A stretch of DNA of 60,492 bases, the filler included, from Dirinaria sp. TL-2023a (lineage: Eukaryota): the NCBI GenBank assembly GCA_051941275.1. It is 5 parts of 5 records of this genome, joined end to end, with 100 filler letters (N's around TTAATTAATTAA, not from the genome) between each part and the next. Parts side by side here need not be neighbours in the genome. Positions count along the whole stretch, not along the records: positions 1 to 12,037 come from JAVEBF010000795.1; 4 more parts are not named here. The stretch is one strand, 5' to 3'. The notes beneath the pieces were generated by a model. That model searched no databases. It worked only from the letters and a program-made list of their open reading frames with translations, and was not told where the DNA came from. Shown in pieces: positions 1-60,492 of the stretch. Position numbers and translations under genes: made by a program. Numbering within the stretch: position 1 is the stretch's first letter; every line of letters starts with the position of its first letter.

Positions 1-1312
1 CCATTCCATCCCTCCATCCATAATCTCCACTGCAAACCTGTCATGTTCGTAGAACAATCACTTAATCAAAAACCCTCATTTATGTATGAACACCTCCCTC
101 CCCGTGCAGATCTCCTTATTCTCTCCATATCCTAATACTAATACTAAATTAAAATTAGAAGTATATAAGCAAACGAACAACAAGAAGAAGGAGGGAAAAA
201 AGAAGAAAAACATATCATCTTAAAACGTGAACATTCATTGAATCTTTTTTTTTTCTATACATAGGTGTCTGGAAAATTATGTATGTATTTAAGGATAGTA
301 TACATGGAGTGTCGCTTAGAACAGGAGAATCCCTTTATTTCTCTCTCTATTCTTAAATTGTAATACTCCTCTGATCTTCACGACACTTCCACCGCACCAC
401 AACAACCCAACGGATCAAATAAATACCTCACCTTATCTTTCAAACACACTCTACTTAAAACCTAGTTAGTTGATGGTTTTCCATGAAAAGCAGAGCCGGC
501 AGGCTCGAGAGAGTGAGTGGAGAGCAAAAGTTGATAAACAAGCAGATACTTAGAACCAGATGCACATCGAAAATCTCTTGAATTTCTTAAGAAGAGCGTC
601 TTTGTTCTTTGTAAGGTACATAAGGCTTATTCATCAATATAGAAAGAGAATTAATAAGAATAAATCAAACGCCAAATGCGTCAAAAACAAAAGCGCTGGA
701 TGGGTATCATTCCGAAAAAAAAAAGTAGCGCGAAACAACAAATCCTCAAACGCTCATCGTAACCCCAATCGCTTACCCAGACCGAACTCCATGTTATTGA
801 TTAATAAGACTTTCTCAACTCTTCTACCCCAGCTGCTTCTTCGCTAGCCTTTATATCGTCAGTACTATGTTCCTCACATAATATTGGCGATATATATTCA
901 GACGAAAAGCGTGGAAAGAGTGTTCTCGAGCAGCTGCAATGGCGCGGTGTTCTCCCCATTAGGTCCGGATTCTCCCTCCGATTTGCCGGCACGCGTGCTC
1001 GAGCCCGCGCAAGGATGGGGATACAGGATATGTCTACCGAGAAAGGTGGCTCTGTGGGTCTTTTTGAGCTGGCTTCTGAGACCTTGGACAGTATCCCATA
1101 GTGTATAGTCCGTGGAGGACGAACAGGGTTTCTCTGGTGTTCAACCGCCAAACTGAGGCCATTAGCTTCCATTATCCCTTAACTGCATGTATGACACCTC
1201 TCTAGGGAAATAATTCTTTGTTTTGTAATCCAGAACGGTCAAATATGCTGACGGCCTGAAGACAAGCCAGCGTGCCAAAAATTCTCAAGAGCACTGATGG
1301 CAAAGATAGTAC

Positions 1313-4300
1313 TCACCAGCTCAACCTTGTAAGGATCACGTTCAGCGACGTCTGAGACTCCTGCAGACGCTGTAAAATCATCATCACCGTGCGCTTCTTT
1401 CTCATCCACCTCGTTCTTTCCGCTAGACAATTCACTTCCAGCCACTCCAATGTCCTTTTCAGCTCTGCGAGGGTGGTCATACAAGAAGCCAAGTCGGTCT
1501 GGATCTCGAGCATGACGAGCGGGGTAAGCGCCGTGGAAGCTATAACTGTCCCGTTCATGAAACGGTGCAGCTGGCGAAGACAGGCTACAATGCTTCTGAC
1601 CTCCGTCATGATGCATTGTGCAGAATTGTCTTCCTTCAGACTCACCATTCTCCAGCCAATGTGCTCTGCTATTGTCAATTGCTTCTGGATATCCTTCAGA
1701 GCGGTACACTGGTCGTATGAGACATCCCAAAAGATTTGCTGAAGCCGAGCGTCTCTCTGGCCGAGCAGCGATCCGATCAAGAGCCTGTTTCTCGTCTTGA
1801 AGGCTGGAGACTCTAGCACTCTCAACCAATTTTCTGTCTCCGGAGTGAGGAATTCACGATCGTCCTCTTTGGTGTATCCGTCCTCATCATACCATAGTAT
1901 TTTGCTGCATACATCGGGTCGAGGATTGAAATGAATGCGGCGAAGATGTGCAGCGGCATTGTAGTAAGCACCGTAGTTTTCCTTCGGGGTGTAGCGAGCG
2001 CCCCGAGGCAGAAATGCCCTGTCTCTGACGGCGCCACTGCGGAGTATTGCAGCGAATTTCGAGGTGAGATACAAGTCTTGATCCAGAGTCGGAAAAGTAC
2101 CATAGGAGACGTCATTGCCACCCGAGTGGGCTCGTCTGACATGGCGACGTAATTCATGTTTCCCTCGAAAACGATATGGCATGTCCTCACACTGGGGACA
2201 TTTGACCCATTTGAAGTGCTGGATGGCAGATAACTGCCAAAAGGATGGATAAGCTGAACTTTGCTCGAGACTAGCTTTTGGCCTCTTTCCAATTGGTATC
2301 ATGATATTTTGCGGTGTGACAGAATTGTGGTACTTCATGAGCGGTGTAGAGTCCGTGTCGTGAAGCATTAACAATGCATTAGCTACCGAACTGCACCTCT
2401 GGTTGAATTTCTCCAAGCCAAAATTTGGGCAGTTGGTGGCTGTTACATATGCAAATTCGACATCCGCAGGACTTTGGTAATCTTGGAAGCCGGAGAACCG
2501 GCCCAAAGAAAAGTTGCCGGCGAAAGATTCAGTCAGAAGGGGCCTTTGCAGATCTCTATTCTCGAATTCCAAAGCCAGCTGGGTGGGTTGAGAAGCCGGC
2601 GGAAGCTCCAGAGAGCAGCTCCAATTCACTTCATGGCCGGGATGCCGCAGGGATGCAAATAATGAGGGCAGTCGTCGACGTTTCGATCCACCTACATCAT
2701 CTACATTTTCACGTATTTCAGTGAACTTACGCTTTCGCTGACTCCAGGGCTGCTGATGAATTAAAACCGTCGGTGCTACTCCGACGTCAGCAATGGTCCT
2801 CAGTGCATCAGATCTCCGCCACTCTCGTCGCGCAAGACGATCTTTGCGTATGTTTTGCTTTAAACCCTCACTCAGTGCGGCTTTGCGGCTTTGTGTCCTC
2901 CCGGTCGGCAACGTCTCCGAGGGCCATAGAATCTTTTGCGTCAAAGTCCGACAAACTCCAAGGCTTGGGCCGGGGGCCCAGCCATGACATCTGGTGTGGT
3001 CTCTATCGATTCCGGGTACATCATAGGGACTCCATAAGAGGCATTTTGAAATTGTAGCCTCACGCATTGATGGGAGCATTGGATCCATGAGCGAAACCTC
3101 GCACCGACTGACTGAATCCGAGACTGCTTCAGGGCATCTCTTCGGCTTTTGAAGGGTACGTTGCCGATGATGACCGAGCCATAGCTGGTGGCGTAGCAGC
3201 ACCCTCGAGATCCTGGGCTGGTTCGAGAAACCGGCGATAACGATACCAGGACCAATGTAGAAAAAATACGGACTCATGGCACAGCCAAAAGCATCCAGAC
3301 TGCGAGAATAGACGATAGTGCAAATCGTCAATAAGAGTAGCGCGGGTATGTTAGTATGACGCTGTATCGAAAATGATGATTGTTCTATGTCACCCGCTTG
3401 ACGGCCTTGGGAAGGGCCTTGGTGGGACTTGGCGAACCATCTGCCTTTCTTTATATGCTCAATGTCTTTCATTATTGCCTGCTCTTTAGCTCGTGCGATT
3501 GCAGGAGCTTCAGCTTCGAATACGCTCACGGCTTTGTTTCGCTGGCGTTGGTTGCCAGTGATGCGATTGAATTGCTTGGCCACCAGCACATCGACAAGGA
3601 CACTGCCGAGGTTGAAAGATAGCAGACTAGATGATGTCAAGCTCGGAGGGCCACCAATGCCGAGGCAGGATAATGTCATCCCGGAAGTTGCTGTGGAGTA
3701 TAGCTGTAGGTAGATGCGCCAGGACGCTGAGGCGAGCCAGCGTCGGTCTCCAATGGGAGGAAGAATGGGAACACCTTTGTCGGGAAAGATACCGATATAT
3801 ATCATTCGATTTATAATGAGAGCAATAGACGCAAGGACCGTGACGCCGATTCTATCTATGCGATCAGTAATTTCTGAAACAGCCGACAGAGGTTGCGAAT
3901 TTGGCAAAGTTGGGATTTCTTCTGGAAGGGTGATGATATCGGCGTCAGCAAGCTGCATATCAATCTCACCAGTCCATAGCGTCGGTTGAATACCATGACG
4001 ACGCTCGATGTCAGCGAAGACCTTGTATGCTGGGATGATGTACGCCATGCCAGACACAGGATCACCAGCCACGATGTGACCGTAGATATCGCCTGTGTCG
4101 GCATTGACGACCCAGGCACCGCAATCGCCAGGCACTAATAGACCAGTTAATAATGCATATCATGCCAGTGTACGTAGAAGCCGACCGAGAATGATGGTCT
4201 TGTATTAGGGAGCTTACTTGTATCTCTTTCTAGCCTAACAGGCCACATCTCCTGGCAAGTGCGGGAGCCATGCATCCTGATATAGTATGGATTTCCAATA

Positions 4301-5754
4301 ATGATCCCTTTCACTAGCCCTGTCGTACCAGTGACAGCCCACACTGTGCTTTCCTCTACTTTTGACGCGATTGCTCGTGGAAAGAGAAACTGCGGGCTTT
4401 CGTGAGCGCTCGCTGGTAAAAGGATCCTATTCGGTTTCTGATATACGACGTCATCGACAGGTACACATTCGTAATCCAGGTCGTTCAAAGTATCATCAGA
4501 AACAAGTGTGGCAAATTTGATCGGTCCGCTCTGCTGTCCGTGCGGAGCATGCAGCGCTGCCCACTCAGCTTCCGAGAAAGCAACCGATCCTCGTATTGAT
4601 GTCCGACACGACGATGAAGCTGATGTCGCTGGCGTTGAGAATACGGCATGGTAAGTTTCGAACAGACTGTCCTCATCTGACTGTGGGAAGGATGTGTCGT
4701 CCATATCGGAAGGCGAGGACGAAGAGACACTAGCTTTACGACACACCAGCACAGTCAGCGATGATCGATAGGAAGCACAAAGCCAATCAAGAGTCTCAAT
4801 CCTTGATACATTGATGCCAAAAGTGGCTGCAGAATGCTTTCGATAGGAAAAGAGATTACACGTGTAAAGAGAGAAGCATGTTGGTGAGATGATTAGAGTC
4901 TCATGAGTATCATCCGCAAGGACTCATCCTCGATAATAGTCAGGAAACGACCTACCTGTACTCGTAATCTCTGCCAGATGATCATCATCATCAACATCGC
5001 TATCCTCGTCGAATTCTAGTAATTCATCTTTGGTAGGGAGTGTTTCGACGTCTTCATCGTGGTAATCAAAGCGGGGATGTTGAGGAATGAGGGCATGACG
5101 CTTGCCATTGAGCATTACCAAGCCCATCATGGTAGCAATCTTTGAGTCTCCAAAGGAGATCTGGGCGCCAAACGGTTCTGAGGAGGGGTCGGTCATGAAT
5201 ACGTCCAGTCCGCTTTGACCCACGCGAGAAAAGTCGGGGGCCAGTGCTGCTGCTTGATGGACCGCGGGCATCTTGTCTAGCGTCTTGATGGAGACCCCGG
5301 GGTATTCTTTGAGTAGTCCACTTTGTTCAAGGAGTGTCTTTGCGTATATTCGTTGGCGTCGACTTTTTGAGCTGAATACAATGACTGGTTGCGCCGAAGA
5401 AGGCCTACTTCCTACCATCCACATGTTGAAAGAGGTTACCCTAGGCTTAGGCTCCCCTTGCTCAAGCAACTCCTGATTGTCTGCCAATAGCTTGCCAATA
5501 GCAGGGGCGACCTTATTAAACACATCTAGCGCCGGCCCTACGACTTCCCAGCATTCGGTTCCTTTGAATTTCAATTCACATGGCCGGCCGACAGATTGCT
5601 CTGGATCCGACCAACTCTCCTTCCTCGTATTAAACAGCATTGTACTAGATCGGACGAGGGAAGGTAAAGACGCTTTAGCGTGATCCGTCAAGGATTGACG
5701 AAATGTCTGCCTGCGAGATAGTGGAGGAGCGGCCATTGATGACGATTGAGTCAT
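1313..5754 (-). CDS. Large multi-exon trypsin/chymotrypsin-fold peptidase-like protein (putative His-Asp-Cys triad) with a mosaic C-terminal region, ~1,380 aa
   Basis: Three ORF-track ORFs join in frame through introns 4955..4734 (GTAGGT, branch GCTGAC, AAG) and 4217..4135 (GTAAGC...TAG). Motifs: ALIPQHPRF (His 5077-5079), DLDY (Asp 4474-4476), MPGDCGAWVV...IYGHIVAG (Cys 4121-4123). A GTGAGT donor at 1316 suggests a possible short extra 3' exon (1255..~1162), so the 3' end is uncertain. Confidence 0.7.
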
Positions 5755-6247
5755 AATAAGCGCGCTACGCCCAGTACTTGAGGCAGGCCAGAGAACAGGT
5801 AGAAAAGAAAAGGAGAGGGCATTGGGGAGTTATGAGCAAGACCGGACTTGACCTGGACGAGGCAACGCTGCATTGGCGACAAGGCATTTTTCTTGCCTTG
5901 GCTGGTTGCCACCCAGAATGCAGCTTATGAGTAAGTCAGGGCTTGAGTAGCAAGCTCAGCTGCCATCGTAGCGACAAGGGCCAGAAGGACCAATCGAAAG
6001 GTGAGGCATGCAATCAATGCTCCTCTGGTACGCCGACATGCCCTCGAAGTGTGGAGGCGCAGCATTGCAGAATGCCAAGTCAAAGCAGTCGCACCCTGGG
6101 CAGCGAGGCGCCTCGAGAATGAAGTGCATGACAACGTGACGGGAGATGCAGAAAGCGGTATTAATTCTGCGTGCTCTCTCTGACTTAGTTATGGGTACTT
6201 TTACTTCCATCAGGTTCCATCAGGAGTGGTGAGTCGGAGTCGGAGTC
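5755..6247. promoter_or_regulatory. Putative bidirectional promoter of the protease-like / membrane-protein pair
   Basis: 493 bp between two divergent ATGs (5754 on -, 6248 on +). Function is inferred from position only. Confidence 0.5.
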
Positions 6248-7408
6248 ATGCCTGTGAAGAACCATAATCTTGCAGGGCAAGACCTCCTTTCCCGGCCCGT
6301 CGCGTCATCCGACCTGTCCCTGCCAATACGCCAAGCCCTGGCCAACGGCATCTTCCAGACGACCCTGACTGCGGACGATTTTGCATCACGTGACAGCGGG
6401 CTCCAGGCGTGGTTCAGTGATTGGTTCGAAGAGCAGTGCGAAGCAGCAGCCACTCAAGTCTCCGCATCGACTCACAACGATCTCCTACAAATTCTCAACT
6501 ACCTCCAGTCACGCGGCACTTTTGCCTCTCGTGCTGACATCGCCGACAAGCTCTGCACAACATCTTCCGCAACGAGGCCTGCTCTAGGCCTGAGTCCCGA
6601 TGACGAACGGCTCAACGCATCCCTCACGCTTGCCGCGAGGATATGGTTGTCTGTATCGATTGACTCGCTGCAACGCTTCACGACGCCCGGGTATTTCGTA
6701 TGCTGGGATAGGTACCAGTCCCTGTCCGAGGCAGTAGACAAAGAGTTCTTCTCCAAAGCGCAGACCACGGAATCGGTCAAGCTACCCAAGGTCTTCACAG
6801 CAGCGAACCTCGAAAAGATTGCCGGGATCCAGGTGCAATGGACGAGCAATTTGGCCGACCATCTCGTGTTGAAAGATGATGACAAAAAAGTCATGCTGTT
6901 CCATCAAGCTTCATTCCTGGAGCTGTCGAAGCAGTCGAAGAGGTAGGACTGCGCTTTCTGATCACGCGCAGCGCTTTTTTACAGCCAGATAAGAACTGAC
7001 AAGGGCCACAGAACCTTGCTCAAGGATGATTTGATCGAGGAGACCCTCCGAACCTTAGGCCTCCTCATACCCTCGAACGACCCCCGCTCTCAAGCATGGT
7101 TTGAAAAGAAGCAGAGAGGCTTGTCTCTCGACTCGAAAGCTGGTTCGTACGGCTCTCTCAATGCATCCGCGAGGCAGATCGACCAATTCCACTATTGGCG
7201 AGATCGATTGGTGGTGTTAAAGCAGGCCTTTGATGATTCCGAGCCGAATACTCTTGCTTCGTGGTGGTACGATGACAGGAAGAAGGTGCAATGGTATACC
7301 TTCTGGGTTGCTGCGATGGTGCTGTTGCTGACCGTGGTCTTCGGGCTAATACAGTCCGCTTCGGGTGTTGTTCAAGCATGGGCTGCGGTAAAAGCATTGA
7401 GCAAGTGA
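6248..7408 (+). CDS. Fungal protein of unknown function with a C-terminal hydrophobic membrane segment, 363 aa
   Basis: Exons 6248-6942 and 7012-7408 join in frame through a 69-nt intron (GTAGGA...ACTGAC...CAG). Motifs FTAANLEKIAGIQVQWTSNLADHL, EETLRTLGLL, YWRDRL and QWYTFWVAAMVLLLTVVFGLIQ match a widespread uncharacterised Pezizomycotina family as I recall it. Confidence 0.8.
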
Positions 7409-7654
7409 TGGAAATCCGAAGTTCGTGTCTGCTTCAACCTTATAATATATAGCCTTGATACCCCAATGCTTTGACGTCTTCACAACTTGTCTCAGTTCAA
7501 ACTAGAGAATAGTTAAAAAATCTAGGTATGTATATACTTCCAAACCTATACCTACATCTGATCCGTCTACAATATGCCATGATCAATGCGCTGGGACAAG
7601 CGCAAACCCAATGCAACCTGCCAACGCCTAACGTCGAATATTGACATCAATGCT

Positions 7655-9855
7655 TCAGTCCTCGAGCAATTTCCCCAACCTAACTCTAGTAGGGCTTCCC
7701 CTTCCACTTCTCCGTCCGTCCAGGCCCACGAGCCTCTCCCGGCTTTCATTCCTTGAGCCCACGCCACCCACCAGTCCACCTCTAATTCCTAGTCCGAGAC
7801 TTTGCCCACTGGAATCGCTGCTTTCGCCATCGCCACCGTCGGCATCCGCGAGCTCAAATTGGTCGGTCGCGTTACCATCTTCCAACACCCTCTCATAGGC
7901 CCATCCAGTGGATGAGGAGCGGAAAATGGAAGGAATTTTGGAAGCGCCGGGCTTGCGGTGCCTAAGCGTCGAAGCTGTATGCAAGCCAATCCGGCGGTAA
8001 AGCCGTTGTCGACGTTCACGCCCACAAAGTAGAAAGCCAGCAAAGCAGAGCATCAGGACGAAAAGCAGGATACCGGGAATGCGTCGTGGTGTTTGTTCGA
8101 GGAATAGTGTATCGCGCCACGTTTCCTCTTCATTATCAGGCATAATGGATGGGCCGTCTGTGAGGGTCTGGTTTACTGAAGATGGCACAGAAGCGATCTT
8201 AGGCCCTGCATATTGGAAATCCGTGGGAAGGCCTCCGCCACGGCTATTGGTCCCGAAGCCCACTGGGAGTGAGGCATCCAGTGGCGGTATCTGTGATGAG
8301 GCGTAGAGAATCATCTTTCCAAGCGTCCAACTAACCTCTGTATCGTCAATCTTGTCAACAGCTTGGAAAGAATCTGTGTAGCCTTTCTCTTTCGCGCTGG
8401 ATAGGACTTCCTCCGTGCCATTATGACTATCAGGCGTCTCCTCAAGGCCAACTCGAGGGACACCGATCCCCTCATGCAAGAGATTGATAAGCCAGCTAGC
8501 CTTGAAGCAGACCTGGACCGCGGTTTTCTCGTCGACCTTCTTTCCCCACTGATGCTTTTCTATGCCTTCAGCTATTGTTTTCCATTCACCACTACAAAAT
8601 TCCTTGACGCGCTGCTGGTAAGTGTTAAAATCGTACGCTTTGTCCTTGTGGCCCATCTCAAAGACTTCGTGTGTGGTGTGCCAATACTCGCTAACGCCGA
8701 TGAAGTGATTGATATCAAAATCGATCGCAGGTACGTGCACTCCGTGCAGAAGACATGGTTCGTCTTCGCAAGGCGCATCCTTATCTAATAGGGGATAGGT
8801 GCGATGCAAGCATTCCTCAAACTTGCCGTTGCCGATGAGAGTGGGCGTCTTGCCTTGAACAGTCGAGCTGGGGAGTAAGACATCTCCTTGGGTGGTGATC
8901 TTCAATCCTATGGGGAGACAGGGATCCTCCAGCTCTGCCACATCTTTGTTACCGGACTCCTCCAGCAGGGCCTCAACATAGCGTCTTCGTGCTTCATTTG
9001 CACCATATCCGAGCCACGTTGTCACAAATATCCTAGATTCAACAGCCGCTCCGTTTATCGTTCGCAATCTTACTAACTTCAAATCGTCTGCATGCTTTTC
9101 TGATTCGGTGGCGTTCGGCGAGAAAGCAATCTGCGCAGATGCGCCTCCCATATCCAAAAATCCGTAGGTGTGATGTCCTTTGCCGTGCTCATGGTCCTCC
9201 GGGGAATCAAATCCTCCCAATAGATAATTGGCCGCAAGCCACCCGAATAAACCCTCGGTTTCCCCTGATATGACTTGGAAATTTGACTCACAGCTGGTGA
9301 TCTGAAAGTCGGTGTGAGACTTAGCGTATGAGCAGACCTCGGCGAGCAGGTCCTTGCGCTGCGAGTCTGGCAGCAGCCGCATGCCCGCAGTGGCAAGTAG
9401 GAAGATAGGGGTGTCGGGCACGGCATGTTTAGGAACAATGTCGAGAGTATGGTCAAAGAGCTTTTCCAGATGATCTTTTCCGACCAGTCCAGGTTTGGTG
9501 CCGAAAGTGGAGATGCCTAAGCCATTGTGTAAGCGGAAACGTCGCTCAAGCAATGCTCATTTGGACCGACCTGGATGGACTTTCTTCGTCCATTTTTTCT
9601 TGGTCTCGAGCTTAGGCAGCGAGTGCAGTTGAGTCTTGCTTGCTTCGCGGCGAGCTGTGGCGGGATCTAGCCAGCGATAGACATGTGCTCGGGTACCCTG
9701 AGATCGTCATGAACCTTGGTAGCCTACACGTATGAGCGCCACTTCCACGTACCGATGAGCCCGCATCGAGTATTACTCCATAGCGCCCTATGGAAGTCAG
9801 CCACTATGCCTTGCGCAATCTCAACTAACACCTATGAATGCGTACATTTTTCCAT
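7655..9855 (-). CDS. YND1: Golgi apyrase / nucleoside diphosphatase (GDA1/CD39 family)
   Basis: Spliced start MEKWRYGVILDAGSSGTR (ACR1). Also ATAGMR (ACR2), GETEG (ACR3), DMGGAS (ACR4), SWTLG (ACR5) and a C-terminal TM helix (IPGILLFVLMLCFAGFLL). Three short 5' introns. Confidence 0.92.
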
Positions 9856-11117
9856 TTGACCCGATTACTTCGGCAGCATCGCTCGTCTTTCGAGCACAAA
9901 ACGTATGTTACATTCAATCAGCCAGAGATTGACAAGCTGGTGGGAAACAAGGGTGAAACGAGGGACGAGAGCAATGTCAGGGTCGCAAGACTGAGGTGTA
10001 GGAGTGGATTGAGAATACTTTTAGGTGATGAGGTGGTTCTAATGGTACGAGTACGTGAGTCGTAACAGAGAAGTTTTGGCGACAAGCGATAAGAACACGA
10101 TAAATAATTCATCCCGAAAAGGCTAGAGCTAGCGGGACAAGCCGAGTGACGACTCTGTGAAGCATTGAGGGCTCATGTAGGGCTACAACGACGGTATCTG
10201 AAGGCACTGAAGGCACAGTATTATGTTGACCCGTTGCCATGCAATGATACCCAAGCGGTTTATGAGAGGGTAAAGCGTGCCCACCTTACTTATGTAGTCA
10301 TGAACTGGTCTTGGAGACTTGGACTGAATAAAATTTAATTTCAAATGCTGTTAGAATAGTGGCTAACCTTGAAATTGAAGCCTCCGAGCTTTGATCCATC
10401 ACGCAAATTCAAGCCTCAGAGTCATTCAAGGCAGTCGTGGAAGTGATGGCACATTTCGATCAAAGGGCAGAAATTCAATCTATTGATATTTACTAGAATA
10501 CAGCCGTCATCAGCTTTTCGAGATAAAGGGAATAGGAGTGATATGTGCAAAAGCCATGCTATGAAGTCCCCCCAGCTCATCGTAAATACCCGATTCGGAA
10601 GCTCCATGATCTCCTTGCTAAATCACCCAAACCTCCCCCCTGCCATGATTGTGAAACGCAAAGATTGACTCCTTCCCAACTTTCGACATTGCAGACATGG
10701 TATCCTCGCCGCTAGGCCCAAACCGCCGAGATGCAAATGACTCGCTTTCTTTCTTTGTTTCTTTGTTTGTATCGATGAACCGTTTCCATGCTAAACCGAC
10801 CGCGCTAGTAGGAACCACAGATAAGAGAACTCCGAGGACCGCTTCATGCAAGACGTCGCTGCATATCACATCTATAAACGCGGTCCGCAAAACACCATAC
10901 TTGATAAACAGGGTATATTCGTGGGATTTCGACGCCTTACAGTATTCACACCGCTCCAACCGGGGGTATCGTCGACTTGGTTACATAGAGAGGAATGGAG
11001 GCGAGGAAGGTAAATTGAAGAAAGTGCCCCAGGCAAGGAGTGTGTCGTGACCCGCCATACAGATGCAGCTAGCAGTCGTCGGACGTACGGCACAGAGTTT
11101 CCAGCACCGTGAACATA

Positions 11118-11764
11118 CTACCAGCGACGAGCGTAGGTCTGCTGCTGCATCATGGCGGGCGAGATGGAGGATGGAGGGCTGGAAACCCTCATACCAGTGC
11201 TGGGATTAACAATCGGAATGGCATTGCGAGTGCGCAAAGCCGAGGGTTGATGGATCTTCATGGGCTGAGCGTTGCTGGACTGGAAGCCCGTGAGAGGGTT
11301 GTAGGAGTTGTTCGAGGCTGAGGAGAGGGAAAAGGCTGGAGTGACCTGTTGACTTGGCTGAACCTGTTGTTGCAAAGGAGAGGAGTGAGGCGAGCCACTG
11401 GAAAGTGATCCTTCGGATGAAGAAGAATGTATTGATTGCAGCTGATCTACATCAGTTCCATGTCCATGATCGATGTGGAGGTCCCCAGCTGCGGGTTACT
11501 CACATCGTCCTCTGTCAACAGACCAGGGCAAAACTCCAGGTCGTCACCCAGATCGAAGGATCTGCCAGCTTCGAAGCGAAGCCTGAAAGCAGACACCGGC
11601 GGGCTTTCGGTCAGCTCTTTCATGCTGCGGACACCTCGGAATTGGCGGTGGGAGTTTTGGGAGTTGGAGAGGCGAGGGGCTCTCCTCGACCTGCCACCAT
11701 GATGATTGTGCGATGAGGAGTGCGTCGAGGGCTGATGATGCTGCGAGCCATAGTAATACGACAT
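11118..11764 (-). CDS. Conserved ascomycete low-complexity hypothetical protein
   Basis: Two ORF segments joined by an intron near 11502-11443. Blocks RQFRGVRSMKEL, RFEAGRSFDLGDDLEFCP and RNAIPIVNP sit in a Ser/Gln-rich background. Confidence 0.7.
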
Positions 11765-12037
11765 TGTGGAGATGGATCGAATGAATCTGGGGGAGAGGGG
11801 CTGTGCAGGATGGGTGCTTATTGCAGAAGCTGGTGGTCGGTTGGTGGGTCGAGGAAACAGTGAAATGAGATTGGAAGTGGAGATCAATTCGGGATTAAAG
11901 TTCTTATGAATATTGTGCCGAAGATGGTTAATAATAAAGATTCAGAAAATAATGGAGGAAGAGAGAGAGAGAAATTGAGGAATGAGGAATTAAAAGGCAG
12001 GCAGGGTTTTTCTTTGTAGTGGTGGTCGTGGTGGTGG

Positions 12038-12137
12038 NNNNNNNNNNNNNNNNNNNNNNNNNNNNNNNNNNNNNNNNNNNNTTAATTAATTAANNNNNNN
12101 NNNNNNNNNNNNNNNNNNNNNNNNNNNNNNNNNNNNN
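12038..12137. other. Artificial contig-joining spacer
   Basis: 44 N + TTAATTAATTAA (stops in all six frames) + 44 N. Confidence 0.98.
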
Positions 12138-13212
12138 GGGGGCGGGGAGGGAGGTGTAGAATTCGATGAGGAGGAGGAGGTATTTCAGCGCTCGCAGTTT
12201 TTTGATCTCCGAGGTTTTGACCAGGTGTTCGAGGCGGTGGCTTACGAAGCGCGATCTCGTTTTCACGGCTTCGCCTGCTTCGATTGTGGAGATCCAGTCT
12301 TGGACCGGGACTTGGCGCAGCGTCGGCGTCCCGATTAGACTTTCGAGCGTGTATACGTCTTCGACTTTTGTGGCGGAGAGGTTCGCTTCGGGCACGGGCT
12401 TCGCTTCGTGGATCGCCGCTTGCATTTCTTCTTGTGTTGGCATCGAGGCTGTTGATGCTGCCATGCTGCTCACTATGGCGTCGGTGAGCGGATCGAGTTT
12501 TTTCTTCCCGGGAGACGAAGAAGAGGATTGAGAGGGTTTGGAGGGGGAGATTGCGTTTTCGGAGAGGGCGAGGATCGCTTTGCGCGATTTTGCAGTGCCG
12601 AATGTTAGGCCGAGGGTCGAGCGTGCGGAGAGGGTCTGGGGATGGTTGTTTAGCTTCGTGCAGATGTAGAGGAGTTTTTCTTCGTACGTTAGAGGGATCC
12701 TCGGCGGGTTTGGGATCGCCATTGGGCGCCGGCGCCGCCGCTGCGGAACGTAGTCTCGCCCGTACTGTCAGTTTCTGTGCTGGCAGCAATTGTAATTTGC
12801 CCCTCTCAGGGTCGTAGATCCCGATGTAGTGGTTGAGGAGCCCTGTTCCATCGCTTGTTGGCTCTTCTTCCCGTGCTACGTAGTCGAGTTTGGCATGGTC
12901 GGAGCTGTGGAGGAGGATTTCTGAGGGCGGGGCGGAGCCGGGGGTTTGTGTTCGAGGCTTCTTATATGGTGCGAAGGAGACATTGGAGGGAAGGCAGAGG
13001 CCTGGTGTCGAGGCTGCTTGAGGTCAGCGCGACGCTCAAGGATTGAAGACGATTGGGCATTTGAGAGTACCAAGTACTGGAATGCACTCGTCGAGGTCTT
13101 GCAGTAGGGAAAGCTTGACCGTGTCCGAGTCGATTGGATCTGGGACCGCGATTCTTTTTGTAGGCCGCTCAGCTGTGCTTTGGCTATGCCTCTTGCGTTT
13201 CTTTTCATGCAT
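12138..13212 (-). CDS. RPA49: RNA polymerase I subunit A49, 3'-truncated by the contig end
   Basis: Spliced reading MHEKKRKR...LLHSSDHAKLDYVARE...LNHYIGIYDPERGKLQL...ARSTLGLTFGTAKSRKAI...AKPVPEANLSATKVEDVY, with two introns. Confidence 0.85.
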
Positions 13213-13588
13213 AGCTAATCATGTGCTTTTACTGAAGCCAAAATCAACCATTCACATAATTGCAGGAATATTTCGAAAGCGGTCCTCCGAACTTTAACCG
13301 TAAAACCCTAGTCACGTGTGCTAACCTGAATTGAGTCCTACTTAGGTACGTCCTGTTACACTCAGACCAGAACGCAACATGGTCGAATACCTTACATTAT
13401 GGAAGGTAATCGCTCAAATCAGCGCCATTGCAAAAGGGGCAGCAATCACAGAGACCAAGTGTCACATATAAGACTCAGCTGGAGACCAATCAATTGAATA
13501 TGCTATCAAAATTCGTAACTTTTTCCAAATCAGCCATCGCAACATGGTTCCACGTTTCAACTCATCATTGGATCATATACAGTTCTGA

Positions 13589-15482
13589 TCAAGCTGCCGC
13601 AGTCACGGCGCTGGCGGTCTGCCTGGTCTCCCTTTCCAATACCGCCTCCATTGCTCCAAGAGCACCGCCAGCTTCGATCTCATGCTGAAGTCCATTCAAT
13701 CCAAGCTGCTCGTCGGTCCAAAGAGGTTGCTCATCGCCTTTGCCATCAACGCCAACTCCAACGAATCCGCCTTCAGCTGCCCAGTCCGCAGTCCGTTTGA
13801 TGCCGAGTTCTGTCCAGACAGCGTCCAAAGCATTCACCAAGTGCTCTCGAAGCTCCCGAGTATGGCCTGGCGTGGGTGTGAACCGCAGACGCTCTTCCCC
13901 TCTGGGGACAGTCGGATAGTTGATGGCTTGCACATAGATTCTCCAATCTTCCAGGAGTAGATCACTTGCTTTCTTCGCCACTTCGGCGTTACCGACAAGC
14001 ACGGGAACAATGTGCGACGGGTTTGGTATGATGGGTATGTCCTTCTCGGCGAGAGCGTCTTTGACGGCCCGAGTGTGCAGCTGCTGTAGCCTCCTGTCGC
14101 CCTGGTATCCCATTTGATATTCAATTGCTGTCTTCGCACCAGCCATCACAGACGGTGGCAGAGATGTAGTAAAGATGAAGCCTGGGGCGAGGGAGCGGAT
14201 CGTGTCTACCATTTTCGCCGAACCAGCGATGTAACCACCGACACATCCGTAGGCCTTTCCAAGTGTTCCGGTAATGATGTCTATCCTGTCCATAACAGTC
14301 CCACGCGGTCGTCCAGCAAGGTGAGCCTCATAATCCAGGTGCTCAGCGACGCCAGCACCATGTGGTCCATACATCCCAACAGCGTGCACTTCATCGAGAA
14401 AGGTAATTGCACCATACTTGTCCGCTAAGTCGCAAATTTCTTCGATTGGCCCAACGGAGCCACACATGCTGTAGACGCTTTCGAAAGCAATGATCTTTGG
14501 TACATCTCCAGGAAGAGATGCCAGCTTTGCTTCAAGGTCCGCGACGTCGTTATGTTTGAAAACCATCTTCTTCGCTCCCGAATGGCGGATGCCCTGGATC
14601 ATGGAGGCGTGGTTCATGCTATCAGAAAGGATCACGCAGTTTGGTAGCTTGTTCCCTAAAGTAGCCAGTGTGGCATCGTTCGCCACATAGCAAGAGGTAA
14701 AGACCAAGGCGGATTCTTGGGCATGCAACTTGGCAATGGCAGCCTCAAGGTCTACCGCATGTTGGTTATGGCCCGAGATGTTCCTAGTTCCTCCAGCACC
14801 GGAGCCGTACATGTCCAGAGTCTCATGCATTGTCTTCAGGACATGGGAGTTCCTTCCCATGCCTAGATAGTCGTTTGAGCACCAAACCGTTACTCGCTCA
14901 TCCTTCGCAGACATATGAGCTCTCGGAAACTCCTGGGCAAGTCGGTTGATGTTGTTGAAGTAGCGGTACGACTTGTCTTGGTGCTTCTTGTCAAGCTCAG
15001 CGTTATAGAAGGCTTCGTAGTTGAATTTGGCCAATTGAGGCGCCGGCGGTTTTGGACCCGGAGTGGAAGGATGCTGTACCGTCGCGGCCTCGGGTCTAGT
15101 GCTTTGTGGGACAGGCTCTGCAACAATTCAGTTCGATTGCCCATTCATCTTGCGGAGAAGACATACCACCCTGCGCAGGTCGGATCATCTCACTGCCAAC
15201 AGTCGCACGCTGAGGCCTGGTTGTGTGGAGGTTCGCCTTTCCATGATAAGCTCGAATGCCGCCGTAAACGCCACCAAGCGGTGCATTGCCAGACTTGGCT
15301 GTCTGGACAGCCATTGCCTTGCCCATGATGGGACATCGTCGAGCCAAAACCTGGAGATTGGACATGCTTCCCCCCCCACTAGAAGCGGAACGAGTGGAGG
15401 TAGAAAGAGAGCGTAGAGTGGCTGGAGACGTTTTGTTGAGAAAGGGGCACATAGAGCGGGACTGCCGAAGAAGAGTCTCCAT
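13589..15482 (-). CDS. HEM1: Mitochondrial 5-aminolevulinate synthase
   Basis: Motifs [26 protein letters not shown] and TLGKAYG (PLP lysine). The presequence has CP heme-regulatory motifs (SMCPFL, RRCPIM). One intron at ~15166-15118. Confidence 0.96.
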
Positions 15483-15787
15483 GATTTGCGATTGAAAAGG
15501 CTTTCAGAAGCTCCAAGACAAAGAGGCAAAAAGGGCTTCGTTCAGTGTATGTGGCACAATACTAGGCAGAACGTTGCGAGAGGAGGAGAGGGAGGAGAAG
15601 GAGGAGTGAGACGAACAATGACAGCGAAAACCGAGAATGAAGAAGATTGGGGTAGCGAGAATAATACGGTAGAAGGCGGTCGGTAAGATCTTCGGTGCGT
15701 TCCTAAACGAGGTCTACACGAGGATCGCCTCAGCCTGAGCGCCTTTAGTGTACAGTAGTCGTCCATGCTGTCAGCATTGCGATTTGG

Positions 15788-15807
15788 CCAATCAGCGATC
15801 GCGCATT
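15788..15807 (+). promoter_or_regulatory. CCAAT box matching the CBC:HapX bipartite consensus CSAAT-N12-RWT, upstream of HEM1
   Basis: CCAAT at 15788-15792, 12 nt, then ATT at 15805-15807, ~300 bp upstream of the HEM1 ATG. The ALA-synthase gene is a known HapX target in Aspergillus, but the motif is short. Confidence 0.4.
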
Positions 15808-15978
15808 ACGACCTTTGCCAAGATTCGGTGTGAAAAAAAACGGGTGAGGCGGGGATAATAACGGGATCCTCTCGACCCCGGCATCCTGTGGTCGGACACT
15901 CCGATACATTAAAATCAATGGACGTACCTTTACTATCATATGTGTATGACATGTTATATATCTAAGTAACTCTATCAA

Positions 15979-16959
15979 TTAAGTACCCTCATACAGTGAG
16001 AGGCTGAAAGCAGCAGACTCCTCTAAACCGACGGACGAGCACGAGCTCCCAAACAGAGAGCCGCAACGTTTCGTCTTTTCCCACTCTGTATCAATCACAG
16101 TCTTGATTAGGCCGTTCTTTGGATTCCATCCATGCTTCACGAGCAGCGGCGGAACATCCACCCCGTGGACACTTCGAATCGCATTGATTGACTCTTCCAC
16201 CTGGCGAACTTTGACTTCCCCTTGAATCCACTTGGAGGTTCTCGGTCCGCCTTCAAATTCCACTTCCATTGGCATCGGGCCTTGACTGAGGTTCAAAGAA
16301 TGCACGTTTTTCCATCCGCCAGTCCAGTCCACAACACCATTAGTACCAAGTACAGAGAGCCAGTCAGTGCAGCCTTCGACATCCAGGTACTGCAACTTTA
16401 TCAAAGTCTTACTCAAGCGGGACAGATTGCCAGCTATAAAGGACCAGGGTTCGGCATGGACGGCCCAATAGGCTAAAGAAAGATGTGTGAGACAGGGTAT
16501 TCGGAGTGCGAAAGAAAGGAAGGAAAGCCATGATATGTTATGTCCAGGATGGGCTAGACAGAGGTGTGTTAGAGACGTGAATCCTGATGATACAGACCCG
16601 GCAAGATATCCATTCAGCTCATTAAAGGTCACGCTTGATCCAATGGAGCCCGAAAGATCCAGATGTCGCAACTCTATAGGAGATGAACTTGGGTAGTCCT
16701 CTGATTCTGTGTCCCGTTCCTGCAGGAAGGTCTGCAGCTCGCCCATGGAAATGCCCCTTGACCGGTACGCGGCGATGTAGCTGAGCAGATATTGTTTCAG
16801 ATGCACGGGAACATCTGTTGTATCGGAACGGCATGTGAACAACTCATTGTCCAAATTCTGTACAACGGCAATTAAACAGCGGTCCATTAAGGATCCCTCT
16901 GGAATTGCCTGACAGCCTGGGAAGCGGTATATGTGATGTCGGCATGTGAGAAGAGACAT
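15979..16959 (-). CDS. Leucine-rich-repeat (RNI-like) hypothetical protein
   Basis: Repeats LRHLDLSGS, LTHLCLAHP, LTHLSLAYW, LQYLDVEGC and VHSLNLSQ. First in-frame ATG is at 16959; the ORF is open to 16995. Confidence 0.7.
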   Translation of the reverse strand: MSLLTCRHHIYRFPGCQAIPEGSLMDRCLIAVVQNLDNELFTCRSDTTDVPVHLKQYLLSYIAAYRSRGISMGELQTFLQERDTESEDYPSSSPIELRHLDLSGSIGSSVTFNELNGYLAGSVSSGFTSLTHLCLAHPGHNISWLSFLSFALRIPCLTHLSLAYWAVHAEPWSFIAGNLSRLSKTLIKLQYLDVEGCTDWLSVLGTNGVVDWTGGWKNVHSLNLSQGPMPMEVEFEGGPRTSKWIQGEVKVRQVEESINAIRSVHGVDVPPLLVKHGWNPKNGLIKTVIDTEWEKTKRCGSLFGSSCSSVGLEESAAFSLSLYEGT

Positions 16960-18177
16960 GGTCAAAAAGTCTATATTATATGTATAATCAGACAAGCAAA
17001 GTGGAAAACAAGACGCCTGCCTTTAAACGGTTATGGGAGAGCGGCAAATCAGACCTGGTTTTAGTTGACCATTGTCTGTTGAGATAACCGAATATTGCTG
17101 CCGTTCCGCCTCGTTCCCTTGGTTCGAGGGGTTGGAGGATAGCCAAATCTATACTCGAGAATACGCAATCTGCTGTGGTCTGGAGCACGGTTCGCTGCGT
17201 CTCACTCGACTTGCTCTCGCCAAAGCCGGCAAAATGTAAGAGTGAGATATAAACAGCTCAACTAATGCGCCTCGCCCTATGTGTACAGCTTGTGCCTGTA
17301 CATCGTGCCTTTGCGCTGCACACGTCCAAGGAAAGGGTTTTGCAGCCCACACTTGGAGCGAGCAAGGCCTCGAATCACCAGAAACCGTGGCTGATGTTAC
17401 CTTAAGGTTGAAGTCTTGTGTTACTTGGAAGATAAGTCAAGGCAGTATGCCTCAGTTCGCTGCGAGTCCAATGAAATACCCGACCGCTCAAGTCAAGGCC
17501 CTAAGGCAAGTCCAAAAGTTAGTGGGCGGGCGTAACCGTGGCTGCAGAGACCAAACCCGCAAGCTTAAAGGTAATGAGCAGAATCAGCTTGTTCTCTGCG
17601 CATAAGGCGATTGAGAGGTTAAAGAGTCAAGTATTCTCCGAATTTCTTGCACCAAAGAACAAAATGCTCTCAGCCGTGCGACGTGATCTCGCAGCTGACA
17701 TTTACCCGCACTCGTGTGGCAGCCAACAACGTGGGGGTAACGGACTCTTTTGCGTGATTCGTTTCATCGCCTTGTTCGTCTCGCTCGGCCTGCACTATGA
17801 TTTGTTCGAGCTCTCGCCTTGCAGCAACGCTGCATATCACACTGGCTAAGCTTTAATTGGCGGCGTGTCGTTGCATGCTTTATCAATAATCAAGCATTTA
17901 TTAGGTGGCAGAATGGATCGTGGATCCGGACACGAAGAGTTTATCTGCCGAAAGGCCAGGTCGATTCTAATCTAGCCCTCAGTTCCTCCGTGAGGTGTGG
18001 CACCGCTCCATGTCCTATCAATACTAGCTACCACGGGAGGTGCTCTCAATCGCTGAACAGAGGGGGAACGTACTTCAAGGCTTCGAGTCATGAAGCTTCG
18101 TATCCTCTTTCTTGCCAGCGAACACATTTCCCTCGGATCTGCAATTTTTACAGATCCTCGTTGCACAGCGTGGAGAA

Positions 18178-21100
18178 ATGGCTGAAGCTCTCGCGGCTGT
18201 TGGAATTGGCGCCTCCATCTTACAGTTTGTCACTGTGACTGGAAAACTGATACAGCGCATCAATGAATTCAGTTCGACTGCTGAACAAATGCCCAAAGCG
18301 CTTCGAGCTATCCATTTACAGTTACCCTTTCTCGTCGAAACTTGTCGAAATTTGGATACCGGTAACGAGTCCGAGAATGTTTTAGCAATCATTAATGCAT
18401 GTCATGAAGAGATTGAAGACCTCCACCAGATGCTCAACAAGATTCACTCGGGACCTGAAGATCGGAAACTACGTCGCGCTTTCAAAGCGTTTAACAGCAT
18501 TCGGTACCAAGATAGATTCGACGTTGCGCTGCAAAAGATCGAACACTTGAAAACGAACTTGATTCTCCACTCTTGCCAGGCAAGAAATGAAGTTCCTAAA
18601 GGAGGGTCTACAGCACAACAAATAACTCACAATCTCCGATCTGCACCCCTAACGCCCTCTATCCCTCGCCGTAAACTCCTGCGGCAGATTCATCAACAAT
18701 TCAATGAGTATGAATACGAGAGCAGCAGACACAGGATTGTCGTATTGATTGGTATGGGAGGTCAAGGAAAGAGTTGGCTCGCGCTTGATTTTGGACGGCA
18801 GGTCGCAACCGAGTCTCCCTCCACGCTGGTTTTGTGGCTCGACGCAACGTCCAAAAGAAGTTTGACAAGAAGTCTTGAGGACATTGCAGATCGATGGAAT
18901 GGTCGTAAGGGAAAGTTCGTCGATAGCGACTCGCGAATGAAGTATGTTAGGGAAGTCTTGTCCGAGCGAGAATGGCTACTGGTCTTCGACAACTACGATC
19001 ACCCCGACCAGTTCGCCGACATTTGTACGTTCATACCACCAGGTAACGGTAGGATCCTGATCACCAGCAGACATGCAGATGCTGGCATGTTAGGGAAAAC
19101 TATACAATTTGCAGGGATGGATCAACGTGAAGGCTTGGATCTTCTTCGTCGTCGGACCGAACAGAATCTTGACGATCCTGCTATTCATGAAGAAGCAATT
19201 AAGATATTGCAGGCACTTGGCCATCTCCCACTCGCCATCGACCAAGCCGCAGCGTACATTCGCCAGCAGCGGCTTCCTCTCCATCAATTTCTCCAGCGTT
19301 ATGAGAGCCAGAAGGAGACGGTTCTCAACCAGAAACACGTCTATTGGGACTACAAAAAAAAGCTTCACGGAGAAGAAAAAGAAGAGACGCCGCTAGGTGT
19401 ACTAACAACCTGGGAGTTGTCGATCCAGCAGGTCAGTGGCATAAGTTCCACGCGGAGTGAGGTAGAACACCTCCTAACGATTGCCGCGTTTCTCGGCCAT
19501 ATTGAAGTCAGTGAAAGCCTATTCAGAGAGTACGCCCAGCGGGTGCGGCCAGTACCTGAGTGGCTGGGCCGCTTCACAAAAAAGGGAGAATGGGACCCGC
19601 ACCCGTATCGAGATGTAGTATCAGAGCTTCTAAGGCTATCATTAGCGCAGGGCAATAGCAGCGGCTCTGGCGAATGTTGCTTGTCACTGCATCCAATGAT
19701 CAAGGACTGGCTTCAATTACGGATTAGTGACGCTGATCGCAGTGGGTACATAATGGAGACGATCAATATTCTAGCCAATTTCATCGACGCAAACGTCCAG
19801 GAACGCTCACTACAAGAGGCTAGAGGGCTTTTAGGACACCTAGATGCCTGCATTCATAGTCACAGGAAATTCCAGACGGCTGGAGGTCGTTTAGGATTCG
19901 GACATCTGCGCGGTCACGCTATAACATTCTCCACATTCTACTTGAGCCATGGGCGATACCGGGAAGCTGAGGAAGGGTTCCAAGCTGTTTTAGATCATGA
20001 TGAGGAATATTACGGGAAGAACCATACTCATACATTCCGCACAATGAGACACCTTGCTGATGCGTTCGTGCACGGAGGCAAATACGAAAAGGCGCATTAC
20101 TTGCTCAGTAAGGCTCTACATGAAAGCGAGAAGAAGACGGATCTCGAAACGCTCCATATTCTGTCAGGATTGGCTGGGGTTTATGCCAAGCAAGACCGTC
20201 CAGCTGATGCTGAGAGATACTATGAGGCTGCTCTAAGAGGCCATGCCGTGCGGAAGGAGCTCGCTAAACCACATGAAGTTTTTCCATTGTATGAACGGCT
20301 TGCAGAGGTAAAGCGATATCTTGGCAAGCATGCCGAGGCAGAGGACCTCTATATGCAAGCACACCGAGGCTACGAGCAGAATTGCGCTTATGATGAGGAT
20401 GCCACACTGGACATGTTGCGTACAGCTGGAGGGCTTGCAGATCTGCTTCGCGCCATCGGCCGCTATGGCGAAGCCGAGATCTCCTACCGAGAAGCATGGC
20501 AAGGCTATAAGAGGCATCTTGGCTCCGATCATCCCAAAACGACCGTGATGTTGGCCAACCTCGCTATCTCTTGCCGCAATCAAGAGAAATTTGAGGAAGC
20601 AGAGATGTATCTCGAAGAGTCTGTAGCAGTACTTCGCCAAAGCCTCGGACCAGATCACCCGGACAGTCTCCGAGCGTTGATGAATTTGTCTATATGCATA
20701 GACAAGCAGAAACGTTACAAAGAGGCAGAAACCAAGTACTGGGAAGTCTTGAAAGGACGCGAGAAAAAACTGGGACTGAGCCATCCTTATACGCTGAGGA
20801 CAATTGAACGACTCGCGCACATGCTTTGGATGCAAGATCAGCATGACAGAGCAGAGAGCCTAGTTCGCAAGATTCTCACCAAAGAGGGAAAGCTGTCTGT
20901 TGAGCACCAGCCCAGGTCGATCAATTGCGGAAAATTTCCAGCACTCGAAAAGCTTTATACCGACGCTCGAGAACGCTGTAAGTCTAAATTGTCGCCCGGG
21001 CACGTAGACGCTCTTGAGACATATGAATGCTTGCGGCTCGTCTACGTCGAGCAGGGCCAGCATGACAAGGCTAAGGAGCTCGCTGATCAACTTGCGAATG

Positions 21101-21405
21101 CGAAATACAAATCGAAGCCGGACTGCGAACAGCAAACGCAAGATAAAGGAGCAAAGAGTTTCTCACCGAAATCGCAAGAAGAAAAATTGGAAGAGGCCGC
21201 CGACAACGCGCAACAAGACCGGAGCCTGCCAGATAAAGAATCGGATTTGCTAGAACAAACAGAGAGTAAGATCCTGCCAAAGAGCGCTCAACATTTCGTT
21301 CAACAGAGTCATAATCCTTATCGAACTGCACTGTATCTTCTATCGCTGGCGCTGTGCCTCTGGTACATCTGGTCTGGCTGGCCTCTATCACATCCACCAC
21401 CCTGA
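18178..21405 (+). CDS. Fungal NLR: SesA/HeLo-like N-terminal helical domain, NB-ARC, TPR repeats and a C-terminal hydrophobic tail
   Basis: N-terminus MAEALAAVGIGASILQFV, Walker A GMGGQGKS (18751-18774), Walker B WLLVFDNYD, ILITSR, GHLPLAIDQAAAYI, LHPMI, and kinesin-light-chain-type TPRs (LGSDHPKT, LGPDHPDSL, LGLSHPYTL). Intronless. Confidence 0.92.
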   Translation: MAEALAAVGIGASILQFVTVTGKLIQRINEFSSTAEQMPKALRAIHLQLPFLVETCRNLDTGNESENVLAIINACHEEIEDLHQMLNKIHSGPEDRKLRRAFKAFNSIRYQDRFDVALQKIEHLKTNLILHSCQARNEVPKGGSTAQQITHNLRSAPLTPSIPRRKLLRQIHQQFNEYEYESSRHRIVVLIGMGGQGKSWLALDFGRQVATESPSTLVLWLDATSKRSLTRSLEDIADRWNGRKGKFVDSDSRMKYVREVLSEREWLLVFDNYDHPDQFADICTFIPPGNGRILITSRHADAGMLGKTIQFAGMDQREGLDLLRRRTEQNLDDPAIHEEAIKILQALGHLPLAIDQAAAYIRQQRLPLHQFLQRYESQKETVLNQKHVYWDYKKKLHGEEKEETPLGVLTTWELSIQQVSGISSTRSEVEHLLTIAAFLGHIEVSESLFREYAQRVRPVPEWLGRFTKKGEWDPHPYRDVVSELLRLSLAQGNSSGSGECCLSLHPMIKDWLQLRISDADRSGYIMETINILANFIDANVQERSLQEARGLLGHLDACIHSHRKFQTAGGRLGFGHLRGHAITFSTFYLSHGRYREAEEGFQAVLDHDEEYYGKNHTHTFRTMRHLADAFVHGGKYEKAHYLLSKALHESEKKTDLETLHILSGLAGVYAKQDRPADAERYYEAALRGHAVRKELAKPHEVFPLYERLAEVKRYLGKHAEAEDLYMQAHRGYEQNCAYDEDATLDMLRTAGGLADLLRAIGRYGEAEISYREAWQGYKRHLGSDHPKTTVMLANLAISCRNQEKFEEAEMYLEESVAVLRQSLGPDHPDSLRALMNLSICIDKQKRYKEAETKYWEVLKGREKKLGLSHPYTLRTIERLAHMLWMQDQHDRAESLVRKILTKEGKLSVEHQPRSINCGKFPALEKLYTDARERCKSKLSPGHVDALETYECLRLVYVEQGQHDKAKELADQLANAKYKSKPDCEQQTQDKGAKSFSPKSQEEKLEEAADNAQQDRSLPDKESDLLEQTESKILPKSAQHFVQQSHNPYRTALYLLSLALCLWYIWSGWPLSHPPP

Positions 21406-21448
21406 ACAAGCTCTACAGCCGAAGCATTGAAGAATCCGCAGCCAGCGA

Positions 21449-22268
21449 TCATGACTGGAGCGCTTCCTCCCCCGTCCATTCATCGACTATAGCCTCAGGA
21501 ACATCCTTTACGAGGACATGAATATGTTCCAAACCCTTCACGCTCTGCAAGGCGTCCCAGTTCTTGAACCACACCACCTTCTCACTGGCACCCGGCGCCT
21601 CCCGCTCCAACCTACTAACAAAGATCTTTTGCACGAAATCCTCTATCAGCTGCCCTGCCTCCGTCGTCGGAAAGCCTGTCTCCTCGTACGTCGGGATCCG
21701 CGGTTTAGACCACACGATCAAATGCGTAATGCGCGCTTCGAAAGATCCATACGGCCAGTCGTTACGCAAGATCTTATAATCTCTCGGATCACGAAAGGGT
21801 GCCGGATCGCACGCTTCGAAGATTGGGCCCGTCTCGGCGGACGAGCTAGGAAGAGGTGTCCATTGCAGGCGTTCTGTATACATGTAGACGGTGATCGAGC
21901 CGTAGGCGTTGATAATGTCCTTGCACCAGGCTTTGTAGACGACTCGCTCCGAAGGTTTGCGGCGGATCACTTCGAGGCGCTTTTTTTCTGTTTCGTTGTT
22001 GGTATTTGTTTTTGAATATCCCGTGGCCACTTTTGGTCCATCACACTATGCCCATATATTCTATATAAAATGGCACGGGCTCTTCGGAAAGGAGAGCTCG
22101 CCTTCAGCAGGAGCACGTACCGACAAGATCCTTCACCTCCGCCCAGGAAAAGACTTTGTCGTGCATCTCGGGCGGTATCTGCTGCGGTGCAGAGTGCGAA
22201 GACGCGACTTCTGATTGCACCCATGCGGGGGTTGCAGGCGGTAGATCACCGCGGATTATCCCTTCCAT
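21449..22268 (-). CDS. GIG1 / DUF3605 family (N-acetylglucosamine-induced protein-like)
   Basis: Motifs KILRNDWPYG, HLIVWSK and WFKNWDALQSVKGLEHIHVL. The 5' exon (SWAEVKDLV, GTACGT donor) is spliced to KKRLEVIRRKPS. Start codon is uncertain. Confidence 0.82.
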
Positions 22269-24171
22269 GGATGGCAGAGATGCCGATGAACGTCTAACGA
22301 TTTGTATATTTTTCCAACCTGCAGATGGCAGGATATATGGAAAAGTTGAGAGGATATAAATGTGGACCCGCAAGGTAAGATAAGGTGGTCAGAAGATCTA
22401 AGGTATGCCTCACGAAAAGAAGAGTGGATATTTCAAGATCTTTAGCTTCTACTGCATGTGTTTTAATTTGGCCAAAAAAGGACTCGAGCGTGGAAGGCAG
22501 TATAAGTACTAAATGTTGGAATCCTGGTGGGGAATGATGTTTCCAAATATCCCTCGATCACCCAATTTCCATGAAAAACGTACTGAAGCGGAATCACCAG
22601 GTATTACTCAAGCAGGTCATTCTTGACAGTCGCACTTTCAAGTCTGGTCTTTGACACACCGGTCAACGTGTTTGAGTCAGTTCGAGGTCACACTCGTAGG
22701 AAGTGTTTGGGATCTCTTTTCACTCATATCCTCGCTATGATCGTGATCTGTCCCAAGAGAACGTTCTATGAAAATGTTCCAATATGCATGCAGTGCGGTA
22801 AAGATACGGTGATTCACCGTGAGATGCGGAAATGGTACGGAGTAAGTCAGGCGGAGAGGAGAGGGTGTCAAGTACTTTAGTGGTAGTAGCGCTTCTGCAA
22901 GGCTTAGCATTCCCTTCTGCATGAAGCGTACGGACCCCCGGGACGGAGTGAACGTGGCTGGACAGATTGACCACCGGCAAAATGCTGGTGGAAGTCTTCA
23001 TTGTGCATTCTGCAGCCCATGCCGACGCCTTGAAGATACCTTCATTTCCTCTAGGGTCAGGTAGCTTCGACACACCTTGAGGTACCTTGGGTGTCATGGC
23101 CTGGTTTAGGGTTAGGGGTAGGGTTAATCGTGGCCTTGTCTCCGAGGCCGAGGAAGCATCGCTGTCTCGACTGTCGACAGTTCTCGATCCCAACCGCTAC
23201 ACTCAGTGATCGTCAATCAGCGGTAACTCAAACTTCGCAGGTCTCGTAACTGTCACCGGCGTCTACCGTAACATCTACTGCTCTACCGTCCTTGGCCTGG
23301 GAAATCAAAGGTGGTGTTCAGAAAGCGCTTACTGCGACCGTGCTAAGCGGGCGAGGCATTGCAACCAGCCCCAGCCAGCGCTTGCCTTTCTCCCTCATTC
23401 GCTTCTCGCCATGCTGGAAAAATGTTCCAGTGGCCTTATTTGTTGAGGTGAGGCGGCTGCTGGAATGAATGTTGGTTTCATGAGGCATGAGGCATTGCCA
23501 ACCCTCAAGGATGTCGGAATTGCGCAGCACCTTCCTCACTCCAGGAGTCACCGTTTTTGGTTCTTCTTCCCGCCTGTGTCTACCGGGCGCAATGGGGCTT
23601 CGGCTTCACCCTCCTCTTCCTGTTCCTCTTCCTAGAACTCTCGTCCTTTATTCCCAATCTGTGCGACGCGGAAGCGAAGGAGTGGCCATGTGTGAAACTT
23701 GGTTCGCCGAGGGACTTATGATATATAATCTTGATGCAAGAATCCGGTGTGGTGAAATGGGCGCTGTGAACAAGTTTCTCTCACACTCGCATCTGCACTG
23801 CTCTGCCCATCTGCCGGAGGAAGGAGGAAATTGTGTCTGCGCCCGTCGCCTCTTTCGATTTCTTGTGCTGCTTTTATTCCTAAACAACTACGTCTCCTTC
23901 CTTTTTGTCGGGCGTTCACTTTGCACAAGCATTGCCCCGATTGTCGAGATCTGACAACTTTTCTCCTCATTCTTCATTTCGCTTCGTTTCGCTCTCGCCT
24001 CACATTTCACACTCATTATCTGTCCAAAACCGAACCACACCACACCATCGTCTCGCATTCCCTTCCATCCCCAGCCCCAGATGCATAAAAAGCCATCATC
24101 CGCTCGCCCACGACTCGAAACCTATCGCGCGCTCTTCGAAGGCCTACTCTACCACCTCTCCTGTCCAACAT

Positions 24172-24271
24172 NNNNNNNNNNNNNNNNNNNNNNNNNNNNN
24201 NNNNNNNNNNNNNNNTTAATTAATTAANNNNNNNNNNNNNNNNNNNNNNNNNNNNNNNNNNNNNNNNNNNN
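24172..24271. other. Artificial contig-joining spacer
   Basis: 44 N + TTAATTAATTAA + 44 N. Confidence 0.98.
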
Positions 24272-25039
24272 GGTGGGAAGAGAGGGGTGAAGTATAGAAT
24301 CGAGAGTCTGAGAGGCTTCGACTTCTTCCCTCAGACGGGGCACGTGGAAGGCGTGGCGTTTTTGGAGAGGGTTGATTGAGCGAATGTTGGCTTGTGCCGG
24401 GTTTGGAGGAGCTTCGTGTTTTATAGATTTGTAGTGAATTGATAATGTCCCCTTTTTTTTTTGAAAAGAGCAGCTGCTGGCGGCATCGGAGATGGACAGT
24501 GGTCTGAAATATACACCTTGGGTTACGAAGATCTGATCCAGTATGTATGCCTCTCATTCGCCACCTCCTTGCTACGTGGTAAACTCTGAAGATTTGGTCC
24601 CAAATATAGTATATATATACCTTATACATTTACTGATTGAGAATTTTTGGGTTAGGTTTAAAAGGTGATACCTTCACATTTCTATTACATTCCACTGTAC
24701 GAGCACCTTACTTTTCGCAAGACGATATTCGTTAGACGTTGTCAAGGGTAGAGAGGAATTAATGGTTGGCTGGCTACATGGGAAACAGTTTGAACAGTCT
24801 TCGTTGCGAGGAATCACGCTTATTGTTATATGGCTATTGTATGTACAGCTCATGACTACCTTAGTGCTACTCTGTATAGAGCGTCTATTTACTCAAACCG
24901 CGCAGCCCCCATGCTCTGTATATTCCACGTCATGCTCGGAATCCATCATGATCCATTCAGCTACCTTCTCTGATTTTCTCACGCCGTCAACCTTCCATTC
25001 CCCCTTCCTGCCCCAAAAACGAGCCACACTATGTTGAGG

Positions 25040-27541
25040 TTATGCAGCCAGAACTCCTTCTCCATCCACTTGCTGATACTCCCGATTTTCAAATTCCGCT
25101 CTGCTCCCAGGTTTTAATCGCCACAGCTTTGGAGGTTTAGGCTTAGGAGGTTGTGGAGTGTCCTGAATTGGGTATGCTCTCCAGGGGACGAAGTCTGACT
25201 TGCAACCCTCTTTCTCTTTTGTTACCGGTGCTGGTTCAATGCTCGAAACGGGATGGCTGATTGCGGGTTCTTGAGCGCTCGGAGCAGCGTCGTGAATGTC
25301 CGACGGCGTGGTATTTTCGGCTATGGCCGTTGCTGGCGACGGTGTCGTTACAGAATCCAATGGAATACGTTCCCACAATATAGCTCGCGCTGATGAGGAG
25401 TCGTGCTTACGAGGCTTCTTGTGCCATGGCTCGATAGGGCTGAAAAGCTTCTTGGATTCCATTTGCTGATTTCGGTCACGGCGGTACTTTTTGTTTTGCT
25501 CCACCCGATTCGCTAGGACTTGTAACGCAGATTCCTTTTTCCTATGTGTCAAGGCTCTGGGGCTGTCTCTGTGCATTTGTCGAATATGGATATACACGTT
25601 GAAGCTGGTGCTGGATTTACCAAGCTCAGGATCGAGCTCTGCAATGTCCAAGGCGATTTTAGCGATCCTATAGGCCAGATGTTCCAGGGCATGCTCGAAA
25701 AAGTTGCGCCATCGACCGATCTTGAGCGTCAACTTGCTGGAAGAGGCAGCAACATCCGCGTGGCGTAGAAATTGGATGATTGGCTGCTCTACAAATTTCT
25801 CTGGGGTATCCCAAATTGTCGGCGGTAGCACGCGGTTGCGCACGCCATACTCCAGAACTTCTCCAAATTCGACATGCTTCCCATGGCATCGGCATAGCTC
25901 CAGCATGAACGACAATGCAGCCCGACTGGCTCCCTCAGCCAGACCGCATATCTGTCGCCAGACTACGACCCCAGCTTTCCAATCTTGAAGCCGAAGGCAA
26001 TAATCCAAGAAGGATCCCAGGACATGGATACTCGTGTCCCATCCGTCTTCGATCATTTGAAGGTAATATGTCATCGCCGTTTTTGGTTCGTCAAACTTCA
26101 ATGCTCCGTCGATCAATGCTCCATACACGTAAGAGTCCATGCAATTCATGCGAGCCACCTCTCTTAGCATAGGAACTGTACGCCTTGGACTCGATGTCAC
26201 CCCAGCTGGCTCGCCAGGCCTACATTTCAACTTGCCTGACTTCCAGTAGTCACGCAGAAGCCATTTGTCCGTTTCGCTCTGAGGCAAACACGCAGTATGT
26301 TTTTCAAATACCATGTAGCGCCATTTCACGCTGTGAGTACGACTTAGATTTGGATTAGCGATAGCTAATCCCCCGCGTGAGCCTTTCATTCTTAGAGTCA
26401 TGTCGAAAAACCCGCTCTTATCCTTGATCGCTGTGTAAAAACGTAACATCAAAGTTAACGTCATTTTGTTAGGTCTTATATGGCTTTCGCGCATCGCCTC
26501 AATGACTGCTCTTACGTCTACCCACCTCTTGAGTCGAGTTAACCAAATTATCAAGTTGTTGAAGAAATTTATATCTGGGGGAAGTCGTGAGTCGAGCAGG
26601 ATACCGGAAATGTCAAAAAGTAGTTTCTGAATTCGCTGATCGTTACTACGGTCGTAGTTTTTAAATTCTTTTAAGGCAATGTGAAGGTAGTGGTTCGGCG
26701 ACAATGTGTCCTTGTCTACCACCGGACGATAAGTGGGGCTGACAGGAGACTGGAAACGGCGCCAATCCACTTCATTAAGTTTTTTTGACCGGATAAAACA
26801 GAGCTTTTCACTGCAAAGATCAATTTGTGACCGTATAGGGTTGAGTTGAGAATGTAGAAACAGGCTGTCCTTTCGACTTTGAGACTGGTTCCCATCGAGT
26901 GCACCTCCGAGCCGATCGACTGACGCCTTCTCGGATGACTCCAAAAGACGAAACGCAAGCTTTCGAACTGACCATGCGATGGTCCTTATTTTCTTATCGG
27001 ACAGAGCCTGGGGCTCTAATGCATAGGCACTTTCGCAATCGGTCGGCTCTTTCAAGCGGGCGATCACTGGATCTGAAAGCAGTTCCTGGATCTCGCTCGT
27101 GTTCAATTGCTTCAGAAGGTTCAATGGAGGTCCGGGCAATTCGCGGAAGCCGAGAGCTTCTCTATCATCCATTGTCTGCTTCGCCGTGTCGAAGAGGGTT
27201 CCCCACTTATTGTGAATGCGTGCAGCAGGTGTGTTGCTTTGCTGTGTTTGCAACAACAATTCTATGCGACCACGCTGCTTGTCCTCAATGACCTCTAATT
27301 CGTCCCTTGCTTCTTGAATAAGCCTCTCCCATTCTCTGAGTCGAGCATCCTTTCTACTGGTATCTGCGACAGCGGCCGAAGCGAGGACGGTAGAGTAGAA
27401 CATAGTGAACAGGTCTCGGAAGCGTACACGGCGCCTGAGTGCAGGAGAGGTCGAGCCGTGGCTGAGAGCTGTCGTAGAATAGCAGAAAGCGCATTTGCAT
27501 GTACACCCAGCCTGGGCGGCGCGAGCCCAGATGCTCTGCAT
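25040..27541 (-). CDS. Pentatricopeptide-repeat (PPR) protein, probably mitochondrial, 833 aa
   Basis: PPR-like units PDINFFNNLIIWL..., PNKMTLTLMLRFY... and YVYGALIDGALKFDEPKTAMTYYLQMIEDG. Arg-rich N-terminus with CTCKCAFC. Confidence 0.75.
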   Translation of the reverse strand: MQSIWARAAQAGCTCKCAFCYSTTALSHGSTSPALRRRVRFRDLFTMFYSTVLASAAVADTSRKDARLREWERLIQEARDELEVIEDKQRGRIELLLQTQQSNTPAARIHNKWGTLFDTAKQTMDDREALGFRELPGPPLNLLKQLNTSEIQELLSDPVIARLKEPTDCESAYALEPQALSDKKIRTIAWSVRKLAFRLLESSEKASVDRLGGALDGNQSQSRKDSLFLHSQLNPIRSQIDLCSEKLCFIRSKKLNEVDWRRFQSPVSPTYRPVVDKDTLSPNHYLHIALKEFKNYDRSNDQRIQKLLFDISGILLDSRLPPDINFFNNLIIWLTRLKRWVDVRAVIEAMRESHIRPNKMTLTLMLRFYTAIKDKSGFFDMTLRMKGSRGGLAIANPNLSRTHSVKWRYMVFEKHTACLPQSETDKWLLRDYWKSGKLKCRPGEPAGVTSSPRRTVPMLREVARMNCMDSYVYGALIDGALKFDEPKTAMTYYLQMIEDGWDTSIHVLGSFLDYCLRLQDWKAGVVVWRQICGLAEGASRAALSFMLELCRCHGKHVEFGEVLEYGVRNRVLPPTIWDTPEKFVEQPIIQFLRHADVAASSSKLTLKIGRWRNFFEHALEHLAYRIAKIALDIAELDPELGKSSTSFNVYIHIRQMHRDSPRALTHRKKESALQVLANRVEQNKKYRRDRNQQMESKKLFSPIEPWHKKPRKHDSSSARAILWERIPLDSVTTPSPATAIAENTTPSDIHDAAPSAQEPAISHPVSSIEPAPVTKEKEGCKSDFVPWRAYPIQDTPQPPKPKPPKLWRLKPGSRAEFENREYQQVDGEGVLAA

Positions 27542-27895
27542 GCTGTACTCAGCTGTTAGTAGCCAACTCGGTACAGCCTAACACAGCGGCGTTATATTGG
27601 CAGCTACCACTGCTTTGAGGTTCCGCATGCTGAGGACCTCGTACTAAGATAGGTGCCTTGAGTACTACTTGCAGGTACCTAAATGATGAAGTACCTCACC
27701 TTACCTTAAGTAAGGTACATACCTTACATACCTTATGGATCTACCGGGATCTAAACAAACAAGCTAAATGTGCCAAGAAATCATAACCGCGAAACTGCAT
27801 GCTCGATCCTTCAAGACCGAGAACTGCAATTCGCAACTTGCATGATCACTTCGTTCCAGATTCATTCGTCGACGGCAAATCTACGACACTAAAAC

Positions 27896-28591
27896 ATGCT
27901 TGCACTTACATTGACAGCAGATCTCACGGGGTACATTACTCGTTTGCTATCCTCCAGTATCCGCTGAAATTAGCGCGTTAGGGTTACCGATTTACAGCCG
28001 CTCGATACTCAAGACGAACCGCATTTCTACACGTTCAAAGTTCAATGCACCTCTTGCCGAGAGACTCATCCCAATTGGGTGAGCATCAGCCGCTTCGTCT
28101 GTCCAGACCACCGAGAATCTTGAGCCGTCCTGCAGAGGCCTAATTGCTTGAGCAGGAATCCAGTGATATGCCAGGAAGCCGGGGGGAAGCTAATTTTGTA
28201 TGGCGATGCAAGACTTGTAAGGTTGGCATGTTTAGATGTCGAGAGAGTACCTATGTTCGTTGACTTTACAACAAGAGGGAGAGCACGGCCAACATCAAGA
28301 ATGCACCTACTGCCTATAGCCAAATGATTCCACCGAAGGCCCAGAACATCATTGAATTCGATTGCCGTGGTTTGGAATTCACCGAATTCAAGCCTGAAGT
28401 ATCCCAAGTACAATATATCATCGAGAGCAATACTGATGTGGCCATAGGGCGAGTGGACAGCCAAAGGGCTGGAGTCCGCAACCAAATTCTCCGGCGTTGA
28501 TCTGCAAGACGGTGAGTGGTATGATTACGATGAAAAGGCCGGGGAAGAGGTCAGTATCAAGGATATCAAATGGGCGATACGGCGCGCCTAA
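27896..28591 (+). CDS. DUF866 / UPF0587 CXXC zinc-binding protein (CZIB/C1orf123-like)
   Basis: Missed by the ORF track because of several introns. Spliced reading MLALTLTADLTGVTDLQP...FYTFKVQCTSCRETH...GSRGEANFVWRCKTCK...FDCRGLEFTEFKP...GEWYDYDEKAGEEVSIKDIKWAIRRA*. Confidence 0.88.
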
Positions 28592-29565
28592 GATAACCGA
28601 GACAAAGCAACAAGGTGGCCCTCAAGAAAATGAGAGGCATAATAGCACAAAGGGAGAGAAGGTGGACCTTTCTTTCCACTAAACAATACGAAATCCTACC
28701 ATTTGTGCACAGTGAGACTTTCCAAGGTAACAGTCCATTCTCTAGATGCTAGAATTTGGAATACTTCCAGTCACGAGCCCAGACCAAGATTCGACCAATC
28801 AGCGGTGTTGTTAGCCGCGCGTTTAGGCGGCAACGGGTTGTTTCCTTAGTACTTGTTCCTGATGAATAATTTCTGTGCCTTCTTGTTGTATGTACTTGCC
28901 AAAAGGTAAAGACAAAGTTGCCTGTGGGAAGGAGCCACAATGCTGGCCAGAGCCAAGAATATGTGTTGGAGCTGTTGTCTCTAGCTTCTGTCACCTTCTA
29001 CAGCAACATTCTAGCTGAACCTCTCTCTTTCCTCTGCAACCACTCTGGTCCAACTCCCACAACGCTCATTTTACCTCTCTCAAGTGCGAGCAGCACTATT
29101 ATTCGGCCACATCGTAACAACATTCTATCTTTCTCAACTCTGCTAAATTTTGAATGCTGGTCATTCACAGCTGATTGCCACGCACCAGTGCCTTTACTTT
29201 TCGTCTCACTTCTACTAAAATCCTCTTCCTGTGCTGACACTCCTTAATGTGTGTTCAGCCTTCGAAGCTCATTACATTCAAAGCTACGATCACCAGTCTC
29301 ATCAAACTATGTTCTAGCAAATCCAGCAGCAGCAACCTCTGTTCTGGGACTCTGGAAAGTCTGTTCCATCCCTGACACATACATTTCACTTACCAGACCT
29401 CGAAGACTAGCACAGCAGCTTCAACTGTATCTGTGCGCTCTAAGTAGCACTCCTCCGTCGCTGCAGGACATGTACTAATTGTATCCCACTTTCACCTGCT
29501 CTCAAGGCTAGCAAAAAGGGCTTAGGTAGCTGTGTCTGTACGTGGCACGTGAGGCTAAAGTCATA

Positions 29566-31893
29566 ATGAGCGCGCCTAGCATGTCTACAAACGTTATCAA
29601 ACCTACCCGTCGCCATCGTGTGGCTGGCGACGTGTGTGCCATTTTTGTCCATGCTGGCGCCGGATACCATAGCGTCCAGAACGAAAAAATCCATCTGCAA
29701 GCCTGTGAAGAGTGAGTCCAGTCCCTTATTGAAGGCATTTGCTTGAGTTGGAAGCAAGTCTTGAGCCGTGGCGCGATGATCAAGCACCAAACTAACATCG
29801 TGATAGTGCCTCTCGAGCTGCGATGGCGATTCTGAGGAATGGCAACAGTGCCGTAGATGCAGTAGAGATGGCTATTAAAACGTTAGAAGACAAGGATATC
29901 ACGAATGCCGGATTCGGAAGCAACTTGACGATGCAAGGTGTGGTTGAATGTGATGCGACGATCGTTGATAACTTTGGACGCAGTGGAGCGATCGGTGCAG
30001 TTGGTGGTAGGCGAAATACATAGATATCATATCTTATAGGCTGCGCGCTGACTTGCGATTAGGGATAAGAAATCCTATTAATCTGGCTCGGCTTGTACTC
30101 GAGCATACAAGCAAACCGCTATCGCTTCGACGAGTGCCACCTAATCTTTTGGTTGGTGCCGGCGCCACAGATTTTGCTGCAGAGAAAGGAATGCCAATCC
30201 TACCACCTGACTGCCTCATATCCGTACCTGCTCACGAGCGTTACCAGAAGTGGAAAGCCGACATTGAGAAAATCTACACAAAGTCGACCGACCACGCAAT
30301 TGAAAACCCCAATGAGCCTCACGCGATGCGTCTTGACGACCGAGTGGAAGGCCAGCATAAGACAAATGCATCGGAGACTGCACAGCTGGATGACCCGAGC
30401 GCACGACAACTCGCTCCTTGTTGGAACGAAAGCCAGCCGTACTCACCACGGCCGAGTCCATCGATTTCACCAGCTCCAGAGCATAGACTAGAGCCAATAT
30501 CGGAAGCAGGCGTAGCTCAAATCCCGTCCCATCGCCCGAGCACTGCTACCGAATGGAAATTAGCAGCCAATGATTTAAAGCTTCAATATCCAAAGGATCA
30601 GAACATTGACGTAGCGACCCCTGCGGGAAGGAATCACATAATCCAGCTCCTTCATAGTGACAAAGCTTTCGCTGAGCGCCAAGGTTGGGGATATGGCGGT
30701 CAGGGAAACGATGGTCAGAGATCCAGCCACGTTGATGAAAGTGATGACGACGATACTGCCAGTTCTATCGACTTTGATCCACCGTCACCGACCCGGTGCG
30801 TCCGGCGATTGTCCAGTCGGGATCCTTCGACACCAAGCTTGGACGGTGACGACGGTGCACTTGGTAAGCCAAATATTCCTGTCAATCCTCCGCCCTCCCT
30901 AAACGAGGATACGGTTTCTCAAATGGGTCTACAAGAGGAGCCGTTAGAGAGTACCCCCACTAGCCACATCAACCTCATGACCGGGTCCGACAACGCAGAA
31001 GGTAGGGCAGAAGGTAGGGCAGAAGGTCGGGTAGGAGGTCGGGCAGAAGATCTCATCACAGATACTGTTGGCGCCATTGCAGTTGACTGTTTTGGCAACA
31101 TTGCCGCCGGCTCGTCGTCTGGAGGTATTGGAATGAAGCACAGTGGCCGCGTCGGCCCAGCAGCTCTAGTCGGCATAGGAACCGCTGTCATACCAATCGA
31201 GCCAGAAGACCATGAAAAAACGAGCGTGGCGACAGTTACTAGTGGGACTGGTGAGCATATGGCAACAACAATGGCAGCGTATAGCTGCGCAAATCGGATC
31301 TACGCTTCGGAGCAAAGGACCAGCCAGGGTGGAAGCGAGTCAACCAGTGATGACAACGCGATCAAAGCCTATGTAGAGAGAGACTTCATGGGTAAGACAT
31401 GAGATGCGCATGTGTGTGGTGTGCTAACACATTACTCTGGCAGGGCACCCAAGTGTAAGGCATAGCCTTTCAGCCGCGGCTATTGGCGTTCTTGGAGTGA
31501 AGAAGACCGTAGACGGAATACGACTGTATTTCGCTCACAACACCGATTCTTTTGTGAGTGCAATGCTTGGACAAATGCTTGGGCCATGCACCTATTGACG
31601 TTCCACAGGCCGTTGCATCCATGTCCTCATCCGATCACAAGCCGAAATCACTAATGTCCCGCAATCGAGGCGATGGCCAAGTCCTCACTGGAGGACGCTC
31701 ACTCAGACATCATCGCGGAAGTCCCTCGTTTCATCATTCGACATGGGTAGCCAATCCAGTCGACGAGCTTGATGCTGGTCCTGCAGCAAAACGTGCAAGG
31801 AAGACGCGGTTACCCAGATTAGGCCAACATGCGGCATCGGATGAGAGGATGCATCAGCAAAAGGCGGAGCAAGGGACCGCTGCCGCTCCTTAA
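29566..31893 (+). CDS. TASP1: Threonine aspartase (taspase-1, asparaginase-2 / Ntn hydrolase family)
   Basis: Motifs AIFVHAGAGYHS, NAGFGSNL, ECDAT, the autocleavage site DLITD/TVGAIAVD, SSGGIGMKHSGRVG, SGTGE and FAHNTDSF. Four introns. Confidence 0.9.
30995..31049 (+). repeat. In-frame 12-bp tandem repeat (GCAGAAGGTAGG, ~4.5 copies) encoding AEGR
   Basis: gcagaaggtagg gcagaaggtagg gcagaaggtcgg gtaggaggtcgg gcagaag. Confidence 0.9.
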
Positions 31894-32130
31894 AGTGGCT
31901 GAGCAGGGCAACCTTCATATACTAATCCTAAGTCTGTATCACACTTTGTGTGTAATTCTAAGGAGATCAGCTCGTCAGTACCGAGCCTCTCTTATAGCTT
32001 GCTCTAGCATCGGCTGCTATTGGCTGAAGCCTTCTGGACAGCAGCAACTGCAGAGTGCCTGGAGTAGCACGCATGAAATCTATGCTCTTAAGCTCGTAAA
32101 TTGTTTCTCGTGATATCATAGCCTGCATTC

Positions 32131-33298
32131 TCACTTATCCACCCTCTTCTTCTTTTTTCTCGGTACTACTGCAGGCCGTTTCCCGTAATCTCCAAGCTTC
32201 AAATGTGTCCCACAAGTCAGGCATAGTGCTCCTTCTGGCGGTGCACAGAAAACTAAAGTCACAAGTCATTACTCACAGTTCCCATCAATGCTCTACGCAA
32301 TATCGCGTAACAACTTACTGCTTAAGCAGATACTACATACAAACCCCACATCCACCACCTTCCGATGACAGAAACACGCAGCTCTGAAATCTACTCCCAC
32401 CTGCGTCGGATTAACTAGATGGCGCCGGCTGCTCGCATCCGGTAAGAACCCCATCATCAAATACTGCAGCAAACCCTGTGGATGTTCAAGCTTCATGTAC
32501 GTCCCCTTTGTAGCGTCCGATGCTTGTTGCAAGAACACCGTGTCTCCAGCTATTTTCGCGATATCAATCGGTATGCTGAGGCGCTGACAGGCGAATATGG
32601 TGTTCATAATTGGGATGTATTGATGCGCTAGGTCGCCGGACACGGAGAGGATGAGGATCCGGGATGCTAGTGAGGGAGGGCGGCCAGCGCTCGGGTCGTT
32701 GTTGGCGCCGGAGTTGGTTGAGGGCGTGGAAGAGAGCAGGGTGCCGGTTTTGTGGATGTGGGTCAGTGCGAGGGTCAGGGCGCCGGCTATTGAGGTCGTG
32801 GCGGAAAGGGTGGAGGGTGAGGTTGTGGCAATCAGATTTTTGAGAGAATTGATCAGCGATTCCTGCACCAGGCGGAAGGGTCGATAGGTGTTTGCGTCGA
32901 TATCGACCGAGGGGACGCCATCGACCATTTCCACATCGTCCGAAGAGCCATTGTGAGCTGATGCGCCGTTTGTCGCGCTGGACGATGATGAGGGTGACGG
33001 GGGCGGTGGATAGAGGAAGACAGCTTTCTGGGTGTGGCTTGCTAGAACAGCGATTTTATTCGCATGATTGAATGCCAGGTGGGCGTTGATGAAAACAAGA
33101 AGGTTGGCTACGGCGGTCGATAATGGGAGGACTGGAGCAAGGAGGGTCCAAGCATGAGGGTTCGTGTCCAGAATTATAGTCAGGAGGGAAGCAGGTGGCT
33201 CTGGGAATGATGTCAGTCATTGGCTGCGGAAAGGCAGGAGCTGGGTGAATACCGTCACTTGTTTTGCTGTAGTGATCTGAGCCATCGACCGCGTTCAT
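32131..33298 (-). CDS. TFB4: TFIIH subunit p34
   Basis: Motifs IILDTNPHAW, FINAHLAFNHANKIAVLASH, LAHQYIPIMNTIFACQR, FLQQASDAT, VDFRAACFCH, VCSICLS and CLTC. Two introns. Confidence 0.93.
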
Positions 33299-33944
33299 AT
33301 TTTCATCTGTCGCGTCTCAAAAAAGCTCTCAACACAGCAGCTGTGTCGCAACACTATCGTTTCCTGCACAGTCTCTTCTCTGCATTTCTGAGCTGACTCT
33401 CGCATCACTGCATGACAGATTCAAAGTATGTATTAGAACTGTGAATCATTAGTCCGGATTTTGCGGAGATACTAAAACTGCAGCCAAGCCTGACAACCGC
33501 GCGTTTAAATAATGGCAAAGAAGGCGAAGAAGTCGAAGAAGCCAATGAGGGCTGAGAGGGAGGAAGAGGAAGAAGAAGAAATTCCTATCAACTATAGCTT
33601 GCAACCTGACGGCAGTAAGTCTTTCTCATGATACAGCCTTTTGTCTCTGAGAGTTGTGTATGAAGTTCCACATCATTCAAGGGTGAACTATTGTGATTAT
33701 GTAGGCGCCGAGACTTTTGGTGCCGAGTCATCTTGTCTATCGAGCGAGAAGGGCTAGTCAGCCTGCAATTCCAAATTCATCCCACATATTTTCTAGCTCT
33801 TACTGGTATCAAGGACCAGGCTTCCAATTTTTGTGCGGGGACTTGTTGTCACCTATCTCTTTGCCCAAAACAAGAAGATGAAGAACATTTAATATCGTCA
33901 GCCAAATTTTTGTATCGTTGGGTCTTGAAACCTCGAAACTAATC

Positions 33945-36000
33945 ATGTCGAAAAATTCAGAGCGCCGGGCAAAGTATGAATTGGTGTATCTTCAGAAATC
34001 GGATGGCAAGCTCGAGACTATCAACAAAAAGAAGCGCAAAGAAGCCAATGCGCCAACTGCCAGCCAGCTCGATCAGACTCCGGACTCTAAGGGGGTGATC
34101 GACTATTATCGGCTAGTCGAGATCGGCGATGACAAGGAGGTGGAGTGGCGACGTAAGCTGGGTGGCATGCTGAAGAGAGAGATTGGTGAAGCAGAACATC
34201 GTGGTAAGTCCGACCTTAGTAACCAGTACCGATCTATGTGATTAAGACGCTGCAGACCAGAATTGGATCATTGCGCACATGCCAGAGAACTATCGTCTCT
34301 ATGAGCATGTCAGATTTACCAAGTCCGACGAGACTGGAGAAGCGATCAAATCTTCCAATACGCATGCCAAAGGTCACAATGATCGTCAAGATGCCTATCT
34401 TTACGGCCATCCCTTGGGACGTAAGAAGCGATACCGAAGCCCTGCAGACTTCTTTCACCACCTCCTATGGCTCGTCATGGACGACAGCAGCGATCCAGAT
34501 AATTGTACCTGCAAAATCTGCGCGCCAGATGATATCCAATGCCCTGATCTTTTCCCGGAGCTGCTGAAGGAAACCAACAAAGAGCCTTTGAAGAAGGAGG
34601 CGGTCACCGCTAGTAGCCCAGCCAAAGCCCAGAGCTCTGCTGGGGCAAATCCAATGGTCGTTGTCCCTGTCCATCCAAACGCCCAAGGAAAGCAAACCAA
34701 ATCACCTGCACAGGCCGGCAAAGCTACTCAAGCGCCTGCTATCAACGCACCAGCTCGCGGTACCACGCCCATGCTTGTACAAACACCTCTTGAGGCGGCT
34801 AAGTCTGAGGAGCAAAAAGCAGATGCGCAGTACGGCAAGTTCGTTTTCCGCCTTGGGGAGACCGTTTGGTTCAACAAGGACCCGGCCTGGGGTCTCTCGG
34901 TCATCATCAACCGCGGCATCTTCAAAGACAGCCAGGGTCGCGAGCGTGCCCGCTACCAAGTCCAGCCGTTGTCCTACCCCTTTGAACATCAAGAATCACA
35001 GATACGAACAGACGACAACCTCCGCCCTTGGCTGGCCTGGAGCGCTCCTCCGCCATACCACATGGGCTTACGTCAGAAAGGCTTCCATTACGCAAACATC
35101 GACTGGAGAGCCGTGGTTGAAGGCAAATTCGGCGACGGCGATCCAGAAGTCGACGGGAGCATCTTTGCTGCCAGAGCCATAGACGAGAGCATCACCCTTC
35201 TCGGTCTGCTCAGCAGCAACAACCAGATCGTCACAACTGGCGAACGCCTCTACAACGGCGTGTACTTCGGCGGCGAGAAGTTCTGGGTGGGCGACCCTGT
35301 CCGCTTGCGCTCTACCCAGGGGCCCGATCTAATGGTCGTGCACCGCATCGTCGAGCGTCTGAAGAATAACAGCACAAGCACCGCCTCGGCCACAATCTCC
35401 GTAGTGGGCGATATCTACCTCTTTACCACGGTCCCATATAACCCTTCGAGCGTGCAACCTTCGATGACCCACCTGCCTCTGCGCATGCGCCGCGAAATCG
35501 ACTTCCAGAACCGCATCCTGCAGTCCTTCCACAAAACCACCATCTGCAAACTCACGCAAACCCAATCGCGGATCCCGATCGTGGATGTCAAAGGTCGCTG
35601 GTACGAACCCTCGACCCTCCTCCCGATCCTGGAAGGCATGGACGTCTTCCACGACAACCTCCGCCACGGCATCATCCGCGACACGGGCCCGATGATGAAC
35701 GCCCGTCTGCAAGAGGGCCACACCCTGGCCGCAGGGCAGGCCGGGAAACGCTTTTTGAGCCGCGAAGAGACCTTGGGCGCCGCGGTGCCGAAGGGCACGA
35801 AGGTCGCGAACCCGAGTGAGGCGTTGCCGTTTGTGGAGCAGGAGCCGCCGCTGGCTGGGGAGGGGAGCCAGGGCGGAGCACAAGTGCAGGGCCAGGGGCA
35901 AGTGGACGAGATGGCGCAGTTCATGAATTTGGAGGGCATCGGGGATTCGATGGGGGAGAGCGCGTATGGAGGGCAGATCTGGGGCGACGGACAGCAGTAG
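33945..36000 (+). CDS. clr2: Cryptic loci regulator 2 (SHREC heterochromatin-silencing scaffold) homologue
   Basis: Motifs WRRKLG, PENYRLYEH, RQDAYLYGHP..RKKRYRSPADFFHHLLWL and CTCKIC, plus C-terminal YNGVYFGGEKFWVGDPVRL and VKGRWYEP. One intron at ~34204-34260. Confidence 0.87.
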
Positions 36001-36297
36001 TAGTTCGTACCTTGTGATTGAGGTGCTTTCTACAAGACCAGCATGCGCGAGCTGGTGGAGGTGACACATGTAATCGCAGGCCACAGGGGAGTTGCTTTTC
36101 CCCTGTGATGCCCATTTGCTAGTGAGGAATTCGATTAGATCCCAAATTTTCCCTCACCCAAGCTCCGTATCCGTGACTGTACAAAATCCATGTAGTGTCT
36201 GTCCATGCCTTCAAATCCATTATCTACCTATCTCGTATCTTACCTACCCCTCCACCTTCGTATTATCCCACCTCTCCCCTTCCCCACCCCTTGATAC

Positions 36298-36397
36298 NNN
36301 NNNNNNNNNNNNNNNNNNNNNNNNNNNNNNNNNNNNNNNNNTTAATTAATTAANNNNNNNNNNNNNNNNNNNNNNNNNNNNNNNNNNNNNNNNNNNN
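36298..36397. other. Artificial contig-joining spacer
   Basis: 44 N + TTAATTAATTAA + 44 N. Confidence 0.98.
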
Positions 36398-38051
36398 AGG
36401 GTTTCTCCCTCGGCTAACGGCTTGCATGTGGCCAAGGGGTCAACCCTAAGCTGACAAAATCCCCGTCTAAAGTCGAACAATAACCATTTAGAATACGTTA
36501 GAGTTTAAACTGCAACACTGGGACCTACGTTTATACCTTATGTCTACTAGCTATGCATTCTTTTAAGCGGCCACGTTAAATCAACACCTTCATTTTCCAG
36601 TAGTCTTAGACCCTGCTCATGAGATGTCACTGTTTATTCTTCATGCAATTATCAGACGTAGATCGACTTCTTAAAGGCTAATACACTTTGCTCATTGAAG
36701 GTGTTTATCACCCCAAAACCCTTGAGCACAAAGAATAGCAAGGAGGTACATCTTCCTTGTTCTTTGGCCATATACGAAGGCAATGCTGATCATCCTCCCG
36801 CCAAACCTACATCGTAGGATCCGAACGACTGCTATCCTATCCTCAACTGCCGAATTTCTATCCAGAATTTCCAGCTCATATTTCTTCCTTCAGATCTTAC
36901 ATTGAATTTCGCCATATAACAAGACAACCCACTATCGACATGCTACAGATCCACTGTTTCGCCCCCTATTCCCCGTCTCCCCCCAAGCCAAGCGATACTC
37001 ATCGCCGCCGGACTAGCGATCCAGTATCCGATACAGCGGTACCATACAGGAAATATCTTCCATCACTCGCGTCTTCGCGTGCATCCACCACAGGCGTGAA
37101 ATTCGTTTCCACTGCCTCCGTGCTTCAGAGCTGGATATGTTGTCTCTTACTTTAACAGCACTCCTCGAGCTTGTCTTTCGAGTTCTCAATGTATTGAAGA
37201 TTCATAACTCACGTTTTCAGTGGGTTCGCGATTGTCGCTTCATAATAATTTGGGGGGATTTAAGATAGCAGTAGTGGGATTAGATTGCGTCGGTGATGAC
37301 GGTCTCTGTATGCTTCAACTCCAGCAGCGTCTCAATCAATCCTGGGACTCTGCTAGGACACTATGAAATCGAGTACAGGTGGAGCCGCTTGGCATGGATG
37401 GCGTAGGTGGAATCAGACTGTAAATTCACATCGGAGTCAAAGGGGGTCTTCAGGGTGTAAACCCAAATTTAGAGAAAGGGAACATATAAATGGTGTGATT
37501 AAGAAAGTGTGTGTTGGTGGGAAATCCTGGAGATTTGGATTTAAAGTGTGCTTTTGCGACGCTGCTTTGCATGTTGTACAAGGTCTTGAGGTTCATCTTC
37601 TTCTTACCCATCTGGCAACCCCATTATGGTCTGAAAGACTTATCTTCAAGTGAGGGCAAAGGCTGGTCCTTGGAAACGCATCTGTAGCTCAGGTCTGCAA
37701 TTCATTGCTACGCAAGGTAGTATATCGTTTTAATAGAATAAGGAGAAAGCGAGAATGATGTTCTTAAAGATCAAAGGGAGGGCAGAAAGAAAGATCTTAT
37801 CTGCATCATGAGAACGAAGTATGGGAACTTGTAAAGTTTTAGCAAGCAGGGAGTGACAGATATTGTGAGCCAGAATCATGATGAGTACACTATATACATG
37901 GTCGAAAATCGACTGATATCAGCCCCCGTGCCCAACATCGTAGGTCTGCTCCAAGGTCTGGTCCTTCCGGATGGCTGTAGGATCAGGCAGAGCAATCCTA
38001 TTCTCACTATCCCCTAAACATGAAGTCAGATAATCGTGATCTCAATTTCCT

Positions 38052-39427
38052 TCAATATTCGAAGAGTGTAATCAGCATAGAAAAGTGAGACCTACCTCGC
38101 CCTACCTCAGTCCTGACTTCACTCCTCATCGGCACCGCTAGTCGCTCCGCACTTTGGCCCCCCAATTCCTCATCCAGCCGGAGGAAGCCGCCGATAGTAT
38201 CAGTATCTGTGGCTGCTCCGCCACTGTGCCTTGGCTTTGCTTTCTGCGCCAGTCTAAGAGGAAAAGAGTCACCAGACTTGGACGGCGTGGAGGATTTTTT
38301 GGCGCGCAGAGATGTCATCGGGATGCCCAGCAGACGGCGAAAGAGCGCTGGGAGGACAGGGAGACAGGCGCAGATGATGCCAACGGATTGTTCCACTGTG
38401 GACCACATGGAAGAGATGACGAGGGTGTAGGTAATGTCAGTCGCGACGACGGAAGAGAAGGTCGTGACGCGAATTATAGAGGCTAAGACGACGCTGCGAT
38501 CGAAGGGGTCTGTTAGCAGGTTGTAGACCCTTAGTTTTGAACAGGAACGCTCAAAATAAACACTTCCCTCGTGCATTTGAGAACTTTTAGGCAAGAATTT
38601 GTGACAAAAATCTTTATACGCCAAGTTGAGGAAGAGATAGAAGTACTTACAAGCATCCCAACAGGAAAAGGCCCGTGAGGATAACCTTCTGTTTCAGCTT
38701 CAAACTCAGACGCCAGACCATCGGCATCGTAAGCGTAAGAATCATGAAATCGATCAACAGATTCGCAACTCCATTCCAGCGGTAGAATGCCACGGTGTCA
38801 ACGCACTTGGCTCCAGGAATAGTATGATCCCAGTACGCGGCAACCGGTTTGCACTCGAATATCGCGGCAAAGAGATTCGCGACGAAATAGAGAATGACAA
38901 CGGTCCAGGCTACCATCAGGATCTTTCGAAAGTCGCGAGAGACTCCGAAAATACGCCAATATAACAAGATCAGCGAACTCTTGAAGAAGACCGAAGAAAG
39001 GAAATAGAAGATCTGAAGTGCCATGAGCCCCTGCTCGTAAAGTCAGCACGAAGAACACACGGTAGACGTGAGTCATAGTAACCTGCCTTGAAGAACAGCA
39101 CGACCTGTTGCTCAGTAACAGGCCCACCGGCTTCCTGAGTATGGCGTCCGAACCCAGCATGCCGAACTTGATACCATGAACACGTGCTGATGCCCCAATC
39201 GGCCATCTACAAGGTCGACGGTGAGCTTCAATGAACGGCAAGAGCATAGATAGAGCACTTCTGACCAAGGCTGGTAATATTGTCCAATCATCCCACCAAT
39301 AACTAGCTGTTGAAACCTTTCTCGATGCAAATCGCATGATCACGACGATTGTTGATAGAGATTGTAGAGCAATGGTCCCGCCCAGTAGGGCTGGTACCCG
39401 AGTCTCGTTGTAGACTCCGTTGGACAT
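38052..39427 (-). CDS. PTH11-like integral membrane protein (fungal rhodopsin domain, no CFEM)
   Basis: Motifs RFASRK...WWDDW, GFGRH, FKSSLILLYWRIF, FECKPVAAYWD, DFMILTLTMPMVWRL and WSTVEQSVGIICACLP. About three introns; the 3' end is uncertain. Confidence 0.88.
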
Positions 39428-40993
39428 GATTCTCGAGAAAAGTACGAGAGATAGAATGCCAACAAAAGATTTGAATCATCATTATTCTTAAACAACAAAA
39501 GTTGCTTAGTAGGTACCTGAATGGTTGGCGTGGGTCTAAAGGCAACATTGCCTAGATTGGAGCTAGGTAGGTGAACCCTCATCAGCATCACCGCCATTCG
39601 TCCATGCCTTGCAGCTGAAATCCGGGTATCTCGGAAGGTTGGAGTAGCCAGGGGCTCTGGAAGCAATTAAGACGATCGGAAATTTAGAGTATTATAAACT
39701 GCTAAGGTAGGCAAGGGTGCCCATGAAAAATCCGGACCACTCATTCTGAAACGGGATGCTGTTTGACATCAAGGTCAGCTAATTCAGTAAACACGATAAT
39801 TGAAGGCCCAGATCTCTGGACAGTCTTGCGCAAGACCCATGAATATGGTAAGACGGTAACGTGGGGTGTTCACCGTGTTCTAGTTATTGGCTTTCCATGT
39901 CCCTACTAGCAGCAAAAATGCTCTTCATAGCTCAACCTCGGCCGCGCTAAGCCGGTGACCGTCGATTTAAGCTTGTATCACGATTATGGCGCCGTCGAAG
40001 CGTGAGTTACAAGGTAGAAGCTTGAAGCATATTATACCTCCCTTGATTGGTGCGCATGGCACGGAGCGGGAAGAGTGAAAACCACCTGCCCCTCTATAAC
40101 TAAGGCAGTCCTTCAGCCTCAAATAGACTTTTAGGCTCTACGACTCCACGCGATCTGGAGTTCTGGACTCTATGTCCATCCGTTATCTGATATTTTTCAT
40201 GAAATAACATCTCGGCATTGCTCGCGGCAGTCAGCTTTATGCCAGGTATCATCACCTAAACCTGATTCTCGTGGCCTTTTTGATAGTCATTCGATCCTCG
40301 CGTACTTATCGAGTCCACCTCAGGATTCAGACGAAGCCTGTACATCATCATTAATATTACTCGTATAAAGACTGGAACTTTTTGGCCCAGATGGCCCAGG
40401 TCCTAACCGCGAGCAGAGCTACCTGTAGCCTAGAGCTGTGCAAGCTACCAGCCTTATGGTCCTTGAGTTAGCTATCATCGACACGCTAATTAATGGGAGT
40501 CTGCGACATAAATCGCGATATGGGGTACGGTCAGACAGCAAATATCTTGCACATTGCACCAAAGGGGGACCCCTCTCTTGATGAATGATTATTGCTGTAT
40601 TTATTGGTTTTTTCTGCCCGACAGGTACTTAATTAACAATTTTACTTCTCAGCTCCTGCTTGCTACCCATGTGGCAGCGTAGCACCGAAACCATTTCGAA
40701 TGTCACCACGAGCTGCTACTATGATGGTTTCTGATAAGGTATGGCAAGGGTATGACTAATACCTAACTATCGACTGGGCATTTCTGAAGTACAAGCTTTT
40801 TTGAGCGCAGGTACGCATTTGGTCCCAAAGCTCATGGAGCTCGTTTCATAACATGTGCTTTAATTACTTATGCTTTAAAAAGAGACGCTTTCTTGACTAC
40901 GCTATCTGATGAACAAGAAACATGATGCGGAAACATGAAATCTTTCAGAAACATCCTATCAATCACAAGGTCTGGACCGAGTCTCCATTCCAG

Positions 40994-43964
40994 CTAGAAG
41001 ATATCCGAAGTCGAATCGTCGTAGTCCTCCTCGATGCCGATCTTTCTATACGGAGGTTCTACAGAACCAGAACCTTCATGCTGCTGTTGATGAGGTTCTG
41101 GAGATCGACTCGAGCATGGTGCTATTGGAGGGACAGCGGCGTCGAACCCCAAACGTGATGAAGATTCCGAAGCTGGGGCATCATCATCTTTAGAGTTGAT
41201 GTTAGATTCGTCGCTGAAGTCGCTCTCGGAATATTGCTCTGCTTCCTCAGACGTGGCACTATCGCTGTTCACATCATCTGCAGGTTCAGGTTCCTGATCG
41301 CCTTCGGTTCGACGTCTGATGTGACTGTCTGGATTGTAATGGAAGATATCTTTAATGCTCTTAGCGATATCTGCCCGACGGAACTCGTTGAGACAGTCAT
41401 CTGGATCCGGCAAGCTGTTCTGCCGGGCCTGGTGTTCAAAGTCGAGCATCCGCTGCCAGAGACCGCCGATTATTCCTTCAATCTTCTGTTCTTTGGCTTT
41501 GTACTCTTCCGTGACGACTTTTCCATGGGCTTTCCATTCGCTGCAGAGACGCCAGTGCTCCCACTTTCTCGGATCAGCCAACTGCTCATCGCCGTCGTCC
41601 AGTTGCTTCCTCAAGTTGTCAACTTCTTCCTCGGCAGAGATAGCGCGAGCTTTCCAATCTTCAAGCTCGTAGACGAAGTCTTGCTTACATGCTTCTTCTG
41701 CTGCGAGCTGGTTGCCCTGCACTTGACAAGTGTAGCGCCAATCGTCCAGCTCTTGTTGTAGGGCATCAAGTCTCTGCTGTCGCAAATTGGCCATGTCTTC
41801 TTTGTCTTGCAGAAGCAATAATGCACCCTCGCTAGCGCCTGCTCGAATCTGCTCCTCGTATCTCTGAGCGGAGTCTTTGAGTTGCTGTTCGGGTGCTGCG
41901 ATCTTGCCATCACGATCTGCTATGATGTCGGTACAACCTGGGGTGTGGAAGTCCATCTGCAGCTTGATAGCGTCGAGCTCGACCTGAGCACTGGTTTTGA
42001 ACTCCAACAGGTCCTCATTCTCCTTTATCTTCGCTTTGTAGACTCTTGTCATCGCTCGCCGCTCGTTATTGGACTCGAGTCTGCACTTGTTGGAGGACTT
42101 CAGCGCTAGAGTGAGCCACGAAACTCTCTCCTTCAAATCTTTATTGTCCTCGTTGACCAATTCCCATTGAGCTTTGGTTGCCTCATCAACATCTCCCACA
42201 GTCATCTTACTACGCAATCGGGTAATCATTGAATTGCAAGCATGCTGGAAGCTGTCATGGCTCATGATCAAGTCCTGCTCACTTGATTTGATGACACTCA
42301 ACTCAATCTTCAACGAGTCAATCTCTTCATCTTTCTCCGCTTTGAGATCTTCAAGCTCACCGCGAAGCTTGGAATTCCAGCCGATGACCTCATTGTGCTC
42401 CTTAACGAGAAGATCATGCATTTCTCCTTGCTTTCGGAGAAGCTCGTCTGTCTCTGCAGTAACATTCGGAGATCGTTCTGTCTCCGCGCGCAAATCAGCA
42501 AGCTTCAAATGCTTGACCTCGGCAATGGTTCGAAACTCTGTAACTTCCCGCTGGCAATTCTGCAGCTTAGAATTGGCAGCTTCAAGATTCTGCCGCAACT
42601 CTATGTTGTTTTGTTGGGCCGCATCGCGCTCCGACATTGCTTGCTCGAGGGCGGCAGATGCATTGTTTTCATCCGTCTGACTGCCTATACCTGGTTGCCG
42701 CGTTTTCTCTTTTGCTTTGCCCTTGCCCTTGCATTTGCCTTTACCTTTATTCTTAGGCTTCATAGACTTCATCGTCTCCTCCAAATCGGAGTATCGTTGG
42801 CTTAAATTAGCAGCTTGACTCTCGAGTGTCGCGATCTTATCTATCAGTTGCGATTCTCCCGTAGCCTTTTCCACTCGTTCTTGTTCGTGCTCTTTGGATG
42901 CTTCGGGCTTTAGCAGCTTTCTCCGCAGCGCTGCCAGTTTGTTCTCATTCTCCTGTCTAAGGGCGGTAATCTCGACTTCATGAGCCTTCTTTAGATTTTC
43001 AATCTGTTTGCCATGATCATGTAGCTTGGAGTCCCCCATGATGTCCTTGGAATTCTCATTGAGTGTCTTGATGGTGCTGCTTTGCGAGCAATTACTGACC
43101 ATTTGGGATCGCTTGACGTTCTCTGGGGAAGGCGTGTGTGGGGTCGTCTCCGATGCATTCTTTGGCGGCGTAGATTGAGGCAGGTCGACTCGCTCCCGCA
43201 TTTCAGGGTCTGCATCTTTGATGGCTTGAGACAGATCGATTTCTATAGGAGCTTGACTCATCCTCGATGATGGTGATGCATCGTGTAGAGCAATTGCCCC
43301 ATCCTTGCACTGCGTGCGCTGATCTTTTCTCAAACGCTTTTCTGCGTTGAGTTCAGCCCCTACCCGTGGACTTGTGGATTTAGGTGAATCAGCCTCTCTC
43401 GAAGAAATTTTGCTGATGTCGGATTCTGCTGACTTTCCTGGCTCATCATCATAGACCTGAGCAAGATCCTCGACGGCAATACCACTCTCGAGTTCGCCAC
43501 TACGTTGTCTAACGACAGCCTGCTCGGGCACCAGCTTGGAAGGCTCCGGGGTTGCGCTCTGTGTTGATGGGGTAGTCATTGCAGTGGTGCGAACGGTGGT
43601 CTGCGCTAAAGCTGCGACTGCGCCACCCTCTGGCGAATTAGAGCCTTGGACCATAAGATGTACAATCAGGTGATCTCTCCGCCGATGTTCTGAGGCTTTG
43701 CTAGTAAGCTCTTGGTCTAAAGCAGAATCAACTTCATCGGCAGCGTTGATGCTTGGTACATCAGGTCGTTTGGTATGGAAGATGGCTTTGATTCGCTGTC
43801 CCAGCGTCGGCTTCCGGGACCGGTCTTTTGCTGACTGGTATATGTTAGTCCCTTGATCCAAGTCCAGGTACCAATGCGTATCATGAAACACTTACGGAAG
43901 AAATACTCAACGGTTCACTGGAGCTCTTGGGACGTCCTTTGGTTTTACGAACTTTTCGGTACAT
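40994..43964 (-). CDS. Large coiled-coil hypothetical protein, ~970 aa
   Basis: A 2.9-kb open frame rich in E/K/Q/L heptads with disordered ends. A probable first exon 43964-43896 (MYRKVRK...) is joined in phase 0 by intron 43895..43835 (GTAAGT...CTAAC...CAG). Confidence 0.75.
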
Positions 43965-45103
43965 TGCAAGCTGTCAAGCCAGTGTCATGGTGACGATGGC
44001 GACAAGAGATTATCACAAGCGACTTATGTAAGAGGGTCCGTTGATATGGAAAGATCTTGAGTGTGGATAAGGTAGGATGATGTCTTCAGCTTACTTAGGA
44101 GTGATGAAGAAGCTTTTGCAAAGACGTAGAAGCATGGTTGTAAGAAGAAAGAGTCAAGGGGTTCCGAGTGGAATATATATGGTCATGGACCGTGGTGGAA
44201 ACCAAAGTGTTGCTACTCCGTGTTCGAAGCAGCTATGGCCAGAATAGAAAACACGACCCAAGCCAAGTGATGGAAAAGAGGCCAACACTGTCCAGCGAGG
44301 ATTTCACGTAGAGTGATATAGTATATCACCAGCTACTAGTAGCATGGCAAGATATCTAGTTGACTGTTCAAGCAATTCAAGACCAGCAAGAAGCTTCGCG
44401 GTCACAAAATATAGAAGAAATGCAGCGTGATGAAAGGAAGCTACCGCAAAGGTAGGTGGTAGGGAATAAAAGCAACACTTTGTGAATAGACAGCATTGAC
44501 ACAGTATCCCCATTGGCACAACAATACCTATGTAGATTTAAATGAGTGGCAGCAGCTCGTGGAGAAAATAGATTCTTGTGCGCTACAAAGACGGTGTGTT
44601 CCTACTGCCTCTCACTGGCTTTTGAGTGTAGATCAACAATAGTACAGGCAGCCCGAGATAGCGTCTCTGTCAACTTGCATCGCCATTCGTTGCATTGCGA
44701 CACCAAGGTCGTTAAAACTCAAGGCATCAAGCATGGGACATGTGGATTGGACACAAGAGGGGCTAGACTTATATTAATGAGGCAAATTGAAAAGCCTAAG
44801 ATGACAATAGGAAAAAAATGGAACACGGAGAGAGTTGGGGACTCGAAAATGGACTCACATCCCCCCTAAAGCCAACAGGCCAAGCCGAGAAATGGGAAGA
44901 AGAAAGCGAGCTGATCCGCCTTGAAGACACCGAAACTCAGCGAGCACTACCTACCTTAGCCAAGTGTCCAAATTGCTCTTGACGGAAGCACCTCTATCTA
45001 ACTCAACGAGCAATACAGCATACATCGAAAATGCTCCGTAGGTAGGATGCAGGCTCCAGGATGCAGGATGCGTGGGGCCGAGGGCTTAGAGGCGATGTAA
45101 ATC

Positions 45104-45126
45104 TTATCTGATATATCTTATCAGAT
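45104..45126 (-). promoter_or_regulatory. Two tandem ATCWGATAA (SreA-type GATA) motifs
   Basis: TTATCTGAT (45104-45112) and TTATCAGAT (45118-45126) read ATCAGATAA and ATCTGATAA on the minus strand, ~180 bp upstream of the P450 remnant. Confidence 0.4.
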
Positions 45127-45306
45127 TAGATTTAGTGATGCTAAATGTAAGGTACGTTATGTAGGGTTACGTCAGGCTCAACTAGCACCTTTCAACCTTC
45201 CATCCATCTAGCGAGTATCGTTCCATTGATCCGTGCAAGGAGTGATACTACGCTCCCAAGACGAACACAACACATTTTCAAGCTCAGGTGACGTACCTTT
45301 ACGAGA

Positions 45307-46212
45307 TGCATCAAACCGCGGATAGTATGGGGCTTGTCGCAAGCAAAGTACGAAGTTTGCGATTAGGACTCCTAATCGTAGCCATAATATACTTCGTTCA
45401 TCAGTATTTGCAACGACGAAAAGTTCAAGCTGTACGAGTGCTTCTCATATCCCCTTCGTTCTTCTCTCAATCTGCCAATCGTATCATGATAGAAGGACGA
45501 AAAATCAGGCAGTCAACACGGCTGTTTGCCTACTAAGGCAAGGTATCCCTGCAAGTGGCTTTTACTCGATGTACTGTATGCACAGTATAAGGCCAATGCT
45601 GGTCAGCACCTGCTCGCGTTCCAGCAGCCGTTCCTTGATGACTTGAGGCCAAATCTCGAAGTGAAGATTCATGGGACGCCTGGATATGCGACCTTTGACC
45701 CGGAGAATATAGAAGCTATTTTATCAACACAATTTCAAGGTAAGTTGCTTAGTTTGCTGAACCTTGAACTAATTTAAGTTTAAATGGCGACAGACTTCGG
45801 TCTCGGCCCCAGAAGAGGTGCTATGTTCTCTTTCTGTGGTGAAGGGATCTTTACTCAAGAAGAAGAACCTTGGCGTCACTCCCGAGAGCTTCTACGTCGA
45901 CCATTCTTGAAAATTCATAAGCACAATCTTCAATGCTTCTTGGAACCTATCAACCGTCCTATCTTCAAGCTTCCCTCTTCGGAGATAGTAAATCTGCAAC
46001 CGTTTTTCTTTCAACTAACGCTTGGCACTATCACAGCACTTATATTCGGGCAGCCCACAGATGATTTAGAAAACGAAAAAGATCGGATGTTTGCTAGCAG
46101 TGTTAACCATGTCTCCTTCATCAGTGCCTCGCGAATGTGAGTAATGAACCTTTATTGGTTATACAGACTGCCGAGCTATGACCGATCTTGTACATATATT
46201 AAGGAGTATGAG
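45307..46212 (+). pseudogene. Truncated cytochrome P450 (CYP52-clan-like) pseudogene
   Basis: N-terminal TM anchor, TFDPENIEAILSTQF, DFGLGPRR, GEGIFTQ...WRHSRELLR and NLQPFFFQLTL. In-frame TGA at 46138-46140 is followed by VMNLYWL. No I-helix, EXXR or heme-binding Cys motif appears downstream. Confidence 0.85.
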
Positions 46213-46270
46213 GGAAGTGTGACATTAGGAAGGGAGGGGGTGTGACATTAGAAAGGGGGGGTGTGAACGT
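46213..46270 (+). repeat. Short G-rich direct repeats (GTGTGACATTAG x2 plus a partial copy) at the P450 truncation point
   Basis: gaagtgtgacattaggaagggagggggtgtgacattagaaaggggggggtgtgaac. Confidence 0.65.
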
Positions 46271-46738
46271 AGAGCCGGGTCCTTGAAAAAATGTGCAAAC
46301 TAGATCAGAGTTGTGTCATGAAGAAGCTCAAATTCTCTGATATCACATTGGAGACTTTGATATCATTTTTTGTGATGTCATGCACAGATGAAGTGGGCGT
46401 TTGTTTGATTGTAAGAAATGAAGTATGATATGCCAAGCATTGATGACAGTTCTGAAAACACTAAGGTACTTAAGCTCAGTGCCAAGACGTCAGGAATAAG
46501 CGAGACATTTGTCCCACTCAACACAACCGACATCTTATTGCTTCACTATCGTAAGGAATCATAATAATGAAAGTGATTGAACAATGACACTAACGGAAAC
46601 TGGAAGCCGAAGCAAGGAATCCGCAACACTTCGGCTCTTCACTAATAAATCCTGGGTATTTGAACGTAAGCTAGGCCATAAAACCAAATCTGGCTTGCTC
46701 AGAAATCATTCCCCACCATCTCCAAGCAGCATTGTACC

Positions 46739-47628
46739 ATGAGTTCCTTAAAACGCTCCTACGGAGCGTATAGTGGCTCATCGTCGCAACAGCAGTCACA
46801 GCATTCTTCTCAGTCTTCCCCGCAGCAGTTACCTTCTTCCCAATCTCAAACTCAAGTAGCTTCGTCACCACGTGCCAAAAGAAGGAGGTTAGCAGGGGAG
46901 CAGGATTCACTGGAGTCAGTTCATATATCTTCCTCCGCGCAAGTCGAGACTAATCTCTTGCCAGTCATCTGTATGAAGACATTGTCACCATCTATGTCGG
47001 GCCAAACGCCACCCCTTTCTACGTCTACAAAGAGCTGGTTTGCCGGGACTCGTCGTTTTTCAGGGCGGCACTCGGGGGCTCTTTCGCAGAGAGTCGAGAG
47101 CAGAAAGTGTCGCTTCCGGAGGACGAGGTTTCCGTGTTCAAGGTATACCAGACCTGGCTGAATGCTCAAGAGCTGCGATACACTTTCGACCACGAAGACT
47201 GGTGGCTCCATCTCTCCAAACTATGGATATTCGCGGACAGGATGTGTGCCTACCAATTCAGCAACGAGATCGTCGATGCCTTCTTCAAAGTCTTCTTCGA
47301 CAATACACAGCTTGACTTCGCCACTCCCAAGGTTGTCGATTATGTATACGAGAACACCGCCAGCCATTCTGCTCTGCGGAGGATATTTGTTCGATTCTAC
47401 CTTCAGTTAGCCTACAGAACGATTGATCTCCGGTCATATCCGCAAGAGTTCCTCGCAACTGTTTTGCGCAAGTTGACAGCGGATAAAGGGTACGAGAAAT
47501 ACTTCAAAGCAACTCAAGCAGCCATCATCAACAAGGATAGCAGTCACCTTTACCATCAAAATTGTCAACTTTACCATCAAAATTGCTCGAGGATGTGCTG
47601 TAACGAAAATAAACGCAGGTTCCCTTGA
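46739..47628 (+). CDS. BTB/POZ domain protein
   Basis: After an intron at ~46914-46963: DIVTIYVG...FYVYKELVCRDSSFFRAALGGSFAESREQKVSLPEDEVSVFKVYQTWL, then LWIFADR and VDYVYENT...LRRIFV. Confidence 0.85.
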
Positions 47629-48409
47629 TAAAAAGCTTTGGATGGAGGGATCATGTACGCGTGTATGGTTTTCGCGTGCTCTTCCATTGCTTTTGTTTAA
47701 GGGTCCACTGTGGCCCTGTCTGGTCTTTTTGGAGCTGTTTTCTGGCTATGCGACTGCTCAGGAAGGATACGGGATTTGTGGCGTGGTCACGTTGAAGATT
47801 AGGACTTCATCTCATCGCTGCTCACAGCAGAGAATCCAAGGCTCAACGCCAATCCCCAAGTTTACTGGGATATCTCAACCGAGAACATGGACAGGAGGAC
47901 TGAATACCATCATATCTAGGGAACCCACATATTAATTGAACATCTGTTCGGAATCAATGCGGTTCGATTGCGTAATACTGACTCATAAGCCATCTTGAGT
48001 ACACAATAGCGTAGGCAAAATTGTCAGCTCTATGCAGACAAGCTGCACCAAAATGACTCCCATCGGCGGCAGCGTTCCACCCCTCCAAATGCCCACTCAT
48101 GCTATTGCACTTCCAATCTCCAAAAGCACAACTCAAGAAGTAAAGACCCATATCCTGCACAACAAGCCTAGTACTTCCATTTTCCACACGTAGTCAGACC
48201 TCCATCAACAATTAAAGCCCCATTCCCACATCCGATCCTATTCCCCCCAAAAAATTAAACATGTACAAAAATCGTGCGGATGGTTAGCACACGCTTATTT
48301 AGTCCTAGCACCCAATATATATATCCATATGTAATTTTTTTTTCCTCACCGTCTCCTGTTCATTTTTATATAATGCGAGCTTTGATCAGGTCTCGGGGTG
48401 CGGTTGTAG

Positions 48410-48509
48410 NNNNNNNNNNNNNNNNNNNNNNNNNNNNNNNNNNNNNNNNNNNNTTAATTAATTAANNNNNNNNNNNNNNNNNNNNNNNNNNNNNNNNNNN
48501 NNNNNNNNN
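48410..48509. other. Artificial contig-joining spacer
   Basis: 44 N + TTAATTAATTAA + 44 N. Confidence 0.98.
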
Positions 48510-49370
48510 GTTTGGGGGTGGGAGGAGGATGGAGGGCGTTGTTTTTTGCCTTTTATGGGGTGGTGGTGACATGGTTGTTGGTCGGTTAGAGGGGTTTTCA
48601 GATTGGAATAGGGAGTGGTTGAGATTGGGGGGAGGGAGGTGGGGAGTGGGCTTATATACTTGCTGATATTACATGTGCCTCAATGTGCGTGATAAGAGAA
48701 TTCAACAAGGACGAGATTTTCGGTCCCAATGAGCAATTTTTGGATGTGTTATGACCCGTACCCGAAGTGCACTAGGGTATCGTACCTTAAGTACGCGTTT
48801 ACCAGGGCGGTGCTTGGAGCAATGAAAGGTGCATGACTCATTCAACAAGAGATATTCACAAACCTTTGAGTGATGAATTCGAGTCCTGTTGTAGCTTGCG
48901 CAAGTTGTCAAACCTCTAAACGGAGTCATAAGAATAGAAAATGGAATACGTCCGCACCTTCAACTCAGCTGGAGGAGAATGTTTTATCGGTTGAGGAGAT
49001 CTTGATGGAGATTCTAAGGGAATATTTCTTGCAGGTCTGTCTCAAGCAAGTACTCTCGTATCCGCAACTGAATCCTTGAAGAATATTCCTGTTATTGAAG
49101 CACGTAGGTTGTATGGTCGAGCGAATAGCCCGTTAGCCGGACAAGCCTTGGCTGCTGCCGCTGGGAAAAAGAACCGCAAATAAAACAGCAAATGAGGACT
49201 GTGCCCAAATCTCTAGATCCTCTTCAAGACGGAACTTGCACACAGCTAAAAGTCTGTCAGAACTAGCCAACATCGGTGGATTTGGGTTTGTGCCTACCAT
49301 GCAAGATATGAGGTTTATCGAAGTTTCGTGCAGCAATAATGGTTTCCCAGGCTGGCTCGCAGTCAACCCT

Positions 49371-49797
49371 TCATCCGAAAGCCTTGCCGATACCATCCCC
49401 GAATTCTTTCGCTGCCTCATCTCCTAACCCGCCCGAGATCTCGTTAAGCTGCTCATTTGACATTACGGGGTTCTTCTTCAATCTCTCCTTCCTGATTACC
49501 AATAACCCAGTTAGCGCTGCGCTCCCAGCTCCTTGATGTATGATTCAAACTTTCCAGGAAACAAATATTTCTCGACAAGAGAAAATAGGAAGAGTCTGAG
49601 ACGTACAAGAACCCTTCGGCCTTTGTCTCCCCTGCCTTTTCAAGCGCTTTCTCCTCCGCCTTTGCTTCGGCTTTGAAGTATTTCTCCGCTATCCATTGGA
49701 TAACGTCGTCGGCTTGACCGGTGAAATAAAAGTAGCCAGCGACGATGAGCGTCGCAAGGATGGAGGTGGTTACAAAGAGGGTTGCTGTGGAAGGCAT
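49371..49797 (-). CDS. Small hypothetical protein with an N-terminal TM/signal anchor, ~105 aa
   Basis: Exon 1 MPSTATLFVTTSILATLIVAGYFYF...KAEGF is spliced (GTACGT...CTAAC...CAG) to LKERLKKNPV...GDGIGKAFG*. Confidence 0.75.
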
Positions 49798-50645
49798 TTT
49801 TGTCTATTCAAGGTTCTTCTGGAGACAGTGGACAGTCTCGGAGTGAAAGAAGAATGGTAGAAGAAGGCAGAGATTGTAGATAAGAGGGGCAATTGTAGGT
49901 GAAGGAAAGCAGTTCACTTTCCAAGTTACTTCATCTTGATCCTGATCCTGATCTGGAGCTTTCAGGAACAGGGTTTTAGAAAAGCGGGATGATGCGCATT
50001 GCAGGGAATGTGATTGGCCTGAGGGGATTCTATCTGAACTTCAGTCTGTCCCCCGCCCCTTTCACATGCTGTCAGCAAGAGCATGAGAGAAGTGCAGTAA
50101 GTTATCACAAGGGACGGTAGGTAAGAAGGTGCCGAATCGTAAGGGAGAAAATGGTCAATGGATGCAAGCTCCGGAGGAAACAAAGAGAAAAGCTACTCGT
50201 GTTACGTAGGCCCATTGACACGTAGGATCCCACCGAATATACATTTTGGCGAGGCAACTGACTCCTTATAACGCAGTATGTTAGTTTGGTTCATTCATAA
50301 TCGCAATCCGGAGGTATGCAGCAGCTCTGTAATATTTCCACTCAAATACAGTCTGAGGCATGATGTTCTTAAATGGCCTGGTCCGAGGTCAGTTGCAAAT
50401 TCTCCACATGCAGAATTGGTGCTCAGTAGAGCAATGACTTGGTCAGGGACACTCTAATATCGGTCATTGCGAATTGGAGTATTGAAGATTAGTAGTATCG
50501 AAGTCTTCTCAGAATCTTCGCAGGATAAATCCCGGCTTGCCAAGAGCTCTGCGGCGCTTATGTAATCAATCCCAAGCTCGAGCTCTACATAGAGTAAAGT
50601 AGCGTCCAAGTCTTGGTTATTCTCAACCCAAGGCCCTCGACAACG

Positions 50646-51468
50646 ATGAAATCTCGAATACGGTGCCTAGTTGGGCATACCACGCCTCTAGGACCTTCAG
50701 TCCTCTTCCTCTCATTCCCCATTTCTCAACCCTCACTGCATCTCGCAAGACCAACGAACCCTCAACCAGATCTCGCCCTCCACCCATTTCCTCCCAAAAC
50801 CCGCCTATTCTCCACGAGCTCGATCCGCCCAAACTGGCTGGCCCCAAAACGCGGGCACAGCGACAGCAACAACAAAGGCAAGCCTCACGTCGCCACGGGG
50901 GGTTCCACGCGGGGCACAACGGTGGTATGGGGCGACTGGGGCCTGCGGATGCGGGACCACGACCGGCGCATCTCGGCCAAGCAGCTGCAGATCGGGTTCG
51001 AGACGATCCGGAGACGGTTGCGCGGGGAGCGCTTCCGGCTGTACACGCGGGTGTGTGCGAATATCGGGGTGTACACGACGGGGAACGAGATGCGGATGGG
51101 GAAAGGGAAGGGCTCGTTTGATCATTGGGCCACGCGGGTCGGGGTCAATCGCATGATATTCGAGTTGAAGGGGGATCTGCATGAGGAGATTGTGAGGGAT
51201 GCGTTTCGGTTGGCGGGGAATAAGTTGCCTGGTGAGTGATTCTTTTTTTTTTGGGGGGAGGGTGGTTATGGTGAGTAGGAAGAAAGGCTGATTGTGTGTG
51301 TCATCAGGGCTATATGAGTTCGTAAGGAAAGGCGATCCGCCGATCATGGGGCTGACGAAGCTGGAAAACGGTGTTACGAGAGAGTCTCTCATGAGGCCGA
51401 GAAGGCAGATGCCACCGCCGTCGGTGACAGTTTCAGCGGGAAGGATACCGGCTACTAGTCCCCCATAA
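50646..51468 (+). CDS. MRPL16: Mitochondrial ribosomal protein uL16m
   Basis: Motifs TGGSTRGTTVVWGDWGLRM, RMGKGKGSFDHW and AFRLAGNKLPG, then intron 51232-51307 and LYEFVRKGDPP. Confidence 0.93.
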
Positions 51469-51545
51469 CATGCAGAACATAACCTCGCCACATTTTCTCG
51501 AATCTCCTGAGCATTGGATGTCATAAGTCAAGTTTTTTCGGTCGT

Positions 51546-52094
51546 CTATGCACCAACACCGGATCCCGGTCCATAGCCTTGCTCCCTCCTACTCTCTGCG
51601 GTTTCTGGCTCGCCACCGCTACTCGTCTGGTTCTCCGTCCCGCCATACCCAGTATCTACGGAGGCGTCGTCAGCGTCTCTAATCATGCCAAGCAAGCCTC
51701 CTATTAAGAAATTGTACCTTGGTTGGCTTCACCCTGTCCCTCGGTCGTCGTGCCCCCCATACCTCCCTCTGAGATGCCTTGGCCGTATCTGACATTCTCA
51801 GCCGTGCGTGCGCCTTTCTCTGCCTTTTCTTGGTCCTGCTGGGAATCTACTGCGTCTGCCTGGGTCTCTGCTTCTGCATGGCAAATTTTAGTCAATTGTA
51901 GGATGGACGTGGCTAAATTGCCGCCTGACCGCCTGTTTGTCCACTTTGCTTTGAGTGAGGCTTCGTTACTGTATTGATGGATTCGTATCTAGGATATTCC
52001 TTCAGCTGGGATGCGCTGCGCTGAACAATTGAGATTCCGTCTCTTACTGTGGTGTTTCGCCGCCTGGGGCAGTATCCATGAGACCAGAAGACAT
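51546..52094 (-). CDS. Small Gly-rich hydrophilic hypothetical protein
   Basis: Spliced reading ...AENVRYGQGISEGGMGGTT...SRREQGYGPGSGVGA* with GT-AG introns. The 5' exon structure is uncertain. Confidence 0.6.
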
Positions 52095-52359
52095 GTTCGC
52101 GTTTTACTGCGATTCCGAATCGTTCATACTACTTTAAAGAGTAATATGCAAGCAGCAAGACACGAATATATGGTTTGCGCTTGAGTTGTTGATACTTGAG
52201 TGCTCTGAAATAAGCTAAATATGACGTAGGTTGGCGTGTTGAGCAAGGGTTCGCCGAAGGAATCCCAACCCATTAAACCCTCTTCGCTTGCTGCAACCCT
52301 GCGACGCCAGGAACACCTTTCCTGCGCCTTGTGACATTCATGCATCATCACCACCCCGG

Positions 52360-53676
52360 TCAGAAATCCATTCCCATGAGATAGCTAATTTTCCGTCAAT
52401 ACCGAAATTTCAATGGCAACATTGTGACGACTTACCTTTCCAATATTCTCATGAATTTGGCCACGAAGGCCTCGAGGTGGAAGATGTGTTTCTAAGACTC
52501 TAAGCAACAGATAGCGAAATCGATCCACACAAGACTTACGCTACCCATCTTGATTCGATGCTCATAAAACGCAGACCATTTGATTACGTCGCCCTTCAGT
52601 GCGTCGTCAATCTTCGGTATGAGCTTGAAGGTCAGGGTCTAGAATTATTTAGCAGGCTGCAAATCATGAGTTCAGTGCGTCTTCCTATTACCTTGAGGAT
52701 GGTTGTGGGCGGTATGCAATGGCTGAGCAAGTCGTATAGCTTAGCGCGGATCTGTAGTATCCGCGCAGGTGTATGCTCCGCCATGATTTCATCGGCTACT
52801 TGCGCGATAAGAGCTTCCCAGTCCGGAGGTGGTATTGGTGTCTTGTCGGTGACTTTCTCACTGTAGACACTATGTGAGCAATATTGACGCTATTGAAGAA
52901 CAGCTTTTCGCTATACTTTTGAGCGTGGACAGCCTCGAACATGAGCAAAGCCCGTCGTAGATTCCTTCCACTATCCTTTGCGATGCGCCTATTGAGGCCC
53001 TCTGCCTCTGCCCATCCTTCGGTTACCCCCACCTTCTTTAGTACCCTGCAGATATCATCGTCTGTCGGGGCTGCAACTCGTACGAGTAAAGTTCTAGATC
53101 GTATCGGCGCAATGATATTCGCCGTGCTGTTTGCCAGCAGAATTAGCCTGAGATTGGGGCTGTATTTCTCCATGGTCCTTCTCAGCGCCGCCTGCGCATC
53201 TCGAGTGAGGTGGTCCGCCTCATTGATGACCACAACCTTGAAGCGCTGACGTGCCGATTGGTCTACTTGCTGAGTTTGCGCAACTTCCTTCAGAAGATCC
53301 TGCACCACTACTCGATCAAAGTGACCGACATCTGAAGGCGTAATTTCGAGGTGATACACAGATGCGACAATGTTGAATTCAAGCTTGCGGTTGGACGTGG
53401 TCTGAAATATCCGGGAATCGATCTTGATCTTTTCCACACCGGGGCCGTAAAGCTCTCTCAAAGTGGCAACTATTCTCGTCTTTTTCCCTGCGCCAGATGG
53501 ACCATAGACTAGAAGGTGAGGGAAATCACCACTTTGTGCCTGCAGCAAAGCATTAGCAAGGAATGCAAGCCTGAGGTGCTGCCACTCACGAGACTCCTCA
53601 GTCTGTCTGAAAGGTCTTCGTGGTAAGTGAGAGTTTCCAGAGACCGAGGTCGGTATTTGTCAACCAGCAGGGCCAT
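52360..53676 (-). CDS. RFC5: Replication factor C subunit 5 (yeast nomenclature)
   Basis: Motifs MALLVDKYRP, PHLLVYGPSGAGKKTR, VVINEAD, AQAALRRTMEKY, PIRSR and FHLEAFVAKFM. Multiple introns. Confidence 0.95.
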
Positions 53677-53767
53677 GCCGTATCAATATGATTCAATTGG
53701 AGCGCTGCGCCTTGAAGACTCGAGCATAAATATACAGGTACGGAGCGGACTTATTGAAATACTTTGA

Positions 53768-53784
53768 ACGCGTAAAGGGCGCGT
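53768..53784. promoter_or_regulatory. MluI cell-cycle box (MCB) elements upstream of RFC5
   Basis: ACGCGT at 53768-53773 and GCGCGT at 53779-53784, ~90-110 bp upstream of the RFC5 ATG. MCBs are typical of G1/S replication genes. Confidence 0.6.
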
Positions 53785-54306
53785 CATACGGGTAATCTTC
53801 GGTAGTAGATTAAGGGCGGAGACAGTAGAGATACTTTGAACATAGGTAGAACCTGGAGTACATGTACATAATTCGTGAAATAAATTGACACATTGAGATT
53901 TTTAGATATACAAGTATTTTTTGGAAGATCGGAACGCTACACTGTAGGGCCTACAGTGCTCGCCAATGGTGGCCAGCTCCTTAATTCCCTTATATCTTCG
54001 ACCGGATTGTCAAGCCTTGACACAACCAGTTCCTGAAGAGTTCTCTTCTTGGGATCAGCGGCTCCACGCTGGAATTCAACCCTACTATAGTCTCTGTGCT
54101 CGACCGAAGGACCTAGCAGCAGGAGCTCTTCTTCACGGATGTTCGTATATCTCCTCGTGGTAACGGTTTGAGTGCTCTGAGACTAGTTGTTGAGGGGTTG
54201 AAACCGGACCCCTCCTAGTAGTCTGAGGCTCATCGAAAGGCACATTTCCTTCGAGTGGTGCGGCTGCTAAACTTGCTTCATCTTAGCTTTGCTGACCAGA
54301 TTTCAC

Positions 54307-55257
54307 TCATCCCATACTCAAAGGCATTGGCGTCAAATGGCCGTTCTTGTCATAGCGTGCTTCTGAAGCAGAACTTAGTTAGCCTTAGATCTCGAAGGGC
54401 ACCACTACAGACGAGCAGCATTGGTAATAACTTACTGAAGAACGTATACGACAATGTAATGGTATCGATCTTGTTCATTGTCGGATCTTTACAGAAGTCC
54501 GGATCAATGAAGAAGAACACTGGCATATCAACAGTCTCGCCGGCATTGAGCCGCTGTTCCTCGAAGCAGAAACATTGGATCTTGCTGAAGTAAGGTGCAA
54601 CCTGAGCCGGTGTAACACTGTAAGTGGCGACTCCAATGATATCTTCTTCACTCTTGTTTGTGGCTGTGTAGAACGCCAGCGCTGTCTCGCCGGGCAGTAC
54701 ACGGACTTCACGTTGCTGTGGGATGAATTTCCAGGGCATGATGTCTGATACTGATCCATTGAAGGTGATGCGTAGCCTCCGAGAGGATTCAACGGGCTTG
54801 AGACGGTCGGCAGGATCTTCGGCACTCGAGTGGATAGAGGCTTTGATCGGCTGGCCACCCCAGCCAGTTTGTTGGCATATCTGGTATCGACGGTAAGCAT
54901 TGAGCAGTATACAAGTCTCTTTTTGGCATACCATCTTATACATAGGCACAGATCCGTACGAAAGCGCAACGGTGCCAAGGATCACACTCATAGTATAGTA
55001 GCTAAAGCTCATCAGCAACCGGGGAATCGTGGATGACGGTCATCTTACAGCATTGACAAGTTCTTCTGGCCAAAGGGTTGACGCAACTGCTGCATGGTAG
55101 GGGCAATGTTCTGTCTCGCTCTTTTGGAACTTGAGATCTGCCTCTTGGGGCATACTGAGGGATGAATCGCGATACCAAATCTCCATTTCATGTAGATAAA
55201 AGCATCTCTATTAATAGGAATTGATGAGCTCCTGAGCCATATTCTCGGTAGGGGCAT
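54307..55257 (-). CDS. COX11: Cytochrome c oxidase copper chaperone
   Basis: Motifs LSYGSVPMYK, CQQTGWGG, PGETALAFY, YFSKIQCFCFEEQ and ITLSYTFF. Three introns. Confidence 0.95.
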
Positions 55258-57012
55258 GATCTATGCCCGGCCAAGAGATACAAATAGCGGATCATGCATA
55301 TCAATCTATGAACATTTTATGTAGATCGGGCACTAGCGATGATGATGCTTACCTTACCTCATGCAACGCCTCAGCATTAAGAGACCGAAGATTATCCGGC
55401 GGAGATTAGGTTCGCCTCGGTTGCCTCGTTGCGTTAAGGTAGGGTTAATCCCTACCCTACCTTACCTTACCTTAACTTCCCCTAAAGTACCTTACTTTAC
55501 CTACAATATGAGATCCTCGACCAGTTGATCAGCTTTACTTTGGTCTAATGTAATCTATTTCAGTAATATGTCAGGCGCCCTCTACTCCGCCACTAGCACT
55601 TCCGAGTATATGAATCGACTATCAGAGACGCCTTGTCTCGTGCATCGCCAATATCATTCCAGAGCGTCTCATGGCCGCATAGCTAGTCTTGATAGGACGG
55701 GCTCCGAGTGCCTAATGACGTAATCAATCAATCAATCATTCAAGAGCGTCAATGGCATCGACAATCCTTCACCATATCACATGTGTCTGAAGAACGCATT
55801 TTTCTTCGATCGCACCACTGACTTCATCATTGGCAGACGACCAGCGCTTGCCTTGCCAACTGAGTATAGACAGATGCCTCCAATCCATAATGCCGGTATC
55901 ACCTTTGAATTCCGTCGATATCAGGGATTTTTCCGTCCCAGCAACACCCAGGCTGCGCCAGTCCGCTTCCTCACACGCTTGATCAAACGTGACAAGCGTC
56001 GCTGAGCCGCTTAGGGAATATGGTCCAACACCATGCAGGAAGATCTAGAGAGGTATCTCGAAGTCAACCTCCTCTTCCCTAGAAAAGTTACTGAGATCCT
56101 TTGGCTGTCTGCTAATCGGCCTGTTCCAGTCCTGGTAATGTGTTGATCTGAGCGTCTCCTACTCCAAATGTTTCTTTTCTTCCGTCTATCATAGTAGCTA
56201 GTCGTCCGTTTTGTGGCTCCTGGGCGACAAATTCTCCCGAATCCAATTCAGAGTTTCCCACAAAGCCCCACGAAAATTTGAGCCGGGTAAAATCTCTTAA
56301 TCCTACGAACGAGATCATATATTTTCTCAGTCAGCGAGGGTAAGGCTATGATGACCGAGCTAGACATGTTGACAAGAATGCGACTGAACAAACAGCGCCG
56401 CGTCATATTCTGTGGCTATGAGTACACCATTCTAGGTCTGCCCCAAATCCATGTTGTGGAGTTGGAATATATGCGAAGGCTTGGGAGGATGCTACCAAAT
56501 TGGCTTGTTCTAAAGCGTAGGTTGTGTCCTCATGTACCGCTATCCTCATTCTAGTCTGTTCACAGGAAGAGGCAAGCAAGATTGAATGTTAACTAAACGA
56601 CTTCTTGCTTAGATGGTTTATTCTGCGAACGCCCATAAGCCGATCTTCAATGACTCTGTTTCCTGATGGCCTTGCGGATCCAAATTTTTTTACCTCAATT
56701 CCCCAGAGCGCATTCCCTCTCAAGCTGTTGGCTACTTCTTGTTTTCAAACTATCCTCGTATCTCATAAAAGCTGCATCTGACGTCCTCGAGACTGGATCT
56801 GATATGCGTCCAGCACCTTGGCCATTACAATTTCTCATTTCTTCTCGCTCTCGATATTCTTCCATTTTCATTTGTTTCTTCTCCCCATTTTCATCCTTTA
56901 TTTTCAAGTTTTTGGTTGACACGTTTCTGTCGCTGGCCACATTGCGCGAGCCATATCAATTTCCTTTCACAACAATTTCCTTGCTAATTTCATCTACTTT
57001 CAACTAACCCCT

Positions 57013-57737
57013 TTGTGGACCACTTCTGTTAAAAATGAACGAGCAGCTCAGTTAACGAGCAGGTCTCGTGATGCTGGCCAGTTGGCCTTCATCGTCCTGC
57101 TGAGCATTTTGAGCACATGTTGTGCCAACCATGAGCAACAGTGTGAGTCCGTACCAGTTCGAGCAACTAAAATGAAGACAGGTACTAATGCCTATGCTAG
57201 TAATGGCACTGCTCATTATGCTACGCCTTCCGGCCCAGCGCTGTCAGGTGATATGGGGAACTGGAGTGACTCATCGAATTACACATGTAAGGAAAACAGT
57301 CTAAACATGAAAGACACTAAGTCTCGGCTGGACACGTGCCTTATGCTGCCCGATATTATTTGTAATCAGTAGGTCCACGACGGTCAACCGCATACCAGGT
57401 AAGCCTAAAGGCCGTGGTATGCTCCAGCGATACACCATCAGATACTTGGAGTCCGAGCAATTTTGCAACAGATCTGACCAAGGGCAATTTCACTATGAAT
57501 CATAATGCCAGCTTCAATGATACGGACTCAGGAACCTGTGGCTCGAATGCTTTCGGCAACAAGGACCAGGCTCTCTTGAACCAGACATTTCCAGCCTCGA
57601 AACTCACAGGATCGTTGAAAGACAACTCGAGTTCAGCCTCAGGTTCTCACTCAGGAGCGGAAAACCTTGCCAAGCGTACCTATGGTAATGTGCTTTCGGA
57701 CTTTGGAGGAGTGCGGTTGGTACGTAATCCTACTTAG
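57013..57737 (+). pseudogene. Possible decayed gene for a secreted, N-glycosylated protein
   Basis: Hydrophobic stretch QLAFIVLLSILSTCCA, many N-x-S/T sequons and a Kex2-like LAKR, but broken by stops and a frame change with no convincing ATG. Confidence 0.3.
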
Positions 57738-58076
57738 GTGCACCATTATGTAGAAAGGGGCCATTCCAAGGCACAGTCCTGGGGGCAACGTTAGGCAAAC
57801 AGTCTTTCTTATCCACACGAGTCAGCTTTCATGAGTACACAAAGGTTCTGCGGCTGCACGGCTATACTGATATGGAACCCTATCGGCGGTTTCTCAGGAC
57901 ATGTGCGTGAAGCAGCCGCTGTCGCATCTACGTGGCGGCCATGGTGGATCGATTATCTTAAGACACGAAGGGTGCAATTGACTTAGACCAGGACTTTAGC
58001 CATGAAGCGCCGGCTTTGGGAGAAGAATGAACTTTCCTCTGACACTCCAATGGCAGCATATTCGAGACCCTGAAAA

Positions 58077-58530
58077 CATAGTCCTCGATATTGTTAGCAC
58101 GGTCCGAGTTGAAAAGCTGGGACACACTACTATTTCTATCCTACAGGCCCAGACTACACTGTCAAGCCTCGCTCGAAGGAATCTCGGGTTATATTTGCGG
58201 GCGAGCTAATCCGTTATCGGGTTTCACTTTGGTCTCTGATGGATTAAAAACCTCTCTGCGTAGGATTTGGACCTAAATACACAGTCCTCGATGCTACTAG
58301 CGCGGCTTGGGTTGAAAGGTGGGAAGCAGACACTACACGCACCTGAAGGAACTAATTTGGTACCTTAGGGCTGCGGACAAGCTAACCGTTTTCGGGCTTC
58401 ACTTTGGTTTTTGATGGATTGTAAACAGGTTCTGGGTAGGATTTGGATCGAAAAGCACAGTCCTGGATGCTGTTAGCGCGGTGCGGGTTGAAAAGAAAGG
58501 AGACCCAGACACACCATAGCCTGAGCCACC
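58077..58530 (+). repeat. Degenerate tandem repeat, ~2.4 copies with periods of 203 and 176 bp
   Basis: The anchor AGTCCT(C/G)GAT...TAGC(A/G)CGG...GTTGAAA recurs at ~58080, ~58283 and ~58459. TTCACTTTGGT..TGATGGATT...GTAGGATTTGGA recurs at ~58223 and ~58398. Confidence 0.85.
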
Positions 58531-60492
58531 CATCCCATCAAAACCTACCTAGTCAAATAACGGCCACTCAGCACATGAGCCGCTGTACCAAAAATATCAC
58601 CAGGGACATATGGTACGTGACCGCTATGGCTGGCCGATTCCTATTCCTCTCACCGCGTGAAGGCCGATATAGGATACGTACAGATTTCTTAAACAATACA
58701 CTGAAGCAATCATCATCGCGCCGCACAAGGATCCTAACTACGTATTACATGGCAACCCTTTTCGTACAGCCCATGCCGAACGACAGGTTCCATCCTGCCC
58801 AAGTGGCAGGCTTCCAAAGTTTTTTTAATAAGGGGCATCAGGTACAAAACAATTAACTACTAAACCCGCTCAGTTGGTCCTGGGAGGGACCCGGAGGATG
58901 TTTCTGATTGCCGGAAGATTGTTGCTCAATATCGAAGAGAATGCCAGTTACAGGCGAGAAGGCGAGATCATGCTTTACTATGATGGCAAGCGCTCAAGTC
59001 TGAAGACGCGAACGGGGGCTGGAAAGAATACTTTCTCCGCAAGCCGGTTCTTCCCGTGGAGGCGGACGAGATGGAAGAGGCCGGTAATTGTGGATTGGGC
59101 GTCGAGTGCATCTGACAACAAGGAGACTGAAGGAACTCACACTGGCTCTGCGAGCTACAGCTCACTCCTTTTACGATGCTGTTTCCTAAGGAAGCTCTCT
59201 ATGCATTTGTCAAGCATTGTTCTATCAAAACATTCCACTCCATCAGCAAAAACAATCTATGAACCTCATCTCTAAGGTCCAGAAATAGAACGCAATCTAT
59301 TCATCCACCACCTACCTAATCCTGATTCCTACCATCTCGAATCCAAACTCCCACACAAAAGCAGCAAATAAAAGATCGCAAAAGCTCGAAGATAACCACT
59401 TTTCCACCAACAAATCCCCGCTACTCTATTAGAACTGTGAGATGCAAAAGCAAGCAAAGAATAGCCATATGCGTCTCGTGCCTCGTCTCTTCAAAGAGGA
59501 AGTAAAATCTCACCAGAACACTGGGTCTCTCTTTCGTCTAGTATTGCTACCGTTTAGGTACGTGTAAGATTGCTTTCGAGGGCGGAAGAGGTTGGAGTGA
59601 TTCAGACTTTCAAGTTGGTGGGAAGAGGAAAGGGGATGTTATTACCAATTACCAGACATGGGGATCTTTTATGAACCCCTGACTAGGCTCTGCACTAGGT
59701 AAAAAGCATCTTCTTCTCATTATACCAAAATCTTCTTAAAACCGAAGACACTAACCCCTCCTGCTCATTTTCGCTTGAGTAAAGGAAAATTATGTAATGT
59801 ATACACATTACAGAGAGGCTTTCATATACAATACCCTGAACTAAAGGATTTCAGAGAAACCTGAAGGAAAGATTCGATGCTCTCAATCCTTTAGATATCC
59901 TTGGCGCAGAGAGTAATTTGATCCCTTTTACGAGAACTTGGGCTTTGGTTCTAGCGAGATTTTTGTCATCTGAAAAGGGGTGAAGAATGTGAGTACGAGT
60001 ATAGGTACGTATGTACGTATGCTCGTAATTGGTGGAATACATTAAATTAGGTTAGGGGTGTCTACGTGCTACATATATCTTACTAGACTAGATATATCTG
60101 CTGATGCCGCTTAGCGCGGAGGAGCACAGAGGAAATTGACTTACTAGTTTCGAAGAATATTGATAGTTGGAATTAGTATAGCTGCTACCGGGTGAGAGTT
60201 GAAATTCGACGCACGATATCGTATCATATCTCGTAGTGCGAGAATACTGAGCTCCCCCTTGATTTTGATACGCTGAGGGCGGATGAGAAGCCGAGGTATG
60301 TTCTTTCTTTTTTCTCAAAAAGATAAGAAAAGAGAATATGAGATTTCTAGACAATCTATTTTCGCCCTTTCCAAAGAATTAAAAGAACCTGTCGACATGC
60401 ACTTTAATCAGCCAGCTCCCAAACCTCTTCCCCCATCCTCTCAACAACCCTATGCAACACCTCCCTAATTTCAAAAAAACCAGCTCCTGCCC

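Follow-up and report, generated by a model that had tools for sequence, protein, structure and literature searches.

A divergent gene pair kept across many filamentous fungi encodes a predicted chymotrypsin-fold protease and a tail-anchored membrane protein

Two genes stand head-to-head in a Dirinaria lichen-fungus MAG, one encoding a large protein that begins with a protease-like unit (gene A), the other a compact protein that ends in a hydrophobic segment (gene B). Do they merely adjoin one another, or do they work together and, if so, in what way? The window, that is, the whole stretch of DNA analysed, measures 60,492 nucleotides, filler included.

Gene structures and transcripts

Gene A lies on the minus strand and comprises three exons encoding 1378 residues (ATG at 5754, stop at 1313-1315), and gene B lies on the plus strand, with two exons encoding 363 residues (ATG at 6248, stop at 7406-7408). 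The divergent arrangement and the 493 bp between the start codons (5755-6247, presumably a shared promoter), both proposed in a first-pass annotation, are borne out by the gene models and by RNA. All three introns are skipped exactly in lichen metatranscriptome contigs from one sample of one study: the 69-nt GT..AG intron of gene B (6943-7011) in all three runs, the 83-nt intron 2 of gene A (4135-4217) in two (X1 and X3, where contigs jump from 4134 to 4218) and its 222-nt GT..AG intron 1 (4734-4955) in one (X3, from 4733 to 4956). The same RNA libraries contain transcripts of both genes. The neighbouring gene at 7658-9556 on the minus strand, earlier named YND1, matches the GDA1/CD39 apyrase family (Pfam E 1.7e-88), which agrees with that name at the family level.

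The deposited model of gene A (P0118, 1334 residues) mis-splices both introns and lacks part of the protease core, and mis-fusion is evident in some database relatives (such as P0122 and P0126, which carry ketoacyl-synthase domains). Both observations speak for a reading in which the long tail of A is in fact a separate in-frame downstream gene, leaving a protease without a variable tail. However, the frame stays open across 911 codons, and one RNA contig runs from 3547 across intron 2 into exon 2, linking tail and protease, within a partial coverage of the tail (1987-2932 and 3116-4134). In RNA of a relative the frame is kept, since a 12-nt insertion there is in frame and a +1 and a -1 change offset each other. 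Moreover, single uninterrupted ORFs at other loci join the protease unit to CBM21 (L056), F-box (L073) or Transglut_core (L013, L047) domains. We therefore give very little credence to such an artefact.

A predicted protease with a changing tail and its membrane-anchored partner

The first ~475 residues of gene A (hereafter A-dom) model in AF2 as a chymotrypsin-fold protease, in which an extra alpha/beta subdomain precedes a core split by an acidic low-confidence insert. Exon 1 (4956-5754) encodes this subdomain and the first barrel with His226 (5079-5077); exon 2 (4218-4733) contributes the acidic, Ser-rich insert and opens the second barrel, which includes Asp353 (4476-4474); and the beginning of exon 3 (4025-4134) completes the unit with the GDCG motif, Cys443 (4123-4121) and the last conserved helix. 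Four relatives (P0120, P0121, P0124 and P0125) show no break in reading at the exon 2 junction. The model superimposes on SGPB over 171 residues (Z 15.8, rmsd 2.8) and on NAL1 over 275, the N-terminal subdomain included (Z 15.6). All 64 A-dom relatives keep the catalytic His and Asp, and their nucleophile is Cys in 46 cases and Ser in 16; in B-paired representatives the nucleophile is retained in all 30 that could be evaluated. Judging from fold and triad, A-dom is probably an active protease with a Cys nucleophile (Ser in some relatives), as the first-pass annotation had supposed. That annotation placed an N-terminal protease before some 900 residues of other sequence; fold and tail size stand, and the conserved unit is now put at ~475 residues, with its extra subdomain and insert. 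The family is large (3153 clusters of relatives), and A-dom is covered by no Pfam family; neither the Nal1_C nor the Trypsin profile matches it above cut-off, and hmmscan returned no match to PF08192 (Peptidase_S64). Clusters close to A-dom in the Atlas have Peptidase_S64 (Ssy5) in 10% and Nal1_C in 16-19% of their members, an observation of value as a lead only.

The best-conserved part of A is the N-terminal subdomain (38% versus 32% in the second barrel). Some 15 residues beyond the final helix of the protease, at a P-x-L that is itself only semi-conserved (L in 36/60), conservation gives way to a variable region. In Dirinaria this tail takes up the rest of exon 3 (4134-1313), a single open frame of ~900 residues at 1313-4024, and its identity to close relatives is only 35-42%, whereas the protease unit reaches 82%. 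It has one hydrophobic segment by hydropathy (3794-3850), a C2H2-like stretch (2126-2203) and a partial DUF7896 match (1886-1984; 37.6 bits, above the cut-off of 25, over positions 33-57 of the 83 in the profile). Across A-dom relatives the tails include DUF7896 (Dirinaria gene A, L002, P0121, P0208, P0226 and P0233), NDT80 (NDT80_PhoG in P0190), PNGase-like, CBM21, F-box, Patatin and NACHT+ankyrin domains. The NACHT+ankyrin combination lies C-terminal to A-dom in 2 of 53 long members scanned; TPR, HET and Patatin partners occur too, and WD40 tails are found in the wider family. Such comparisons suggest that the tail is a fast-evolving, interchangeable C-terminal module. Where A is paired with B, the Pfam domains found in the tail are DUF7896 (with a ubiquitin-like domain), PNGase-like, CBM21 and F-box; among the 39 such tail ORFs scanned, 28 had no Pfam match and none a repeat sensor. 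This weakens the idea that the tail is a sensor, and a reading in which it is a released cargo fits about equally well.

Gene B is a tail-anchored membrane protein whose family spans Pezizomycotina. Exon 1 (6248-6942) encodes a variable helical N-terminal part and a conserved core with the WTSNLADHL motif (6839-6865), and exon 2 (7012-7408) the juxtamembrane helices, also conserved (YWRDRL), followed by the transmembrane helix near the C terminus (7295-7351). The protein has a single hydrophobic segment, at residues 327-345 (Kyte-Doolittle 2.29), within a helix modelled by AF2 at residues 320-362. The first-pass description of a compact, uncharacterised partner holds in full: these two motifs, QWYTFWVA and the terminal segment are all in the sequence, and the family has neither a Pfam family nor a PDB fold match. 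Mean pairwise identity within the family rises from 24% over residues 1-170 to 50% over residues 171-320 and 58% in the transmembrane region, the best-conserved part of B, where near-invariant polar residues hint at a role beyond anchoring. The core likewise contains many invariant charged or His/Ser residues (for example, D204, H205, H219, S222 and E242), a pattern that points to an active site or a binding site more than to a passive substrate and counts against B as a mere target of cleavage.

Linkage and co-divergence of the two families

Is the pairing peculiar to Dirinaria? When JGI metagenome contigs were searched with the B alignment, 300 relatives emerged; the 80 best loci were retained and scanned with the A-dom HMM, so that linkage was counted almost solely from the B side. 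A-dom matches were present in 50 of these 80 loci: in 48 directly upstream and divergent, with 368-1264 bp (median 597) between the A and B matches, and in two (L035 and L076) downstream in tandem. Counting only B loci with at least 1 kb of upstream sequence, 48 of 58 have an A-dom gene. After collapsing B at 95% identity, 57 clusters remained; 16 were too short to judge, and 36 of the 41 informative ones carry A-dom. The homologues are thus linked and divergent well beyond Dirinaria, a result that leaves the first-pass proposal of a paired system standing. Both B loci from a 'prokaryote' collection also have a divergent A gene, in intron-bearing sequence of ~51% GC, and one such record of 6.7 Mb holds exactly one B and one A-dom gene, divergent and ~0.5 kb apart. 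In Fulgogasparrea the two genes bear consecutive locus tags (Q9201_005029 and Q9201_005030), and in six more pairs of A and B matches both members are on contigs of equal size. The five informative clusters without A-dom comprise one clade (4 clusters, SH-aLRT 100) and one further cluster, which indicates that B is able to persist without A; in addition, A is absent from L034, though near-identical loci carry it.

Such an arrangement might reflect co-regulation only, that is, an old bidirectional promoter kept for the sake of expression between genes with no direct biochemical link. The head-to-head layout, the short gap and the shared RNA libraries are what a common promoter would produce. 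Yet the pair persists while every other neighbour changes: the apyrase, A49 and aminotransferase neighbours of the Dirinaria pair recurred in none of 82 loci (at least 3 kb downstream of B was available in 35 of the 80 metagenome loci), which makes the pairing more than mere synteny. It also outlives rearrangement to the tandem layout, and promoter sharing alone would rarely explain the retention of non-housekeeping, expanded families. Finally, the trees of A and B are congruent across deep divergence: for 31 pairs, 17 of 28 splits are common (shuffled pairings: mean 0.17, maximum 2) and the Mantel r of 0.87 was equalled in none of 2000 permutations, a congruence that does not separate co-inherited orthologues from true co-evolution. 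We consider co-regulation alone improbable. Taken together, linkage, tree congruence, changing flanks and the single adjacent A and B in the 6.7-Mb record make functional coupling of the two genes well supported, and mark them as an undescribed two-part system kept across many filamentous fungi.

Possible modes of action and known systems

How might the two proteins act together? We tentatively favour, without calling it probable, a reading in which A and B make up a single functional two-gene module, widespread in Pezizomycotina. In it, the C-terminal module of A would control or target the protease, the protease would act on B, most likely by removing its variable N-terminal region, and the output would be delivered at a membrane by the conserved portion of B that is embedded there. 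We infer direct contact between A and B and a signal passing in this direction; sensing by the tail would be a candidate input, and cell death or non-self recognition a candidate outcome. The overall logic would resemble that of protease/gasdermin clusters, built from unrelated families.

The same features can also be read as a membrane-tethered proteolytic switch, in which B is an anchor, regulator or dedicated inhibitor and not a substrate. B would hold or restrain the protease unit at the membrane until a signal arrives, whereupon A would cut itself just past that unit and free its C-terminal module, which may be a DNA binder of zinc-finger or NDT80 type, an F-box, a PNGase-like or CBM21 domain or another. 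Signalling proteases such as NAL1 and yeast Ssy5 would offer a parallel in their processing of transcription regulators. Cargo-like tails (DUF7896 and NDT80_PhoG among them, with DNA-binding types included), the end of conservation at P-x-L, the structural likeness of the whole unit to NAL1, the highly conserved N-terminal subdomain, the Atlas lead and the tight one-to-one co-divergence typical of binding partners all fit this possibility, and upstream of B the protease-free clade retains a small divergent ORF alignable to the N-terminal subdomain (hhalign probability 68%, E 4.8e-5). On the other hand, these small ORFs begin with a signal-peptide-like segment, which would place them on the opposite side of the membrane from the bulk of B, and no self-cleavage site was identified in A. 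A tethered switch would also leave unexplained why unrelated cargos share one anchor, and why the wider family has NACHT+ankyrin, TPR and WD40 tails. On balance it seems somewhat less likely than the mechanism above.

Known systems resemble the module in different respects. Bacterial S1 proteases (SGPB and alpha-lytic type) match the core of A (Z 14.8-15.8, 170-179 aligned residues, rmsd ~2.8-3.1) and share the His-Asp-nucleophile order and the GD[SC]G motif, but they are secreted and have pro-regions, whereas A has no signal peptide and has a large His-Asp insert, the extra subdomain and the tail. The best structural match over both subdomain and core, and the closest structure spanning the whole unit, is rice NARROW LEAF 1 (NAL1; PDB 8pmg, 8pmi and 8hau), an intracellular regulatory protease, as A may be, described in the available part of PMC12012508 as a trypsin-like serine protease that hydrolyses the protein FZP. 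Sequence identity is nevertheless only ~11-12%, and A differs in its usual Cys nucleophile, long variable tails and dedicated neighbour gene. In yeast, Ssy5 (Peptidase_S64), part of the SPS amino-acid sensor, is likewise an intracellular chymotrypsin-fold signalling protease; it operates at a membrane alongside partner proteins and processes latent transcription factors. Its catalytic domain is C-terminal, whereas that of A is N-terminal; it acts on separate polypeptides, and no B-like neighbour is known for it.

B is membrane-anchored from the outset, whereas gasdermin and HeLo executioners stay soluble until a trigger arrives, a contrast that counts against a gasdermin-like mechanism. B is also mostly helical, tail-anchored and has no gasdermin match in Pfam. 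The layout of the A-B pair is almost always divergent and its tails are mostly not repeat sensors, unlike in gasdermin/HET-Q2-like clusters, and the protease belongs to the PA clan (chymotrypsin fold, Cys/Ser) instead of S8 or CHAT. In other respects the likeness to these clusters, as set out in the accessible portion of PMC8851545, is close. In both (Podospora HET-Q1/HET-Q2 being the example) a multidomain protease gene adjoins a gene for a compact membrane-related protein, and the association is long-lived on trees. The frequencies are comparable: among 1,884 fungal gasdermin genes, ~80% are clustered with genes for multidomain S8/CHAT proteases, NLRs among them, and 36 of 41 informative B clusters carry A-dom. 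In both, too, the protease combines with diverse C-terminal domains and occasionally serves as the N-terminal domain of an NLR, so that the position of A-dom before NACHT+ankyrin agrees with the principle described there for gasdermin/HET-Q2-like clusters (PMC8851545).

Gene models and surroundings of the divergent pair

The window comes from a lichen-forming fungus and carries two genes arranged head to head, with 493 bp between their start codons. Gene A, the protease gene, lies on the minus strand; its 1378-aa coding sequence starts at 5754 and stops at 1313, with introns at 4955-4734 and 4217-4135. Gene B, on the plus strand, runs from an ATG at 6248 to 7408 with one intron at 6943-7011 (69 nt, GT..AG) and encodes a 363-aa protein. 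Three runs of a single lichen metatranscriptome sample yielded RNA contigs that span much of A and B and skip all three introns exactly; one of these contigs joins the gene A tail (from 3547) to exon 2. As these contigs are 90-99% alike to the window, their source appears to be the same or a sister species. Contig depth is unsuited to ranking A against B, and positions 1000-1895 are without cover in all three runs. Within the gene A tail (window 2231 and 2551-2554), related RNA contigs have 12 nt inserted in frame and a +1/-1 pair whose two shifts cancel out; the reading frame of the tail is thus preserved in related RNA despite its fast evolution.

The long exon of our gene A model is matched at 100% identity by the deposited protein, P0118 ('MAG: hypothetical protein Q9191_005290 [Dirinaria sp. 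TL-2023a]', 1334 aa). P0118 begins at a more downstream Met, keeps part of intron 1 and omits the end of exon 2, which encodes part of the second protease barrel (window 4135-4955). Both the RNA contigs and the relatives P0120, P0121, P0124 and P0125 favor the 1378-aa model. We regard it as highly improbable that the tail of gene A is a gene-model artefact, a separate downstream gene in the same frame.

A GDA1/CD39 apyrase gene (7658-9556) neighbors the pair. About 11 kb away along the joined stretch there is an NLR-type fungal gene (18094-21402, plus strand), a 1103-aa open frame with SesA (E 2.8e-8) and NB-ARC (E 1.6e-8) domains and many TPR repeats. Two long open frames on the minus strand, 40997-43891 (965 codons) and 15982-17022 (347 codons), have no Pfam match at E<=1e-3.

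Linkage and co-divergence of A and B

The first-pass annotation, which read the protease as sensing through its tail and cleaving or activating a membrane partner, would have fallen had the two families turned out to be unlinked in other genomes. A search of JGI metagenome contigs with the B alignment returned 300 relatives, and the best 80 loci, with flanks of up to 10 kb, were scanned in all six frames with an HMM of the protease unit (the conserved first ~475 residues of gene A). The unit is present in 50 of these 80 best loci. At 48 it is the immediate upstream neighbor of B and runs on the opposite strand, the HMM matches being separated by 368-1264 bp (median 597); at the remaining two, L035 and L076, it follows B a short way downstream, with both on one strand. 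Where at least 1 kb is available upstream of B, the unit is found in 48 of 58 loci, and at most loci without it the contig simply ends too soon. Collapsing B at 95% identity gives 57 clusters, 36 of them paired with a protease gene, five unpaired with enough flank and 16 uninformative. Thus, 36 of the 41 non-redundant informative loci are paired, nearly always divergently, and linkage extends well beyond this genome.

Other sources agree. Both further B loci that we inspected (L081 and L082) have a divergent protease gene, contain introns and are ~51% GC. Their records (OZ255840.1, 6.65 Mb, and CAWGMN010000026.1) are titled as bacterial MAGs (Lapillicoccus and Terriglobia, respectively); judging by sequence, the A/B stretches look like fungal DNA under bacterial names. 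In the 6.7-Mb record that contains one of these two loci, and that makes up our census from the A side, there is exactly one B gene and one gene with the protease unit, and they are adjacent. In Fulgogasparrea, A and B occupy consecutive locus tags, and for six further pairs of A and B matches the contigs are equally long, in two cases as short as 6.4 and 9.4 kb. Fusions are not seen, as none of 300 proteins matches both families (170 match A and 129 match B). The window's other neighbors recur at none of the 82 loci (35 of the 80 from metagenomes extend 3 kb or more beyond B on the downstream side), so the pair travels without a larger syntenic block. K-mers are enriched in 34 intergenic regions (for example, one 7-mer occurs in 16 of 34 against 2.7 expected), but since unaligned coding ends and related loci are among these segments, we draw nothing from the enrichment.

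The two families also diverge together. Trees for 31 pairs have 17 of 28 splits in common, whereas shuffled pairings agree in 0.17 on average and in 2 at most, and the Mantel correlation of 0.87 is reached in none of 2000 permutations. Taken with the linkage, this makes it very probable, in our view, that A and B are functionally coupled; that they share a promoter and nothing more is unlikely.

Of the five B clusters without a protease neighbor, four group together as one clade (SH-aLRT 100) that lies within the paired ones. A separate case is L034, which lacks the protease gene that its near-identical relatives have. In the protease-less clade, the place of the protease gene is taken by a short ORF, also divergent and some 190-235 codons long (L005 8791-9411, L007 8935-9516, L008 8849-9442 and L011 7618-8322, all on the minus strand). 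These ORFs begin with a signal-peptide-like stretch and have no Pfam match, but over 82 columns (hhalign probability 68%, E 4.8e-5) their C-terminal half aligns with the N-terminal subdomain of the protease family. They may be remnants or offshoots of gene A. Because of this alignment, they fit the main rival to substrate cleavage, namely that B anchors or restrains the protease and that the A tail is released in cis. We consider this possible, though on the doubtful side.

A constant protease unit, variable tails and a tail-anchored partner

We modeled the protease unit with AF2 on P0124, a relative 71% identical to the window protein, using 64 aligned sequences as input. Residues 1-460 are mostly of high confidence, the exceptions being loops at ~120-140 and ~190-210 and an acidic insert. 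In VIA-align comparisons, the core (about 153-460) superimposes on Streptomyces griseus protease B with Z 15.8 (171 aligned residues, rmsd 2.8) and on alpha-lytic protease with Z 14.8, while residues 5-466 match rice NAL1 with Z 15.6 over 275 aligned residues. NAL1 is the only structural match that also covers the N-terminal alpha/beta subdomain. This kinship with NAL1-type regulatory proteases speaks for release of the tail in cis. A Foldseek search with the same model gave 27 matches at E<=1e-3.

The model displays the double beta-barrel characteristic of the PA clan, and the triad follows the PA-clan order of His, Asp and Ser/Cys with a GD[SC]G-type motif: in the window protein, it consists of His226, Asp353 and Cys443, the latter within GDCGAWVV. 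His and Asp are invariant in all 64 aligned relatives, and the nucleophile column reads Cys 46 times and Ser 16 times, with gaps in the other two. Such Cys/Ser interchange is what would be expected for an active PA-clan enzyme. Among paired representatives readable at this position, all 30 retain the nucleophile (25 Cys, 5 Ser). At the sequence level, the first ~475 residues of gene A are Pfam-negative, and the units of P0120, P0124 and P0118 have no Pfam match at E<=0.1. Seven of the 64 members show weak Trypsin_2 matches (best E 4e-4); neither Trypsin, Trypsin_2, Peptidase_S64 nor Nal1_C rises above its cut-off, scans of the A family found no match to Peptidase_S8 or CHAT, and a search of PDB sequences with P0124 returned a single chance-level match (E 0.4). 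As no curated sequence family exceeds its cut-off, assignment to the PA clan rests on the predicted structure and the triad; by these the unit belongs to the clan, though to no curated sequence family. The profile search against 1.84 billion representative proteins yielded 3153 clusters at E<=1e-3, 733 of them at E<=1e-30; the unit therefore defines a large and so far unnamed family, whose named members belong to Talaromyces, Aspergillus, Neonectria, Lecanora, Cladonia, Cudoniella and several Teloschistaceae. The A2 protease alignment gave 24 pattern matches against genome contigs, none of them confirmed.

Behind the protease unit, conservation ends sharply. Between the window and close relatives, the tail is 35-42% identical, compared with 82% for the protease unit and 85% for B. 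The window tail contains one hydrophobic segment and a DUF7896 (PF25438) match of 37.6 bits (gathering cut-off 25). Since only profile positions 33-57 of 83 are matched and the Cys-rich middle present in P0121 is replaced, this copy is probably partial or degenerate. A Pfam scan of 53 long members of the family revealed transglutaminase/PNGase-like cores in seven tails, DUF7896 in three, NACHT-type NTPases with ankyrin repeats in two, Patatin in two, and CorA, CBM21, NDT80/PhoG, HET and TPR in one each; the remaining 34 tails were Pfam-negative. WD40, DUF3295 and DUF6594 tails also occur in the family, and two members, P0146 and P0210, are annotated 'png1'. The diversity extends to A genes paired with B, whose tails include DUF7896 with a ubiquitin-like domain (L002), PNGase-like domains (L013, L047), CBM21 (L056) and F-box (L073), and in several paired loci the tail and the protease unit share one uninterrupted ORF. 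In L002 (7515-8228, minus strand), ULD_2, a ubiquitin-like domain (E 2.7e-28), directly follows the protease unit and precedes a full DUF7896. Together with the F-box and PNGase-like tails, ULD_2 may point to a connection with ubiquitin or ER-associated degradation pathways. Both the sharp end of conservation and the cargo-like nature of the tails, DNA-binding types included, agree with tail release in cis. One cluster of loci (L055 7007-7147, L056 9370-9510 and L057 4059-4199, minus strand) has, in the interval separating the protease gene from B, a second short match to the N-terminal subdomain (HMM positions 57-103, E 1.5e-7), perhaps an additional exon or a fragment left by duplication.

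For B, 117 relatives were found at E<=1e-3 among 663 candidates scored; the named ones are Pezizomycotina without exception, and none has a precomputed Pfam domain. Its only hydrophobic segment is C-terminal (residues 327-345 of 363) and the N-terminus is polar with no signal peptide, as in tail-anchored proteins. Mean pairwise identity rises from 24% in the N-terminal 170 residues to 50% in residues 171-320 and 58% at the transmembrane end, where even the polar residues of the helix are near-invariant. The AF2 model, which is of high confidence (pLDDT 88, pTM 0.82), consists largely of helices, the C-terminal one being long (residues 320-362), and has a two-stranded hairpin at the WT.NLADHL motif. 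Foldseek found no PDB match to it at E<=1e-3. Among 48,161 chains compared by VIA-align, the best Z of 5.6 involves only the C-terminal helix (322-363), and a second structure comparison of the globular part, modeled within the whole protein rather than folded alone, gave Z<=2.1. Atlas entries for B belong solely to unnamed Ascomycota clusters. Gasdermin had no match among 25 members of the B family (E<=1), nor in P0001, P0004, P0076 and P0109 (E<=0.1). DUF5326 was considered for B; it matched 12 of the 25 members below cut-off (best E 0.0012) over the transmembrane segment, and we read it as a composition match.

A possible proteolytic switch and its relation to known systems

The protease unit and B are constant, and the A tail is what varies. 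What might the coupling consist of? We favor, tentatively and at somewhat less than even confidence, the logic of the first-pass annotation: the protease would act on B, and the conserved membrane part of B would be the output. Three observations lead us to this preference. To our knowledge, in every well-studied case of a conserved small gene beside a multidomain protease gene, the neighbor is the substrate. The protease unit occupies the effector-domain place of NLRs in members with NACHT and ankyrin repeats. Finally, the transmembrane helix of B seems to be conserved beyond the needs of anchoring, which supports a role in output. For fungal gasdermins, the neighbor as substrate is documented (PMC8851545; review PMC12881547).

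The linkage between A and B is as tight as that of gasdermin clusters, and both families are without a Pfam model. Should the coupling prove real, a protease domain represented by more than 3000 sequence clusters gains a name and a partner that can be tested, and so does a conserved membrane protein of lichen-forming, plant-associated and mould fungi. The coupling would also account for the N-terminal extension of proteins annotated 'png1', at least in Lecanora helva and Neonectria magnoliae, and open a route to a new proteolytic switch at the membrane. We know of only a handful of module types in fungal regulated cell death and immune-like signaling, namely NLR/amyloid/HeLo and gasdermin with S8 or CHAT proteases. 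In the literature searched, which takes in few subscription journals, we found no description of the A/B pair, the B family or DUF7896, and a survey of the N-terminal domains of NLRs (PMC9815663) makes, in its accessible part, no mention of a trypsin-type domain. There is a real chance that the pair represents a new class of executioner or switch. The most far-reaching proposal is also a speculative one: a so far unrecognized, Pezizomycotina-wide two-component system in which a NAL1-like Cys/Ser protease of the PA clan would be a third protease class, serving as the signaling domain of sensor-like or NLR-like proteins, the tails would be sensors or integrated baits, and B would be a tail-anchored executioner or transducer of new fold, activated by cleavage, in a non-gasdermin counterpart of HET-Q1/HET-Q2.

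Compared with gasdermin/HET-Q2 clusters, the differences lie in the components. There, the partner is a gasdermin (HET-Q1 homolog) whose cleavage by the protease sets off cell death, and the protease is of the S8 or CHAT type, whereas here B has no Gasdermin match and is mostly helical with two short strands, and the protease has a chymotrypsin-type fold. Because its partner is no gasdermin and its protease neither S8 nor CHAT, the A/B system stands outside these clusters. What it has in common with them is the conserved clustering of protease and partner genes across fungi, and by analogy it may well work as they do.
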